Source: a virus (Duplodnaviria > Caudoviricetes). Taken from it: a stretch of DNA of 54,513 nucleotides. Location: positions 1-54,513 of IMG/VR virus record IMGVR_UViG_3300025652_000089. One strand, written 5' to 3'. The notes under the pieces were generated by a model that saw nothing but the letters and a program-made list of their open reading frames with translations, had not been told where the DNA came from and ran no database searches. The position numbers and the translations under genes are program-made. This document shows, piece by piece, positions 1-54,513 of this stretch. Each line of letters opens with the position of its first letter. The first letter of the stretch is position 1.

Positions 1-2
1 GT

Positions 3-347
3 CATATAAAGGATGACCTGTATGCTTGCTCACCAGAGCAGATATATCTTTACGGGGACAACAAGTCACACCTTGACTACTGCTTTGTACAGCCAGTTGT
101 TAATGACGATGATTGGTCATCTCAGAAGGAGAAGCCACTTACTGGTATACTTAGGTATGGCAACAAGACGCTTGAAGAACACGATGTACACCCAGGAATG
201 GTTGTGGGGTTTACCCCAGAGTCCGAGTTTGAGTTTGTGGTGGACGGTGAACTATTATATTGTATGAAATCTAAAAATATTGCTTTGACCTATGGAGACG
301 AAGGAAGCGAAACTAAGTATAATCCAAGCTGGACGAACAGCGGTTGA
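3..347 (+). CDS. GroES-like co-chaperonin, 5'-truncated (C-terminal part)
   Basis: Open frame 3 from window edge, not in ORF track: HIKDDLYACSPEQIYLYG...YCFVQPV...TGILRYGN...GMVVGFTPESEFEFVVDGELLYCMKSKNI...*; C-terminal pattern resembles the GroES fold (G-V-F...E-V-DGE-L-M); groEL sits at the other window end. Confidence 0.6.
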   Translation, partial: HIKDDLYACSPEQIYLYGDNKSHLDYCFVQPVVNDDDWSSQKEKPLTGILRYGNKTLEEHDVHPGMVVGFTPESEFEFVVDGELLYCMKSKNIALTYGDEGSETKYNPSWTNSG

Positions 348-573
348 GGAGCTAATTAAGGTAGCTAGGGAGCCGATAGTTACTGGTGGTGAGGATGATG
401 TATCAGCGGACAGATTAAAGAACGCTGCGGCTACTAAAAAGCTTGCAATATTTGATGCCTTTGAAATCCTAAATAGGATTAACGAGGAGGAGAATATGCT
501 GAACAACGTAGAAAAGGTTGAGGCACCAAAAAAGGTGTTCTCTGGTTTTGCTGAAAACAGGTCTAAGAAGTAA
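292..573 (+). CDS. putative terminase small subunit
   Basis: 93 aa helical protein directly upstream of, and stop/start-coupled to, the large terminase. Confidence 0.45.
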   Translation: METKEAKLSIIQAGRTAVEELIKVAREPIVTGGEDDVSADRLKNAAATKKLAIFDAFEILNRINEEENMLNNVEKVEAPKKVFSGFAENRSKK

Positions 574-2789
574 TGTACGAACAGACGCTAGTAAATATAG
601 TTGATGACCACATAAAGCCACACGTTCTGAAGAGGATGAACAAGGGTAAGAAGTGGAAGTATGGTTATAACAAGGACCACGATGTTGTGGTTATAAGTAA
701 GACTGGACAGGTTGGGGATATATACGAAATACAGGGGCTTAAGATAGCCTTACCAACTGAGTCAAATGTGACTAGGTTTAGTGAAAGTAAGTGGGAGTAT
801 ACACCATACCCGAAGGAGCTGTCTAGGTTTAAGAGTGTTTTTGATTGGAACGAGGCACCAGATGAGTTTAAGAACAAGTGGTTTGACTACATAGACACAG
901 AGTTTACCAGAAGGGAAGAGGGTTTTTGGTTTGTGAACAACAAGAAGCCAATATATATAACTGGCTCTCATTACAACTACCTTCAGTGGTCTAAGATAGA
1001 TATTGGTAAGCCAGACTTCAGAGAGTCTAACAGATTGTTCTTTATATTTTGGGAGGCTTGTAAGGCTGACCACAGAAGCTACGGGATGTGCTACTTAAAG
1101 AATAGACGCTCTGGTTTTTCTTTTATGTCATCAGCAGAAACTGTAAACTTAGCAACACTATCTAGTGACTCAAGGTTTGGTATACTGTCTAAGACAGGAC
1201 CCGATGCTAAGAAGATGTTCACAGACAAGGTGGTGCCAATATCGGTGAACTACCCGTTCTTCTTCAAACCCATACAGGATGGTATGGACAGACCTAAAAC
1301 AGAGCTTGCGTATCGTGTGCCAGCATCTAAGTTCACTAGAAAGAAGCTGGACAGTAACAACAAGGTTGAGGAAATCACGGGTCTTGACACTACGATAGAC
1401 TGGAAGAACACGGGAGACAACTCATACGATGGTGAGAAGCTATCCCTGTTGGTGCATGATGAGAGTGGTAAGTGGGAGAAACCCACAAACATACTAAACA
1501 ACTGGAGGGTTACTAAGACATGTCTGAGGCTGGGTAGCAGGGTGATTGGGAAGTGCATGATGGGTAGCACATCAAACTCTTTGGACAAGGGTGGTGAAAA
1601 CTTTAAGAAGCTGTACGAGAACTCTGACGTATCAAAAAGAAATGCCAACGGGCAGACGGCATCTGGTCTTTACGGGTTGTTTATACCGATGGAGTGGAAC
1701 TACGAGGGATACATAGACGAGTACGGATACCCTGTGTTTGAAACACCAGAAGACAAGGTGCTTGACACGTTTGGTAACCAAATACAAATGGGTGTCATTG
1801 ACTACTGGCAGAACGAGGTAGAGGGCTTAAAGAACGACCAGGATGGTCTTAATGAATTTTACAGGCAGTTCCCTAGAACAGTGGAGCATGCATTTAGGGA
1901 TGAGGCTAAGAACTCTTTGTTTAACCTCACCAGAATATACCAGCAGATAGATTATAATCAGGACCTTAGAAACACTAACATACTCAGTAAGGGTAACTTT
2001 CAGTGGGAGAATGGTATAAAAGATACAAGGGTAATATTCCTACCTAGTAACAACGGAAGGTTTTTAATTTCATGGGTTCCCCCAATAAATCTGCAAAATA
2101 GAGTAATACTAAAGAATGGGGTTAAGTATCCTGGAAACGAGCATGTAGGAGCATTTGGTTGTGACAGTTACGACATATCAGGAACCGTAAGTGGCGTAGG
2201 TTCAAATGGTTCTCTACACGGACTGACAAAGTTCTCTATGGAGGAGGCACCAGCAAACCACTTTTTTCTGGAGTATATATCCAGACCACAGACCGCTGAG
2301 ATATTTTTTGAGGATATATTAATGGCTATTATTTTTTACGGTATGCCAATACTTTGTGAGAATAACAAGCCAAGACTTTTATACCACATTAAGAGAAGGG
2401 GTTACAGGGGATACTCTATGAACAGACCAGACAGGGTTTGGAACAACCTTTCACAGACAGAAAAAGAGATAGGTGGTATACCTAACTCAAGTGAAGACAT
2501 TAAGCAGGCTCATGCAGCCGCAATAGAAACTTACATAGACGAGTGTGTTGGTGTCATAGGCGATGACCAGTACGGGGATATGTATTTCGACAGAACATTA
2601 AATGACTGGGCAAGGTTTGATATAAACAACAGAACGAAGTTTGATGCGTCTATTAGTTCAGGACTGGCAGTAATGGCCTGTAACAAAAATAGATACGCAC
2701 CTATAAACAAAGTGGTTAGAAATAACATCAGCCTTGGCTTTAAAAGATATGACAATACTGGTAGTATTTCTAAAATAATAGATAGATGA
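573..2789 (+). CDS. terL: terminase large subunit
   Basis: 738 aa; Walker A-like KNRRSGFS, Walker B LLVHDESGKW, motif III GSTSN, nuclease acidic residues (GCDSYD, FDASISSG); upstream of portal. Confidence 0.9.
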   Translation: MYEQTLVNIVDDHIKPHVLKRMNKGKKWKYGYNKDHDVVVISKTGQVGDIYEIQGLKIALPTESNVTRFSESKWEYTPYPKELSRFKSVFDWNEAPDEFKNKWFDYIDTEFTRREEGFWFVNNKKPIYITGSHYNYLQWSKIDIGKPDFRESNRLFFIFWEACKADHRSYGMCYLKNRRSGFSFMSSAETVNLATLSSDSRFGILSKTGPDAKKMFTDKVVPISVNYPFFFKPIQDGMDRPKTELAYRVPASKFTRKKLDSNNKVEEITGLDTTIDWKNTGDNSYDGEKLSLLVHDESGKWEKPTNILNNWRVTKTCLRLGSRVIGKCMMGSTSNSLDKGGENFKKLYENSDVSKRNANGQTASGLYGLFIPMEWNYEGYIDEYGYPVFETPEDKVLDTFGNQIQMGVIDYWQNEVEGLKNDQDGLNEFYRQFPRTVEHAFRDEAKNSLFNLTRIYQQIDYNQDLRNTNILSKGNFQWENGIKDTRVIFLPSNNGRFLISWVPPINLQNRVILKNGVKYPGNEHVGAFGCDSYDISGTVSGVGSNGSLHGLTKFSMEEAPANHFFLEYISRPQTAEIFFEDILMAIIFYGMPILCENNKPRLLYHIKRRGYRGYSMNRPDRVWNNLSQTEKEIGGIPNSSEDIKQAHAAAIETYIDECVGVIGDDQYGDMYFDRTLNDWARFDINNRTKFDASISSGLAVMACNKNRYAPINKVVRNNISLGFKRYDNTGSISKIIDR

Positions 2790-5191
2790 ATATAAGCACA
2801 AATCCAAATAGTTCGTTCCCAAGCCAAGTCGTTAGTGACGAGGAAAAAAAGAGCTTTGAGTATGGCGTTCAAGTAGGAAGAGCTATAGAGGGTGAGTGGT
2901 TTCATGGGGGGAGAAGCGGAAACAGGTTTGCCACTAACTGGAACAGATACCACAACCTTAAACTATACGCCAGGGGTGAGCAGCCAATACAGAAGTACAA
3001 GGATGAGTTGTCTATAAACGGAGACCTTTCATACCTTAACCTAGACTGGAAGCCAGTGCCAGTGATATCTAAGTTTGTTGACATCGTGGTCAACGGCATG
3101 TCTGAAAAGAAGTACAAGATTAATGCATACGCACAAGACCCAGAGTCTATAAAGAAAAGAACAAACTACGCATCTGGTTTATTGAGGGACATTACAGCCA
3201 AGGCTGAGATAGAGCAGATAAAACAAACGATGGGTCTTGACCTATACAGCACACCAGACCAGAGTAACCTCCCAGAAACTGAGGAGGAGATATCTATTCA
3301 TATGCAGCTTAAGTACAAGCCGTCTATAGAGATAGCTGAGGAGGAGGTTATAAACAACACCTTGGACAAGAATAAGTTTGAGTTAATCAGAAGAAGGTTG
3401 AACTACGACCTCACAGTTCTTGGTATTGCTGCGGTAAAGACTGATTGGAATAAGGCTGAGGGTGTTGTAATTAATTACTGTGACCCAGCTAAAATGGTTT
3501 GGTCATACACGGAAGACCCCAACTTTGAGGACATATACTATGTAGGCGAGGTAAGGTCTATAACAATACCAGAACTTAAGAAGCAGTATCCATTTATTTC
3601 TGAGGAGGAGCTAGACAGGATATCTAAGATGGGTAACAGGACTGACTATGTTGTTGGTTGGAACGACTATGACGAGAACACGGTACAGGTTTTGTACTTT
3701 GAGTATAAGACATATATGAATCAGGTGTTTAAGTTAAAGCAAACTGGTAATGGTCTTGAAAAGATTATAGAAAAAACAGATTCTTTTAACCCACCAGAAT
3801 CAGACACATTTAAAAAAGTATCCAGAACTATAGAGGTTTTGTATACTGGGGCTAAGATTCTTGGTTACGACCAGATGATTGATTGGAAACTTTCTGAGAA
3901 CATGACCCGACCATACGCTGACACTACAAAGGTTCAGATGAACTATTCAATATCATCACCCCGTATGTACAAGGGAAGGATAGAGTCTACGGTTAGTAAG
4001 ATTACTGGGTTTGCAGATATGATAAACATAACAAACCTAAAGATACAGCAGGTGATATCAAGGCTTGTTCCTGACGGTGTTTATTTGGATATAGATGGGC
4101 TTGCGGAGGTTGACTTGGGTAACGGAACAAACTACAGCCCACAGGAGGCGTTGAACATGTACTTCCAAACGGGTAGTATACTTGGTAGGTCTCTGACCCA
4201 GGAGGGTGACATGAATAGGGGTAAGGTTCCAATCCAAGAGCTGAGTACGTCTAACGGTCAGGCTAAGATAGGTGCGTTGATAAATACATACCAGTACTAC
4301 TTACAGATGATTAGAGATGTAACTGGACTCAATGAGGCTAGGGATGGTAGCACACCAATGGAGGACACCCTCGTGGGACTGCAAAAGCTTGCCGCTAATG
4401 CATCAAACGTAGCTACACGACACATACTACAGTCAAGCCTGTATTTAGCTGCCAGAACGTGTGAAAACATATCATTAAGAATAGCTGACTCTATTGAGTT
4501 TGCGTTGACAAACAACTCACTACAGGAGGCTATAAGTGCATACAATGTGGGTACGCTTCAGGAGATAAGTAAGTTACACCTACATGACTTTGGTATATAC
4601 CTTGAACTTGAGCCAGAGGATGAGGATAAGGCTCAGTTAGAGCAGAACATACAGATTGCGTTGAAGTCTGGTGGCATAGACATAGAGGATGTTATAGACA
4701 TCAGAGAGATACAGAACATAAAGCTTGCCAACGAAATACTTAAGCAAAAGAGAAAGAAAAAGGCCGAGGCTGAAAGACAGGCTCAGATGCAAAACATTCA
4801 GGCACAGGGACAGGCAAACGCTGAGGCTGCTGAAAAGGCTGCAATGGCTGAGGTGCAGAAACAACAGGCGCTGACACAAGAAAAGGTTAGTATAGAGCAG
4901 GCCAAGTCTCAGTTTGAAATACAAAGACTTAGGGCCGAGGCTGAGATTAAGCGAGAGTTAATGCAGGTTGAGTTTGACTTTAATATGCAGTTGGCACAGG
5001 TAAGGGCTAACGCAGAGGGTCAGAAAGAACAGAGTATAGAGGACCGAAAAGACAAGAGAATTAAGATTCAGGGAACTCAGCAGAGTGAACTCATCAACCA
5101 AAGAAAAAACAACTTACTACCAACAAACTTTGAGTCCTCTGGAAACGATGTATTGGGTGGTATTGGTTTAGAGCAATTTGAGCCGAAGTGA
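2786..5191 (+). CDS. portal protein
   Basis: 801 aa, follows terL with ATGA overlap, long Q/A-rich C-terminal coiled coil like the P22-type portal barrel. Confidence 0.85.
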   Translation: MNISTNPNSSFPSQVVSDEEKKSFEYGVQVGRAIEGEWFHGGRSGNRFATNWNRYHNLKLYARGEQPIQKYKDELSINGDLSYLNLDWKPVPVISKFVDIVVNGMSEKKYKINAYAQDPESIKKRTNYASGLLRDITAKAEIEQIKQTMGLDLYSTPDQSNLPETEEEISIHMQLKYKPSIEIAEEEVINNTLDKNKFELIRRRLNYDLTVLGIAAVKTDWNKAEGVVINYCDPAKMVWSYTEDPNFEDIYYVGEVRSITIPELKKQYPFISEEELDRISKMGNRTDYVVGWNDYDENTVQVLYFEYKTYMNQVFKLKQTGNGLEKIIEKTDSFNPPESDTFKKVSRTIEVLYTGAKILGYDQMIDWKLSENMTRPYADTTKVQMNYSISSPRMYKGRIESTVSKITGFADMINITNLKIQQVISRLVPDGVYLDIDGLAEVDLGNGTNYSPQEALNMYFQTGSILGRSLTQEGDMNRGKVPIQELSTSNGQAKIGALINTYQYYLQMIRDVTGLNEARDGSTPMEDTLVGLQKLAANASNVATRHILQSSLYLAARTCENISLRIADSIEFALTNNSLQEAISAYNVGTLQEISKLHLHDFGIYLELEPEDEDKAQLEQNIQIALKSGGIDIEDVIDIREIQNIKLANEILKQKRKKKAEAERQAQMQNIQAQGQANAEAAEKAAMAEVQKQQALTQEKVSIEQAKSQFEIQRLRAEAEIKRELMQVEFDFNMQLAQVRANAEGQKEQSIEDRKDKRIKIQGTQQSELINQRKNNLLPTNFESSGNDVLGGIGLEQFEPK

Positions 5192-5218
5192 TTTTAAACA
5201 ATTATATATTATATTATT

Positions 5219-6355
5219 ATGTCAGAAGTAAAAGTAGACTTGTCAAAAGTCAAGCCAAAGAAGGCTAAGGAAACAGTAACTAAGTTAGACCTTTCAAAGA
5301 AAAAAGAAGATGCCGTTCAAGAGCCAAGCACAGATGAAGTACCTGTACTCAACCAACCCGAAACTAGCGGAGAAGTGGAGAAAGGAACACCCGAATCAAA
5401 ACCTGAAGGCACTACCGAAGAAGTCACCAGTTCAGATGATGGGGGTGAGCAAGAAGTAGTAATACAAGAAATTACTGAAGAAGAGGTAAAGCCTGTTGTT
5501 GAAGAGACAGAGGATAAGGTTAAGGTAAACCTACCAGAGGGTGTAGATAAGCTGGTAAAGTTTATTGAAGAGACAGGTGGAGACTTGCAGGACTATGTAA
5601 GACTAAACGCAGACTACTCTACTGTGGATGATAAGGCTTTATTGAAAGAATACTATAAAAAAACAAAACCACATCTTGACGATGAGGAAATAGATTTTGT
5701 AATGGAAGAAAACTTCCTTTACGATGAAGACCTTGATGATGAGCGAGACATCAAGTTAAAAAAACTTGCTCAAAAAGAAGAGGTTTCAAAGGCCCGTTCT
5801 TTTCTAGATAATTTGAAGGATGAATATTACGAGGAAATCAAGTCGAGGCCCACGCAATCCAACGAACAAAGAAAGGCAATGGACTTTTTTAATCGCTACA
5901 AGGAGGGTGAACAACAAGCTGAGGAGTCTAGAAGTTTATTCAAATCTAAGACTAAGGACTTTTTCCAAAACGACTTCAAAGGTTTTGATTTCAATCTAGG
6001 AGAAAAGAAGTTTAGATACGGGGTAAGTAATTCAGACTCAATTGCTGAGACTCAGTCTAACATTAACAATATATTGGGAAAGTTTCTCGATGACAAGGGT
6101 AATGTTAAACAATTTGATGAGTATCATAAGGCAATGTACGCAGCCCAAAATGTTGACAAAATTGCCTCACACTTTTACGAGCAGGGTAAAGCTGACGCTA
6201 TCAAGGATGTTGCTGTTAAGTCTAAAAACATAACAGGTGAAGCACCTAGACAAACGTCAAACGACAGTCTGTTTATAAATGGTTTAAAGGTTAAGGCTGT
6301 CAACGGTATTGACTCCTCCAAACTTAAAGTAAATAAAAATAAATTTAAAAATTAA
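5219..6355 (+). CDS. capsid scaffolding protein (putative)
   Basis: 378 aa, very acidic N-terminus, helical, between portal and major capsid gene. Confidence 0.65.
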   Translation: MSEVKVDLSKVKPKKAKETVTKLDLSKKKEDAVQEPSTDEVPVLNQPETSGEVEKGTPESKPEGTTEEVTSSDDGGEQEVVIQEITEEEVKPVVEETEDKVKVNLPEGVDKLVKFIEETGGDLQDYVRLNADYSTVDDKALLKEYYKKTKPHLDDEEIDFVMEENFLYDEDLDDERDIKLKKLAQKEEVSKARSFLDNLKDEYYEEIKSRPTQSNEQRKAMDFFNRYKEGEQQAEESRSLFKSKTKDFFQNDFKGFDFNLGEKKFRYGVSNSDSIAETQSNINNILGKFLDDKGNVKQFDEYHKAMYAAQNVDKIASHFYEQGKADAIKDVAVKSKNITGEAPRQTSNDSLFINGLKVKAVNGIDSSKLKVNKNKFKN

Positions 6356-6361
6356 TAAATT

Positions 6362-7885
6362 ATGGGACAATTTGCAACTAACGACCCGTTGGGTTCGTTT
6401 TCCTTGGTACCTACTCCTTTTAAGAGTGTTACTCAAGGTTCTTATTTAAACTTTGCTGATGGAAGCGGAAACGACTTCGCACAGCAGTATCTACCTGAAA
6501 TCTATGAAGCTGAAGTAGAGCGTTACGGTAACCGTACAATCTCTGGTTTTCTTCGTATGGTTGGGGCTGAGATGCCAATGACTTCTGACCAAGTTGTTTG
6601 GTCTGAGCAAAACCGTCTACACCTTTCTTTCGAGAGTGGTATGGGTGGAGGAGGAGCTACCGTTGCTTCTGCTATTACCATTGCTGCTGGAGGAACTTTA
6701 GTTTCTGATGTAGCTGGTGAGGATTCTGGTGGTCTTTCTATTCAGCCTATTATCCGAGCTGGTTCTACTGTAGTTATTTATAACACAGTTAGTTTAGCAT
6801 CTGTTAAGTGTTTTGTTGACACTGAGCCTGTTGCTGGAGCTGGTAATAACTTTGATTTCAATGCTTATCCATACGATGCAGCTAACTTAAACGCTGTTTC
6901 TACTGCTGTTGGACAACCAGGAGCTGGGGGAAGTATTAAAATCTTCATATATGGTTCTGAATTTGCTAAGGGTACTGACTCTATGGCTGGTTCTATCACA
7001 CCATCTTTTACTCAGTACAACAACAGCCCAGTAATCATCAAGGACCAGTATGAGGTTTCAGGTTCTGACGCTGCACAAATTGGTTGGGTTGAAGTTACTG
7101 ATGAGGCTGGACTTTCTGGATACCTATGGTACTTGAAGGCTGAAGGTGAAACTCGTCTACGTTTTCAGGATTACTTAGAGATGGTTTCTATAGAGGGTGA
7201 ACTTGCTGCTGCTGGTTCTGCTGCTATTGGACGTTCTGCTGGTGGAATTACTCCAGGAGCCGCTGCTCCAAACGTAAAGGGTACTGAGGGTTTGTTTGCC
7301 GCTATTGAGGCACGAGGAAATGTTTATAACAACTTCTCTGCTGCAACTGGTTTAACTGACTTTGACAAGATTCTTGCCAACCTAGATAAGCAGGGTGCTA
7401 TTGAAGAAAACATGCTTTTCTTGAATCGTAACACTTCCTTAGATATGGATGACATGCTTGCTGCTCAGAACTCTTACGGTGCTGGTGGTACTTCTTACGG
7501 AGTATTTGAAAACAGCTCTGAGATGGCTTTGAACCTTGGATTCTCTGGATTCCGAAGAGGTTCTTATGACTTCTATAAGACCGACTGGAAATATCTTAAC
7601 GATGCTTCTACTCGTGGTCTTACTGAAGACATCGATGGAGTTTTGATTCCTGCTGGAACAACTACTGTTTACGACCAAATGCTAGGTACTAACATTCGCA
7701 GACCATTCTTACATGTACGTTACCGTGCATCTGAGGCTGATGACCGAAGAATGAAGTCTTGGATTACTGGTTCTGTAGGTGGTGCTGCTACTTCAGGAGA
7801 GGACGTAATGAAGGTTCATTTCCTTTCTGAGCGTTGCTTAGTAACTCAGGCTGCTAACAACTTCGTGTTGTTCAAGTCTGTCTAA
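6362..7885 (+). CDS. major capsid protein
   Basis: 507 aa, strongly biased (highly expressed) codon usage, follows scaffold, followed by strong terminator. Confidence 0.85.
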   Translation: MGQFATNDPLGSFSLVPTPFKSVTQGSYLNFADGSGNDFAQQYLPEIYEAEVERYGNRTISGFLRMVGAEMPMTSDQVVWSEQNRLHLSFESGMGGGGATVASAITIAAGGTLVSDVAGEDSGGLSIQPIIRAGSTVVIYNTVSLASVKCFVDTEPVAGAGNNFDFNAYPYDAANLNAVSTAVGQPGAGGSIKIFIYGSEFAKGTDSMAGSITPSFTQYNNSPVIIKDQYEVSGSDAAQIGWVEVTDEAGLSGYLWYLKAEGETRLRFQDYLEMVSIEGELAAAGSAAIGRSAGGITPGAAAPNVKGTEGLFAAIEARGNVYNNFSAATGLTDFDKILANLDKQGAIEENMLFLNRNTSLDMDDMLAAQNSYGAGGTSYGVFENSSEMALNLGFSGFRRGSYDFYKTDWKYLNDASTRGLTEDIDGVLIPAGTTTVYDQMLGTNIRRPFLHVRYRASEADDRRMKSWITGSVGGAATSGEDVMKVHFLSERCLVTQAANNFVLFKSV

Positions 7886-7897
7886 TTCTAACTTTAT

Positions 7898-7938
7898 AAA
7901 CTTGGGGTTGCATTATGTGGCCCCAAGTTTTATTTTTT
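7898..7938 (+). terminator. intrinsic terminator after major capsid gene
   Basis: aaacttggggttgc-atta-tgtggccccaagttt hairpin followed by T tract. Confidence 0.8.
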
Positions 7939-7960
7939 AACTATTTAATTATATTATATC

Positions 7961-8821
7961 ATGGCGAGACCTAGAAAAATAACAACACCTCAAGTAGAGG
8001 AGGTTGTACAAGAAACTGAAACTGTAATTGAAGCTCCAGTAGCTCATGAGCCAGTTGAGGTAAAAAAAGAAACTAAAAAGAAAGACGAGTGGGAGATTAA
8101 AGCCCGTCAATATTATTTGGCTGGAAGTAAGTCACCGATAACTTTCACACTAGCAAGTAAGCACACACCAAGGCATCCATTACTTTGGTTTGATGAAAAA
8201 ACAAATACACAGAGAGAGATACGTTATGCTACAAATCAGAAGAGTTGCTTTGTAGATGAGCAGAACGGTTCTGTCACGCTGGAACATATTGTTTTTAAGG
8301 ATGGTGTGTTAAATGTGCCTAAAGAAAAGCAGAGTTTGCAAAAACTTTTATCTATTTATCATCCACACAACGGTAGACTTTACAATGAGTTTGACCCAGT
8401 ACAAGAGGCTGAGTATGGACTAGAGGACTTAGAAATAGAGCTTGACGCTATGACGGCTGCCAGGGAGATAGACATCGACCATGCTGAGGCAATTCTAAGA
8501 GCAGAGAGTGGGTCTGGTGTATCAAAGATGACAAGCAAGGAGATACGAAGGGACTTGATGGTAATGGCTAAAACAAATCCAAGGTTATTTATTAGTCTAG
8601 CAATGGACGATAATATACAGCTCAGAAACTTTGCAATTAAAGCGGCTGAACAGGGTATCATTAGACTATCTCAAGACCAGCGTACATTTACATGGGCTAG
8701 TAACGGTAGAAAGCTAATGACTGTTCCATTTGAGGAGCATCCTTATTCTGCTATGGCTTCATTTTTCAAGACAGACGAGGGTATGGAAATATTTTCATCT
8801 ATCGAGAAAAAACTAATGTAA
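7961..8821 (+). CDS. hypothetical protein of the head module
   Basis: 286 aa ORF with good codon usage immediately after the capsid gene. Confidence 0.75.
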   Translation: MARPRKITTPQVEEVVQETETVIEAPVAHEPVEVKKETKKKDEWEIKARQYYLAGSKSPITFTLASKHTPRHPLLWFDEKTNTQREIRYATNQKSCFVDEQNGSVTLEHIVFKDGVLNVPKEKQSLQKLLSIYHPHNGRLYNEFDPVQEAEYGLEDLEIELDAMTAAREIDIDHAEAILRAESGSGVSKMTSKEIRRDLMVMAKTNPRLFISLAMDDNIQLRNFAIKAAEQGIIRLSQDQRTFTWASNGRKLMTVPFEEHPYSAMASFFKTDEGMEIFSSIEKKLM

Positions 8822-8834
8822 CAACGTAATATAT

Positions 8835-8878
8835 ATTATAGGGTTAGGTCAGAACAAAACTGGCCTAGCCTCTATAAT
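8835..8878 (+). other. intergenic hairpin (no U tract)
   Basis: attatagggttaggtcag / ctggcctagcctctataat inverted repeat in the leader of the first tail gene. Confidence 0.5.
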
Positions 8879-8893
8879 TAATAAAAAATAAAT

Positions 8894-9922
8894 ATGGCTA
8901 TAAATGTTAACGAGGTATATAAGACCGCATTACTGATTCTTAACAAGGAGCAGAGGGGTTATGTTACTCCTAATGAGTTTAATAAAATAGCCACACAGGT
9001 TCAGTTGCAGATGTTTGAGAACTATGCAGAGGAACTAAATCAACAGCTTCGTGTCCCACAGGCTGACTCAGATTATTCGGACAGGATAATGAACACCGAT
9101 GAAAAGCTTTCTATATTCAAGTCTTTCGGTGATGCAACGTACGATAACGCCACAACACCAACCACACCTTATTACACACTACCAACCGACCTATATCGCT
9201 TAGGTACAGTGGTTTACACTGGTGTAAATAACAGTGAAGTGGAGCTACAAAGGCTACAGAGAAATGATTTTTATAACATACAGAAGTCGTTACTAACAGC
9301 ATCGACAAAATACTTTCCGACATACCTTTACGAAAACGAAAGACTTTACGTTAAGCCAAATGGTATAAATTCAGGTGTTTCTGTAAACTACCTAAGAAAA
9401 CCTAAGGACCCAAGATGGGGGTACAATGTGGGTACATTGGGTCAGTACATATACGACCCTACAGTTTACGGGGAGACACTACTAAACACAGGAACAAATA
9501 CACTAACAAGTAGCATCACCACTGGTCTTACTGGGGGTGAAATCAATACATACACACCAACATACACTGGCGGCTCAGGTACTGGGCTTGTAATATCTGC
9601 AAACGTAACCACACCCACAAACGTAACACTAAGTGTAACCACAGCAGGTACAGGGTATGTAGTTGGGGATGTTATTACAATTGATAATGGTCAACTGACT
9701 AATACTGGTGTTGGTAGTACTGGACCTGTAATAACACTTCAGGCATCTGATTTTAATAACGCAAGTACATACGGCTCAACGGATATAGAACTACATGTAT
9801 CAGAGAGGGTTGACTTTATAATCAAGCTGTTGTTCTACTTCGGTGTAGTGATTAGAGACCCACAAATAATTCAGGTTGCCATGCAAGAAGCAAGGGCTGA
9901 GGAGATAAACGAAAAAAGCTAA
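8894..9922 (+). CDS. tail adaptor/tubular (ring) protein with inserted beta-rich domain
   Basis: 342 aa; position after head genes; YLRKPKDPRW motif; T/G-rich insert. Confidence 0.6.
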   Translation: MAINVNEVYKTALLILNKEQRGYVTPNEFNKIATQVQLQMFENYAEELNQQLRVPQADSDYSDRIMNTDEKLSIFKSFGDATYDNATTPTTPYYTLPTDLYRLGTVVYTGVNNSEVELQRLQRNDFYNIQKSLLTASTKYFPTYLYENERLYVKPNGINSGVSVNYLRKPKDPRWGYNVGTLGQYIYDPTVYGETLLNTGTNTLTSSITTGLTGGEINTYTPTYTGGSGTGLVISANVTTPTNVTLSVTTAGTGYVVGDVITIDNGQLTNTGVGSTGPVITLQASDFNNASTYGSTDIELHVSERVDFIIKLLFYFGVVIRDPQIIQVAMQEARAEEINEKS

Positions 9923-9928
9923 TAGAAT

Positions 9929-11134
9929 ATGTCAACACCAAACGGGGGTTTAATTACCGAAACAAATGAAGAATATTACGTTGGTCAAAAGGTTTACACA
10001 CTTGGTGCTGCGTCAACTCAAAGTGAGTTTGTAACAACATTTGACACCGAGCTTACTGACGGTGTTGTGGGGGAGTATGACAGAAACTACTACCTACAGA
10101 CAAGTAACGATAACGGGGTAACCTGGGTTACCGTTGCATCGGAGGTTAAAACAAACACAAGCACGACTATAGTAAGTGGTACAAACGCTGTACCAGTAGT
10201 TTTAGGTCCAAGCATACTTGTAAGGGTAGCCTTATTCGTGACCGCATTAGAGTCGAATTACGGGGGTTACTCGTACATCAAGCTTGGCGATATCATAAAC
10301 AACTTCTTAATCGCTTACGTTGGGGCTGGTAAGCTTATACCAAGCGTCAAGAGGACCGATGTTATCTTTCACGCAAAGAGAGGTTTACAGGAGTTTAGCT
10401 ACGACACACTAAAGAGTGTAAGTTCAATAGAACTAACTGTGCCAGCAAGCCTTAGTATACCACTACCACAGGACTACGTCAACTACGTCAGACTCTCTTG
10501 GATAGACTCTATAGGTGTAAAGCACATTATATATCCAGCTAACAATCTAACAATCAACCCAGTACAAAGCCCAGAGCAGGACTCTACGGGTGGGATTGTG
10601 CAGGATGGTTTTGGTACCAATATACAGCTTGAGGCTCAGACGGATGAAAGGTGGAATACAAACAACCCAAACCAAATAACAGGTATATTTAACCAAGACC
10701 AAGTGAACCAAGGATACGATTGGTGGGGATACGGTCAGGGTTACGCTTGGGGATACGGTGGCTACTTTGGGCAGAGATACGGATTAGACCCAGCATTGAC
10801 ACAGAACAACGGGTGGTTTACTGTAAACGAAAGAACTGGCTCGTTTAGCTTTTCAAGTGACCTAGCTAATAAATTGGTTGTTGTGGAGTATGTGTCTGAC
10901 GGATTGGCTTACCATGAGGACTCTAGGGTTCCTAAGATGGCAGAGGACGCAATGTACTCACACCTTGTTTATAGTATACTATCGACACGGATAAACCAGC
11001 CAGAATACGTTGTAAGACGTTGGAAACAAGATAGATACGCCAAATTAAGAAATGCTAAGATTAGACTTTCTAACCTCAAGATAGAGGAACTTACCCAAGT
11101 AATGAGGGGTAAATCCAAGATGATTAAAAACTAG
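9929..11134 (+). CDS. virion structural (tail ring-like) protein
   Basis: 401 aa in tail operon, LPQDYVNYVRL motif typical of tail ring/adaptor proteins. Confidence 0.55.
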   Translation: MSTPNGGLITETNEEYYVGQKVYTLGAASTQSEFVTTFDTELTDGVVGEYDRNYYLQTSNDNGVTWVTVASEVKTNTSTTIVSGTNAVPVVLGPSILVRVALFVTALESNYGGYSYIKLGDIINNFLIAYVGAGKLIPSVKRTDVIFHAKRGLQEFSYDTLKSVSSIELTVPASLSIPLPQDYVNYVRLSWIDSIGVKHIIYPANNLTINPVQSPEQDSTGGIVQDGFGTNIQLEAQTDERWNTNNPNQITGIFNQDQVNQGYDWWGYGQGYAWGYGGYFGQRYGLDPALTQNNGWFTVNERTGSFSFSSDLANKLVVVEYVSDGLAYHEDSRVPKMAEDAMYSHLVYSILSTRINQPEYVVRRWKQDRYAKLRNAKIRLSNLKIEELTQVMRGKSKMIKN

Positions 11135-11140
11135 AATTAA

Positions 11141-14100
11141 ATGGCAGAAACTAAAAATGTTTTTCTTGGGGCTAAGATGAACAAAGACCTTGACCCAAGG
11201 CTTGTCTCAAATAGAGAATACATAGAGGCTAGAAACGCTTCGGTTACAGACTCTGCTGGTGGTGACTCAGGGGTGTTGGAGAATGTTCTTGGTAACATAG
11301 AGCTGACAAATTTTGGTTTATCAGACACCAATCTAAAGATTATAGGTTTCTATGTGGACACTACTAACGACAGGTTGTTTGCGTTTCTAACTAACTACAC
11401 GGACTCATCTGCCACGAGTCTAACAAACCCTGCACCAGCTGCATCGGGTCACTACATAGCTGTATATAACACAATATCAAACGATTACACAGTCTTGGTG
11501 GGTGGCAGCTTCCTAAACTTTTCAGACACGCACGAAGTTCTAGGTATCGACCTTATAGAGAACCTGCTGTTCTTTACTGACAACAGAAACCAGCCAAGAA
11601 AGATTAACGTAAACCTAGCGTTAGCAAACCCATACGGCTCCGCAAACCCATACTACACATCTGAGGACCATATATCTGTGGCTAAGTACTACCCTTGTTT
11701 GTCCCCAGACATAACCACACTAAATGGTGACGGTACTTTGTTTGATGGTTCTGTATTACAGATTCAAACAAATGTAACAATTTCAACAGCAACTCCCACC
11801 TCACCATTTTTTACAGTTGGAACTGCTGGTGTAACTACAAGTGGAAGCGGATTAAATGGGCTTGAATTTAATTTATCAATGCTTTCTACTGGAGCAGTTA
11901 ATCGATATACGTTGTCATCTGCAACAATATCTTCTGCCTCAACTTTTACTGGATACTCACCAGGCGATACAATAACAGTACCCGAAGCCTCACTACCAGC
12001 AACTGCCTCTGGAGACCTTGTACTTTTAGTAAGCAGGGCAAACATGGCTAGGACACCCTCTATGTGGGATGTTACAAGCCCATTACTACCCGATGGGACT
12101 ACATCAAACCCATACTACGATGCTACGTTTACTGGTGACAAGCAGTTCCTGTCAGACAAGTTTGTAAGGTTTAGCTACAGGTTTAAGTTTGAGGACAACG
12201 AATACTCCTTAATAGCACCATTCTCTCAGGCTGCATTTATACCAAAGCAGGACGGATATTTTTTAGAGGACTCAATACCTACAAGTGTGTTGGACAATGA
12301 CGCTAACAGCGATGAGTTAAATACCCTCAAAAGCACTGTGGTTGATTTCTTTGAGAACAAGGTAAACAAGGTTGATATAAGCATACCAATGCCTGATGGT
12401 GTGACTCTGGGTAACGCCACAACCAACCTTTATGACAAGTACAAGGTGACAGAGATTGATGTATTGTTTAAGGAGTCTGACGGAACAACTATAAGGGTAA
12501 TAGACACAATAACATTTGATGAGTTAGAGACAGCCACTGGCATCGACTATGTATACTCATACGACTCTTCAAAACCAATAAAGGCTTTACCATCAAAGGA
12601 GACAATAAGGGTCAGTGACAGGGTACCATTAAGGGCTAAGGCTCAGGCAGTTGCAGGAAACAGGGTTATGTATGGTAACCTAACACTAAGGAGCGCATCA
12701 CTAGATTCCTTAAACTACACTGTGACAGCAGCTGGTAAGGTTTCATACGGAACAGACAGCTCTACATCACAAAGGGAGTACCCAAACCATACACTAAAGC
12801 AGAACAGAACATACCAGGTGGGGGTTGTTTTATCTGACAAGTATGGAAGACAATCAGATGTTATACTATCCCCTAACTCAACAGTGTTTCACCCCTACAA
12901 GAGTTCGGTAATGGACTTAGACTACCTTGGTGACTCACTACAGGTTCAGTTCAACGCACCAATACCAAATAACTCTTCAAACTTAGGGTATGTGGGGTTG
13001 TATGACGAAACAACAAATCCCTTGGGTTGGTATAGCTACAAGTTTGTGGTTAAGCAGCAGGAGCAGAGTTATTATAACGTATACCTACCAACCATACTAA
13101 ATGGATATCCACAAGATGTTGATACTGGAACAGAACTTTCCGAAGGACCAGGCGCACTAACCGACAGTATAACCACTAATCAAACAGATTTTAATGCAGG
13201 AACCTATACAGGAACAGTCGGGGTAACGTCTGGTTATTCTACTAGCGGCAGTGGCACAGGGCTTATAATAAAGGTAATAGTTTCTGCTACCTCTGGTTCT
13301 GCACAAACCGTAACGGTGGTAAATGGTGGTACTGGGTTTGCTGATGGTGATACAATAACGGTTACTGGGGCTGGTGGTGTTTTGGGTGGTACTACGGGTA
13401 ATTTAATTATAACCCTTCAGGCATCTGATTTAAACACATACAAAACATCCACAGACCAGGCACATATAACTCTCTTCTCTGACAACATAAATAAGGTTCC
13501 TAGAGACCTGCAAGAGGTAGGTCCTCAAGACGTTCAGTTTTCCAGCTCTGTTAGATTATTCGGAAGGGTTTGGAATCAAAGTTTTTTAACCCCCTCAGGA
13601 AGAACTAACCTTCAATACTTTCCTAGTAATATCGGTGACGAGGTGATACTTATAGGTGACAGGGATGAGATAGGTTTAAATAAAACCGAAAGAGGTGACG
13701 AGTACTATAGCTCACCGTTCTATAGTATACCAACCGAAGGAATTGGGGATATTGCGGGTGATGGTGCAGACCTAAAGGGAGCAAACCCATATATAGGAAG
13801 GGTTTCAACGATGTCTACGATAGGTACTTTTGGTGGTGGTGATTTAACTACAGACCCACCATACGAAAGAGTTACAAACTTAATGGTAAGGCTTAATGTA
13901 TACGAAACAGCCCCAACCGTGTCTAACCTAGATATATTTTGGGAGTCTAGCACATCAGGTCTTATATCTGACCTAAACACAAGCGTGGAACAAAACTTCT
14001 CTGTATTACCAGTTAAGCTAACTAACTTTGTATGGAGTTTATCAGAGGATGATGCGCCATTAACGGAAATTGCTAGGTTTGACTTAGCATCGGCTGGTGG

Positions 14101-14821
14101 TTCTTTAATAAATAACTCAAGCACTACAGCTGAACTTATAGAGGTCAGGGACGGAAACGGTGGCATAGTCACAAACAAGTTTACACTAAACAAGGATGGT
14201 GGAACTGACGAGTTTTATATCACCACATCTACTGGAACGTACTTTACATACACACAGTTTAGCCCAATAAAGGACAACTACACCTTTACTATTAAGGCTG
14301 ATAATCCATTTTCTGGGGGAGGAGCTTCTTTAATATCAACGGGGTACGGAAACTATCTTGCAAACGTAGTGCCTGGCACAGGAACTGTAACTGGCTCTAA
14401 CCCACTACCAGAGATAAGACCCCCATCAACGTGGTCTACCTTTGCAGTATTAGATGGTGATAATGGTTCGGCAGACACATCTAATGAAAAAACTGGACTG
14501 GTATGGGAGGTAACAAAGGTTGAGTTTCAGTGGACTGGTAATGGTGGTACTTGGACACAATACAATACACCAGTATCAGACATGTTCAGAGTAGTTAAGG
14601 GTAGTGGTTCGACTCAGTCCATTCCAGAAACACTACAGTACAACAACCAGCTTATATGTCTGGATGTGAACGCTACAAACACTACAGCTCTTTACACATA
14701 CCAAAACAGGACATCGACATCTGTGAGGGTTACACTAAAATTAACGGATGCAAGCGGAACAGGATTAAGTGACACAATAACTTACGATATGCCACCTATC
14801 GTGATAAATAGAACAGACTAA
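11141..14821 (+). CDS. tail stabilisation/nozzle protein (P22 gp10-like), N-terminal part
   Basis: 1226 aa; N-terminal KMNKDLDPRL...EYIEARN, LFFTDNRNQPRKIN beta-propeller-type segments. Confidence 0.65.
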   Translation: MAETKNVFLGAKMNKDLDPRLVSNREYIEARNASVTDSAGGDSGVLENVLGNIELTNFGLSDTNLKIIGFYVDTTNDRLFAFLTNYTDSSATSLTNPAPAASGHYIAVYNTISNDYTVLVGGSFLNFSDTHEVLGIDLIENLLFFTDNRNQPRKINVNLALANPYGSANPYYTSEDHISVAKYYPCLSPDITTLNGDGTLFDGSVLQIQTNVTISTATPTSPFFTVGTAGVTTSGSGLNGLEFNLSMLSTGAVNRYTLSSATISSASTFTGYSPGDTITVPEASLPATASGDLVLLVSRANMARTPSMWDVTSPLLPDGTTSNPYYDATFTGDKQFLSDKFVRFSYRFKFEDNEYSLIAPFSQAAFIPKQDGYFLEDSIPTSVLDNDANSDELNTLKSTVVDFFENKVNKVDISIPMPDGVTLGNATTNLYDKYKVTEIDVLFKESDGTTIRVIDTITFDELETATGIDYVYSYDSSKPIKALPSKETIRVSDRVPLRAKAQAVAGNRVMYGNLTLRSASLDSLNYTVTAAGKVSYGTDSSTSQREYPNHTLKQNRTYQVGVVLSDKYGRQSDVILSPNSTVFHPYKSSVMDLDYLGDSLQVQFNAPIPNNSSNLGYVGLYDETTNPLGWYSYKFVVKQQEQSYYNVYLPTILNGYPQDVDTGTELSEGPGALTDSITTNQTDFNAGTYTGTVGVTSGYSTSGSGTGLIIKVIVSATSGSAQTVTVVNGGTGFADGDTITVTGAGGVLGGTTGNLIITLQASDLNTYKTSTDQAHITLFSDNINKVPRDLQEVGPQDVQFSSSVRLFGRVWNQSFLTPSGRTNLQYFPSNIGDEVILIGDRDEIGLNKTERGDEYYSSPFYSIPTEGIGDIAGDGADLKGANPYIGRVSTMSTIGTFGGGDLTTDPPYERVTNLMVRLNVYETAPTVSNLDIFWESSTSGLISDLNTSVEQNFSVLPVKLTNFVWSLSEDDAPLTEIARFDLASAGGSLINNSSTTAELIEVRDGNGGIVTNKFTLNKDGGTDEFYITTSTGTYFTYTQFSPIKDNYTFTIKADNPFSGGGASLISTGYGNYLANVVPGTGTVTGSNPLPEIRPPSTWSTFAVLDGDNGSADTSNEKTGLVWEVTKVEFQWTGNGGTWTQYNTPVSDMFRVVKGSGSTQSIPETLQYNNQLICLDVNATNTTALYTYQNRTSTSVRVTLKLTDASGTGLSDTITYDMPPIVINRTD

Positions 14822-14822
14822 T

Positions 14823-16541
14823 ATGAGTGCATTAATAGAGGTAAAGTATTTTAATTCGTTTATTCTAAAGAAGGTTCTTGATGACGTAGACTTTATTGCT
14901 ATGTGGCCTGGACTTCCTTGGAGTCCTTATAGTGCGGTTTTTTCTCCACCTATTACACCAGCCACAATAACATGGCCTGCAAATAATAAAGCAACCTCAA
15001 CAGCATCGCTTCAAACAGCATCAACAGGTACAGGTTACATGTGGTATTTAGAGGAGTCTAGGATTAGGGGTGGATACAACAACACAGAGGCTGGGTACGG
15101 TGTAAGAGCTTACATAACAGAAGAAAATGACGATGAGATAGTGTCATCAAACTCTCTGACATACTCTGGTATATACAACGCACTTACAGACTTCAACGAG
15201 ACAAACGTATTCTCAATTGGTGAGAACATTACAAAGAGTGTGGACCCAACATATGGAAGTATACAGAGGATATACACCAACGATGGTAACCTGATGGTGT
15301 TCCAAGAGGACAAGGTAAGTAGGGCATTGATAGACAAGTCTGCAATATACTCAGCGCAGGGTGATGCAACTGTAACCTCTAGCGACCTGGTTATAGGTCA
15401 GGTGACACCGTATGCTGGTGAGTACGGTATAAGTAAGAACCCAGAGTCATTCGCAAAGAAGGGTTACAGAATATACTTCACTGACCAGTCAAGGGGTGCT
15501 GTAATGAGGTTATCTAGGGATGGAATCACTGAAATTAGTGAATATGGAATGAGGGACCACTTTAGGGACACATTTTCACCAATAACGAGTAATTATAAGT
15601 TAAGTGACCTACTTAGTTTTTCGGTATCTAATCCTACAGGAACAGTACAGTTAACTGGTGATGTAAGCCTTATAGAGCTTGGTATGAGTATATACGGAAA
15701 CTATAATGGTGTCACTGGTGCTTATGTTACAGACATATCCTTAACTGGAGCAACTACAGCAAACATAACCTTCAGTCAGTCTATACCTATTGGAACTGGT
15801 ACACTAAACCTGTACAAGCTACTTAAGGACAAGGTTGTGGGTGGGTTTAATAACTACGCAGATGCGTATGTTGTATCCATACAGCCCTCTGTAAACGACT
15901 TATCCGCTGGTGACGGAACATACGACACGGTATCATTTAACGATGCCAACAACGGATGGACTAGCTTCTGGGACTACAAACCCAACCTAGCTGACACGCT
16001 AAACGCAAACTACTACACATGCAAGGGTGGTAGTATATGGAGACACTACGATGCTAGTATGGCCAAGAACAGGGGTCAGTTCTACGGGGTACAGGCAGAC
16101 ACCAGCGTAACCTTTGTGTTTAACCCTCAGGTGAGTGTATCCAAGAACTTTAACACCGTATCATACGAGGGTACAAACGGTTGGGAGGTTGAAAGCTTTA
16201 AGTCAGACACTCAGGGCATTGACCTTAATAATTATTCTGGTCCACCTAGTTTAAATGACTACCAAGACATAACTACAAACGTCTATAGCTATGATGAGGG
16301 TTCATACACAGACGGTGGGGTTACATACCGAGCAGGGTTTGACAGGAAGGAAGGAAAGTATGTTTCCAACCTTGTTAACAATAGTACCGCAAGAATTGAC
16401 GAGGTTATATTCGGGGTTGACATGTCAGGAATAAAGGGGTACTACGCAACAGTAAAAGTAAAGACAGACGCAACAACAGACGTTGGTGGTTTAAAACAAA
16501 TATTTGCGGTGTCCACTAACAATGTTTTTTCATCACAATAA
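14823..16541 (+). CDS. tail stabilisation protein, second part
   Basis: 572 aa; YGISKNPESFA...YFTD..RGAVMRLS, GWTSF beta-propeller-type motifs. Confidence 0.6.
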   Translation: MSALIEVKYFNSFILKKVLDDVDFIAMWPGLPWSPYSAVFSPPITPATITWPANNKATSTASLQTASTGTGYMWYLEESRIRGGYNNTEAGYGVRAYITEENDDEIVSSNSLTYSGIYNALTDFNETNVFSIGENITKSVDPTYGSIQRIYTNDGNLMVFQEDKVSRALIDKSAIYSAQGDATVTSSDLVIGQVTPYAGEYGISKNPESFAKKGYRIYFTDQSRGAVMRLSRDGITEISEYGMRDHFRDTFSPITSNYKLSDLLSFSVSNPTGTVQLTGDVSLIELGMSIYGNYNGVTGAYVTDISLTGATTANITFSQSIPIGTGTLNLYKLLKDKVVGGFNNYADAYVVSIQPSVNDLSAGDGTYDTVSFNDANNGWTSFWDYKPNLADTLNANYYTCKGGSIWRHYDASMAKNRGQFYGVQADTSVTFVFNPQVSVSKNFNTVSYEGTNGWEVESFKSDTQGIDLNNYSGPPSLNDYQDITTNVYSYDEGSYTDGGVTYRAGFDRKEGKYVSNLVNNSTARIDEVIFGVDMSGIKGYYATVKVKTDATTDVGGLKQIFAVSTNNVFSSQ

Positions 16542-16552
16542 AATAAGAAGTA

Positions 16553-17248
16553 ATGCCTATAAATCAATTTTCAAGTAGTATTTTTCCAGTTATCGGTGAC
16601 GCACTAAATATTGGAATGTCTTTGTACAGAACAAAGAAAACTCAAGATAAATATGTTCAAGAGGAGCAAGAGGCTGCTAACGAGGTAAAGGCGTTAAAGG
16701 AAAACAGACAGGCAATCATTGACCCGTCCACAGCCCTTGAGGACCTGAGTGGCACATTCTCTAACCCATACGCAAACTTAGGTGTTGCAACAAAGGCGGC
16801 TGAGATGCAGATGGAGCAGACGGACGCTGCACTGGCAAACACACTAGACACACTAAGGGCCACAGGCTCAGGTGCTGGTGGTGCTACCGCACTTGCACAG
16901 GCCGCACTACAGAGTAAGAAGGGTGTTACCGCTAGTATAGAACAACAAGAGGCAACAAATCAACAGCTGAGGGCGCAGGGGCAGGCACAACTACAGACAC
17001 AAATAGCGGCAGAAAAGACAAGGATACAGCAGGGTAAAGTGGCTGGTATTGAGTATGTTTACAACGCTGAGGAGGAGAGAAGAAACGCAGACCTAGACTA
17101 CGAGGCAAACAAGGAGGCAAGAGCAGACCAAAAAGAGTTTGGTATGGAGCAACAGCTTTTAGATATGAAAAACAACGCTGGTCTTATAGGTAACCTTACT
17201 GCGTTTGGTTTAGATAAGACAGGAATAGGTAATATGTTTGGGGGTTAA
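16553..17248 (+). CDS. internal virion/ejection protein (putative)
   Basis: 231 aa, A/Q-rich helical with GSGAGGATALAQAA segment; position after tail genes. Confidence 0.5.
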   Translation: MPINQFSSSIFPVIGDALNIGMSLYRTKKTQDKYVQEEQEAANEVKALKENRQAIIDPSTALEDLSGTFSNPYANLGVATKAAEMQMEQTDAALANTLDTLRATGSGAGGATALAQAALQSKKGVTASIEQQEATNQQLRAQGQAQLQTQIAAEKTRIQQGKVAGIEYVYNAEEERRNADLDYEANKEARADQKEFGMEQQLLDMKNNAGLIGNLTAFGLDKTGIGNMFGG

Positions 17249-17264
17249 TTAAAAAAATATAAAG

Positions 17265-20132
17265 ATGGGTTATAGGAGTCAACCAACATCGGTTTCAGGT
17301 TTTAGAGATATTTCAGTGAAGGGTCCTTCATTGCAGGACAAAGCTGCGCTTGAATCTGTAAAGCGTGAAGCTGAACGAAAGAGATTAGCGGACATAAACA
17401 AGAAGCGTGAGGAAGCTAATTGGAGAATCGAGCAGGAGGAGTCATTGTATTCCGCTGATTTACAGGCTGGTATAAGAACTGCTGCCAACAAAACTAATGT
17501 TGACTACACATCACTCAATGACTCTATGAGTAACATGGTCAGTCAGTTATCTGCCGCAAGGATTAGGTTGAAGCAGTCTAGTGGACCATACGAGGAGATG
17601 GACCCAGAGGGTAATGTTGTGTTCAACACACAAACAGATAAGGCTTATATAAAGAGTGCCACAGACTTTATAAAGAACTCTGAGGCTAACTTTGGTTCTG
17701 TTGCATTCATACAGGAGGAGTTTAAGAAAATGCCTAGTGGTAACGGAGAGGGTGAGACAAGTAGAAAGTTTACCAGCCCATACCTAGGTTTATTAAACGC
17801 TGCGTCCAACCCAGCATCTGGTCAGGATGTTTCGGTGTCTTACGACATGGAGTACGACAACAAGTCTGGACACAGGATGGGTATCGTAATGAAGGGTGAG
17901 GCTGTAAGAAGGCTGAATGCAGAGATGGGTAACGAGGGTGATACATACACCATAAAGCCAGAGGAGGTCACAAACCTTATGATGGGTAACAACGACCCAG
18001 AGAACTTTGGATTGTTTTATCAGAACCCAAGCACGGTGTCGGAGCTTGAGAAGAAAGCACTTGCCAGTGGTGTAATAGGTAAAGATGGAGCTATTAACCC
18101 TGATTACATGATAAAGGTAAACGATGCAAAAAAAATAGTAAATGAGTTGACTGGCACGGAGCAAATGGCAACCGTGAGTCAGGTAAACTATCCCGTAATA
18201 AAACAAAACATGGCAGGGGCTATCAAGTCTAAGCTTATGACCACCCTGGATAAGGGAATGGTGTCAACAAGTGTACTTATAAACACATACGCAAAGCAAG
18301 ACGAGGACGGTAACTACTACTACGATACACCGAGAAAAGATGGAAATGGGAACATTATATACAAGGCAAACGGTAAGGTAGACTTTGGTAGCGTCAATGA
18401 GGATGGTGACACAAGAAATAGAGTATACCTTGGGGATGGTGAGATGGAGTTTGATATGAGTAGTGATAATGAATCTTTTGGTGGTCTTTCAGAGGATGAC
18501 TATGAAGCTGTCTATGGTCTTATAGAGAATGAGTTTATGAAGAGGTCTGGTGTTTATGACCCACAGGTGGTCAAGCCTTATGGTGATAAGATGACGGTGG
18601 AGAGAAAAACCGCAAGAAATAAAAAACCTAGCACAGGGAAGCAAACCGAAGGTTCTTTAAAAAGGGGACGAATTACAGGAACAATAAATGACTTTATAAG
18701 AAATGTTGAACTAGCCAAAAAAGAGAATGCGTTTAATCCAGAAACTCTTGATAAAACAAGGCTTGATAATGTTGCTGAATTAATTTCAGGTGTGTATGGT
18801 GGTGGTGAAGCTTCGTATGACGCAGAAAATAAACTGTTTATTGTAAAAAAGCCTGCTGTGTATGACGAGGACGGGATAGTGATTACAAAAGGAGAGACAA
18901 TATCTCTTGAATACGACCCATCAGCCCCTAACGCTTCGAATAGGTTAAGACAAAAACTTGAGTCAAGTTTAGGTACCACATCTAGGGGAGATGAAGAAAG
19001 AGTTACCATAGGAAAATCTTCACCTCAAGAGGTTAAGACAGAGAGAGAGAAAGAAGAAAGGAACAAAAGAAATAGATTTAAAAGTGCTTTTCCTAATTTA
19101 AGGGTTGGTGATGAGCCAGACGATGATATGGAGGACGAAGGAGAATTGGCTTCTATATTAGAAAAGAAATATCCTACTCTAGAAATAGAAGAACCTTGGG
19201 ACACCTCTGCTGAATCAATTAAAATAGGTGATGTATTAGTGTCAGATGCTTTGGGTAACTACAATCCAGAAGCTATTATGGACATTGTTTATGAACAGCT
19301 AAATAAGACTGAAACTAAGGATACTGAAGAAACAGTTGAGGCAACAGGAGCAATGGAGCAATTTAACCCACCACCACCTAAAAAAAAAGTAGAAACGGGA
19401 AATAATCAAACTGTTGTTCAAGAACCTGCTATTCAAGAACCTGTTGTTCAAGAACCTGTTGTTCAAGAAAAAGAACCTATTGCTCAAGTTGTTAAAAACA
19501 CTACAACAAATCCACCTAATACAAAATCAAATAAGGGGGAAGAAGAGCAGGAGTCTTTTCTTTTAAATGAGGAGGTAACAGGTGGTGGTAGAAAAGGTAA
19601 TGAGGTTGTACCTCTACCGCAATATGAAAACTCCAAAGCAGCTTATAATTATTTAAACAGTAAGACACAAGTAAAAATGGGTTCAGGTGGCGATGGAAGA
19701 GCAGCTGAATATGGAGACAGGAATAAAAAAATGGGTTTAAAAGTAGACATTGGTAATGATGTTTGGAGTGGATTATCTGATGCTCAACAACTTATGATTA
19801 GGGAGCAGCACTTTAATCTACCCTGGAATCCAAAAGTAGTAATGTTGATGACCGCTGGGTATATAGATAAAGCTGATAGAGGAGCCTATCATACAGGTAG
19901 AAACGGTAAAGATATAAATAAGGTCTGGGATAATGTTGATAAACAAGAACTGATTGGCAAATTAAAAGGTAAGGACCAAGAGCTGTTTAACGAATGGAGT
20001 GAGATTTATTCAAACTCAGAACCAAATGAAATAGGTTTTCAAAAACAATATAAAAGAAGGGTTGAAAATATAGCTAAAAGGTATAATTTAGATTTATCTC
20101 AAGATATGCTAGACACTTTTAAAACAAAATAA
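17265..20132 (+). CDS. large internal virion/ejection protein, possible C-terminal muralytic domain
   Basis: 955 aa; second of three ejection-type genes; low-complexity linker precedes a ~190 aa globular C-terminal domain. Confidence 0.5.
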   Translation: MGYRSQPTSVSGFRDISVKGPSLQDKAALESVKREAERKRLADINKKREEANWRIEQEESLYSADLQAGIRTAANKTNVDYTSLNDSMSNMVSQLSAARIRLKQSSGPYEEMDPEGNVVFNTQTDKAYIKSATDFIKNSEANFGSVAFIQEEFKKMPSGNGEGETSRKFTSPYLGLLNAASNPASGQDVSVSYDMEYDNKSGHRMGIVMKGEAVRRLNAEMGNEGDTYTIKPEEVTNLMMGNNDPENFGLFYQNPSTVSELEKKALASGVIGKDGAINPDYMIKVNDAKKIVNELTGTEQMATVSQVNYPVIKQNMAGAIKSKLMTTLDKGMVSTSVLINTYAKQDEDGNYYYDTPRKDGNGNIIYKANGKVDFGSVNEDGDTRNRVYLGDGEMEFDMSSDNESFGGLSEDDYEAVYGLIENEFMKRSGVYDPQVVKPYGDKMTVERKTARNKKPSTGKQTEGSLKRGRITGTINDFIRNVELAKKENAFNPETLDKTRLDNVAELISGVYGGGEASYDAENKLFIVKKPAVYDEDGIVITKGETISLEYDPSAPNASNRLRQKLESSLGTTSRGDEERVTIGKSSPQEVKTEREKEERNKRNRFKSAFPNLRVGDEPDDDMEDEGELASILEKKYPTLEIEEPWDTSAESIKIGDVLVSDALGNYNPEAIMDIVYEQLNKTETKDTEETVEATGAMEQFNPPPPKKKVETGNNQTVVQEPAIQEPVVQEPVVQEKEPIAQVVKNTTTNPPNTKSNKGEEEQESFLLNEEVTGGGRKGNEVVPLPQYENSKAAYNYLNSKTQVKMGSGGDGRAAEYGDRNKKMGLKVDIGNDVWSGLSDAQQLMIREQHFNLPWNPKVVMLMTAGYIDKADRGAYHTGRNGKDINKVWDNVDKQELIGKLKGKDQELFNEWSEIYSNSEPNEIGFQKQYKRRVENIAKRYNLDLSQDMLDTFKTK
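19411..19468 (+). repeat. 15-bp tandem repeat x4 (VVQEP linker)
   Basis: ctgttgttcaagaac units with one variant. Confidence 0.85.
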
Positions 20133-20142
20133 GAATAATCAT

Positions 20143-23100
20143 ATGAACGAAGAAGCATTTAATACCATGTATGATTTAGCCAAGAGAGAGGGCTACAATG
20201 GACTTATTGAGGATTTTAAATTCCTTTTAGATACGAACGATAATGCTTTAAATACTATGTTCGAGCTGTCTAAAAAAGAGGGTTACAATGGACTTATTGA
20301 GGATTTTAAATTCCTTATGGGGACTCAAGGCAGTGGAGGTGCTTCTGAGGGTTTTACCGAAGGTTCTGTAGAGCAACAAGAGCAGCCTACAGAGCCTTTA
20401 GAGAAGCCTATGCGTCTTCAGTATGAAGCTAATAACCCAGAATTACTTGATATTGCTACATCCTCTTACGATGTAGATGTAAACGAAAATAATAAGGAAG
20501 CTGCCAGTAAGTTTTCTTGGGATGACGGAACTCCTAAACCAACAGAAGTTACAACAGCTCAACAAGAACAAGATATTTCACCTCGTTACACGCCCCGTTT
20601 ACCTGAATTTGTTATTGATTATTCATCTTACAATGTAGAGCAACTAGATAGTGCTTTAACTGATATTGGAAAAAGAGAAGAATACACAAACTTTATTCTT
20701 TCCACTCATGGGTTAACTCAACCACAAAGAACCGAAGCTAAAAAACAAAAGGAGGAACTTAAAAACGAACTAGCTGTAGCCAAAGCATACAAAGCCACGA
20801 AGTCGAGTGATTTTTCTATGGTAGATGAATTTATAGAAGCTATTGGTTATGTTGGGCCTAACACAGCAACGGGGAAAGAACTTACGTCAGAATGGGATAA
20901 ATACTCAAAAAGTTTAAACGAAGCAATTGACCCTTTAATTAACGAACTTGATATTGATAATCTAACTGAGATAGATTACAATGGAACAGAAAGAGCTGAT
21001 GTAGAAAAAGTGAGTCAAAAAGCTAAGGAAATATCTGAAAAGATAGCTCCTGGAGAAGAAAAAGTTTTTGATTTAGTTTATGCTAAACTTTTAAATTCTG
21101 GCGAGACAAACTTTCAAAAAAAACAAATAAATAAAAAAGCTGAGGACAGCGAAGTTATTAATAAGTTTCAGGAAGAACAATATAAAAACTTTGTAGCTAC
21201 AAACGAAACGGCTCAAGATTATAAGTCTAAAGCAGAAGCCTCTTTTGCAAAGATAAATAACATACGTCAAGAAAAATTAAACACATCGGTATTACAATAC
21301 AACCAAGATGTAAATTCTTTTAAAGCAAATCTTCAATCTCAAATTAATCAAGGTACCTTAACAGCTGAGAAGGCTAATTCTCTTCTTGACGAATACAACG
21401 AAGAAAGGTTCAACGAACTTACAATGTATGAGGATGAGTTGATAGCTGATGACCAATCTACTGTGGATGGAATTAATGATTTTTTTGGTGAAAAAATAGC
21501 TAAAATTTATAAGGAATTTTTGAGTACAAGTGACCTGTCTGATGAGGAAAGGGCAATGTTAGAAGAAGAGTATAATAGAATTTATGAAGAGGTAGAAAAA
21601 GAAGAGTATGATAGACTTAAAAATCAAGAACAGTTAGATTTTTTTAATTATGGTCCATTTGTCGGTGGTGCTTCACTTTTTGGAAAAGAATGGCTCCCTG
21701 GTGTAGCTAGATTTGTTTCATCAAGCGGTACTTTCTTTGGTTCTCAAGATTTAGTTGAGATTGGGGATGAAATGATGACATCATTTAGCGTAGCTAGGGA
21801 GCCAATGGAGAATTTTAGTGACTTAGCTGATGTGCCAAAAGTTATTAAAAGTGTTGGTAGGTTAGCTGGTTCTGCCACCAGTTCTATATTAGTTGGTACT
21901 GGTGTTGGTATTTCGATGGCTGCTACTGGGGGAGTTGGAACTTTAACTGGTTTAGGACTAATTGCTACTGCTGGATTTTTTACTGAGAGTTTAGACATGT
22001 CTCAAACAATGAAGCGAGATGTACTAAAACAAACTGGTGATTTATTTAAGTCAGAACAAGCAGCAGGTGCTGTATTTCAGGCTCAATTAGGTAACTGGTG
22101 GACATACTTAGGTGATGGTCTACCTTTCGTTGGCAAAGCGTTGAGATTCATACCGTCATCAATTGCTCGTGTTTCATTAATTGGTGCTGAAGGTGTTGCA
22201 ACCGAACAAGTGCAAGAAACATTTCAAACAGCACAAGAGCAGAAAATAATGGAAACTGTTATGTCTGATGAAAAAATATCAGCTGAAGGTTATAGCGAAT
22301 TAATAACTCCAGAGTTAATGAAATCTACTTTTTTAGAAGTAGGGCCAGGTTCATTACTTCTTAGTGGTGGGGGTAGGACTATTACTGAGCTTAGAATGAA
22401 TGGTCAAGCGAATCAAATAGTAAGGGAATTAATAGACAACGCAGCGTTAAACGGAGTAGATGAAAACAAATCTTTCATCAAGCAGAAGATATTTAGTTCC
22501 ATGAATAGACATGGAAAGCATTTTACTAATTCTTGGTTAGCAACCCTGCAAAAAGGTGGTGCTATGACAAAGGAAGAGCTGGCTGAGTTATATACATACT
22601 CAAAAACAGCTGAGGGGTTTGTTAGAAACATTAAGAACACTAAGTTAACTAAAGACCAGGCTAATACATACTTTGGACTATCTCATAGGGCTAACGAATT
22701 ATTTGACCAAGCTGAAGCCATAACTGACGACAAAGTACTAAAGTCTTCACTTAATGAAGAGGCTAATAAACTAAAAAAGAATGCTCAAGAATTTTTATCA
22801 GACCCAGAAACAGGTGGTTCATTTGTAACTGTAAAAATTGGTTCGAACCCAGCTGTAGTTTTAACAGAATCGGAGGCTATTGAGTTGGTTGAGAAAAACC
22901 CATACATGGCATCAAAAGATGTTGACATAACAATAAATGCTAGAAATGCTGAAGAGTTTACCGCTGTATTTAATGGCTTGTTAGCTAACGCAGGAAAAAC
23001 TCCTGAACAGGTTACTAGAGAGTCTAAAACAAATGAAGTATTTGATAAAAGAATAGAAAAATTAACCGAATCCTTTGATAAAGCTATTGCTGTTGCAGAA

Positions 23101-26100
23101 AAAAAATACACAACAACCAAAAGAGCTGATGAGTTAAGAATAGAGAAAGAAAAAGCTATTCAAGATTTAGAAGAGAAGAGAAATAAAAGTTTAGAAAAAA
23201 TAAAAACTTCTGTTGACAAACAATCAAGTGTTAAAGCAGAAGAAACTACAACAGAAGAAAATGCTGAAGAAGACATTTTTGATGATGAAATTCTTGATGA
23301 TGAAATATCATCTCTTGAAGATGACATAAAAGTAGAAGAAGTCTCACAAGAGGGTCCACAAGTAGAGGGTAAAGGGATAATATCCGACAAGGGTAAAAAA
23401 TATGAAGTTCAATCTATAGACACCAAAAAGGACGGTAGTAAGGTAGTTAAGGCTAAAGAGGTAATAGAAGTTACCGAGGATAATATTGAGTATTTACAAA
23501 GCAAAAGAAAAGCCCCACTTAAAGTAGGAGATAAAGTATACGGTACTATAAAGAGGTATGTAGGACAAGAGGCAGAAGTAATTGCAAAAGACAATGAATT
23601 AAGTAAAGGCGAAATAAAAGAACCTACACCTAAACCTGCGAAAAGAAAGTTTAAAGGTAGAGCCACCCCCCCAACACCTAAAGTTGAGCCAACCACTACA
23701 TCTTCTAAAGTAAGGCTTGATGTCAAAGAACGAACAGAAGAAGACATTGAATCAGAGCTTAATGAGGAGATTGCAAAGATTGAAGCAGAGGCTATAGAAT
23801 TTGAACAGATGGTTGTAGATGAACTATCTAAGTCATCACCTAATAGAGACATGGTCCAGGTTGGTGAAAATCTGTATCAAGTTACTAAAAAACCTGATGG
23901 GACTTACACTGTATCTAAAATGAGGACTGGGCCTGAAGGTAGGCTTGTGGGATTACGTCAAGATTCTAAAGAAAAATCTGATGCAATTGCTGAGTTTGAA
24001 AGAGTAAAGAGAAGTGTTGAAGAAAAAGCATTGTCAGAAGCTGAAAAATTAGTTGAAAAAAACAAAAAAGAATCAGAGGATAAGATTTTAAAGTTTCTAA
24101 ATCAAGCTATTGAGGACACTTCTTCTGGTAAGTTAAGAGGACAACTCAATGATGTAACAATAGTATTAGGCACTACAGCAGCAAATGCAGCATTGAGAGG
24201 TGTTAGAGCAGCGTATAAAGCTGGGTTGTCATTATCTAACGCAATTAAATTGCAGTACGAGAAACTTCAAAACACAGGTGTTACTGAATTACAGTTTAAA
24301 AAGTTTGTACTAGATTCAATAAAGGAAAGCAAGGGTAAGATAAATAGTAACATAAAAGAAAAACCTTCACCGAAACCTACCCCAAAAGTTACTCCGAAAG
24401 CTACTCCAGAGATTAGCCAAGAGTCTTCACTTGTCAGACCAACAAGCGGAGATATACAAAGATTAAAAGATACCATATCTAAACTTACTGATGACAATAA
24501 GGCTAGAGAGATAGTCGCTAAAGGACTAAGGGAATTGTTGAAAAACTCTAAGCTAAATAAATTCTCAAAAAGAACTATAAACAAAACTATTACAAGTTTA
24601 AAGAACGCTAAAGTCAGTAACATGCAGGCAATGTTAGACAAGGTGGACAACGCTATAGCTGAGGACGAAAAAAGGGTTGAAAGAGAAAAGTCTTTAAAGA
24701 ATAGAGCTAAAGCAATAAAAAATATATCCAATATAGGTTCTCTAAAAGAGTTACAAGGTTCTTTTACTCAAATGATAAGGATAGACCCAACAGAGTTATC
24801 TAAAAAATCATCGGAGCTTTACGATAGTGTTATTAATGATATAATAAACATAAACAAAAAGAATGTAGATAAAACATCTAGAGCTAATTTTAAGGCAAAA
24901 ATAGATAAGGTTTTGGAATTATATGCTCAAGAACAAAAAATAGCAGAAGATGTAAAAGAGCGTATAGAAAACAAGATAAACCCTAAGAAAACTATAAGTG
25001 CAAACTTAAAGAAGTTCCTGAAAGATGGTTTGATATCAAAGAAAGAGTATGAAATCATAAGTATACATAGAAACATACTAGAGGAAACGACAGTAGTAGA
25101 AACTCTTGAAAATGAAACGGAAGAAGATTTAAAGAAGCGAGCAGAAGAAGCTCTTGCTGAAAAACGCGAAGCCATAGAACTTAGGTTTCTTGAGCTGTCT
25201 GCCTTACCACAATTCTCATTCGGTAGTGATGGGTCTGTAGCTAGGTTTAACTTAACACCAGATGAGAGGAAATATGTAAAGGAGGCAGGTAATTTAACAT
25301 TAAGAGATATCGAACAATTAAATCTTAGGGATGCTGCGTCTATTCTTTTAGGGATAGAGGCTATGAAGTTTGGGTTTGTAACTCCTAAGTTGGTTAGTGG
25401 AATAATAAAAGTTCGTGGAAACAAACAGCAAATGTCTGTGCCTATAAACGAGATAAAGTCATCTGGATTTATAGATAAAATAACTAGCAGGATTTCTGCG
25501 GCTTTTAAAAATTTATTTATTAAAAGTAAGGCAGATAAAAAAACAGCTATAGGTAGAAGACTTCGTAGGGTTCCAATGAAAAACATAAATCAGGTACTTA
25601 AGGTTGTTGAAGAAAAAGAAAATAAAGGAGCGAATGATTTTAAATCAACTAATGTTTACACTTCTTTATTTAAGCCTAGCTCTAATAAAATATCAGAATT
25701 AGATAATCATTTACAAAGGGATAAAGTGAAATTTCAGACAGCTTTATCACTGTTATCTAGAAATCAAAACGAAAGATTTAGACAGAGTGCTTTAATACAA
25801 CTGTATATGACGCAAAGGGAGTATGACAGTAACGATGGTAATGTTGAGGTTAATCAAGCAATGGCTTGGGCTAAAGAAACAATTAAGAATCTACCTGAAA
25901 TATACGGTGAGACAGAACAATCGGTGTTAGAAAGTTTAATAAACAATAAAAAGTACACAACTAAAGGAAAGGATGGAGTGCAAATTGACGCTGCAAAAAT
26001 TTTTGAAAGTCTTACTAATAAAGAGAAAAAATATATATCAATATTAGATGAAGTATATGATAAATTAGGCCCTATGGCTGAGGCTGACGCAATGGTTCAA

Positions 26101-27912
26101 GGAATGACATATATAAACCGAGAAAACTATGTTCACCTGCCAAAGATAAAGGTAAGGGATTCAAAAACTGGTTTTGAAGAAGACCTTGATAGTCTTTACA
26201 ACAGATTTACAAATCCATCTGTAAAAAATAAAGCGGCATCACCTCGTACTGGAAAGGTTCATTCTATTTCCTTTGACCCGATAGCAAATGCAGCAGCTGC
26301 GTCTAGAAAAATTGGTACTGGATATTACATGTATCCAGCTGTGAAGTCTACTAGAGTTGCATTTTCTGGATTAAAGAATAGAGCCGAAACAAAGTTTGAA
26401 AAAGAATTAGTTACTGAATTGGAATCAATATACGACTTAATGTTAAGGAGTCAATTTCAGAGTTTAAAAAATAACGGAAGCCCTATTGTTGATTTTTTAC
26501 TGAAAGCTGGATATTTATCTCAGTTAGGTGGGGTTGTAAAGGCTGGTTCTGAACTTACGACAAACACAACTCACGCATTAATGAATAATGGTGCATCTTT
26601 TTCTCAAGGTGTCTCGACTATTAGCTCTGTAGATGCAGAGACAATGGACAAGGCTATTCAAAACTTACCAACAACTCAAATGTCCAGGGTTACTAGAAGT
26701 GCTATGTATCAATCACAAAATATTGAGGCTGGTCTTTTACAAGAGGCTCAATCATTTAAGAGTGTGGAAATGAAGGGAGAACTGGGAGCAGCATTAATGA
26801 CTGTCGCAGATTTCGCTAAAATACCATTTAAAAAGGCAATAAAATTTAACGAATCACTTATAACAAAACCTGACGAATTAGTGATAAGACCATTACTTGT
26901 AGGGGTTGTTCAAAGTAAGTTTAATGAAATTACGGGTCAAAAATTAAATTGGGATAGCATGGCAAATGACGAAGCATACAGAAGTAAGTTTTCAGAAGCT
27001 ATAAATAAAGCAACTGAAGCTGCTGATACAGCTGTAATAGATACGTCTGCCTCCACTAATATTTTTGATAGTATTCCAGCAAACATGAAAGACCCAGATG
27101 CAAATGCATGGATAACAGCATTTCAAGTTGCCGATAGGTATATGAGTAATTTTAGGGTTTTTGAATATTATTCAGCTGTAAAAGGTATACAAAACTTATT
27201 TGGTAAAGGAGAAATAACAAAAGGTCAGGCTGTTATGCTTTTGACATCTACAGTGGCTCGTATGGCTATGTACAGACTTATCATAGACTCAACTTTTGGT
27301 TTGTTATTTACGGCACTAGGGATAGATGATGAAGATGATGAAATTGATGAAACAGACGTAACTAAAAACGTATTGGGAGCTGTAGTAACTTTAGCTTTTG
27401 GAAGAAATCTTGGTAATGTTTCTACTTCTATTGTAAATGCGGCTGTAGAATATGTTAATAAAGAACTTGGTGAAGGAATAACGTACGAGGGAGAATATAA
27501 TCCGTATGATGGTATTGTTTTTAACAAGTTTGGAGGACTTAGCAAATCAACCGACCCAGCAGTTGATTTTGTTATAGCAAATACAGGTCCATTTTCGAAT
27601 ATAGTAAAAACTAATTTTCGCGCTATAAGTCTTATGAGTAGAGCCATTAACAATAGCACAAAAGAGTCTAGAGATAAAAACTTAAACGAACTTCTAACAA
27701 AAACACCCATTGATTTTGCTGGGTCGTTGGCTATTATTCCATCAGGTAAGACTATAAAAAGAGTGATGAATAAATACTATCACCCTAAGGAAAAGGAAAA
27801 AAAGGAAAAGGAAAAAAAGGAAAAAGGTAGAGATACTGGTAGAACGGTAAATCAATCCTCTAGGAGTTCCTCAACTCGTAGAACAGTACCCACAAGTAAT
27901 CGAACTAGATAA
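20143..27912 (+). CDS. giant internal virion/ejection protein
   Basis: 2589 aa; duplicated N-terminal 30-aa unit (33-bp identical repeat at 20194-20226 and 20284-20316), coiled coils, glycine-rich hydrophobic segment; last gene of structural operon. Confidence 0.6.
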   Translation: MNEEAFNTMYDLAKREGYNGLIEDFKFLLDTNDNALNTMFELSKKEGYNGLIEDFKFLMGTQGSGGASEGFTEGSVEQQEQPTEPLEKPMRLQYEANNPELLDIATSSYDVDVNENNKEAASKFSWDDGTPKPTEVTTAQQEQDISPRYTPRLPEFVIDYSSYNVEQLDSALTDIGKREEYTNFILSTHGLTQPQRTEAKKQKEELKNELAVAKAYKATKSSDFSMVDEFIEAIGYVGPNTATGKELTSEWDKYSKSLNEAIDPLINELDIDNLTEIDYNGTERADVEKVSQKAKEISEKIAPGEEKVFDLVYAKLLNSGETNFQKKQINKKAEDSEVINKFQEEQYKNFVATNETAQDYKSKAEASFAKINNIRQEKLNTSVLQYNQDVNSFKANLQSQINQGTLTAEKANSLLDEYNEERFNELTMYEDELIADDQSTVDGINDFFGEKIAKIYKEFLSTSDLSDEERAMLEEEYNRIYEEVEKEEYDRLKNQEQLDFFNYGPFVGGASLFGKEWLPGVARFVSSSGTFFGSQDLVEIGDEMMTSFSVAREPMENFSDLADVPKVIKSVGRLAGSATSSILVGTGVGISMAATGGVGTLTGLGLIATAGFFTESLDMSQTMKRDVLKQTGDLFKSEQAAGAVFQAQLGNWWTYLGDGLPFVGKALRFIPSSIARVSLIGAEGVATEQVQETFQTAQEQKIMETVMSDEKISAEGYSELITPELMKSTFLEVGPGSLLLSGGGRTITELRMNGQANQIVRELIDNAALNGVDENKSFIKQKIFSSMNRHGKHFTNSWLATLQKGGAMTKEELAELYTYSKTAEGFVRNIKNTKLTKDQANTYFGLSHRANELFDQAEAITDDKVLKSSLNEEANKLKKNAQEFLSDPETGGSFVTVKIGSNPAVVLTESEAIELVEKNPYMASKDVDITINARNAEEFTAVFNGLLANAGKTPEQVTRESKTNEVFDKRIEKLTESFDKAIAVAEKKYTTTKRADELRIEKEKAIQDLEEKRNKSLEKIKTSVDKQSSVKAEETTTEENAEEDIFDDEILDDEISSLEDDIKVEEVSQEGPQVEGKGIISDKGKKYEVQSIDTKKDGSKVVKAKEVIEVTEDNIEYLQSKRKAPLKVGDKVYGTIKRYVGQEAEVIAKDNELSKGEIKEPTPKPAKRKFKGRATPPTPKVEPTTTSSKVRLDVKERTEEDIESELNEEIAKIEAEAIEFEQMVVDELSKSSPNRDMVQVGENLYQVTKKPDGTYTVSKMRTGPEGRLVGLRQDSKEKSDAIAEFERVKRSVEEKALSEAEKLVEKNKKESEDKILKFLNQAIEDTSSGKLRGQLNDVTIVLGTTAANAALRGVRAAYKAGLSLSNAIKLQYEKLQNTGVTELQFKKFVLDSIKESKGKINSNIKEKPSPKPTPKVTPKATPEISQESSLVRPTSGDIQRLKDTISKLTDDNKAREIVAKGLRELLKNSKLNKFSKRTINKTITSLKNAKVSNMQAMLDKVDNAIAEDEKRVEREKSLKNRAKAIKNISNIGSLKELQGSFTQMIRIDPTELSKKSSELYDSVINDIININKKNVDKTSRANFKAKIDKVLELYAQEQKIAEDVKERIENKINPKKTISANLKKFLKDGLISKKEYEIISIHRNILEETTVVETLENETEEDLKKRAEEALAEKREAIELRFLELSALPQFSFGSDGSVARFNLTPDERKYVKEAGNLTLRDIEQLNLRDAASILLGIEAMKFGFVTPKLVSGIIKVRGNKQQMSVPINEIKSSGFIDKITSRISAAFKNLFIKSKADKKTAIGRRLRRVPMKNINQVLKVVEEKENKGANDFKSTNVYTSLFKPSSNKISELDNHLQRDKVKFQTALSLLSRNQNERFRQSALIQLYMTQREYDSNDGNVEVNQAMAWAKETIKNLPEIYGETEQSVLESLINNKKYTTKGKDGVQIDAAKIFESLTNKEKKYISILDEVYDKLGPMAEADAMVQGMTYINRENYVHLPKIKVRDSKTGFEEDLDSLYNRFTNPSVKNKAASPRTGKVHSISFDPIANAAAASRKIGTGYYMYPAVKSTRVAFSGLKNRAETKFEKELVTELESIYDLMLRSQFQSLKNNGSPIVDFLLKAGYLSQLGGVVKAGSELTTNTTHALMNNGASFSQGVSTISSVDAETMDKAIQNLPTTQMSRVTRSAMYQSQNIEAGLLQEAQSFKSVEMKGELGAALMTVADFAKIPFKKAIKFNESLITKPDELVIRPLLVGVVQSKFNEITGQKLNWDSMANDEAYRSKFSEAINKATEAADTAVIDTSASTNIFDSIPANMKDPDANAWITAFQVADRYMSNFRVFEYYSAVKGIQNLFGKGEITKGQAVMLLTSTVARMAMYRLIIDSTFGLLFTALGIDDEDDEIDETDVTKNVLGAVVTLAFGRNLGNVSTSIVNAAVEYVNKELGEGITYEGEYNPYDGIVFNKFGGLSKSTDPAVDFVIANTGPFSNIVKTNFRAISLMSRAINNSTKESRDKNLNELLTKTPIDFAGSLAIIPSGKTIKRVMNKYYHPKEKEKKEKEKKEKGRDTGRTVNQSSRSSSTRRTVPTSNRTR

Positions 27913-27954
27913 AAAAAGGGGGTGTCTTATGATATGAACATAACACCCCCCTTT
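27911..27954. terminator. bidirectional intrinsic terminator between convergent late and replication operons
   Basis: aaaaaaagggggtgt...acacccccttt hairpin with A tract on the left and T on the right. Confidence 0.8.
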
Positions 27955-28052
27955 AAACCAATTCACCAAAATCAATACACAAATATACACATATATATTA
28001 CATAATACATATGCGTATAGCATAATTATCGGGTATTTAAATACCCACTAAA

Positions 28053-29774
28053 TTATCCATCGCAGCTAACACAGTTTTCATCTGTGGCACTCGCTGCAAT
28101 ATCCCCCCTAAGTACAGACTCGGTCCGAACATAGTACAGGGTCTTGATACCCTTCTTCCATGCGTCAAGGTGAACCTTGTTAATAAACTTGGGGTCAACC
28201 GTTGACGGGAACGCTAGGTTAAGGCTAACGCTCTGGTCTATGTACTGCTGACGTATACCAGCCTGACTTATAACCTCCAGCTGATTAATCTCCTTGAACG
28301 TCTTGAACACCTCCTTGGCTGGAATCTTATGCTTGCCAAGAAGAATACTGTCCAACTCCTTGATACCCTGCACAGAACCACCGTCCTCAAGAATCTTGTT
28401 CCACACCTTGTCGGTGTTTAGGTCGTGATACTTAAGCAGCCTTTCTAGGCTAGGATTCTTTCTAATAAACGTACCCTTGAGTGACTGCTCCGTAAAGACA
28501 TTGGCAGCCCAAGGCTCGATGCCAGGACTAACATTACCACTAAGTTTCGAGTTAGATACAGTGGGAGCAACAGCACGAAGGTGGGTGTTCCGCATTCCTG
28601 TACCAACGCACCAAAGCGGCTCACCGAAAGTTTCTGCAAGAGCCATAGAAGCTCTCTCTGTTTCAAGCTTGATTTGGCTAAAGATTCTACGAGTCTCGTA
28701 CTGCGATAGTAAGCCCTCGAAAGGTAGTCCCTTCTCCTGAAGGTAAGTATGCCATCCGAGTACTCCCAGTCCCAAGGCACGTCCCTTCTCAGCAGAACGC
28801 ACGGAGTTTTCAAATCCAATCTTTCCCTTCGCCTTCTGTATAAACTCCTCAAGTACCCCATCCAAGAACCATGTCGCATCATATATGAGGTTAGTGTCTT
28901 TCCATTCAGCATACTTCGCTAGGTTTAAACTTGAGAGGCAGCATACAAAGCTGTGGTTCTCATCGGTGTGTAAAGTAATCTCAGAACATATGTTAGTCAT
29001 GTGAACCTTCAGTCCGTTGTCCTTATACATCTCAGGGTTGTGCTTATTCACATTACCCTTGAACATTATGTACGGCTCACCAGTAGCTTTACGCTTCTGT
29101 AGTAGCTTACTCCATTTAGTTCTAGCCTCAACATCACCATCCATCAGCTTACGCATAAACTTGTCCCCAACAACAGCACACTGGTGTAGGTTAAGTGACT
29201 GTCGATTAACGTCACCCCTTGGCTCCCTAATCTCTAGCCAGTTCTCAAAGTCCTCGTGTTCTATGTTTAGGTTAACACTTGCGGCACCCCTCCTAACAGA
29301 CCCCTGGTTTGTGGCTAGTATACTGGAGTCGTATATCTTACAGAAGGGTACAACACCGTCTGATGTTCCGTTACCCTTTATGTTTGCACCAGCTGGTCGT
29401 ATCTGGTTTATACCAACACCGACACCACCACCGTGCTTGGCAAGCAGCATCATCTCTAGGTTCTTGCCACCGATGTCCGATATAGAATCAGCGACATCGA
29501 TACCAAAACAACTTATTGGTAGGCCCCTGTTTGTTCCCGTGTTAGAGAGTACAGGAGAGGCTAAGCAAAGCCAACCCTTCCATATATACTCAAAGAACTT
29601 TTCAGCCATCTCAGGACGCTCTAAATGCTCTGCAACGGTGTTAGCCACCCTCCAGTATGCATCCCTTGGTGTCTCATCGTTTATGAGGTAACCACCAGAT
29701 ATTGTTTTCTTGTATACCTCAGACTCAGCCCAATTAGGGTAGTCCTTACCCTTCACCCACTTGTGACTTGACAT
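28053..29774 (-). CDS. nrdA: ribonucleotide reductase class Ia alpha subunit (short, no ATP cone)
   Basis: 573 aa; ASPVLSN, ISCF, TNICSEI radical-site motif, APTVSNS, KTLYY, C-terminal CVSCDG. Confidence 0.95.
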   Translation of the reverse strand: MSSHKWVKGKDYPNWAESEVYKKTISGGYLINDETPRDAYWRVANTVAEHLERPEMAEKFFEYIWKGWLCLASPVLSNTGTNRGLPISCFGIDVADSISDIGGKNLEMMLLAKHGGGVGVGINQIRPAGANIKGNGTSDGVVPFCKIYDSSILATNQGSVRRGAASVNLNIEHEDFENWLEIREPRGDVNRQSLNLHQCAVVGDKFMRKLMDGDVEARTKWSKLLQKRKATGEPYIMFKGNVNKHNPEMYKDNGLKVHMTNICSEITLHTDENHSFVCCLSSLNLAKYAEWKDTNLIYDATWFLDGVLEEFIQKAKGKIGFENSVRSAEKGRALGLGVLGWHTYLQEKGLPFEGLLSQYETRRIFSQIKLETERASMALAETFGEPLWCVGTGMRNTHLRAVAPTVSNSKLSGNVSPGIEPWAANVFTEQSLKGTFIRKNPSLERLLKYHDLNTDKVWNKILEDGGSVQGIKELDSILLGKHKIPAKEVFKTFKEINQLEVISQAGIRQQYIDQSVSLNLAFPSTVDPKFINKVHLDAWKKGIKTLYYVRTESVLRGDIAASATDENCVSCDG

Positions 29775-29976
29775 CTTCTTTTTCTTTTTTGATTTGTTCT
29801 AGGTTCTTTTCTTTTAGGTCATCAAGTGCCTTGTCGTAGTCTGGCATCATCTTGATTAACTCAAGTGTACCAACCGACATCTCAGTTAGCCTGTTGTTCT
29901 CTGTTAGTACATGCTGCATGACACGGGTCAGTGACTCGACCTTCTTCTGCATTTCTATTAGTGTGCTTTCCTTCAT
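29746..29976 (-). CDS. hypothetical coiled-coil protein
   Basis: 76 aa ORF between nrdB and nrdA with A/T-rich leader. Confidence 0.65.
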   Translation of the reverse strand: MKESTLIEMQKKVESLTRVMQHVLTENNRLTEMSVGTLELIKMMPDYDKALDDLKEKNLEQIKKEKEDVKSQVGEG

Positions 29977-29994
29977 TTTATTAAATTTAATTAT

Positions 29995-30954
29995 TTACCA
30001 AATATCTTCAAAGTCCTCTCCCTCATTCGCCTTACTATAGTCTGTCGGGCGTATTGAAAAGAAATCAGTGTGGGTATGACCACCCGTAAGGTGATAAAAC
30101 CAATCAAGGTTAGAGGCAGCCTCCTCATCATACTTAAACGACTTCTTATATCCAAGCTCTTTAATTTTCTCATTTGTTCTTTTAATTATAAATTGTTTAA
30201 GGTCGTAAGCCTTTAGGTTCTCTAGGTCACCCATCTCAAACATTTTGTCTATGTACTTGTGTTCAAGCTCCATCATTATGACAGCAGCCTCAACAACCTC
30301 CTCCTCAACAAAAGACCTAAGCCCCTCGTCCTCCTCACACATCTGGTTAAACAACCTACAACCCATCTTGCTGTGCAGTGACTCATCACGCACACTCCAC
30401 TTCATCTGTTGTCCGATACCCTTAAGTAGATTTCGTAACTGAAAACTGTACAAAACGGCAAAAGCAGAGTATAGGCTAACACCTTCGGCAAAGGCACTAA
30501 ATACTGCGAGTGATTTAGCCATGTCAGAACGACTATTGGTATCCACAACCATGAGGTTATTAAAACGGTTGGCAGTAGCACTTTCGTGCAGAAATCCTTT
30601 AAAGTCATTTAGTCCTAGTGTTTCGTTTAAGTATGAGTAGGCTACAGCGTGGATGGTTTCCTGTGACCCAAACATCATAGCCATTTGTTGTATTTCGTGC
30701 TTCGGAAACCAAGACACAACATTCTGTGTCCAGTAGTCGGATACCGCACACTCTGTCTGTGCAAACCCTAGTAGTATGTTGCCAACCAAATTCTTTTCAG
30801 ATGTGGTTAGGTTTTCGTTCCAGTCCTTCACATCACCAGACATACTTATTTCTGTGTGTAACCAAAACGCTTGTGCTTGCTTCAGCCATCCCTCTGTGTA
30901 GTATTCAGGGTATTCAAATGGCTTGTATTCTATTCTCTTATCAAACAACCCCAT
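29995..30954 (-). CDS. nrdB: ribonucleotide reductase class Ia beta subunit
   Basis: 319 aa; QETIHAVAYS, EGVSLYSAF, RDESLH di-iron motifs, DFF..RPTDY C-terminus. Confidence 0.95.
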   Translation of the reverse strand: MGLFDKRIEYKPFEYPEYYTEGWLKQAQAFWLHTEISMSGDVKDWNENLTTSEKNLVGNILLGFAQTECAVSDYWTQNVVSWFPKHEIQQMAMMFGSQETIHAVAYSYLNETLGLNDFKGFLHESATANRFNNLMVVDTNSRSDMAKSLAVFSAFAEGVSLYSAFAVLYSFQLRNLLKGIGQQMKWSVRDESLHSKMGCRLFNQMCEEDEGLRSFVEEEVVEAAVIMMELEHKYIDKMFEMGDLENLKAYDLKQFIIKRTNEKIKELGYKKSFKYDEEAASNLDWFYHLTGGHTHTDFFSIRPTDYSKANEGEDFEDIW

Positions 30955-30955
30955 C

Positions 30956-31129
30956 TTAGTATCTATATATAGTTAGTGATATGTCTATGAACGGGATATA
31001 TACAACGTGAGTTGTCTGAGTAAACTCAGTTCCATCGTCATCACTACCCTCAAGTTCATAGCTTCTAAATCCCAATAGTATTCCAGGGTATAAGCCAATA
31101 CTTATTTCCCAGTCTGTTTTGTCTTGCAT
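30956..31129 (-). CDS. hypothetical protein (57 aa)
   Basis: Hand-translated MQDKTDWEISIGLYPGILLGFRSY...HVVYIPFIDISLTIYRY*, fills the gap upstream of nrdB. Confidence 0.65.
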   Translation of the reverse strand: MQDKTDWEISIGLYPGILLGFRSYELEGSDDDGTEFTQTTHVVYIPFIDISLTIYRY

Positions 31130-31575
31130 TTTCTTTTTTCTTTTATTAATTCAATTACTTTATCACACTCTTTCTGATTCTGTGGCTTGTACAAAGTTAT
31201 TCCCTTTCGGTGTTCGTTTATGTACTTCTTAAACAACTTCCACCTCATCGGAAAGGATTCGTTAGCCCGACCCTTTGTCTCTATAATGAAGTCATCACCA
31301 ATAAAGTCTGGTGTATACTTGATGGGTAGTATCTTCTTGTTACCCCTGTCAACCATTTCATTCTTGCCATTGGCTTGCCTCTCATAGGCAGAGCTTTCAA
31401 ACATAAAACCATCCACCAGTATAAACGTCTCCCCCTCATATGCGGCCTTTATTCTAGCCTTCTTAAGGGCTATGTACATGTGCTTCTCAAGGCCAGATGC
31501 GAAGTTGATGCCGTCATGCATAACCTTCTTAGCCCTTACTGGCCCCCTCTTCTTACTCCTTCTCTTACGAATCAC
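31102..31575 (-). CDS. endonuclease I-like Holliday junction resolvase (T7 gp3 family)
   Basis: FASGLE...YE...YTPDF...IIETKG PD-(D/E)XK motif. Confidence 0.8.
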   Translation of the reverse strand: MIRKRRSKKRGPVRAKKVMHDGINFASGLEKHMYIALKKARIKAAYEGETFILVDGFMFESSAYERQANGKNEMVDRGNKKILPIKYTPDFIGDDFIIETKGRANESFPMRWKLFKKYINEHRKGITLYKPQNQKECDKVIELIKEKRKCKTKQTGK

Positions 31576-31790
31576 TACAGTAGTATATCAATAAGCTTGT
31601 CTGACTTTTGTTTATCAAGCATCTTCTGCTTAATACACTCTAGGTATATCAGCGTGTCAGCTATTTCTTCTTGGGTGTGTTCAATCCATTCAACTATGGA
31701 TAGGTCTGCTTGGTCTACGGTCTTGCCGTATTTCTTGAGACCCTTTTCTTGTTGTCTATCGATTATAGACTTTATGTTGGTAGTAATCAT
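31575..31790 (-). CDS. small MazG-like/nucleotide pyrophosphohydrolase-type protein
   Basis: R..KG.KKYG.T.D..DLS..EW..H.QEE..D..IY all-alpha acidic motif. Confidence 0.5.
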   Translation of the reverse strand: MITTNIKSIIDRQQEKGLKKYGKTVDQADLSIVEWIEHTQEEIADTLIYLECIKQKMLDKQKSDKLIDILL

Positions 31791-31801
31791 AATTACCTGT
31801 T

Positions 31802-31906
31802 TTATTTTTTATTTACCTGTTTTGTCAAACAATTATAACAAATATATTTAGTCTTCAGTAACACTGGTATTTTGCTCCCACATACCTTACATTTTTTTGC
31901 CGTCAT
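31802..31906 (-). CDS. 34-aa zinc-ribbon microprotein
   Basis: MTAKKCKVCGSKIPVLLKTKYICYNCLTKQVNKK*, ATGA-coupled to upstream gene, two CxxC. Confidence 0.5.
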   Translation of the reverse strand: MTAKKCKVCGSKIPVLLKTKYICYNCLTKQVNKK

Positions 31907-32247
31907 ATTAAATCTTTAATCGGTAGGAGTATACCCTTGCTTGTGTCACTGTCACCTCCCCTTACATCTCTATTTGTTCCGATGTATCTTCTGCACCTAT
32001 CCTTAAGGTCTGACAAAGATATCAATACAAATGAGCGAGAAATAGCAAAGCAATAAAAGTCTGACTGTGTCTTAGATATTCCGCTAGGCTTTCCTCTGCT
32101 CTCGTACTCCACAAACACATTGCCAGTCTTGTGTGCCATTAGGTCATACTTAATCTCTATCTTAGAGTTAGACAGGATGTCACTAAGCTCAGACTCCTTC
32201 AGCTCACCAACCACTAGGTCGTACTTAAAGTCGTTGTTGTGTTTCAT
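31903..32247 (-). CDS. PD-(D/E)XK-like nuclease-fold protein
   Basis: IEIKYD...TGNVFVEY...GKPSGI motif. Confidence 0.55.
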   Translation of the reverse strand: MKHNNDFKYDLVVGELKESELSDILSNSKIEIKYDLMAHKTGNVFVEYESRGKPSGISKTQSDFYCFAISRSFVLISLSDLKDRCRRYIGTNRDVRGGDSDTSKGILLPIKDLI

Positions 32248-32504
32248 AACTCCCAGTCAAAGGTCTCTGCCCATATAGGTGTCTTCTCACCAACGTATGC
32301 ACCAAACGTGTTAAACTCTAGGTACTCTGTAGCCTCCTCGTCATCCATGCCCTCCTTAACCATTACCTTTATGCACTCGTTTCTGGAGTACACAACCTTC
32401 CATGCGTTTGGTTCAAACCCTATGATAGCATCGTCAAGTCCATCAGCGAAAAGGATGTCATCCGTATCCCCGTAGTGTTCTAATATTAATTCTTTTAATT
32501 TCAT
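32244..32504 (-). CDS. hypothetical protein
   Basis: ADGLDDAIIG...EEATEYLEFNTFGAYVGEKTP; ATG at 32504 preferred. Confidence 0.7.
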   Translation of the reverse strand: MKLKELILEHYGDTDDILFADGLDDAIIGFEPNAWKVVYSRNECIKVMVKEGMDDEEATEYLEFNTFGAYVGEKTPIWAETFDWEL

Positions 32505-32506
32505 TT

Positions 32507-32716
32507 TTAGTTTTTTAAAATATCCCAACCATATTTTTGGTCGTACTTCTTGATTAATCTAGTCATTTTGTTTTCAAGTAATATTTCAAAAACTCCACGA
32601 CCAACCTTGAAGTCATGTGAAACATAGACAACCTTGTATTCTTTATCCAACTTAACTTTTTTAGACATAGACTTGTGAAACCTCACAGTGTCTCCAGGCT
32701 TTAGGTTGTTTTTCAT
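32507..32716 (-). CDS. hypothetical protein
   Basis: 69 aa, translationally coupled in operon. Confidence 0.6.
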   Translation of the reverse strand: MKNNLKPGDTVRFHKSMSKKVKLDKEYKVVYVSHDFKVGRGVFEILLENKMTRLIKKYDQKYGWDILKN

Positions 32717-32955
32717 GGTTTAAAATTAATAGTGCTAAGAAATCCTTTAAGCTCAGATGCGCATTTTAGTAAATGCTTTTTCGTTAATTTTTTCTGTTTA
32801 ACACAATTTACATAACGCTCGTAAACCTCAAAGTCCGACATTGTACATTGCTTAAAAATGGTAAACCACCCATGCGTGTTTTCTTCAACATTGCCATCGT
32901 GTAAATTAAAAAACTGTTGTTCTTCATTAAATTCTAATCTATAAGTTTGTTCCAT
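32713..32955 (-). CDS. hypothetical protein
   Basis: 80 aa, ATGA-coupled in operon. Confidence 0.6.
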   Translation of the reverse strand: MEQTYRLEFNEEQQFFNLHDGNVEENTHGWFTIFKQCTMSDFEVYERYVNCVKQKKLTKKHLLKCASELKGFLSTINFKP

Positions 32956-32958
32956 TAT

Positions 32959-34131
32959 TTAAAAGTTATGTGTTAGTCTACACACCTGACCGTTCTCTGG
33001 GTGGTGGATGAACGCCTCAAGTGCAACCTTAGCACCCGTGTAACCGTTGTCTGCATGCCACCTATCTGTACCACTAGGTGAGCGTAAGTATTCCACCGTC
33101 ATACCTATGTAGTCCTTACCACTCCTGAACTTAAAGTAGTCCTTGTGGTGTATGTGGTGTAGGTATCCGTACCTGTACTTGGTCTCGTACCAAATCTTAG
33201 AACTCTCGTGTGCTGAAAGGTATGGTATCTGGTCTATCTTACATCCATCACCGTGGCTAAACATCATCATGTTCTTACCATAACTTGTGTACTTCCTGTG
33301 GTTGTTATCCACGTTGAATATAATGTTCTTGTTGTTGTGGAAGTAACACTGAACTGCATCTGCCAGCATAAAGCCAGTCATGTAGTCGTGGTTAGACGGG
33401 CAGTGGATAACCTCTACATCGGCTATACTTGAAAGCATATTTATAATGTGACAGTATACACCCCTTGCTATCTTAAAGTTGTCGTACCACATACCATCGG
33501 TGTCCTGTGGTGTACCACTCGTTGTGGTTCTAGTCTTTGCGTTGTCGATGTGTAGAACATCGTTACCAATGATAAAGAATATCTTATCTATATTGTATGG
33601 CTGAGACTTATCAATCAAGTCCATGCTACCCCTTATAGCCCTGTCGATTGCCATGTCAACATTGTAGGTGTCATTAGCACCGTCCTTTGTTGCCAACTTT
33701 CCTATGTGTAGGTCAGCTATATCCAAAACCAAGCAGTGGGGGTCTTTGTTTTTCTTTCTTTTATACCTGTCAACCTTTGGGGATAATTTCTTCATCTCGT
33801 CCATCATCTCAGTCCTTATCTGCTCGTAGTCAACAGACTCAGCGTTCTTGTAATCTGGGTTGACAACCAAGGTTGATGTCCCTGTTACCTTGTCCTTGAC
33901 CCAAGACAGTTTCCAATTATCACTAGGGTTTAGGTTGTTCCTGTGCATGGACTCGTCCACTATAGATGGACTAATTATATCGTTCTTCCTAATCCACCTA
34001 CCAAATGATGATACTACTATGTCATCATTGGGGTACTTAGAACTCAACATCTGTGCTATTCTGTCTGAGCCGTAACCAGTGTCTTCTCTGATAGACTTGA
34101 CTTCGTCTGTGTATTGTGTGTACTTACTCAT
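32959..34131 (-). CDS. calcineurin-like metallophosphoesterase with N-terminal HTH-like region
   Basis: DLHIG, GND.LH.D, SNHD, HGD, HHIHH metal-binding motifs. Confidence 0.8.
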   Translation of the reverse strand: MSKYTQYTDEVKSIREDTGYGSDRIAQMLSSKYPNDDIVVSSFGRWIRKNDIISPSIVDESMHRNNLNPSDNWKLSWVKDKVTGTSTLVVNPDYKNAESVDYEQIRTEMMDEMKKLSPKVDRYKRKKNKDPHCLVLDIADLHIGKLATKDGANDTYNVDMAIDRAIRGSMDLIDKSQPYNIDKIFFIIGNDVLHIDNAKTRTTTSGTPQDTDGMWYDNFKIARGVYCHIINMLSSIADVEVIHCPSNHDYMTGFMLADAVQCYFHNNKNIIFNVDNNHRKYTSYGKNMMMFSHGDGCKIDQIPYLSAHESSKIWYETKYRYGYLHHIHHKDYFKFRSGKDYIGMTVEYLRSPSGTDRWHADNGYTGAKVALEAFIHHPENGQVCRLTHNF

Positions 34132-34396
34132 CTTTTTTGTTATTTAAAAACTTATTATAATAATACAATCTAAACTCATAGGTCTTTTTCCAAATCTCAA
34201 CCTTGCCGTATGTATCAGGAGACTTATTAGACTTCTTATTTATTCTTATCTCCACATACCACTTAGATATTCCATAACCAGCACTTAACGGTGCTACGCA
34301 TATCCCGTTAGCTATACACCAAGACGATGCCTTCATCTCTAAATCGGTAGGTAGGTACGACCCCATCGGCTGCTTGTCTTTTATCTTTATTCCCAA
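34124..34396 (-). CDS. hypothetical protein
   Basis: 90 aa ORF between primase-helicase and phosphoesterase; start uncertain. Confidence 0.55.
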   Translation of the reverse strand: MGIKIKDKQPMGSYLPTDLEMKASSWCIANGICVAPLSAGYGISKWYVEIRINKKSNKSPDTYGKVEIWKKTYEFRLYYYNKFLNNKKDE

Positions 34397-36099
34397 GGCA
34401 TTGGCTCGTTTGAAACGTCTGGGTTGTCCTTTGGTATAAACCCACCACTGTTTCTATCCCAGTGAAAGTGAGCCTCTGCACCGTTCTCACCAAGGTTCTG
34501 AAACTTAACCTTCAACACCTTAGCCTTAACAGTTTTCTCCTCGTAGTTTCTATGCACCAATATACCGTGATAAGATGCATCATACCATTCACCACCACCC
34601 TTTATGTTATACATATTTGGTTCCTCCATTACACCGTCTTGTCCACGGTACATCTTGGTTGGGTGTGCTACAATAATAACCAACACATCGTACTTCTTTG
34701 CGAACACCTCTATCTTAGATAGGTATTCCATTGTATACACGTTTACATCGCTGAGGGAGTCGTTAGACCTTATCTTATTGTAAGGGTCTAGAACTAAGCA
34801 TTTTATACCCTTACGCTTCACTAACTCTGCACCCTTCAACAGCATCTCTTCTAATTTGTATTTCTCTACATCGATAAAGTAAAAGTTGTCATTCACGACC
34901 TCAGATACCTCTTTCCACTTACCAGTGTTGATGTCCTTGACCGTGGGCATACCACCCCATATCTTACGCATTAACTTATGTGCGTGTAGATACGTTGGAG
35001 CATTCTCAGGAGACGCAAAAGCAGTCTTCCAACCATACAACTTATTGTATCCCACAACCATTTGGTCAACAAAGTCAGACTTACCACTGCTAGGGATACC
35101 AGTAACAGTAATAAACTGACCAGTATATGTACTGAATATATTATCAAAGTTTTCCAAACCAATTTGGTAACCCTTCTTAAAGCCATTCTTAACAAACTCA
35201 ATAATATCATCCTCTATGTCGTTAAATGTTACCACGTTCTCTAACGGAACCTGTTTCGCTGTCGTTAAACGTGCGGTGAGTGCCTCCCTACCGTGCTTAA
35301 TAAGATACTCGTTAGCATCTTTACAGCCATCAAAGTCTACAATCCAACACAACTCAGCTCCAAACCGTCTAATTAACTCTGTCTGTAAGGCTATGCCAGC
35401 CTCGTCACAATCAACGGCAATAATTATCTTTTCCTTATCCTCAAAATAGTCGATACAGTTATCTAGGTAGTCTAGATTGTTTGAATTAAGAGTTGCACCG
35501 TTCGGTACACTTACAACGCTCTTGTATCCAGACTCATGTATTGCGCAAACATCCATCTCTCCCTCAACTATCATCACGGTGTCGTGTCCAACGGTGCTGT
35601 CTATGTTATAGAACACCTTCTCTGCACCCTTGTATAGCTTAAAGTTTTTGCGTCCGTCACGGTACTTCACGTTGACCAACTCATCGCCTATGAAGTAATT
35701 AAAATGTATTGTGTTCTCGTCTTGACCAGTCTGTGGCATCCATTCAACACCCTCACTAATCATTAGGTCATCCAGTGTTTGCTTAGATATACCACGGGAA
35801 CCAAACCAAGACTCAACCTTAGTATCAACCTCTCTTATCTTTATCTTTGGTGGCTTTTCATATACCTTAGTAATCTCACCCCTTCTCTCGTATGTGTGCA
35901 ACTGAAAGGATGTGTCACAGTTATGGCAAGTACCTAGCCCTCTCTCCCAGTCGTAGGAGGCACACTTCAGCTTTTGATTAGCTGGTTTTCGGTCATGAGA
36001 ACACAGAGGACAAATCCCCTGTGTTTTTCCCGTTTCCAGACCGTGCTGATTGAACTTGTCAATCTTGAATCCATTGATTTCGGTGTCTGTAACTTTCAT
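34387..36099 (-). CDS. bifunctional DNA primase-helicase (T7 gp4/Twinkle-like)
   Basis: Zn finger CPLC...CHNC, TOPRIM VEGEMD / DCDEAG / KDANE, SF4 Walker A GIPSSGKS, LDPYN, VAHP. Confidence 0.93.
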   Translation of the reverse strand: MKVTDTEINGFKIDKFNQHGLETGKTQGICPLCSHDRKPANQKLKCASYDWERGLGTCHNCDTSFQLHTYERRGEITKVYEKPPKIKIREVDTKVESWFGSRGISKQTLDDLMISEGVEWMPQTGQDENTIHFNYFIGDELVNVKYRDGRKNFKLYKGAEKVFYNIDSTVGHDTVMIVEGEMDVCAIHESGYKSVVSVPNGATLNSNNLDYLDNCIDYFEDKEKIIIAVDCDEAGIALQTELIRRFGAELCWIVDFDGCKDANEYLIKHGREALTARLTTAKQVPLENVVTFNDIEDDIIEFVKNGFKKGYQIGLENFDNIFSTYTGQFITVTGIPSSGKSDFVDQMVVGYNKLYGWKTAFASPENAPTYLHAHKLMRKIWGGMPTVKDINTGKWKEVSEVVNDNFYFIDVEKYKLEEMLLKGAELVKRKGIKCLVLDPYNKIRSNDSLSDVNVYTMEYLSKIEVFAKKYDVLVIIVAHPTKMYRGQDGVMEEPNMYNIKGGGEWYDASYHGILVHRNYEEKTVKAKVLKVKFQNLGENGAEAHFHWDRNSGGFIPKDNPDVSNEPMPWE

Positions 36100-36101
36100 G
36101 G

Positions 36102-36404
36102 TTAGAATGGTAAGTCGTCCTCCTCTTTGGCTTCAACCTTTGGTTTAGACGTTGGTCTCTCATTCAATCCAGAGTCACCCTCATCCATCCACACAATCCT
36201 GTGATTACCGAGGTATATTACTGGCTCCTTCGACAAACGCTCCTCCTTAGATGGGTTTACGGTTATCGAACCGTTGTTTTGAAACTGGTCTGCATCGGTG
36301 TCTACCAATATCTTGTAGTTAAGGTATAAGCCCTTAGCACCCTTGACTAATTTCTGTTTAGGAATTTCTGCCACGTTAAGGCTTCCTGTTGCTAGAATTT
36401 TCAT
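36102..36404 (-). CDS. single-stranded DNA-binding protein (putative)
   Basis: 100 aa, KG.KG.YLN...SKEER...YLGN, acidic DDLPF tail. Confidence 0.7.
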   Translation of the reverse strand: MKILATGSLNVAEIPKQKLVKGAKGLYLNYKILVDTDADQFQNNGSITVNPSKEERLSKEPVIYLGNHRIVWMDEGDSGLNERPTSKPKVEAKEEDDLPF

Positions 36405-36445
36405 AATAAAATAAAATTAAATAAATAAATAAAAATAAATAAGAA

Positions 36446-37180
36446 TTAAAGTGTCTCTGTGGTCAGAAACTGGTTAGGGTCTGTATCCCCTAGTTTAAAG
36501 AACAAGTCGTAGTTCAGATTAGCTTGCTCGACCTTCTCTTGTCCACTCTGATAGAATGAAGAGGAACAGTCGTACACACCAATCTGCAATGTGGTTTTGT
36601 CGATGACAACAAATGTGAAGTCATAGCCCTTGAATAGTTGTGTATATATGTACGCCTGACTATCGTAGTTGTACTTGTATGCGCTCGACCTGAATGCGGA
36701 TATGTTACCCGTGGTCTTTAGGTCAATAATCATCTTGTCATCATGGTTCACGATGTCTGCCTTACCCTTCCACATATTACCACCGATGTTGGTTACGTTC
36801 GGAACCTCGTACTCAATATTACCGTTGCGTATCAACTGGTTACATACATCGTTACCTAACAGTCTGTCTTGCATCAACTCAATCTGGTCAACCTCATGCT
36901 GCAACAGACACATCTCTCCATCAGATATCTCCTTGTACTTCTTTGTGGTACGGGTAGATGCCTCAATGATTCTATACTTCTTGAGCTTGTCTGGCTCTAG
37001 TATTGCCGTATGGAAGTAACCACCAACTAGGAATGCCGTGTTCATACCCATATCCTCCTTGAAGGCTAGTGGGTTACGAAGTAATGCGTGTATGTCTGAG
37101 TTAGATAGGTACTGCTTACCAAAGTCCCCGTAATAATCCTCGTCATTACGGAGTCTGTCTATTATTTCTTCATGCTTCAT
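36446..37180 (-). CDS. exonuclease VIII/RecE-like PD-(D/E)XK nuclease
   Basis: LSNSD, G.YFHTAILEP, KGKADI...IIDLKTT, YDSQAYIY. Confidence 0.85.
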   Translation of the reverse strand: MKHEEIIDRLRNDEDYYGDFGKQYLSNSDIHALLRNPLAFKEDMGMNTAFLVGGYFHTAILEPDKLKKYRIIEASTRTTKKYKEISDGEMCLLQHEVDQIELMQDRLLGNDVCNQLIRNGNIEYEVPNVTNIGGNMWKGKADIVNHDDKMIIDLKTTGNISAFRSSAYKYNYDSQAYIYTQLFKGYDFTFVVIDKTTLQIGVYDCSSSFYQSGQEKVEQANLNYDLFFKLGDTDPNQFLTTETL

Positions 37181-37731
37181 GACAACAACATCTTTTCAAC
37201 GCTCTCGCTAACGTCATACTTCAACTTGATTGTGTCGATACTATTACCGTCTGATAGATACTTCTTTGCTGCATCAAACTCCTTAGTACCCTTTAGTAGT
37301 GATTTCTTCTTTGCCACAACCTTACTGGACTTTCCGTGGTCGTTAGTTGCGTCTGAGTCCTGTGTGTCATCTATAAGTAGTAGGTTACCCAGAGCATACT
37401 TCTTGCCGTAGCTTGATGCACTACCAAACTTCTGTGGCATCTGCATACCCTTTTGCTCTAAGTCAATACCCACAACCGCAGTTGCGTGAATCTCTTTCTC
37501 GCCATCTGTTATGGTGGCAACACTTTGAATAACAGGGACGTTCAAGACCTCTGTCAACTCCTCATTAATACGGACTGTTACGTCTAGTTCCAACAGGAAT
37601 GGCTTGATGGCCTCCAGAATATCTTCTGCCGAACGAAAGTTGTACTTACCGAATGAATTGTATCGGGTCTTCTTACTGTGAAACTTTGCCTGAATGTAGG
37701 CCAGCTTCTGATTTAGTGATTTGGTTTTCAT
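37177..37731 (-). CDS. erf: ERF-family single-strand annealing protein
   Basis: YNFRSAEDIL...GSASSYGKKYALGNLLLIDDTQDSD ERF signature; paired with exonuclease. Confidence 0.85.
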   Translation of the reverse strand: MKTKSLNQKLAYIQAKFHSKKTRYNSFGKYNFRSAEDILEAIKPFLLELDVTVRINEELTEVLNVPVIQSVATITDGEKEIHATAVVGIDLEQKGMQMPQKFGSASSYGKKYALGNLLLIDDTQDSDATNDHGKSSKVVAKKKSLLKGTKEFDAAKKYLSDGNSIDTIKLKYDVSESVEKMLLS

Positions 37732-37746
37732 GATATAAATTAAATT

Positions 37747-37821
37747 AAAAAAGCCCAGTAAAAGAGTTGCAAAACTTTAGCTGGGCTTCTTGATAAGAAA
37801 AAATATTATTGGCTTGCAACC
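37747..37821 (-). promoter_or_regulatory. leader attenuator/terminator upstream of erf
   Basis: minus strand AAGCCCAG...CTGGGCTTTTTT hairpin + U tract; loop UUGCAACU complementary to upstream GGUUGCAA. Confidence 0.6.
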
Positions 37822-37831
37822 TTTATGACTA

Positions 37832-37839
37832 CAAATATA
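37832..37839 (-). promoter_or_regulatory. Bacteroidota -7 promoter element
   Basis: TATATTTG matches TAnnTTTG, upstream of the erf leader. Confidence 0.55.
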
Positions 37840-37845
37840 ATGGTT

Positions 37846-38586
37846 CTATTCAAATAGAATCAAACTTTCTACGTTTATTTTAGTAATAATCTTTTCGATG
37901 GCATACTTCTTAATGGATGATATCTTTGAGTGACCACCTAAGTTGTTCATTCCTAAGTATTTAGCTATAGCCTTAGAACCCTGACGGGGACAATCAAGTC
38001 CATAGAACAGTCGAACTATGTTATATTCATCTACATCAAGTATCTGTTTCATTACGTTTAGTAGGTAACTATTAAGCATATCTATATTATATGTCTTGTC
38101 AATCTCAGGGATGTTGTAGAACGGGTTACCAGATGACGTGTCGTATGCATCGATAGATTTAAACACAGAATTGAATATCAGCTCAACACCATGCTTGGAC
38201 TTCCTAATCTCGTTCTGTCTATACTCTGTGACTCTCATCGTGCCTCGGTTGTTATCAACAGAACGCCTGATTGCACCCTTGATTCTCTTAGCTAGGAATG
38301 ACTTGATGGAACGCTCTGGGTCATCCTTGGACATAGAAACCTCAACGTCTAGTTTTCCGACTGCGGCTATCAAACCTATAGACCCATACTGTATCAAGTC
38401 CATGATATCCAATACACCGCTTGATGTGTCACTGGTATTAAACGACCTAGATATTGACTCAACCATTGGTAGGAACTTGATTATTAATTCCTCTGTTGTA
38501 TACTCTGTCCAAAGCTTCACGACTGGTTGACTCTTCTTGAGGTCTTCCTTGTATCTGTCGTAATTCTTTTCGTTGTAGTTCTTCAT
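37846..38586 (-). CDS. phage sigma-70-family RNA polymerase sigma factor
   Basis: Region 2 DLIQYGSIGLIAAV..D...SFLAKRIKGAIRR; region 4 HTH IVRLFYGLD...AIAKYLGM. Confidence 0.8.
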   Translation of the reverse strand: MKNYNEKNYDRYKEDLKKSQPVVKLWTEYTTEELIIKFLPMVESISRSFNTSDTSSGVLDIMDLIQYGSIGLIAAVGKLDVEVSMSKDDPERSIKSFLAKRIKGAIRRSVDNNRGTMRVTEYRQNEIRKSKHGVELIFNSVFKSIDAYDTSSGNPFYNIPEIDKTYNIDMLNSYLLNVMKQILDVDEYNIVRLFYGLDCPRQGSKAIAKYLGMNNLGGHSKISSIKKYAIEKIITKINVESLILFE

Positions 38587-39205
38587 CCTTCAGTAATTCA
38601 TTAAGACGCTTCATCTCCTCACGCATCTCAGAATCCATCACCTTATATAAGGTTGGTCTGCTACACCCTATGTCCCTAGAAAGGGAGGCAACAGTGACCC
38701 TACAGTTGGTTTGATGAATGTACTGCATACATATATATACGTCATCACTACTTAAACGATTAGACCTACCTATAAGTTGCCCTACGATGCTTCTCTTCTC
38801 ATGTCTTTCAAGTCCACAACCAACCTTAAATATAACCTTACGCAGCTTGTTGGGTGGACAACTATTGCTGTTATCGTTATATACGTTGTTTATCATGGTA
38901 ATAATCTTATCCATAGACATACTAATCTTTGTAAATCCGTTGTCGATGTTAGATATAAAGATACAGGCATCCTTGAACTCGTCATAGTTCATATCGTTGA
39001 TGTGTTTTAGTACAGAGATATGCCACACATAACTCTTATATGAGGATATTAGGTGTTCTCTGTTGAATAATTCATAGCACTCATGAGTACCATTTTTATA
39101 GAACCAACCCCAGTGGTAAGTTTCGGTTGGTGTGTCGTTGACTGGGTTACGCCTTGTGACGATGCGTTTATCCCACAGCCATTTGATTCTTCGATTTGAT
39201 TTCAT
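38459..39205 (-). CDS. HTH protein, candidate replication initiator
   Basis: 248 aa, C-terminal HTH (TVASLSRDIGCSRPTLYK); 60-bp palindrome immediately upstream. Confidence 0.5.
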   Translation of the reverse strand: MKSNRRIKWLWDKRIVTRRNPVNDTPTETYHWGWFYKNGTHECYELFNREHLISSYKSYVWHISVLKHINDMNYDEFKDACIFISNIDNGFTKISMSMDKIITMINNVYNDNSNSCPPNKLRKVIFKVGCGLERHEKRSIVGQLIGRSNRLSSDDVYICMQYIHQTNCRVTVASLSRDIGCSRPTLYKVMDSEMREEMKRLNELLKDEELQRKELRQIQGRPQEESTSREALDRVYNRGINNQVPTNG

Positions 39206-39212
39206 TGGTTTT

Positions 39213-39272
39213 AAAAAGTGTAAAGATAGTAAGGATATACTTAGTATTATACTTACTAAGTTTACACTTTTT
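39213..39272. repeat. 60-bp imperfect palindrome, copy 1
   Basis: aaaaagtgtaaa...tagtaag...cttacta...tttacacttttt; homologous to 49272-49333 in inverted orientation. Confidence 0.9.
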
Positions 39273-39426
39273 GATTTGGGACTTGGATAATGCTTTTGAT
39301 ATCCCTGTGTGATGGGTATATCTTCAATAGATTAATCACGGCACTGGATGAATCACATCCATTGATGTAATCAACCCTTACTTGATTGCAATTGGTTGTT
39401 GACGATGTTATTTTATAGCGTTTCAT
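39262..39426 (-). CDS. hypothetical protein (54 aa)
   Basis: Hand-translated MKRYKITSSTT...IIQVPNQKV*; stop lies within the palindrome arm. Confidence 0.45.
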   Translation of the reverse strand: MKRYKITSSTTNCNQVRVDYINGCDSSSAVINLLKIYPSHRDIKSIIQVPNQKV

Positions 39427-39552
39427 GCTTCATAGTTTAATTTAGTTTTCTGATTCATAGTTTAATTTAGTTGCTTGATTCGTGGTAATAATTTTTTAAC
39501 AAAAAAAAATTTACTTAGCATCAGACAAATTAAATATTGATTCAATCAACCT

Positions 39553-39819
39553 CTAACTTTGCTTCATATCATCCTCTAACTTTTTTATCTTAGCATGAAT
39601 CATGGAAGCTGCTTCATAGTTTTCTTGCTCCAAATTAATTTTGAGTAACTTATTTAACTGCTCTATCTCGTGCTTCAGGTTCAACTCATCATACTCATCA
39701 AGCTGACCTTGGTCGAAGAACATGACGTAGTGACCCAGTTTATCAATCATGTCATCACTAGGCTTAGTCAGTTCATCTACGATGTACATCGCAAGTTTCT
39801 TTATTTCCTTGTCAGTCAT
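39553..39819 (-). CDS. small protein with C-terminal UVR-like (UvrB/C) motif
   Basis: EQENYEAASMIHAKIK resembles the UVR consensus E.YE.AA..RD.I. Confidence 0.55.
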   Translation of the reverse strand: MTDKEIKKLAMYIVDELTKPSDDMIDKLGHYVMFFDQGQLDEYDELNLKHEIEQLNKLLKINLEQENYEAASMIHAKIKKLEDDMKQS

Positions 39820-40031
39820 TATATGAATATTAATGCATCGTCAACTAGGTGGTACTTTTCTTGATACTTCTTAAGTAACTCTACGTTATAAGGTTTTAAA
39901 ACACCCGAAGATATTGCATCATTCAGTATCCGAATCTCTGTGTCAGATATAGCAGTTAATATAGTATTCCTATGCCTCATCAGACAGAAGACCTCTTTTA
40001 TTATTTTTCCCATTTTTCCCATTTTTCCCAT
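39819..40031 (-). CDS. hypothetical protein
   Basis: 70 aa; starts in a 9-bp tandem repeat (MGKMGKMGK). Confidence 0.5.
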   Translation of the reverse strand: MGKMGKMGKIIKEVFCLMRHRNTILTAISDTEIRILNDAISSGVLKPYNVELLKKYQEKYHLVDDALIFI

Positions 40032-40179
40032 TTTTTCTGTAAAATATTTCTTTTATAAATACCCGAACAATTTTACCAAGGTCTCCATCGTTTGGTGTTT
40101 CCTTCTCCATACGAATTAATTCAACTGCAATATACTTTGCTAGTTTCTTAATCTTGTAAATACTTAGTTTGTTAGTCAT
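39970..40179 (-). CDS. hypothetical protein
   Basis: 69 aa with PND.DLG..VR motif; coupled in operon. Confidence 0.55.
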   Translation of the reverse strand: MTNKLSIYKIKKLAKYIAVELIRMEKETPNDGDLGKIVRVFIKEIFYRKNGKNGKNGKNNKRGLLSDEA

Positions 40180-40378
40180 TCTTGTAAATATTATTAATTA
40201 TTAGGTTATACATTTTGGTGAACGTCTTGGTCTTTATCTCCTTGCATATAGCCTCAGCATCTTCTTCTGAAGATACCTCAAAACCAATGGAGCGTAGGTC
40301 ATCCATACTGAATGTCCATTCGCCTTGGTTTTCATACCAGTCCCGTGCGATTGAATCGCTAATCTTATCTATCGTCAT
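40172..40378 (-). CDS. hypothetical protein
   Basis: 68 aa, coupled in operon. Confidence 0.55.
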   Translation of the reverse strand: MTIDKISDSIARDWYENQGEWTFSMDDLRSIGFEVSSEEDAEAICKEIKTKTFTKMYNLIINNIYKND

Positions 40379-40865
40379 GATGTTTCTTTATATAGTTAAT
40401 CACGTTTTTTTTTGATTTTGATAGATTAGATTTTGATGTTCCGAGAGATATATTTAAAACCTCAGCAATCTCGTGATGCTTATACCCGTCTAGTAGGTAC
40501 ATCTTAGCCACCTTTAGATATGAAGGTGAAAGACTTTCTATAGCATCGATAACCAATTGGTTAGGTATACCTTCCATGTATGGTTTTTCCTCCTCCTCTG
40601 CGTAGTCATACCTATCAACCAAGTCTGTGTCGTATGTAACCTTTTGGGTCTTACGCCTTCTGTAACTATCTATTGCGGTGTTAATTACAATACGCTTTAT
40701 CCACCCTTCTAACGAGCCTACGTTGTTAAAGCTATCCTTGTACCTTATTACCTTCAAGAAAGCCTCTTGGACGCAGTCTTCTGCATCCTCAAGGCTTCCT
40801 AGGTATTTCCTAGCCACAGCTATATACTGTGTGTAGTTATTATTGCATACGTTAATAGCATCCAT
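40365..40865 (-). CDS. ECF-type sigma-70 factor
   Basis: DAEDCVQEAFLKV...GSLEGWIKRIVINTAID; region 4 GYKHHEIAEVLNISLGTSKSNLSK. Confidence 0.9.
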   Translation of the reverse strand: MDAINVCNNNYTQYIAVARKYLGSLEDAEDCVQEAFLKVIRYKDSFNNVGSLEGWIKRIVINTAIDSYRRRKTQKVTYDTDLVDRYDYAEEEEKPYMEGIPNQLVIDAIESLSPSYLKVAKMYLLDGYKHHEIAEVLNISLGTSKSNLSKSKKNVINYIKKHHDDR

Positions 40866-40878
40866 TCGTATAGCATAA

Positions 40879-41367
40879 TTAGTTTATCTTCTCGGTTAAA
40901 CCCATTACTAAACCAATCTCGTTGAGATAGTTAAGTATTTCTCTCGACCTTGAGTCTTTATGATTTTGATACAAATATAGTGCAATTTCTACAGTCTTGT
41001 TTCCGTGAATTATAGTTGCATGATTTCTATCAAGTATATTACCTATGCTTGTCAAACTTAGCCCATACTTGTTGTGTAGTATGTATCCAATGCATTGTCG
41101 TGTTAATACTATCTCACTATCTCTGCAAGGGGATAATAACTTCTCCTTAGAAATTTCGGGTAGCGCATTAACAACGTCATTAACCATGTTATGTGCTGAC
41201 TGGATTATTACTTCGTTAGAAGATTTAATCTTATAGTTGTTTTTCTTCAGAATCTTACTGACCTTTGACCGTAATCCTTTTGCCTCGTTCTCTAAATCTT
41301 TGATTCGGTTATTGATTTCGATTACTTGTGCATCAACTGTTTGTATTCTCTTTGCGATTGTTTCCAT
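40879..41367 (-). CDS. DnaA C-terminal (domain IV)-like HTH protein with N-terminal coiled coil
   Basis: LLSPCRDSEIVLTRQ..GYI......SLTSIG....RNHATIIHG matches DnaA domain IV. Confidence 0.8.
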   Translation of the reverse strand: METIAKRIQTVDAQVIEINNRIKDLENEAKGLRSKVSKILKKNNYKIKSSNEVIIQSAHNMVNDVVNALPEISKEKLLSPCRDSEIVLTRQCIGYILHNKYGLSLTSIGNILDRNHATIIHGNKTVEIALYLYQNHKDSRSREILNYLNEIGLVMGLTEKIN

Positions 41368-41371
41368 TATA

Positions 41372-41530
41372 TTATACTATATCTGTGTTTACTAAATTGT
41401 TATATACTTCCTTTCTCACCTTGCCTTGCAACTGAGGTGTTAGCTTATTAAACTCATCCGAACGACTTAGCTTGATGCCAACCCGTTCAGATAATTTAAT
41501 AGCCATTATTTTAATCTCACTCTGCGTCAT
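41372..41530 (-). CDS. hypothetical protein (52 aa)
   Basis: Hand-translated MTQSEIKIMAIKLSERVGIKLS...NTDIV*, fills gap. Confidence 0.5.
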   Translation of the reverse strand: MTQSEIKIMAIKLSERVGIKLSRSDEFNKLTPQLQGKVRKEVYNNLVNTDIV

Positions 41531-41531
41531 A

Positions 41532-41720
41532 TCACCCTACGGTTTCGTACCATTCTTGGTCAATCATTGCTTGGTGGTTGTGCCTCTCTGCATCCTCGTC
41601 TGTCACACTGGTTGGTATACCATCGTGGTCTACGTCTACAAGTGGTTTGTCTAGAACATTAATGAAGCAATCTATTATGTCAATCTTTAGCCTATCGAGT
41701 AGTGTTGTTTTCTTTTTCAT
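41532..41720 (-). CDS. hypothetical protein
   Basis: 62 aa preceded by the AGGTGATG..CTTACCATC motif. Confidence 0.65.
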   Translation of the reverse strand: MKKKTTLLDRLKIDIIDCFINVLDKPLVDVDHDGIPTSVTDEDAERHNHQAMIDQEWYETVG

Positions 41721-41729
41721 AATTTAATT

Positions 41730-41748
41730 GATGGTAAGAACATCACCT
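41730..41748 (-). promoter_or_regulatory. conserved pre-start motif AGGTGATG-N1-3-CTTACCATC, copy 1 of 5
   Basis: 9 nt upstream of ATG 41720. Confidence 0.8.
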
Positions 41749-41804
41749 ATTTGTTTATTGGTTTTTGGTTTATCACAATTTTGGATTTGAATCCAGTAAA
41801 AGTA

Positions 41805-42095
41805 TCACAATTTTGGATTTGTTTCATAGTTGCTGCAATTTTTAAAAGTATCGCAACTTTCAGGTATTACAAATGCTGAGAAGTTCTCACCCAACCCTTC
41901 TTTTGGTTGGTTATGTAAGGCTTTTACCAAGCTACCATTTGCAAACCCTAAAGGAACTACATCATCTCCACCTTTATACCACGCATTTAAGTTGTCGGTA
42001 TATTTACCGCTGCACTTACCGCATTTGCAAAACCTTTCTTCATCTTGCATTAATCGAACTACATCTTGGCAGTTCTTGCATAATATTAATTTCAT
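41805..42095 (-). CDS. Cys-rich (zinc-binding) hypothetical protein
   Basis: CKNC...CKCGKC. Confidence 0.65.
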   Translation of the reverse strand: MKLILCKNCQDVVRLMQDEERFCKCGKCSGKYTDNLNAWYKGGDDVVPLGFANGSLVKALHNQPKEGLGENFSAFVIPESCDTFKNCSNYETNPKL

Positions 42096-42136
42096 ATAAT
42101 TAAGTCTTTTTCTTTTAATGCGTTCATAATGTAATT

Positions 42137-42155
42137 GATGGTAAGTGCATCACCT
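42137..42155 (-). promoter_or_regulatory. pre-start motif, copy 2 of 5
   Basis: 9 nt upstream of ATG 42127; overlaps TAG stop of upstream gene. Confidence 0.8.
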
Positions 42156-42369
42156 ATAAAACTTCTTCAGCGTAGTAATTAATTGATTCAAATATATATT
42201 CGCACACATTTTCGCAATTCATTACCTTATCTAAAATTTCTTGCGCATCATCTACTTCACACTCATGATGTCTTAATACATCATCAATGCACCATAGGTT
42301 CTGTGTATAATACCCCCGAAGTTCTAACTCTCTTCTTAATTCTTCTTCTGATACGTTCTTTAAATTCAT
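42154..42369 (-). CDS. hypothetical acidic protein
   Basis: 71 aa, WCIDDV motif, preceded by the repeated motif. Confidence 0.7.
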   Translation of the reverse strand: MNLKNVSEEELRRELELRGYYTQNLWCIDDVLRHHECEVDDAQEILDKVMNCENVCEYIFESINYYAEEVL

Positions 42370-42377
42370 AATTGATT

Positions 42378-42396
42378 GATGGTAAGAGCATCACCT
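42378..42396 (-). promoter_or_regulatory. pre-start motif, copy 3 of 5
   Basis: 8 nt upstream of ATG 42369. Confidence 0.8.
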
Positions 42397-42416
42397 TTTA
42401 ATTTGATTTGATTTGA

Positions 42417-43001
42417 TTATTCTGTTTCTAAAGTTTCGCTTAATGAATCTAAAACTTTATTGACATCCTCTTTAGATGCATACTTACTTGCTTTCTTTAC
42501 AAAGTCATCAACATCTTCTTTAGATGCATCTTGCAACCATTCAATTTGATTTTCAACCCAGTAATCCCTATCTAGATAGTTGTATTCGTACTCTGAGTAT
42601 GTAAACTCTTGTCTAGATGTTTCCCCACTAGGGTCAAAATCTGTAACGCCTGCAAAGTCGCAGCCCTGTTCGCTATACTCGATACTACCTATTAAGTTAT
42701 ATACCTTGCATAGTTCTTCAACAAACTTTTTCATAGGTGACCAAGCACTATCTCCTCTTAATGATATAGTGTTTGAATCTACTTCCACCTCAAATTCAAA
42801 CCATCTACTACCATAGAAGTAGTGGTCACGTTTGTCTTCATCGAAGTTGTAGTTGAACTCATCTCTGACCTTGAGAACATAGTCACACCATCCGTTTAAA
42901 TAATTAAACTTATCGTATGTGTCTGTTAGTCTATCTCTTAATTCTTTTATAGACTCTTTATCACCCTCTAGGTGAATCTGATTGTAACAATGATTTGCCA
43001 T
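42417..43001 (-). CDS. YubB/DUF1281-like ferredoxin-fold protein
   Basis: MANHCYN.....G, YGSRW, DSAWSP, YSEQGCDFAG pattern. Confidence 0.65.
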   Translation of the reverse strand: MANHCYNQIHLEGDKESIKELRDRLTDTYDKFNYLNGWCDYVLKVRDEFNYNFDEDKRDHYFYGSRWFEFEVEVDSNTISLRGDSAWSPMKKFVEELCKVYNLIGSIEYSEQGCDFAGVTDFDPSGETSRQEFTYSEYEYNYLDRDYWVENQIEWLQDASKEDVDDFVKKASKYASKEDVNKVLDSLSETLETE

Positions 43002-43010
43002 AATAAATTC

Positions 43011-43028
43011 GATGGTAAGACATCACCT
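43011..43028 (-). promoter_or_regulatory. pre-start motif, copy 4 of 5
   Basis: 9 nt upstream of ATG 43001. Confidence 0.8.
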
Positions 43029-43271
43029 ATTTGTTTGATTTATAATTTGGTTTCACCACCAATACCCCGATACTAATGAAAGTACCGAGGCGTTAAGTGG
43101 ACTTACTGTCTAATTGGATAGTTATTTAACGTGTTCTCTATCCCAGCCACATGGTCTGTATTTTTTGCTATGGAAGTGTTTGACTTCTTTCACTCCGCAC
43201 GTTAATAAATAACACAGTGGTCTGACTCAAGGCTTCTACCAGACTGTACGCTAAGTAATTCTCTGTTTAAT

Positions 43272-43335
43272 TAACAACATCTCATCTGACTCGCACAGAT
43301 AGTGTCTCGTATATCCTTCTAGGAGATGGTTGTTA
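43272..43335 (-). ncRNA. structured RNA motif, copy 1 of 2
   Basis: 32-nt core identical to 45144-45175, enclosed by a long stem; strand inferred from flanking genes. Confidence 0.65.
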
Positions 43336-43391
43336 TTTACTGAAATAGTAGCACCATGTTATTTTAAACTTTAATTTGTTTATTGGTTTGG

Positions 43392-43673
43392 TTAATGCCT
43401 TGCGTATTCTTTGTAATCTTTATCTGTTTTTACTTTATTCTTAACTACACTTATCCCGTGATGAATACTTGAATGATTTATCTCGTATCCATTGTTAGCC
43501 ATATACTCTTGTATGTAAACTTGTTTTATTGGTCTCTTGTCACATAAGTAGTACAGTAGCTGTCTTGCGTCTACAATATCTCTACGCTTTGTCTTACTGA
43601 ATAACTCCTCTTTGCTCACATCGAACAAAGCACATACTTGGTCAACGTATTGACTGAAAATTTTATACTTCAT
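43392..43673 (-). CDS. second DnaA domain IV-like HTH protein
   Basis: LFSKTKRRDIVDARQLLYYLC...HSSIHHG. Confidence 0.75.
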   Translation of the reverse strand: MKYKIFSQYVDQVCALFDVSKEELFSKTKRRDIVDARQLLYYLCDKRPIKQVYIQEYMANNGYEINHSSIHHGISVVKNKVKTDKDYKEYARH

Positions 43674-43685
43674 ATTAACTTGATA

Positions 43686-43934
43686 TTAGTGGGTATTCAA
43701 ACACCCGATTTGATTATACATAAATAGTTCAACAGTATCTAGGTCTAGTGAACGCTTACCATGCCCTTTACCAGTGGGTCTATACAAAAACTTGGCATCA
43801 CTAAGTAGTTCAATAAAGTGACCATCCTCGTACATGATTACTCCAGTTGTTTTCTTATGAAGTAAAGATGGGTCTATGTTTTTTGGTATTCCTTGAAGAA
43901 AACCACTGCTTTGAAATTCTTTTAATGTTTTCAT
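43686..43934 (-). CDS. hypothetical protein
   Basis: ATG at 43934 (MKTLKEF...) below a TATATTTG promoter at 43950-43957. Confidence 0.6.
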   Translation of the reverse strand: MKTLKEFQSSGFLQGIPKNIDPSLLHKKTTGVIMYEDGHFIELLSDAKFLYRPTGKGHGKRSLDLDTVELFMYNQIGCLNTH

Positions 43935-43966
43935 TGTAATTAATTTATACAAATATAGTAAATTAT

Positions 43967-45046
43967 TTAGACGTGTAATTGTCTTGAGTTTAACACTTCA
44001 TTTTCTCTGAACCAGTTACCACAAGACGAACAGTAATAATTGTGAAACAAATCATGCTCAACGTCAGAAAAACACTCTCCACACATAGGGGTGTCTTCAG
44101 TAGGGAATGAATCATCGCTCCATCCAATATCTATTGCTTGGTGACTCTCAGATGCATCAAAACTTGGCTCGTCAAGGTAAGACCTATAGTTATCATAAGA
44201 ATGTGGTTGTTCAAATGATTTATGAAGTTGAGTATTGCTTGATATTTCTTTTGGGTTAAAATATACCCAACAACTTATTGTTTTGTCATTTACTACAATA
44301 GGTATTTGCACTCGTCTGTACCATTGTGGATGACCTTCTAGTGCATCTAGTTTATCCATCTGTACATCACTTACCTTAAACACATCAACATCTACGTTAT
44401 GACCAACGCCTTTTTTATTGACAAGGTAGGGCAGACCGTTTACTATTAATGGATATTTATCCTTAGTGAATCCTGTCCCTATGTGAGTTGCTTTATCAAG
44501 GTATGAGTAGTAGTTGCTATAACCTTTTTTTAATGTCCCATATACCGCAACAAGATTATCTTGTAACACGTTAGCTTTTGAATACCATATACCATCTCTA
44601 TATGTATACAAGTTTCTGTTGTAGATTTGAAAAGAACGAGTCCTTAAGTTTATTGATACAAACCTTGATTCGTAGGTTTCTAGTTTACTTCTCCATGCTT
44701 TCCTTTTAATTGAACCTAGCTGTATTGCTAGTTGCTTGCTGTCGCAAACATTATCATTTCCTAACCCCTGTATAGTTCCGTTATGCATAAGTAACTCATC
44801 TTTGTTCTTACCACACACAAAGGGATGAGTATTCTCTAAGTTCACAGCACCTTTGGTTGCATATCTAAAGTGGGCAATGAATGGTCTATTTGTTAGTAGT
44901 ATTTTATACTCATCTGAATTGTGATAAGTAACTTTGAATGTATCTAGCCATACAATCCCTAATCCATCGGGATTTATTTTGCTTGATGTTTTTGCGATGT
45001 CTTCTGACATCATGTTGTCTTTCTGTTTAATAATAATTACACACAT
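43967..45046 (-). CDS. class II glutamine amidotransferase (Ntn) fused to gamma-glutamylcyclotransferase (AIG2-like) and C-terminal Zn ribbon
   Basis: Met-Cys N-terminus, NPDG.G, HFRYAT, HPF, MHNG, DS; then VAVYGTLKKG, LDALEG...YRR; CGEC...CSSC. Confidence 0.85.
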   Translation of the reverse strand: MCVIIIKQKDNMMSEDIAKTSSKINPDGLGIVWLDTFKVTYHNSDEYKILLTNRPFIAHFRYATKGAVNLENTHPFVCGKNKDELLMHNGTIQGLGNDNVCDSKQLAIQLGSIKRKAWRSKLETYESRFVSINLRTRSFQIYNRNLYTYRDGIWYSKANVLQDNLVAVYGTLKKGYSNYYSYLDKATHIGTGFTKDKYPLIVNGLPYLVNKKGVGHNVDVDVFKVSDVQMDKLDALEGHPQWYRRVQIPIVVNDKTISCWVYFNPKEISSNTQLHKSFEQPHSYDNYRSYLDEPSFDASESHQAIDIGWSDDSFPTEDTPMCGECFSDVEHDLFHNYYCSSCGNWFRENEVLNSRQLHV

Positions 45047-45134
45047 AATTAACTTGATTTAATTGGTTTAAAAAGCGAATATACAATAATATTCTAATAT
45101 AGGTCTATTTCTTTTTTAATAAACTAACAATAAA

Positions 45135-45201
45135 AATAACAATATCTCATCTGACTCGCACAGATAGTGTCTCGTCTACCCTTCTAGAAGATATTGTTAT
45201 T
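45135..45201 (-). ncRNA. structured RNA motif, copy 2 of 2
   Basis: Same 32-nt core, different but fully pairing 13-bp outer stem. Confidence 0.65.
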
Positions 45202-45220
45202 ATTTATCTAATACGTTTCG

Positions 45221-45598
45221 TTACCCGAATATCACTTCTCCATAGAATACAGTTTGTAAGATGACATCAGCAGTACACGCATCATCGTTCTCATTGATGG
45301 CATCCATTAGGTGTTCTATAGGCGTCTCTTGCACCTTGTCATGAACGTCTTTCAATGTTATTGACCTGTTATATTCACCGTCACATTCTTCGTCCATAAC
45401 TTTTAGCGCATTGCCATCCCTTAGTATTTGCATTAGTATATCTTCATAGCAATAAGTTTTTCCATTAGATATAGCTTTTTCATAATCAGACTTTGTAAAA
45501 TCTAATTCTATGCCATATCCAGATATATAATCTAATCCATTGCAAATAGAATTATAGAATAACTCTTCTGACTCTTTTTTTGTTAATGTAACCTTCAT
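45221..45598 (-). CDS. hypothetical protein
   Basis: 125 aa, DACTADVILQ..FYGEVIFG C-terminus. Confidence 0.75.
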   Translation of the reverse strand: MKVTLTKKESEELFYNSICNGLDYISGYGIELDFTKSDYEKAISNGKTYCYEDILMQILRDGNALKVMDEECDGEYNRSITLKDVHDKVQETPIEHLMDAINENDDACTADVILQTVFYGEVIFG

Positions 45599-45879
45599 AA
45601 TTTTTTTTGGCTGTTATATTCTTTAATAAATTCTACTATTACTTGGTATACTTTGTTTATATCGCAAGTCATAACTGCCTCTGCAATATTTTTACTCATA
45701 TGTTCTTGATAACACTTGTCTACTACGGGCATCAGCCAATCCCAAGAGGAATGGTAATGTGTGTCTACGATAGTGCGGATGTTATCATCTGAATAGTGTA
45801 CATTGATGTACCCATTCATTTCATAGGTTTCAAAACCTTCAAACTCAGCTATAAGTCTGTTGTTTTCTTGTGTGTTCAT
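45595..45879 (-). CDS. hypothetical protein
   Basis: NNRLIAEF...YHSSWDWLMPVV; start placed at 45879 by the repeated pre-start motif. Confidence 0.7.
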   Translation of the reverse strand: MNTQENNRLIAEFEGFETYEMNGYINVHYSDDNIRTIVDTHYHSSWDWLMPVVDKCYQEHMSKNIAEAVMTCDINKVYQVIVEFIKEYNSQKKL

Positions 45880-45888
45880 AATTGTTTT

Positions 45889-45908
45889 GATGGTAAGTAA
45901 CATCACCT
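45889..45908 (-). promoter_or_regulatory. pre-start motif, copy 5 of 5
   Basis: 9 nt upstream of ATG 45879. Confidence 0.8.
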
Positions 45909-45914
45909 ATTGGT

Positions 45915-46001
45915 TTATAAAAATATAATTGCCATGATTATAATAATGATGCAGAAGGCATTAAGCATTGGCTCTGTGATTGTAAATTTGTTATTACTCA
46001 T
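45915..46001 (-). CDS. 28-aa hydrophobic micropeptide
   Basis: MSNNKFTITEPMLNAFCIIIIIMAIIFL*, ATGA-coupled to upstream gene. Confidence 0.4.
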   Translation of the reverse strand: MSNNKFTITEPMLNAFCIIIIIMAIIFL

Positions 46002-46309
46002 ACTTTCTCGTTAATTATTTCTTCACCATATATGTAAGCTAACATATTTACAACCTTTTCACTGTTATCGTAAACACTGGTTGCTTCACCGAAATTATCT
46101 AGTTCATATTGTTGACAAATGCCTACTGCTTCAAACGAATCTATACTATGCTTTTTAAGCCATTCAGACGCTTGGTAATAACCAATGATATAATAGTCCT
46201 CATTGAATGCTAAATGATGCCAATCGTCTCGGTTATTGTCAGTTAGCACCGCCTCATTGATAAGGTCTGAAACGTATGCGTTTAACTCTTCTTTAATACT
46301 TGCTTTCAT
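45998..46309 (-). CDS. acidic early protein (possible Ocr-like DNA mimic)
   Basis: 103 aa, acidic, helical, own promoter-like TACATTCG at 46339-46346; Ocr-like function is a guess. Confidence 0.55.
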   Translation of the reverse strand: MKASIKEELNAYVSDLINEAVLTDNNRDDWHHLAFNEDYYIIGYYQASEWLKKHSIDSFEAVGICQQYELDNFGEATSVYDNSEKVVNMLAYIYGEEIINEKV

Positions 46310-46389
46310 TTTTAATTGATTTTAATTGGTTTGTTTTACGAATGTATACAAACATTTTAATACTTGTCTAAATTACGTCTATTGATTTG

Positions 46390-46542
46390 TTAATTTTTGT
46401 TAATTGCCTTCAACAACCCTCTATTTACTGTAGGGTTTCTAGTCGCAAACCTATCTATTGCTTGCCATTTACTTACTCCGTACTCCTTACCTATCTTAAG
46501 ACCATTTAATAAAATAGTATAGGCTTTTTTGCACTCTTGCAT
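46390..46542 (-). CDS. hypothetical protein (50 aa)
   Basis: Hand-translated MQECKKAYTILLNGLKIGKEYGVSKWQAIDRF...KN*. Confidence 0.55.
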   Translation of the reverse strand: MQECKKAYTILLNGLKIGKEYGVSKWQAIDRFATRNPTVNRGLLKAINKN

Positions 46543-46565
46543 TTTAGATTTTTTTAAGTGGGTAT

Positions 46566-46904
46566 TCAAATACCCGTTTGGTTTCTAGTTAATTCATTTA
46601 CGATGTGTATGTTGTCATGATGGGTTTTTATACCCATGTCGTAACAACTCACAATCATTTTGCAAGCATTCTCTTGCTGTTCCGTTAAGTCTTGACCTAA
46701 GAACCTTAACGCTTCGTTTTTCTGGCTCTCAGTAGGTATGTACTCACCGCCCGCTGTATAGTAATCAAACGCACTCTTTGCTCTGTTTTTCTCTGCCTTT
46801 TTAGCTTGTTTTTCTCGCTTTGCATTTGCGTATTCATAATCATTACTCATTTTCTCAGCGTATGCCTTTGCTTGCGCTTTGCTTGGTCTCCATTTGTAAC
46901 CCAT
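46566..46904 (-). CDS. hypothetical protein
   Basis: 112 aa, MGYKWRPSKAQ..., A/T-rich leader. Confidence 0.7.
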   Translation of the reverse strand: MGYKWRPSKAQAKAYAEKMSNDYEYANAKREKQAKKAEKNRAKSAFDYYTAGGEYIPTESQKNEALRFLGQDLTEQQENACKMIVSCYDMGIKTHHDNIHIVNELTRNQTGI

Positions 46905-46994
46905 AATTTAATCAATTTGCGGCCTTCCTTCATATGTGTTCCCACTCCTATGCATTCAGCCTAGTTTATTCATCATGCGTATAGCATAATATAG

Positions 46995-47049
46995 TTTCCG
47001 TTTCGTCCTTTTGGACTCATCAGTATGGGCGAATACCCATAGACGGAAA
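46995..47049 (-). ncRNA. type III hammerhead ribozyme
   Basis: UUUCCGUC^UAUGGG-UAUUCG-CCCAUA-CUGAUGA-GUCC-AAAA-GGAC-GAA-ACGGAAA: complete catalytic core, three perfect stems, GUC cleavage triplet. Confidence 0.93.
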
Positions 47050-47073
47050 GGAGACGCTAAGCGCGTCCCCTTT
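47047..47073 (-). other. hairpin between amidoligase stop and hammerhead
   Basis: AAAGGGGACGC-GCUUA-GCGUCUCCUUU; 3' U's shared with hammerhead stem III. Confidence 0.6.
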
Positions 47074-47081
47074 GCGATTTG

Positions 47082-48059
47082 TCAGCTATTCCATCCCATC
47101 AATTCGAGTGCTTCATTTGTGTAAAACTCACGTCCCAAACATCGCATTCCAAAGCACTTAACAACTTCAGCACTTATCTTGTTAGTTGTTAATACCTTTT
47201 TAAAGACCTTAGCTAATTCTAGCTTAGCATTGACCTTATCCATGTCATTTGAATACATTGATTTGATGATAGGTGTAATGCGCTTAAGAAAGGCTGCATG
47301 TGTTCCGTTCGGGTTATTGATGCTGAAGTCTAAAAGCTCATACATTAACTCGTAGCGTCTCATGGTTTGTTTTACACTGGTAAAACGGCTAACCAATCTA
47401 AACTCAATTAAGTCCCCTTTTACTAAACATACATTATACCTACCGTTGTTGTTTATTCGCTCACTGTGGGAAATCTGCATGGTAGGGTTACCGTTGCAAT
47501 AGCCGTTCGACAGTCGCTTGTTGAAAAGCGCCAAAATGATTCCGCAATTTCCGCGAATTGCTTTCATTATTTCTTCGCCATCCATACCTTGCACCCCTAA
47601 TGTGATGTGGCCGCCACAACTTTGGTTGCTTGGTGAATACTCATCATTAATAACTTTCTTAGCGTCATGTATCATGCTGAAGACTTTATTTCGCCAAAGC
47701 CCTGCACCCACTAATGGTAAAATGTTAGTGATGGCTTCGACTCCATTTCTCACTCCATTTGCGCCACAACTTGAGTCGTATTCCCAATGTGAGAATAAAG
47801 GGTATTCTTTTATCGCGCTTCTTGGTACTGAGTTTTTTTCAATTTCCATTCCTATAGTAAAACGGCTATCCATTTCGTCATATCTCGCACCATTGACCAA
47901 GTTTTTCTTTGCATTACGGTTAAGGTTGACAATGTCTAGATGCTTCGCCCCTTTGTTGTGGGTAATTGGTCGAATGCCAATTCGACTACCTTCATGATAC
48001 CTTAAAACTTGTGCTCTATTGTTTTCACCTGTTACTTCGTATTTGATTGAATTATTCAT
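47082..48059 (-). CDS. putative amidoligase (COOH-NH2 ligase, glutamine synthetase-like fold)
   Basis: TIGMEIE, DSSC..GVE.IT..L, SCGGHI, IEFR motifs. Confidence 0.75.
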   Translation of the reverse strand: MNNSIKYEVTGENNRAQVLRYHEGSRIGIRPITHNKGAKHLDIVNLNRNAKKNLVNGARYDEMDSRFTIGMEIEKNSVPRSAIKEYPLFSHWEYDSSCGANGVRNGVEAITNILPLVGAGLWRNKVFSMIHDAKKVINDEYSPSNQSCGGHITLGVQGMDGEEIMKAIRGNCGIILALFNKRLSNGYCNGNPTMQISHSERINNNGRYNVCLVKGDLIEFRLVSRFTSVKQTMRRYELMYELLDFSINNPNGTHAAFLKRITPIIKSMYSNDMDKVNAKLELAKVFKKVLTTNKISAEVVKCFGMRCLGREFYTNEALELMGWNS

Positions 48060-48099
48060 TTTGATTTGATTTAAGTGGGTATTTGAATACCCGTTTGAA

Positions 48100-48762
48100 T
48101 TATTGGTTAATTGTGTTTGCTATTAATGAGACTGCGGCGGAAATTTCCTCTAAATTGCTACCTGTTAAGTTACCGTTATCATCTATTCTCAATGATAGAT
48201 TTTTTCCATTCGTATTCTTAAATGATAATGTCAAAACATAGTTAACGCTCTCAGCTATTTCCGCGCTTTCTATTGCTTCATTTTCTGCTTCCGTAACTTC
48301 ATCCTCACTAGCATCAGCGTCAATGCCTAATGCTTCGTTTGACAGGTCAATGTCTTTGGCAAATTTCAATAACCCAATTAATGACCTGTCGGCTTTTTCA
48401 CTTGCAGCAATTAACCTATCACATGCCACATTGAACGCGGCAATAATTCGTTCGTCTAGCTTCGCTACCTGTAAACATCTGTTGTATTGGCGCTTTTCCA
48501 TTCCTAAAGCGATTGACCCAAATTCGTTTTTTGTCCATGATATACCAGCGTCTAGTAGCGTTTCTTTGCCTTCATCGCTATTAAACCATTCGGTCGCATT
48601 GGCGATGAGATTGGATAGGTGAACACTAGCAGTAAATTTTTTCGTAGCATAACTGTTTTTTGAACGCTTTGCTGCATTGATATCACGAATGTTCACTGCA
48701 ATTTTGAACGCATCGCTGTTGAGGAATGCCGCTTCGATTGATAAAATTTCTCTGTTTTCCAT
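48100..48762 (-). CDS. first early gene, hypothetical protein
   Basis: 220 aa, possible HTH, acidic linker; promoter-like TATATTTA at 48829-48836. Confidence 0.7.
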   Translation of the reverse strand: MENREILSIEAAFLNSDAFKIAVNIRDINAAKRSKNSYATKKFTASVHLSNLIANATEWFNSDEGKETLLDAGISWTKNEFGSIALGMEKRQYNRCLQVAKLDERIIAAFNVACDRLIAASEKADRSLIGLLKFAKDIDLSNEALGIDADASEDEVTEAENEAIESAEIAESVNYVLTLSFKNTNGKNLSLRIDDNGNLTGSNLEEISAAVSLIANTINQ

Positions 48763-49271
48763 AGTTAAAGTGTTAATTATCAGCGAGTTAAGTGATTTAT
48801 TTGGTTTGTGTTACTCGCTTTCATGCTGTAAATATACACTATTCACTAGAATTAGACGGTAATTAGACAAGTTTTATGCAGTGGGTATTCAAATACCCGT
48901 TTGTGTTGGTGATGGTTTATTTGTGATTGAGTTTAGATTGACAGTTATTATGCGCTAAGTGAATGCGTGCAGCAAACAGCGCATTACATCAACTGGTATG
49001 AATCACAACGCGTAACTAGTCTAGTATGCATATATCAATACCCATGGAATAGTTGTTACCTATGGACTAAACTCATGGAATGCTGAAACTTATGACTGAT
49101 GATGGTCAATTGATGGGGGACGTGGGTCAAATGAAATCGATTTTTTTATTTGGAATTAATTTTATTTTTCGCTGTATAACCCAATACCCCTGAATAAGTA
49201 AACAAGTTTTTTAAATAAAAAAAACTCTAACGTGACACTAAGATTTATGTGACGTTAAACAGTGTTTGAAC

Positions 49272-49333
49272 AAAAGTGTAAACATAGTAAGTATAATATA
49301 TATATATCCCTACTACTTTTACACTTTTTAAAC
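49272..49333. repeat. 60-bp imperfect palindrome, copy 2
   Basis: aaaagtgtaaacatagtaagtataata...tatatccctactacttttacacttttt. Confidence 0.9.
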
Positions 49334-49432
49334 CACCATTAGGACTGACGATGCCTCTATTATGGTTTTCAATTATTTTTTAAATTCTACGTTTTTGACG
49401 TAACTATATATGTATGGGTAATAATATTAAAC

Positions 49433-50341
49433 ATGGCTAGGAAGAACGAAGCTAAATGGAAAAGGATAGTTGCGTCTGTCAAGGCAAGTAGCAAGGGTGG
49501 TAAACCAGGACAGTGGTCAGCCCGTAAGGCGCAGTTAGCAACACAGCGTTACAAGAAGTCTGGTGGCACATACACAGGCCCTAAAACAAAAGCCCAAAAG
49601 TCTTTGTCTAAGTGGACAAAAGAGGACTGGGGTACAAAATCTGGAAAGCCATCGACACAAGGTAGTAAGGCTACAGGGGAGAGGTACCTACCCAAGAAGG
49701 TCCGTGAGGGTTTAACAAAGGAAGAGTACGAGGAAACAAGTAGAAAAAAACGAGAGGATACAAAGAAGGGTAAGCAGGTTAGTAAACAACCAAAGAAGAT
49801 AGCCAAGAAGACATCGAAACTAAAAGGCCCTAGTATGGATGGTAATCGTAAAGGATATAAAAAAGTTATAAGTGAGGAATCTGGTTCAACGGAGCAAGGT
49901 AGGAAAACCGTTGTTGCTACATACAGACCATCTCGTGGTCTAAGCAAGGTTGTAGAGAGAGACATAGAATACAGAACCGCTACATCACCAAAGAATAAAA
50001 TAATAGAAAAAGAGGTTACAAAAAGGTACGGGGACGGTAGTGTTAAGTCATACAAAAACATCGTCAAACAAAACGGTAGTATAGTTAAAGAAGTGACTAC
50101 ACCAAAAGTAAAGTATAAAAAAGGAGAAAAACCATTCGGTAAAAAAATTGGAGCAAACATGAAGGGAGTACCACACTACAAGAAAGACGGTACCGAATAC
50201 AAGGGGGCCACACACAAGTCAGGTAAACAACTAATGTCTGGTAAGACGCATACATCATCCAGCGTGAACCTGTTTCACAAGGACGAGATACCTGGACCAA
50301 GTATGCAGGGTTCATGGATGCGTAAACACGTTAAAGGATAG
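49433..50341 (+). CDS. very basic modular protein (putative internal virion/DNA-binding)
   Basis: 302 aa K/R-rich; modules separated by GPSM/GANM/GPSM. Confidence 0.7.
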   Translation: MARKNEAKWKRIVASVKASSKGGKPGQWSARKAQLATQRYKKSGGTYTGPKTKAQKSLSKWTKEDWGTKSGKPSTQGSKATGERYLPKKVREGLTKEEYEETSRKKREDTKKGKQVSKQPKKIAKKTSKLKGPSMDGNRKGYKKVISEESGSTEQGRKTVVATYRPSRGLSKVVERDIEYRTATSPKNKIIEKEVTKRYGDGSVKSYKNIVKQNGSIVKEVTTPKVKYKKGEKPFGKKIGANMKGVPHYKKDGTEYKGATHKSGKQLMSGKTHTSSSVNLFHKDEIPGPSMQGSWMRKHVKG

Positions 50342-50346
50342 AAAAT

Positions 50347-50688
50347 ATGCCTACTGTAAAAAGAAAAAGAAAAAAGCACTTAAGAAATCTTGAAAGGAAC
50401 CAGTCTGGGCGCAATGCCACAGTAAAAATGGAGTTTTATCCTGATGAGCCTAGAATAGAGGGGGGAGAAAAAGTAAGACATTATGCTGCACCTTCTATTA
50501 CATTTAAAGGCAACGAACCAGCAAAACCGCAAAGTTTCGACCAAGCTTTAGAAGCTGGTGAAGTGTACGAGTTTATGAATAAAAATAAAGCAGAAAGGTT
50601 TGCTGCTTATTCTTGGAAACAAGGTGAAGCTAGGAAAGAAGCAAAAGAAGATTTTAAGGTTGCTAAAAAAATGAAAAGAGATGCGTAA
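50347..50688 (+). CDS. basic hypothetical protein
   Basis: 113 aa in operon. Confidence 0.6.
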   Translation: MPTVKRKRKKHLRNLERNQSGRNATVKMEFYPDEPRIEGGEKVRHYAAPSITFKGNEPAKPQSFDQALEAGEVYEFMNKNKAERFAAYSWKQGEARKEAKEDFKVAKKMKRDA

Positions 50689-51247
50689 ACAAAAGTTAAG
50701 CCCCGAAGCATCCAAAGCTAAGGCCATAAGGGATAAGAAAATAGCCATGACTGGGCATCGTAAGAAAAGAAAGAGGGAGAACGAGAGGATGGGTCAGAGG
50801 TCAGACAGCGACATACACCACACAAAGGACGGTAAGCAGGTTCGTGTATCTATAAATAAAAATAGGGGTAATTTTGGTAAGGGAACTAAAAGCGAGGGTC
50901 CAAACATGATGGGTCAGACATGGTTAAGTAGAAAAGTACAGGGTGTAGGTCCAAACATGGTGGACAAATCCAAAATGTCCTGCAATAAGCCCACAAAGTC
51001 CTCCAGACCTGGCAAGAAAAAAATGGTTAAAGCCTGTTCTGGTGGAAAAGAGAAGATAATACACTTCGGAGCCTCTGGATATGGGCATAATTACAGTGCT
51101 GCGGCTAGGAAAAGCTTCAAGGCACGGCATAAATGCGGTTCAGCCAACGATAAACTGTCAGCAAGGTACTGGGCATGTAAAAATCTATGGGCTGGCAAGG
51201 GTGGCTCCACTAAATCTTCCCCAAAAAGTAAGAGGGGTAAGTACTAA
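50681..51247 (+). CDS. basic modular protein
   Basis: 188 aa; two GPNM linkers; C-terminal module with IIHFG...RKSFKARHKC...SARYWAC. Confidence 0.7.
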   Translation: MRKQKLSPEASKAKAIRDKKIAMTGHRKKRKRENERMGQRSDSDIHHTKDGKQVRVSINKNRGNFGKGTKSEGPNMMGQTWLSRKVQGVGPNMVDKSKMSCNKPTKSSRPGKKKMVKACSGGKEKIIHFGASGYGHNYSAAARKSFKARHKCGSANDKLSARYWACKNLWAGKGGSTKSSPKSKRGKY

Positions 51248-51265
51248 AAAATATAAAAAGAAAAA

Positions 51266-52780
51266 ATGGCAATTAATTACACATATCCAGTAAAGGCTGT
51301 ACCAACGGTATCTGACAATGTCCTGATTATAGACAACGAGGACACAACGAACCCAAGGTCTACTAAAACTGCAACAATCCAAAGCATCGTCAACCTAGCT
51401 TCAGGTGGTGGTGGTGGTGCAACGTGGGGAAGCATTACTGGAACACTGTCTACCCAAACAGATTTACAAAGTGCCTTAGACGCAAAACAAGACACGTTAA
51501 CATTAACAACAACGGGTTCAAGTGGGGCTGCTACATTAGTGGGTAGTACCCTAAATATTCCAGAATACGCTGGTGGTGGAGGAGTATCAAGTGTTACAGG
51601 AACAGCTCCAGTAGTTTCTTCAGGTGGAACAACACCAGATATATCAATGGCAGCGGCAACAACGCTAGAAGGTGGATACTTAACTCGAATTGATTGGAAC
51701 ACGTTCAACAACAAATTAACTACTGTTTCGGGAGATTTAACACCAGTACTTAGTGGAAATTTAGATGTCAATAATAACAGTATTGTTTCAAATGGTGGAT
51801 TAGATATAAAGATAACACCAGATGCTACAGGTAATGTTATTATTGATGGTATAAAGTACCCACAAGCAGATGGAACAGGAGGACAAGTGCTTCAGACCAA
51901 CGGAGCAGGGCAGTTATCATTCGTTACAGTAAGTGGTAGTGGAACAGTAACTGAGGTGACAGCTAATGCACCTTTATCGGTTATAAGCGGAGCTTCGACC
52001 CCTGACTTGACAATAACACAAGCAACAACGTCAGTAGATGGGTACTTAACTTCAACTGATTGGAACACATTTAACAATAAATTAAGTAGTGTTGGGGGTG
52101 ATGCCGCACCAATACTTAGTGGAAACCTAGATGTCAATGGTAACAGTATTGTGTCAGGGGCTGGTGGAAATATTTCAATAACACCTGATACTACAGGTAG
52201 TGTTATATTAGATGGCATCAGCTACCCACAAGCAGATGGAACAATAGACCAAGTACTAAAAACAAATGGTGCTGGGCAGTTGTCTTTTACATCACAAACA
52301 TCAGGTACAGTAACATCTGTTGGTGGAACGGGTACGGTAAGTGGATTAACACTTACAGGTACAGTAACGTCATCAGGTAACCTTACGCTTGGGGGAAGCA
52401 TAACAGGTTTCTTACCATTAGCAGGCGGTGATATGGAAGGGGCTATAACTGGTAATCAAGACATAACAGGTAAAAGACCTATAGTTACTGACACAACTAC
52501 AAATATAGACCTAACGCTAGGCATACACGAGGGTACTTTTATATACTCTGATAGTGCTTTAGCGGTAACTGTAAATATTCTATTAAATACAGCACAAGCA
52601 TTCCCTGTAGGTACAGAGATTGATTTAATTCAAGCAGGTCTAGGTCAGGTAACAATAACCCCAGCGGGGAGCGTTAATTTAAATGGTGCAAATGCAGGAA
52701 TACCAATTACAGCACAATGGGGAGGTGTAACATTGAAACAAATAACAGTAGACAACTGGATAATTGTTGGTAAAATATAA
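51266..52780 (+). CDS. tail fibre-like protein with internal duplication
   Basis: 504 aa G/T/S-rich; two ~120-aa repeats (GYLT..DWNTFNNKL...YPQADGT..QVL.TNGAGQLSF). Confidence 0.75.
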   Translation: MAINYTYPVKAVPTVSDNVLIIDNEDTTNPRSTKTATIQSIVNLASGGGGGATWGSITGTLSTQTDLQSALDAKQDTLTLTTTGSSGAATLVGSTLNIPEYAGGGGVSSVTGTAPVVSSGGTTPDISMAAATTLEGGYLTRIDWNTFNNKLTTVSGDLTPVLSGNLDVNNNSIVSNGGLDIKITPDATGNVIIDGIKYPQADGTGGQVLQTNGAGQLSFVTVSGSGTVTEVTANAPLSVISGASTPDLTITQATTSVDGYLTSTDWNTFNNKLSSVGGDAAPILSGNLDVNGNSIVSGAGGNISITPDTTGSVILDGISYPQADGTIDQVLKTNGAGQLSFTSQTSGTVTSVGGTGTVSGLTLTGTVTSSGNLTLGGSITGFLPLAGGDMEGAITGNQDITGKRPIVTDTTTNIDLTLGIHEGTFIYSDSALAVTVNILLNTAQAFPVGTEIDLIQAGLGQVTITPAGSVNLNGANAGIPITAQWGGVTLKQITVDNWIIVGKI

Positions 52781-52783
52781 TAT

Positions 52784-53473
52784 ATGTTTGGATTAAACTT
52801 TGGAGCAACAAGTTCGAGTGGTGGTGGTGGTGCATATGACTTTGAAAACGCTTTGTTATTTGACGGTGTTAATGATTATCTGCTTACGTCCCCTGCTGTT
52901 GACGTAGATGTAGCAGGTGACTTCATTTTTTCTTGGTGGTTTAAAAGTACCTTAACAGGAGGTAGTGCTGCAACTCAATTCATTGTAACAAATGCCACTG
53001 AATCAGACTACATTTTAAACGCTGGCTTAAATCGTGTCCGAATCAGGATAAACGGAACACATTACGACACCACCTATAATTGGAGCGCGGACAGCGATTG
53101 GCATCACTACTGCTATTATCGAGTTTCAGGCGTAATCAAGTTAGTAATTGACGGAGTTGATTACGGTACGGTGGGAACAAATACAAACATCTTCTCCTAT
53201 CGATATATGGGCAGGCGGGGTAGCTCAGTATCGCTCACGTTAAATGGTACGATTGACGATTGGTTTGTAAGCGAAGAAACGGTTACGCTTACTGAAGTCC
53301 AAGACATATACAACGGTGGCGCAGGAAATAATCCAACCACAGTTATTGGCGGAACGCCAAAGCAATACATTAACTTCAATCAAAGCAGTCCTGATTCAAC
53401 AGCAAACGCTCAAAACGGGTCAGATATGGCTTTGAATAACTTTAACACATCCACTTGTTGGGTAGCACACTAA
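52784..53473 (+). CDS. LamG/concanavalin A-like lectin domain protein (putative receptor binding)
   Basis: ALLFDGVNDY, FSWWFK, WHHY, LVIDG, LNGTIDD, EVQDIYNGG. Confidence 0.75.
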   Translation: MFGLNFGATSSSGGGGAYDFENALLFDGVNDYLLTSPAVDVDVAGDFIFSWWFKSTLTGGSAATQFIVTNATESDYILNAGLNRVRIRINGTHYDTTYNWSADSDWHHYCYYRVSGVIKLVIDGVDYGTVGTNTNIFSYRYMGRRGSSVSLTLNGTIDDWFVSEETVTLTEVQDIYNGGAGNNPTTVIGGTPKQYINFNQSSPDSTANAQNGSDMALNNFNTSTCWVAH

Positions 53474-53688
53474 TGACACATTACGGATACATAACAGACA
53501 ATACCTATGAAGTAGCCGACACGGCTATAACTTGGGACTTTATTAAATATAACGAAGACGAATCAACAACGGATTTTGTTGGCATCGAAAGCACAATTGC
53601 AATTGATTCTGACAAGGTTGTGATGTTTGAGTCTTCACAGGCATTCAACACCTGGAAATACGAATTTGAACCAGAAGAAGACATCTAG
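53473..53688 (+). CDS. small acidic protein (possible fibre chaperone)
   Basis: ATG at 53473 overlapping previous stop (taATG); 71 aa. Confidence 0.55.
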   Translation: MTHYGYITDNTYEVADTAITWDFIKYNEDESTTDFVGIESTIAIDSDKVVMFESSQAFNTWKYEFEPEEDI

Positions 53689-53690
53689 TC

Positions 53691-53984
53691 ATGGAAAATG
53701 AAACTATCATACCAATGTTAGTTGCTCTTATAGGCGCATTAGGACTTAAAGAAGGATGGAATATCTGGAAGAAAAAAATAGATAGCTCTAACTCCTTTAA
53801 GTCTAGCATCAGAGAAGACAACAAAAATAGGATAGGAGAGTTGGAGAAAAAAATAGAGGGTTTGTACAAAAGAATAGAGGAGCTAATAGAGGACAACGGA
53901 AAACTAAAGAGTAGTCTGGCTAGGCTAGAAGAGAGGATACTACTCACCGCAAAGAATAGGGTTAAGAAAAAAACAGACATCTAA
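53691..53984 (+). CDS. N-terminal TM + coiled-coil protein (holin/spanin-like candidate)
   Basis: IIPMLVALIGALGL followed by heptad repeat. Confidence 0.45.
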   Translation: MENETIIPMLVALIGALGLKEGWNIWKKKIDSSNSFKSSIREDNKNRIGELEKKIEGLYKRIEELIEDNGKLKSSLARLEERILLTAKNRVKKKTDI

Positions 53985-54044
53985 AAAACCCTGCACTCGT
54001 CCTTAACACGAAACATAACAAGTTCAATTAAATTTAATTAAGTA

Positions 54045-54513
54045 ATGTCAGACAATATAATTAAACACCTTAGCTTCGGTGATGAGGCTAGGGGAAATGT
54101 GTTTAACGGTATAGATAAGCTATACCTAGCGGTAAGTTCAACCCTTGGAGCAAGTGGTAAGTGTGTGCTTCTAGAGGACGGCTCTGGAAACCCTGTGGTA
54201 ACAAAGGACGGTGTGACGGTAGCTAACGCAGTTACGCTAATAGACCCAATAGAAAACATGGGTGCCACACTGTTAAAGCAGGCGGCAAGAAAGACAGTGG
54301 AGGAAGCTGGTGACGGAACTACAACAGCCACTATACTAGCGCACTCAATTATAAATGAGGCACAAAAGATTGAGGGTTTCAGTGAAAGAGAAATTAAGGC
54401 TGGTATAAACTCAGCAACATTGAAAGTAATTAAATACCTAGAAGACAGGGCTAAGGATGTGAGTGGTGAGATGCTCAAGCACGTTGCTACCATTTCGTCT
54501 AACAATGACGAGG
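54045..54513 (+). CDS. groEL: chaperonin GroEL, 3'-truncated
   Basis: Hand-translated MSDNIIKHLSFGDEARGNVFNGIDKLYLAVSSTLGASG...VTKDGVTVA...ENMGATLLKQAARKTVEEAGDGTTTATILA; GDGTTT ATP-binding motif. Confidence 0.95.
   Translation, partial: MSDNIIKHLSFGDEARGNVFNGIDKLYLAVSSTLGASGKCVLLEDGSGNPVVTKDGVTVANAVTLIDPIENMGATLLKQAARKTVEEAGDGTTTATILAHSIINEAQKIEGFSEREIKAGINSATLKVIKYLEDRAKDVSGEMLKHVATISSNNDE

What the first reader, a model, noticed from the sequence alone, without database searches (positions are those of the whole stretch)
46995..47073. Type III hammerhead ribozyme in the early operon
Seen (minus strand, sense to flanking genes): stem III UUUCCGU/ACGGAAA, cleavage triplet GUC (cut between 47042 and 47041), stem I UAUGGG/CCCAUA, core CUGAUGA, stem II GUCC/GGAC, GAAA. 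Known: this is the complete hammerhead consensus; hammerheads are reported in phage intergenic regions but their role is mostly unknown. It lies 33 nt after the amidoligase stop; an 11-bp hairpin (47047-47073) shares three U's with stem III. Inference: self-cleavage splits the earliest transcript into a hairpin-protected upstream mRNA and a 5'-OH downstream mRNA, as part of a wider RNA-processing scheme with the other repeated elements.
Basis: partly seen in the sequence, partly recalled or inferred. Interest (0 to 1): 0.85.

Follow-up and report, generated by a model that had tools for sequence, protein, structure and literature searches.

The report
Hairpin-plus-hammerhead ribozyme between phage genes
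A genuine self-cutting hammerhead RNA sits just after a gene in this uncultured freshwater phage, directly behind a strong hairpin; related phages keep the same layout, so it most likely cuts a long message into separately capped pieces, which is a known kind of element whose purpose has never been proven.

Summary
Rfam's type III hammerhead model (RF00008) matches window 47049..46995 on the minus strand, which is the gene-sense strand, at 52.6 bits. The family cut-off is 48.5. It is the only Rfam match in the window. Every core nucleotide is canonical, and the cut falls between 47042 and 47041.

The element is conserved. A model built from 11 copies finds 48 hammerheads in the window and in 24 of 28 related phage records, all on the sense strand. 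All six stem I pairs show compensatory changes. Two positions recur: after the amidoligase-like gene and after the amidotransferase-cyclotransferase fusion gene.

Nearly every copy shares one layout: stop codon, a strong hairpin abutting stem III, the ribozyme, a short leader, then ATG. One relative carries a twister ribozyme built on the lineage's repeated hairpin.

The best reading is self-contained cutting of a polycistronic message into a hairpin-ended upstream piece and a ribozyme-capped 5'-OH downstream piece. Cleavage and transcription were not tested.

This is a new member of a known kind (Perreault 2011). Earlier notes of this scan describe a similar stop-hairpin-hammerhead layout on other DNA.

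The parts
46995..47049 (-). Type III hammerhead ribozyme, 55 nt. Stem III 5' arm 47049-47043; C17 at 47042 (cut between 47042 and 47041); stem I hairpin 47041-47024; core CUGAUGA 47023-47017; stem II hairpin 47016-47005; GAA 47004-47002; stem III 3' arm 47001-46995.
   Evidence: Rfam RF00008 52.6 bits (gathering 48.5), E 8e-9, full model. Own model R1 76.2 bits. Sequence read.
47047..47073 (-). Hairpin of 11 pairs (one G-U) with a 5-nt loop, directly abutting stem III and sharing three U's with it.
   Evidence: The fold contains it. The hairpin plus the hammerhead fold together lie within 0.3 kcal/mol of the minimum free energy. In a 90-95% similar contig, pair 47066/47054 changes from A-U to G-C and 47065 changes C to U, giving U-G. 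Abutting hairpins occur in 42 of 44 and 80 of 104 related copies.
47082..48059 (-). Upstream gene, 325 aa, amidoligase-like (a lead only). Its stop codon lies 32 nt before the ribozyme.
   Evidence: ORF. 28 homologous loci. No Pfam match in 0 of 12 homologues. Nearest Atlas clusters carry PF12224. A hammerhead directly follows the homologue in 24 of 28 relatives.
46566..46904 (-). Next ORF of 40 aa or more downstream on the same strand, 112 aa, no family match. Its ATG lies 90 nt after the ribozyme.
46975..46992 (-). 18-nt motif immediately after the ribozyme, one of three copies in the window (also 28011-28028 and 40864-40881). Role unknown; whether it belongs to the unit is uncertain.
   Evidence: Repeat family D9. 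Three exact copies of the 12-nt core. Contexts read.

Best explanation
This is a genuine type III hammerhead ribozyme encoded on the sense strand, in the gap between an amidoligase-like gene and the next gene of an uncultured freshwater tailed phage.

Proposed mechanism:
1. The two genes are transcribed as one message.
2. The RNA folds into a hairpin stacked end-to-end on stem III of the hammerhead.
3. The ribozyme cuts itself after C17, between 47042 and 47041.
4. The upstream message then ends in the hairpin plus an 8-nt tail carrying a 2',3'-cyclic phosphate. This would shield it from 3'-to-5' exonucleases.
5. The downstream message starts with a 5'-hydroxyl that is already base-paired in stem I, followed by stem II. 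This would shield it from nucleases that depend on the 5' end.
6. The two pieces can then have separate lifetimes and separate translation.

This would make it a host-independent counterpart of the RNase III cuts in phage T7 early mRNA.

Shown here: the ribozyme fold, its conservation with covariation, its sense orientation, and the fixed stop-hairpin-ribozyme-leader-ATG layout in relatives.

Inferred: co-transcription, cleavage in the cell, and the protective effect of the two ends.
For: Identity:
- RF00008 scores above its gathering cut-off with a full-length match, and all core positions are canonical.

Conservation:
- RF00008 finds full-length matches below its cut-off (21-47 bits) in 23 of 28 related records.
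- Model R1 finds 48 hits of 48-82 bits in the window plus 24 of 28 relatives, each on its locus's sense strand (the strand of the amidoligase-like gene).
- In one of the four relatives without a hit the site lies off the contig end.

Covariation:
- On the 11 seed sequences, 95.2% of cells are paired, 6 of 6 stem I pairs change on both sides, and 0 of 500 shuffles reach the observed score.
- On the 44 distinct rows fitted to the model, 88.8% are paired and 15 of 17 pairs show double changes. That alignment leans towards the model's structure.

Loops:
- The loops are conserved while the stems vary. Loop 1 is U-G-W-G-U-R and loop 2 is N-A-A-A in 106 copies. This is the pattern expected for the loop-loop contact that fast natural hammerheads need.

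Layout:
- The gap from stop codon to ribozyme is 19-52 nt in all 48 hits.
- 42 of 44 distinct copies have a strong upstream hairpin that reaches stem III.
- In 71 further phage loci, 80 of 104 distinct copies have such a hairpin against 68 of 520 control positions, and 88 of 104 have an ORF start within 45 nt, median 22 nt.

Energetics and natural variation:
- The fold with hairpin plus hammerhead is within 0.3 kcal/mol of the minimum for the window, and within a median 1.65 kcal/mol over 44 copies.
- The hairpin keeps its pairing through a compensatory change in a natural variant.

Other points:
- A different ribozyme class (twister-P3, 61.8 bits) occupies the neighbouring gap in one relative and is built on the lineage's repeated hairpin. 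This suggests that cutting next to the hairpin is the selected trait.
- No promoter-like site was found between the two genes by the sigma-70 consensus scan or a TAnnTTTG scan. This is weak evidence.
- Literature passages read: Perreault 2011 (PMC3088659) showed that clustered prophage hammerheads cleave in vitro and proposed processing of long phage transcripts.
Against: - No experiment or read-level RNA data were available. All runs laid were contigs, and the one contig from an RNA library (a 90-95% similar relative) bridges the cleavage site. This neither supports nor refutes cleavage.
- The window copy departs from the family pattern in two ways. Loop 1 is UAUUCG and carries minority letters at positions 2, 4 and 5 (7, 16 and 10 of 106), which might weaken the tertiary contact. 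The next ORF start is 90 nt away, not about 22 nt.
- The predicted minimum-free-energy fold of the window element uses the full hairpin and lacks stem III.
- The window has only one ribozyme. The second conserved site, after the fusion gene, has none.
- The same kind of hairpin also occurs 109 times without a ribozyme in relatives, so the hairpin may have a job of its own unrelated to cleavage.
- The effect of a 5'-OH end depends on the host's nucleases, and the host is unknown.
Confidence: 0.6

Rival explanations
1. Tunable switch. The hairpin and stem III compete for the shared nucleotides, so the share of transcripts that are cut is set by folding kinetics, temperature, Mg2+ or a hairpin-binding protein. 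Under this reading the element grades expression of the downstream gene rather than cutting constitutively.
For: The hairpin's 3' arm overlaps the 5' arm of the model's stem III in 42 of 44 distinct copies. In 30 of 44 copies the minimum-free-energy fold lacks stem III, although the active fold lies within a median 1.65 kcal/mol. Conserved non-canonical U-U (12 of 41) and A-A (2 of 41) pairs at positions 10.1-11.1 in relatives suggest deliberately weakened ribozymes. The repeated hairpin has a conserved sequence and a sense-strand loop bias (85 TTCAAA against 17 TTTGAA), as a protein-binding site would.
Against: In most relatives the two outermost model pairs of stem III are simply unpaired (35 and 24 of 44 rows). 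The 'overlap' is therefore largely a 5-pair stem III next to a hairpin, not a true competition. The window copy has the canonical G-C pair. No ligand or protein partner is known.
Confidence: 0.14
2. Leader maker. The main purpose is to create a new 5' end close to the next start codon. This would free a short A/U-rich leader for ribosome loading in a system that does not use Shine-Dalgarno sites. Protection of the upstream piece would be incidental.
For: In relatives the ribozyme ends a median 22 nt before the next ATG (88 of 104 within 45 nt). Only 1 of 42 window ORFs has a Shine-Dalgarno-like 4-mer upstream, against a 14.8% background, and the leaders are 78% A+T. A 2026 paper proposes that RNA viruses use hammerheads for translation initiation (PMC13725137, abstract and passages read).
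Against: In the window the next ORF start is 90 nt away. Many junctions in relatives have the hairpin and the same short leader without any ribozyme (109 of 138), so translation there does not need a cut.
Confidence: 0.12
3. Functionless passenger. The hammerhead is a selfish or decaying element that spreads among phage intergenic gaps and does nothing useful for the phage.
For: Ribozyme presence is patchy. There are 0 to 5 per 15-kb early region, and the window lacks the copy after the fusion gene. Very similar 3' halves occur in many unrelated contigs and in many cellular genomes.
Against: It is kept at the same position behind the same gene in 24 of 28 relatives whose proteins are only 39-53% identical. 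The stems change by compensatory substitutions and the core and loops stay conserved. This is the signature of selection on the fold.
Confidence: 0.06
4. Circle maker. Where two ribozymes flank a gene in relatives, the 5'-OH and cyclic-phosphate ends are joined, by the ribozyme itself or by an RtcB-type ligase, into circular RNA. The window's single copy would be a remnant of such a pair.
For: Relatives carry 2 to 5 sense-strand hammerheads that flank single genes or short blocks. The chemistry of the ends fits. Perreault 2011 raised this possibility.
Against: Perreault 2011 report that they could not detect spliced or circular products (passage read). The window has one ribozyme only. No RtcB or RNA ligase family was seen among the 28 window proteins scanned against Pfam.
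Confidence: 0.03

Closest known systems
Type III hammerhead ribozymes (Rfam RF00008)
   Same: Same three-stem junction with the same core (CUGAUGA, GAAA, GUC), an open stem III and closed stems I and II. The window copy scores above the family's gathering cut-off over the full model.
   Different: A 2026 paper says that nearly all hammerheads known in infectious circular RNAs are type III, while DNA-encoded ones of bacteria and phages are usually type I (passage read in PMC13725137). This one is encoded in a DNA phage, inside an operon, and is always fused to an upstream hairpin. Most relatives score below the Rfam cut-off (0 of 28 over it).
Clustered hammerheads flanking genes in prophages (Perreault et al. 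2011, PMC3088659)
   Same: Sense-strand ribozymes in gaps between phage genes, several per operon in relatives. The proposed role is cutting long phage transcripts into gene-length messages (passages read).
   Different: The window has a single copy. The passages of that paper that I read do not mention the fixed layout of stop codon, abutting hairpin, ribozyme, roughly 22-nt leader and ATG, nor the link to the amidoligase-like and amidotransferase-cyclotransferase genes. I did not read the whole text or the supplements. Relatives include U-U and A-A pairs at 10.1-11.1, which that study's filter rejected.
RNase III processing sites of phage T7 early mRNA (recalled from textbook knowledge; no call)
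   Same: It would work the same way: a polycistronic early message is cut between genes, leaving a hairpin at the 3' end of the upstream piece that stabilises it.
   Different: Here the cut would be made by the RNA itself, with no host enzyme, and would leave 2',3'-cyclic phosphate and 5'-OH ends. This is functional analogy only, not family membership.
Shared gene neighbourhoods of twister and hammerhead ribozymes (Roth et al. 2014, as summarised in the review PMC6765202)
   Same: Two unrelated self-cleaving classes occupy equivalent places near the same genes. Here a twister-P3 lies before the amidoligase-like gene in one relative, and hammerheads lie after it in 24 others. The review says the reason for such shared associations is undetermined.
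   Different: I could not read Roth 2014 or Weinberg 2015 (not held). I therefore cannot say whether these particular genes are on their lists.

Membership tests
Hammerhead ribozyme, type III (RF00008) | Score at or above the curated Rfam gathering threshold over the whole model | tested here: met
   52.6 bits against 48.5, model positions 1-54 of 54, E 8e-9.
Hammerhead ribozyme, type III (RF00008) | Conserved catalytic core: C3 U4 G5 A6 N7 G8 A9, G12 A13 A14, the A15.1-U16.1 pair, and an NUH cleavage triplet | tested here: met
   CUGAUGA at 47023-47017, GAA plus A15.1 at 47004-47001, U16.1 at 47043, and GUC ending at 47042.
Hammerhead ribozyme, type III (RF00008) | Three helices around the core with pairs next to the core (1.1-2.1 and 10.1-11.1), stems I and II closed by loops, and stem III open | tested here: met
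   U1.1-A2.1 and G10.1-C11.1. Stem I has 6 pairs (7 with U-G), stem II has 4, stem III has 7. The helices are supported by compensatory changes in relatives.
Hammerhead ribozyme, type III (RF00008) | Loop-loop tertiary contact that gives fast cleavage at cellular Mg2+ | tested here: inconclusive
   The family's loops are conserved (U-G-W-G-U-R and N-A-A-A in 106 copies), but the window's loop 1 (UAUUCG) carries minority letters at three positions. No 3D or kinetic test was possible.
Hammerhead ribozyme, type III (RF00008) | Site-specific self-cleavage giving 2',3'-cyclic phosphate and 5'-OH ends | not testable with these tools
   Only contigs of public runs were available. They cannot show RNA ends.
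Clustered phage or prophage hammerheads that flank genes (Perreault 2011) | Several sense-strand hammerheads close together flanking single genes or short gene blocks | tested here: not met
   The window has one copy only. The feature is met in relatives, with up to 5 in 15 kb (L063).
Trans-acting or split 'one ribozyme, many targets' arrangement (lead from earlier scan notes) | Repeated substrate-like sites matching the ribozyme's arms elsewhere in the genome | tested here: not met
   The 13-nt substrate strand with up to 3 mismatches gives 9 matches against 8.5 expected, and only the ribozyme's own site is exact. Stems I and II are closed by loops.

The most novel reading that the evidence does not exclude
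This phage lineage runs a self-contained 'RNA punctuation' system. A repeated intergenic hairpin marks gene boundaries. At chosen boundaries a self-cleaving ribozyme has been grafted directly onto that hairpin: usually a type III hammerhead, and in one relative a twister whose long stem is the hairpin itself. Canonical G-C copies would cut fully. Conserved U-U and A-A variants at positions 10.1-11.1 would cut only partly. Together they would set graded, gene-specific ratios of linked to separated messages for the amidoligase and amidotransferase-cyclotransferase module, without any host nuclease.
Probability: 0.25. Interest if true: 0.7.

Novelty: new member of a known kind. Interest (0 to 1): 0.45.

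Why it matters

This lineage offers a clean comparative system for that question:
- One ribozyme is kept behind the same gene in dozens of diverged phages.
- It always sits in the same frame of stop codon, hairpin, ribozyme and short leader.
- Natural 'controls' exist: the same hairpin without a ribozyme, a twister in place of a hammerhead, and non-canonical core variants.

This turns the vague idea that 'it processes mRNA' into specific reporter experiments on end protection and on partial against full cleavage.

On its own the window's single copy is an ordinary hammerhead that a routine Rfam scan would annotate.

Tried and rejected
Approaches that led nowhere or were rejected:
- **Chance match:** rejected (E 8e-9; conservation).
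- **More ribozymes in the window:** none of any Rfam family at E <= 1, and no second R1 hit.
- **Close relatives among deposited phages:** megablast of 46000-48500 found none. A protein search found one uncultured record at 41.8% identity.
- **Pfam, PHROGs and PDB names for the 325-aa protein:** none. Only the Atlas lead to PF12224.
- **Expression evidence:** 1 of 24 listed runs is RNA, holding 0.05 of the sampled words, and it is kept as contigs. Its contig bridges the cut site and shows nothing about cleavage.
- **Promoter between the ribozyme and the next ORF:** the sigma-70-type scan found none there and was not above shuffles overall (42 against 40.6). TAnnTTTG was not enriched (63 against 62.8) and is absent on the minus strand from 46454 to 50102.
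- **Trans-target sites:** none.
- **The window's triple motif (43221, 43285, 45150) as a ribozyme stand-in:** absent from 196 held loci, present in one other viral contig, and not pursued.
- **Host from shared ribozyme type:**
  - The 3'-half pattern hits mostly genomes titled as candidate-phyla-radiation groups (64 of the 80 loci listed).
  - R1 matched 14 of 150 other Patescibacteria against 0 of 150 other Bacteroidota, with only 37 candidates scored per genome.
  - None of 42 window proteins has a homologue in those 80 loci, and the window lacks Shine-Dalgarno sites.
  - I therefore draw no host conclusion.
- **Papers:** Roth 2014 and Weinberg 2015 could not be read. Supplements are closed and may list gene associations that bear on novelty. 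A search for 'hammerhead' plus 'amidoligase' found 0 papers. Searches listed no paper describing this layout; I read listings only.

Full report
**1. What is there**

On the minus strand, window 47049..46995 reads as a complete type III hammerhead:
- Stem III: UUUCCGU paired with ACGGAAA.
- Cleavage triplet: GUC, with C17 at 47042.
- Stem I: UAUGGG/CCCAUA with loop UAUUCG.
- Core: CUGAUGA.
- Stem II: GUCC-AAAA-GGAC, followed by GAAA.

Rfam's RF00008 matches it end to end at 52.6 bits (gathering score 48.5, E 8e-9). It is the only Rfam match in the 54.5-kb window, at the gathering threshold and at E <= 1. Directly upstream lies an 11-pair hairpin (47073-47047) whose last three U's can also start stem III.

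The element lies 32 nt after the stop of a 325-aa ORF (48059..47082) and 90 nt before the ATG of a 112-aa ORF (46904..46566). Both are on the same strand.

**2. The genome**

The window is a whole IMG/VR virus record. It is linear and estimated 85% complete. Family searches found:
- ribonucleotide reductase, primase-helicase, an ERF recombinase and a PDDEXK-like nuclease;
- two sigma-70-like factors;
- a weak portal match and a crAss-type muzzle C-terminal domain.

No RNA polymerase, RtcB or RNA ligase family was seen among the 28 proteins scanned against Pfam.

Fourteen public runs from at least nine studies hold half or more of the sampled words of 46400-48200. They are labelled freshwater, aquatic or viral metagenomes.

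Only 1 of 42 ORFs has a Shine-Dalgarno-like word upstream, against a 14.8% background, and the leaders are A/T-rich. The host is unknown. From my own knowledge, the absence of Shine-Dalgarno sites fits Bacteroidota-type translation.

The 325-aa protein has no Pfam, PHROG or PDB match. Its nearest named Atlas clusters carry PF12224 Amidoligase_2 on 12% and 61% of members, so 'amidoligase' is a reasonable lead and no more. The ORF at 45046..43967 is a glutamine-amidotransferase plus gamma-glutamyl-cyclotransferase fusion.

**3. Conservation**

Twenty-eight viral contigs encode a homologue of the 325-aa protein at 39-53% identity. At Rfam's gathering threshold none shows a hammerhead near it. This is a threshold effect:
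- RF00008 run over the whole records gives full-length matches of 21-47 bits in 23 of 28, and none over the cut-off.
- I aligned 11 distinct copies, built model R1 and searched about 15 kb of the early region of every relative.
- R1 found 48 hits of 48-82 bits in the window plus 24 of 28 relatives, all on the sense strand, with 1 to 5 per region.
- Of the four relatives without a hit, one has the site beyond its contig end.

The structure is supported by compensatory changes:
- On the 11 seed rows, 95.2% of cells are paired, 6 of 6 stem I pairs change on both sides, 0 of 500 shuffles reach the score, and slid controls drop to 38-51% paired.
- On 44 distinct rows fitted to the model, 88.8% are paired and 15 of 17 pairs show double changes. 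That alignment leans towards the model's structure.

Two positions recur. One is directly after the amidoligase-like gene (24 loci plus the window). The other is directly after the homologue of the amidotransferase-cyclotransferase fusion (13 loci, 53-60% identity to the window protein). The window lacks the second.

**4. The layout**

In all 48 hits the ribozyme begins 19-52 nt after a stop codon. In 42 of 44 distinct copies that space holds a strong hairpin (-12 to -30 kcal/mol) whose 3' arm runs into the first nucleotides of the model's stem III. The next ATG usually follows within 16-42 nt.

A wider sample gave the same picture.
- R1 found 118 matches at E <= 1e-4 in 71 further loci.
- I analysed the 112 of these that scored 47 bits or more, which gave 104 distinct copies with enough upstream sequence.
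- 80 of the 104 have a hairpin of 7 or more pairs ending within 4 nt of stem III, against 68 of 520 random positions in the same loci.
- 88 of the 104 have the ATG of an ORF of 35 aa or more within 45 nt, median 22 nt.

In relatives the two outermost model pairs of stem III are mostly unpaired. The usual form is therefore a 5-pair stem III abutting the hairpin with no spacer, a geometry that allows end-to-end stacking.

For the window, the fold with a 10-pair hairpin next to a complete hammerhead is -35.6 kcal/mol against a minimum of -35.9. The median difference over 44 copies is 1.65 kcal/mol, a figure that still includes three copies my parser mis-assigned.

In a natural variant 90-95% similar to the window, hairpin pair 47066/47054 changes from A-U to G-C, and 47065 changes C to U, giving U-G. 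The hairpin is therefore under structural selection.

**5. The hairpin is an element in its own right**

In relatives the hairpin is most often GTGTC-N6-GACAC. There are 138 copies in the 28 early regions. On the sense strand the loop reads TTCAAA 85 times and TTTGAA 17 times. Only 29 copies are followed by a hammerhead, and 29 of 47 hammerheads are preceded by this type.

The window's five palindromes (28030, 43689, 46558, 48075, 48881) have the same centre and a different stem, and they occupy equivalent places. One example is just upstream of the amidoligase-like gene's ATG.

In one relative the copy in front of that gene forms the long stem of a type-P3 twister ribozyme. It scores 61.8 bits against a gathering score of 39.9 and ends 28 nt before the ATG. 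Two unrelated ribozyme classes are thus attached to the same hairpin family around the same gene. This matches the unexplained 'shared gene neighbourhoods' of twister and hammerhead ribozymes described in the 2019 review (PMC6765202, passages read).

**6. How it most likely works**

Type III topology leaves only 8 nt of the ribozyme on the upstream product and about 47 nt (stems I and II) on the downstream product. After the cut:
- the upstream message would end in hairpin plus 8 nt with a cyclic phosphate;
- the downstream message would begin with a paired 5'-OH nucleotide in a compact two-hairpin fold, followed by the leader.

Protection of 3' ends by hairpins and of 5' ends by terminal stem-loops are established principles of bacterial mRNA decay. 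I state this from my own knowledge. The analogy to RNase III cuts in T7 early mRNA is likewise recalled.

Perreault et al. 2011 (PMC3088659, passages read) showed that clustered prophage hammerheads cleave in vitro, and one set in E. coli. They proposed processing of long phage transcripts.

I give this reading 0.6. The steps from fold to cleavage in the cell, and from cleavage to differential stability, are inferred.

Rival readings:
- a kinetic or protein-controlled switch (0.14);
- a device that makes a short 5' leader for translation (0.12);
- a passenger element (0.06);
- circle formation (0.03).

**7. Points against, or peculiar to the window**

- Loop 1 (UAUUCG) departs from the family pattern U-G-W-G-U-R at three positions.
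- The next ORF start is 90 nt away. The gap holds an 18-nt motif with two other copies in the window, whose role I could not determine.
- There is a single ribozyme and no trans-target sites.
- The only RNA-library data are contigs, and one bridges the cut site in a relative. This is uninformative.
- No promoter-like site lies between the two genes, but neither promoter scan was above chance overall.

**8. Novelty**

Hammerheads in phage intergenic gaps, several per operon, are in print. The window copy passes the Rfam threshold. It is a new member of a known kind.

Three things may be new and worth a specialist's look:
- the fixed hairpin-ribozyme-leader frame across more than a hundred copies;
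- its link to the amidoligase and amidotransferase-cyclotransferase genes;
- the conserved U-U (12 of 41) and A-A (2 of 41) pairs at 10.1-11.1, which the 2011 survey's filter rejected.

I could not check the supplements or the two Nature Chemical Biology papers. My searches for 'hammerhead' with 'amidoligase' (0 papers) and the two broader searches (listings only) found no description.

Earlier notes of this scan describe a similar stop-hairpin-type III hammerhead layout on other DNA, in candidate-phyla-radiation bacteria, and hammerheads just after stop codons in a lake phage. Consistent with that:
- the ribozyme's 3'-half pattern hits genomes titled as such groups in 64 of the 80 loci listed;
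- R1 matched 14 of 150 other Patescibacteria against 0 of 150 other Bacteroidota sampled, with only 37 candidates scored per genome.

Those loci share no protein with this phage, so I draw no host conclusion.

Noticed in passing
L050-L077 (early regions of 28 relatives); window 28030-28048, 43689-43707, 46558-46576, 48075-48093, 48881-48899: A repeated intergenic hairpin, GTGTC-N6-GACAC, occurs 138 times in the 28 loci. The sense-strand loop reads TTCAAA 85 times and TTTGAA 17 times, and flanking bases that vary in sequence extend the stem. The window's five palindromes share the centre, have a different stem and sit at equivalent places. The strand bias argues for a role in RNA rather than as a symmetric DNA operator.
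   Followed up: partly
L075:1429-1506 (-), the same element as L027:2895-2972 (+): A type-P3 twister ribozyme (61.8 bits, gathering 39.9) ends 28 nt before the amidoligase-like gene of one relative. Its long stem-loop is a copy of the lineage's repeated hairpin.
   Followed up: partly
Relatives, e.g. L053:7897-7952, L055:7193-7248 (-), L061:7935-7989, L072:7892-7946 (-): Hammerheads after the amidotransferase-cyclotransferase gene carry U-U or A-A in place of the canonical G10.1-C11.1 pair. U-U goes with GUA (17 of 20) and A-A with GUU (4 of 4). They are conserved across genomes with covarying stems, so they may be weakened but functional variants.
   Followed up: partly
L053 after 4949, L055 before 9908 (-), L058 after 5885, L076 after 4961 and after 5976: In several relatives a second conserved hairpin of the form CCGGAGGTTT-N-AAACCTCC follows the ribozyme, before the next ATG.
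   Followed up: no
window 28011-28028, 40864-40881, 46975-46992 (minus strand): An 18-nt motif occurs in three copies. Each ends at or just before an ATG. One copy lies directly after the hammerhead, one at the start of a sigma-factor gene, and one after the last minus-strand gene next to a palindrome.
   Followed up: partly
window 43221-43238, 43285-43321, 45150-45186 (minus strand): There are three copies of a structured motif, TAGAAG...GAGTCAGA (0 expected by chance). Two lie inside long covarying outer stems in gaps placed like the hammerhead's. The motif is absent from 196 held loci and present in one other IMG/VR contig. It has no Rfam match. In a ribozyme-rich lineage it is a candidate for a cleavage assay.
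   Followed up: partly
L198-L277 (genome contigs); G029-G183: The hammerhead 3'-half pattern occurs in at least 120 stretches of cellular genomes. 64 of the 80 listed are titled Saccharibacteria, Paceibacterota, Parcubacteria or similar, often with several copies within 8 kb. R1 matched 14 of 150 other Patescibacteria against 0 of 150 other Bacteroidota. No window protein has a homologue in those loci.
   Followed up: partly
L002, L003, L004, L006, L011 at about 1180-1540: A tRNA gene (71-74 bits) lies about 1.5 kb upstream of the amidoligase-like gene in five relatives. The window has none.
   Followed up: no
L112, L118, L132 (IMG/VR records of 366, 457 and 377 nt): Very small 'viral' records carry R1 matches. 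L112 and L132 match full-length at 58-61 bits, and L118 matches at 38 bits, cut off at its 5' end. Their size suggests viroid-like or satellite RNAs rather than phages.
   Followed up: no
window, all 42 ORF starts: Only 1 of 42 ORFs has a Shine-Dalgarno-like 4-mer at -20 to -4, against a 14.8% background. The leaders are 47% A and 31% T.
   Followed up: yes
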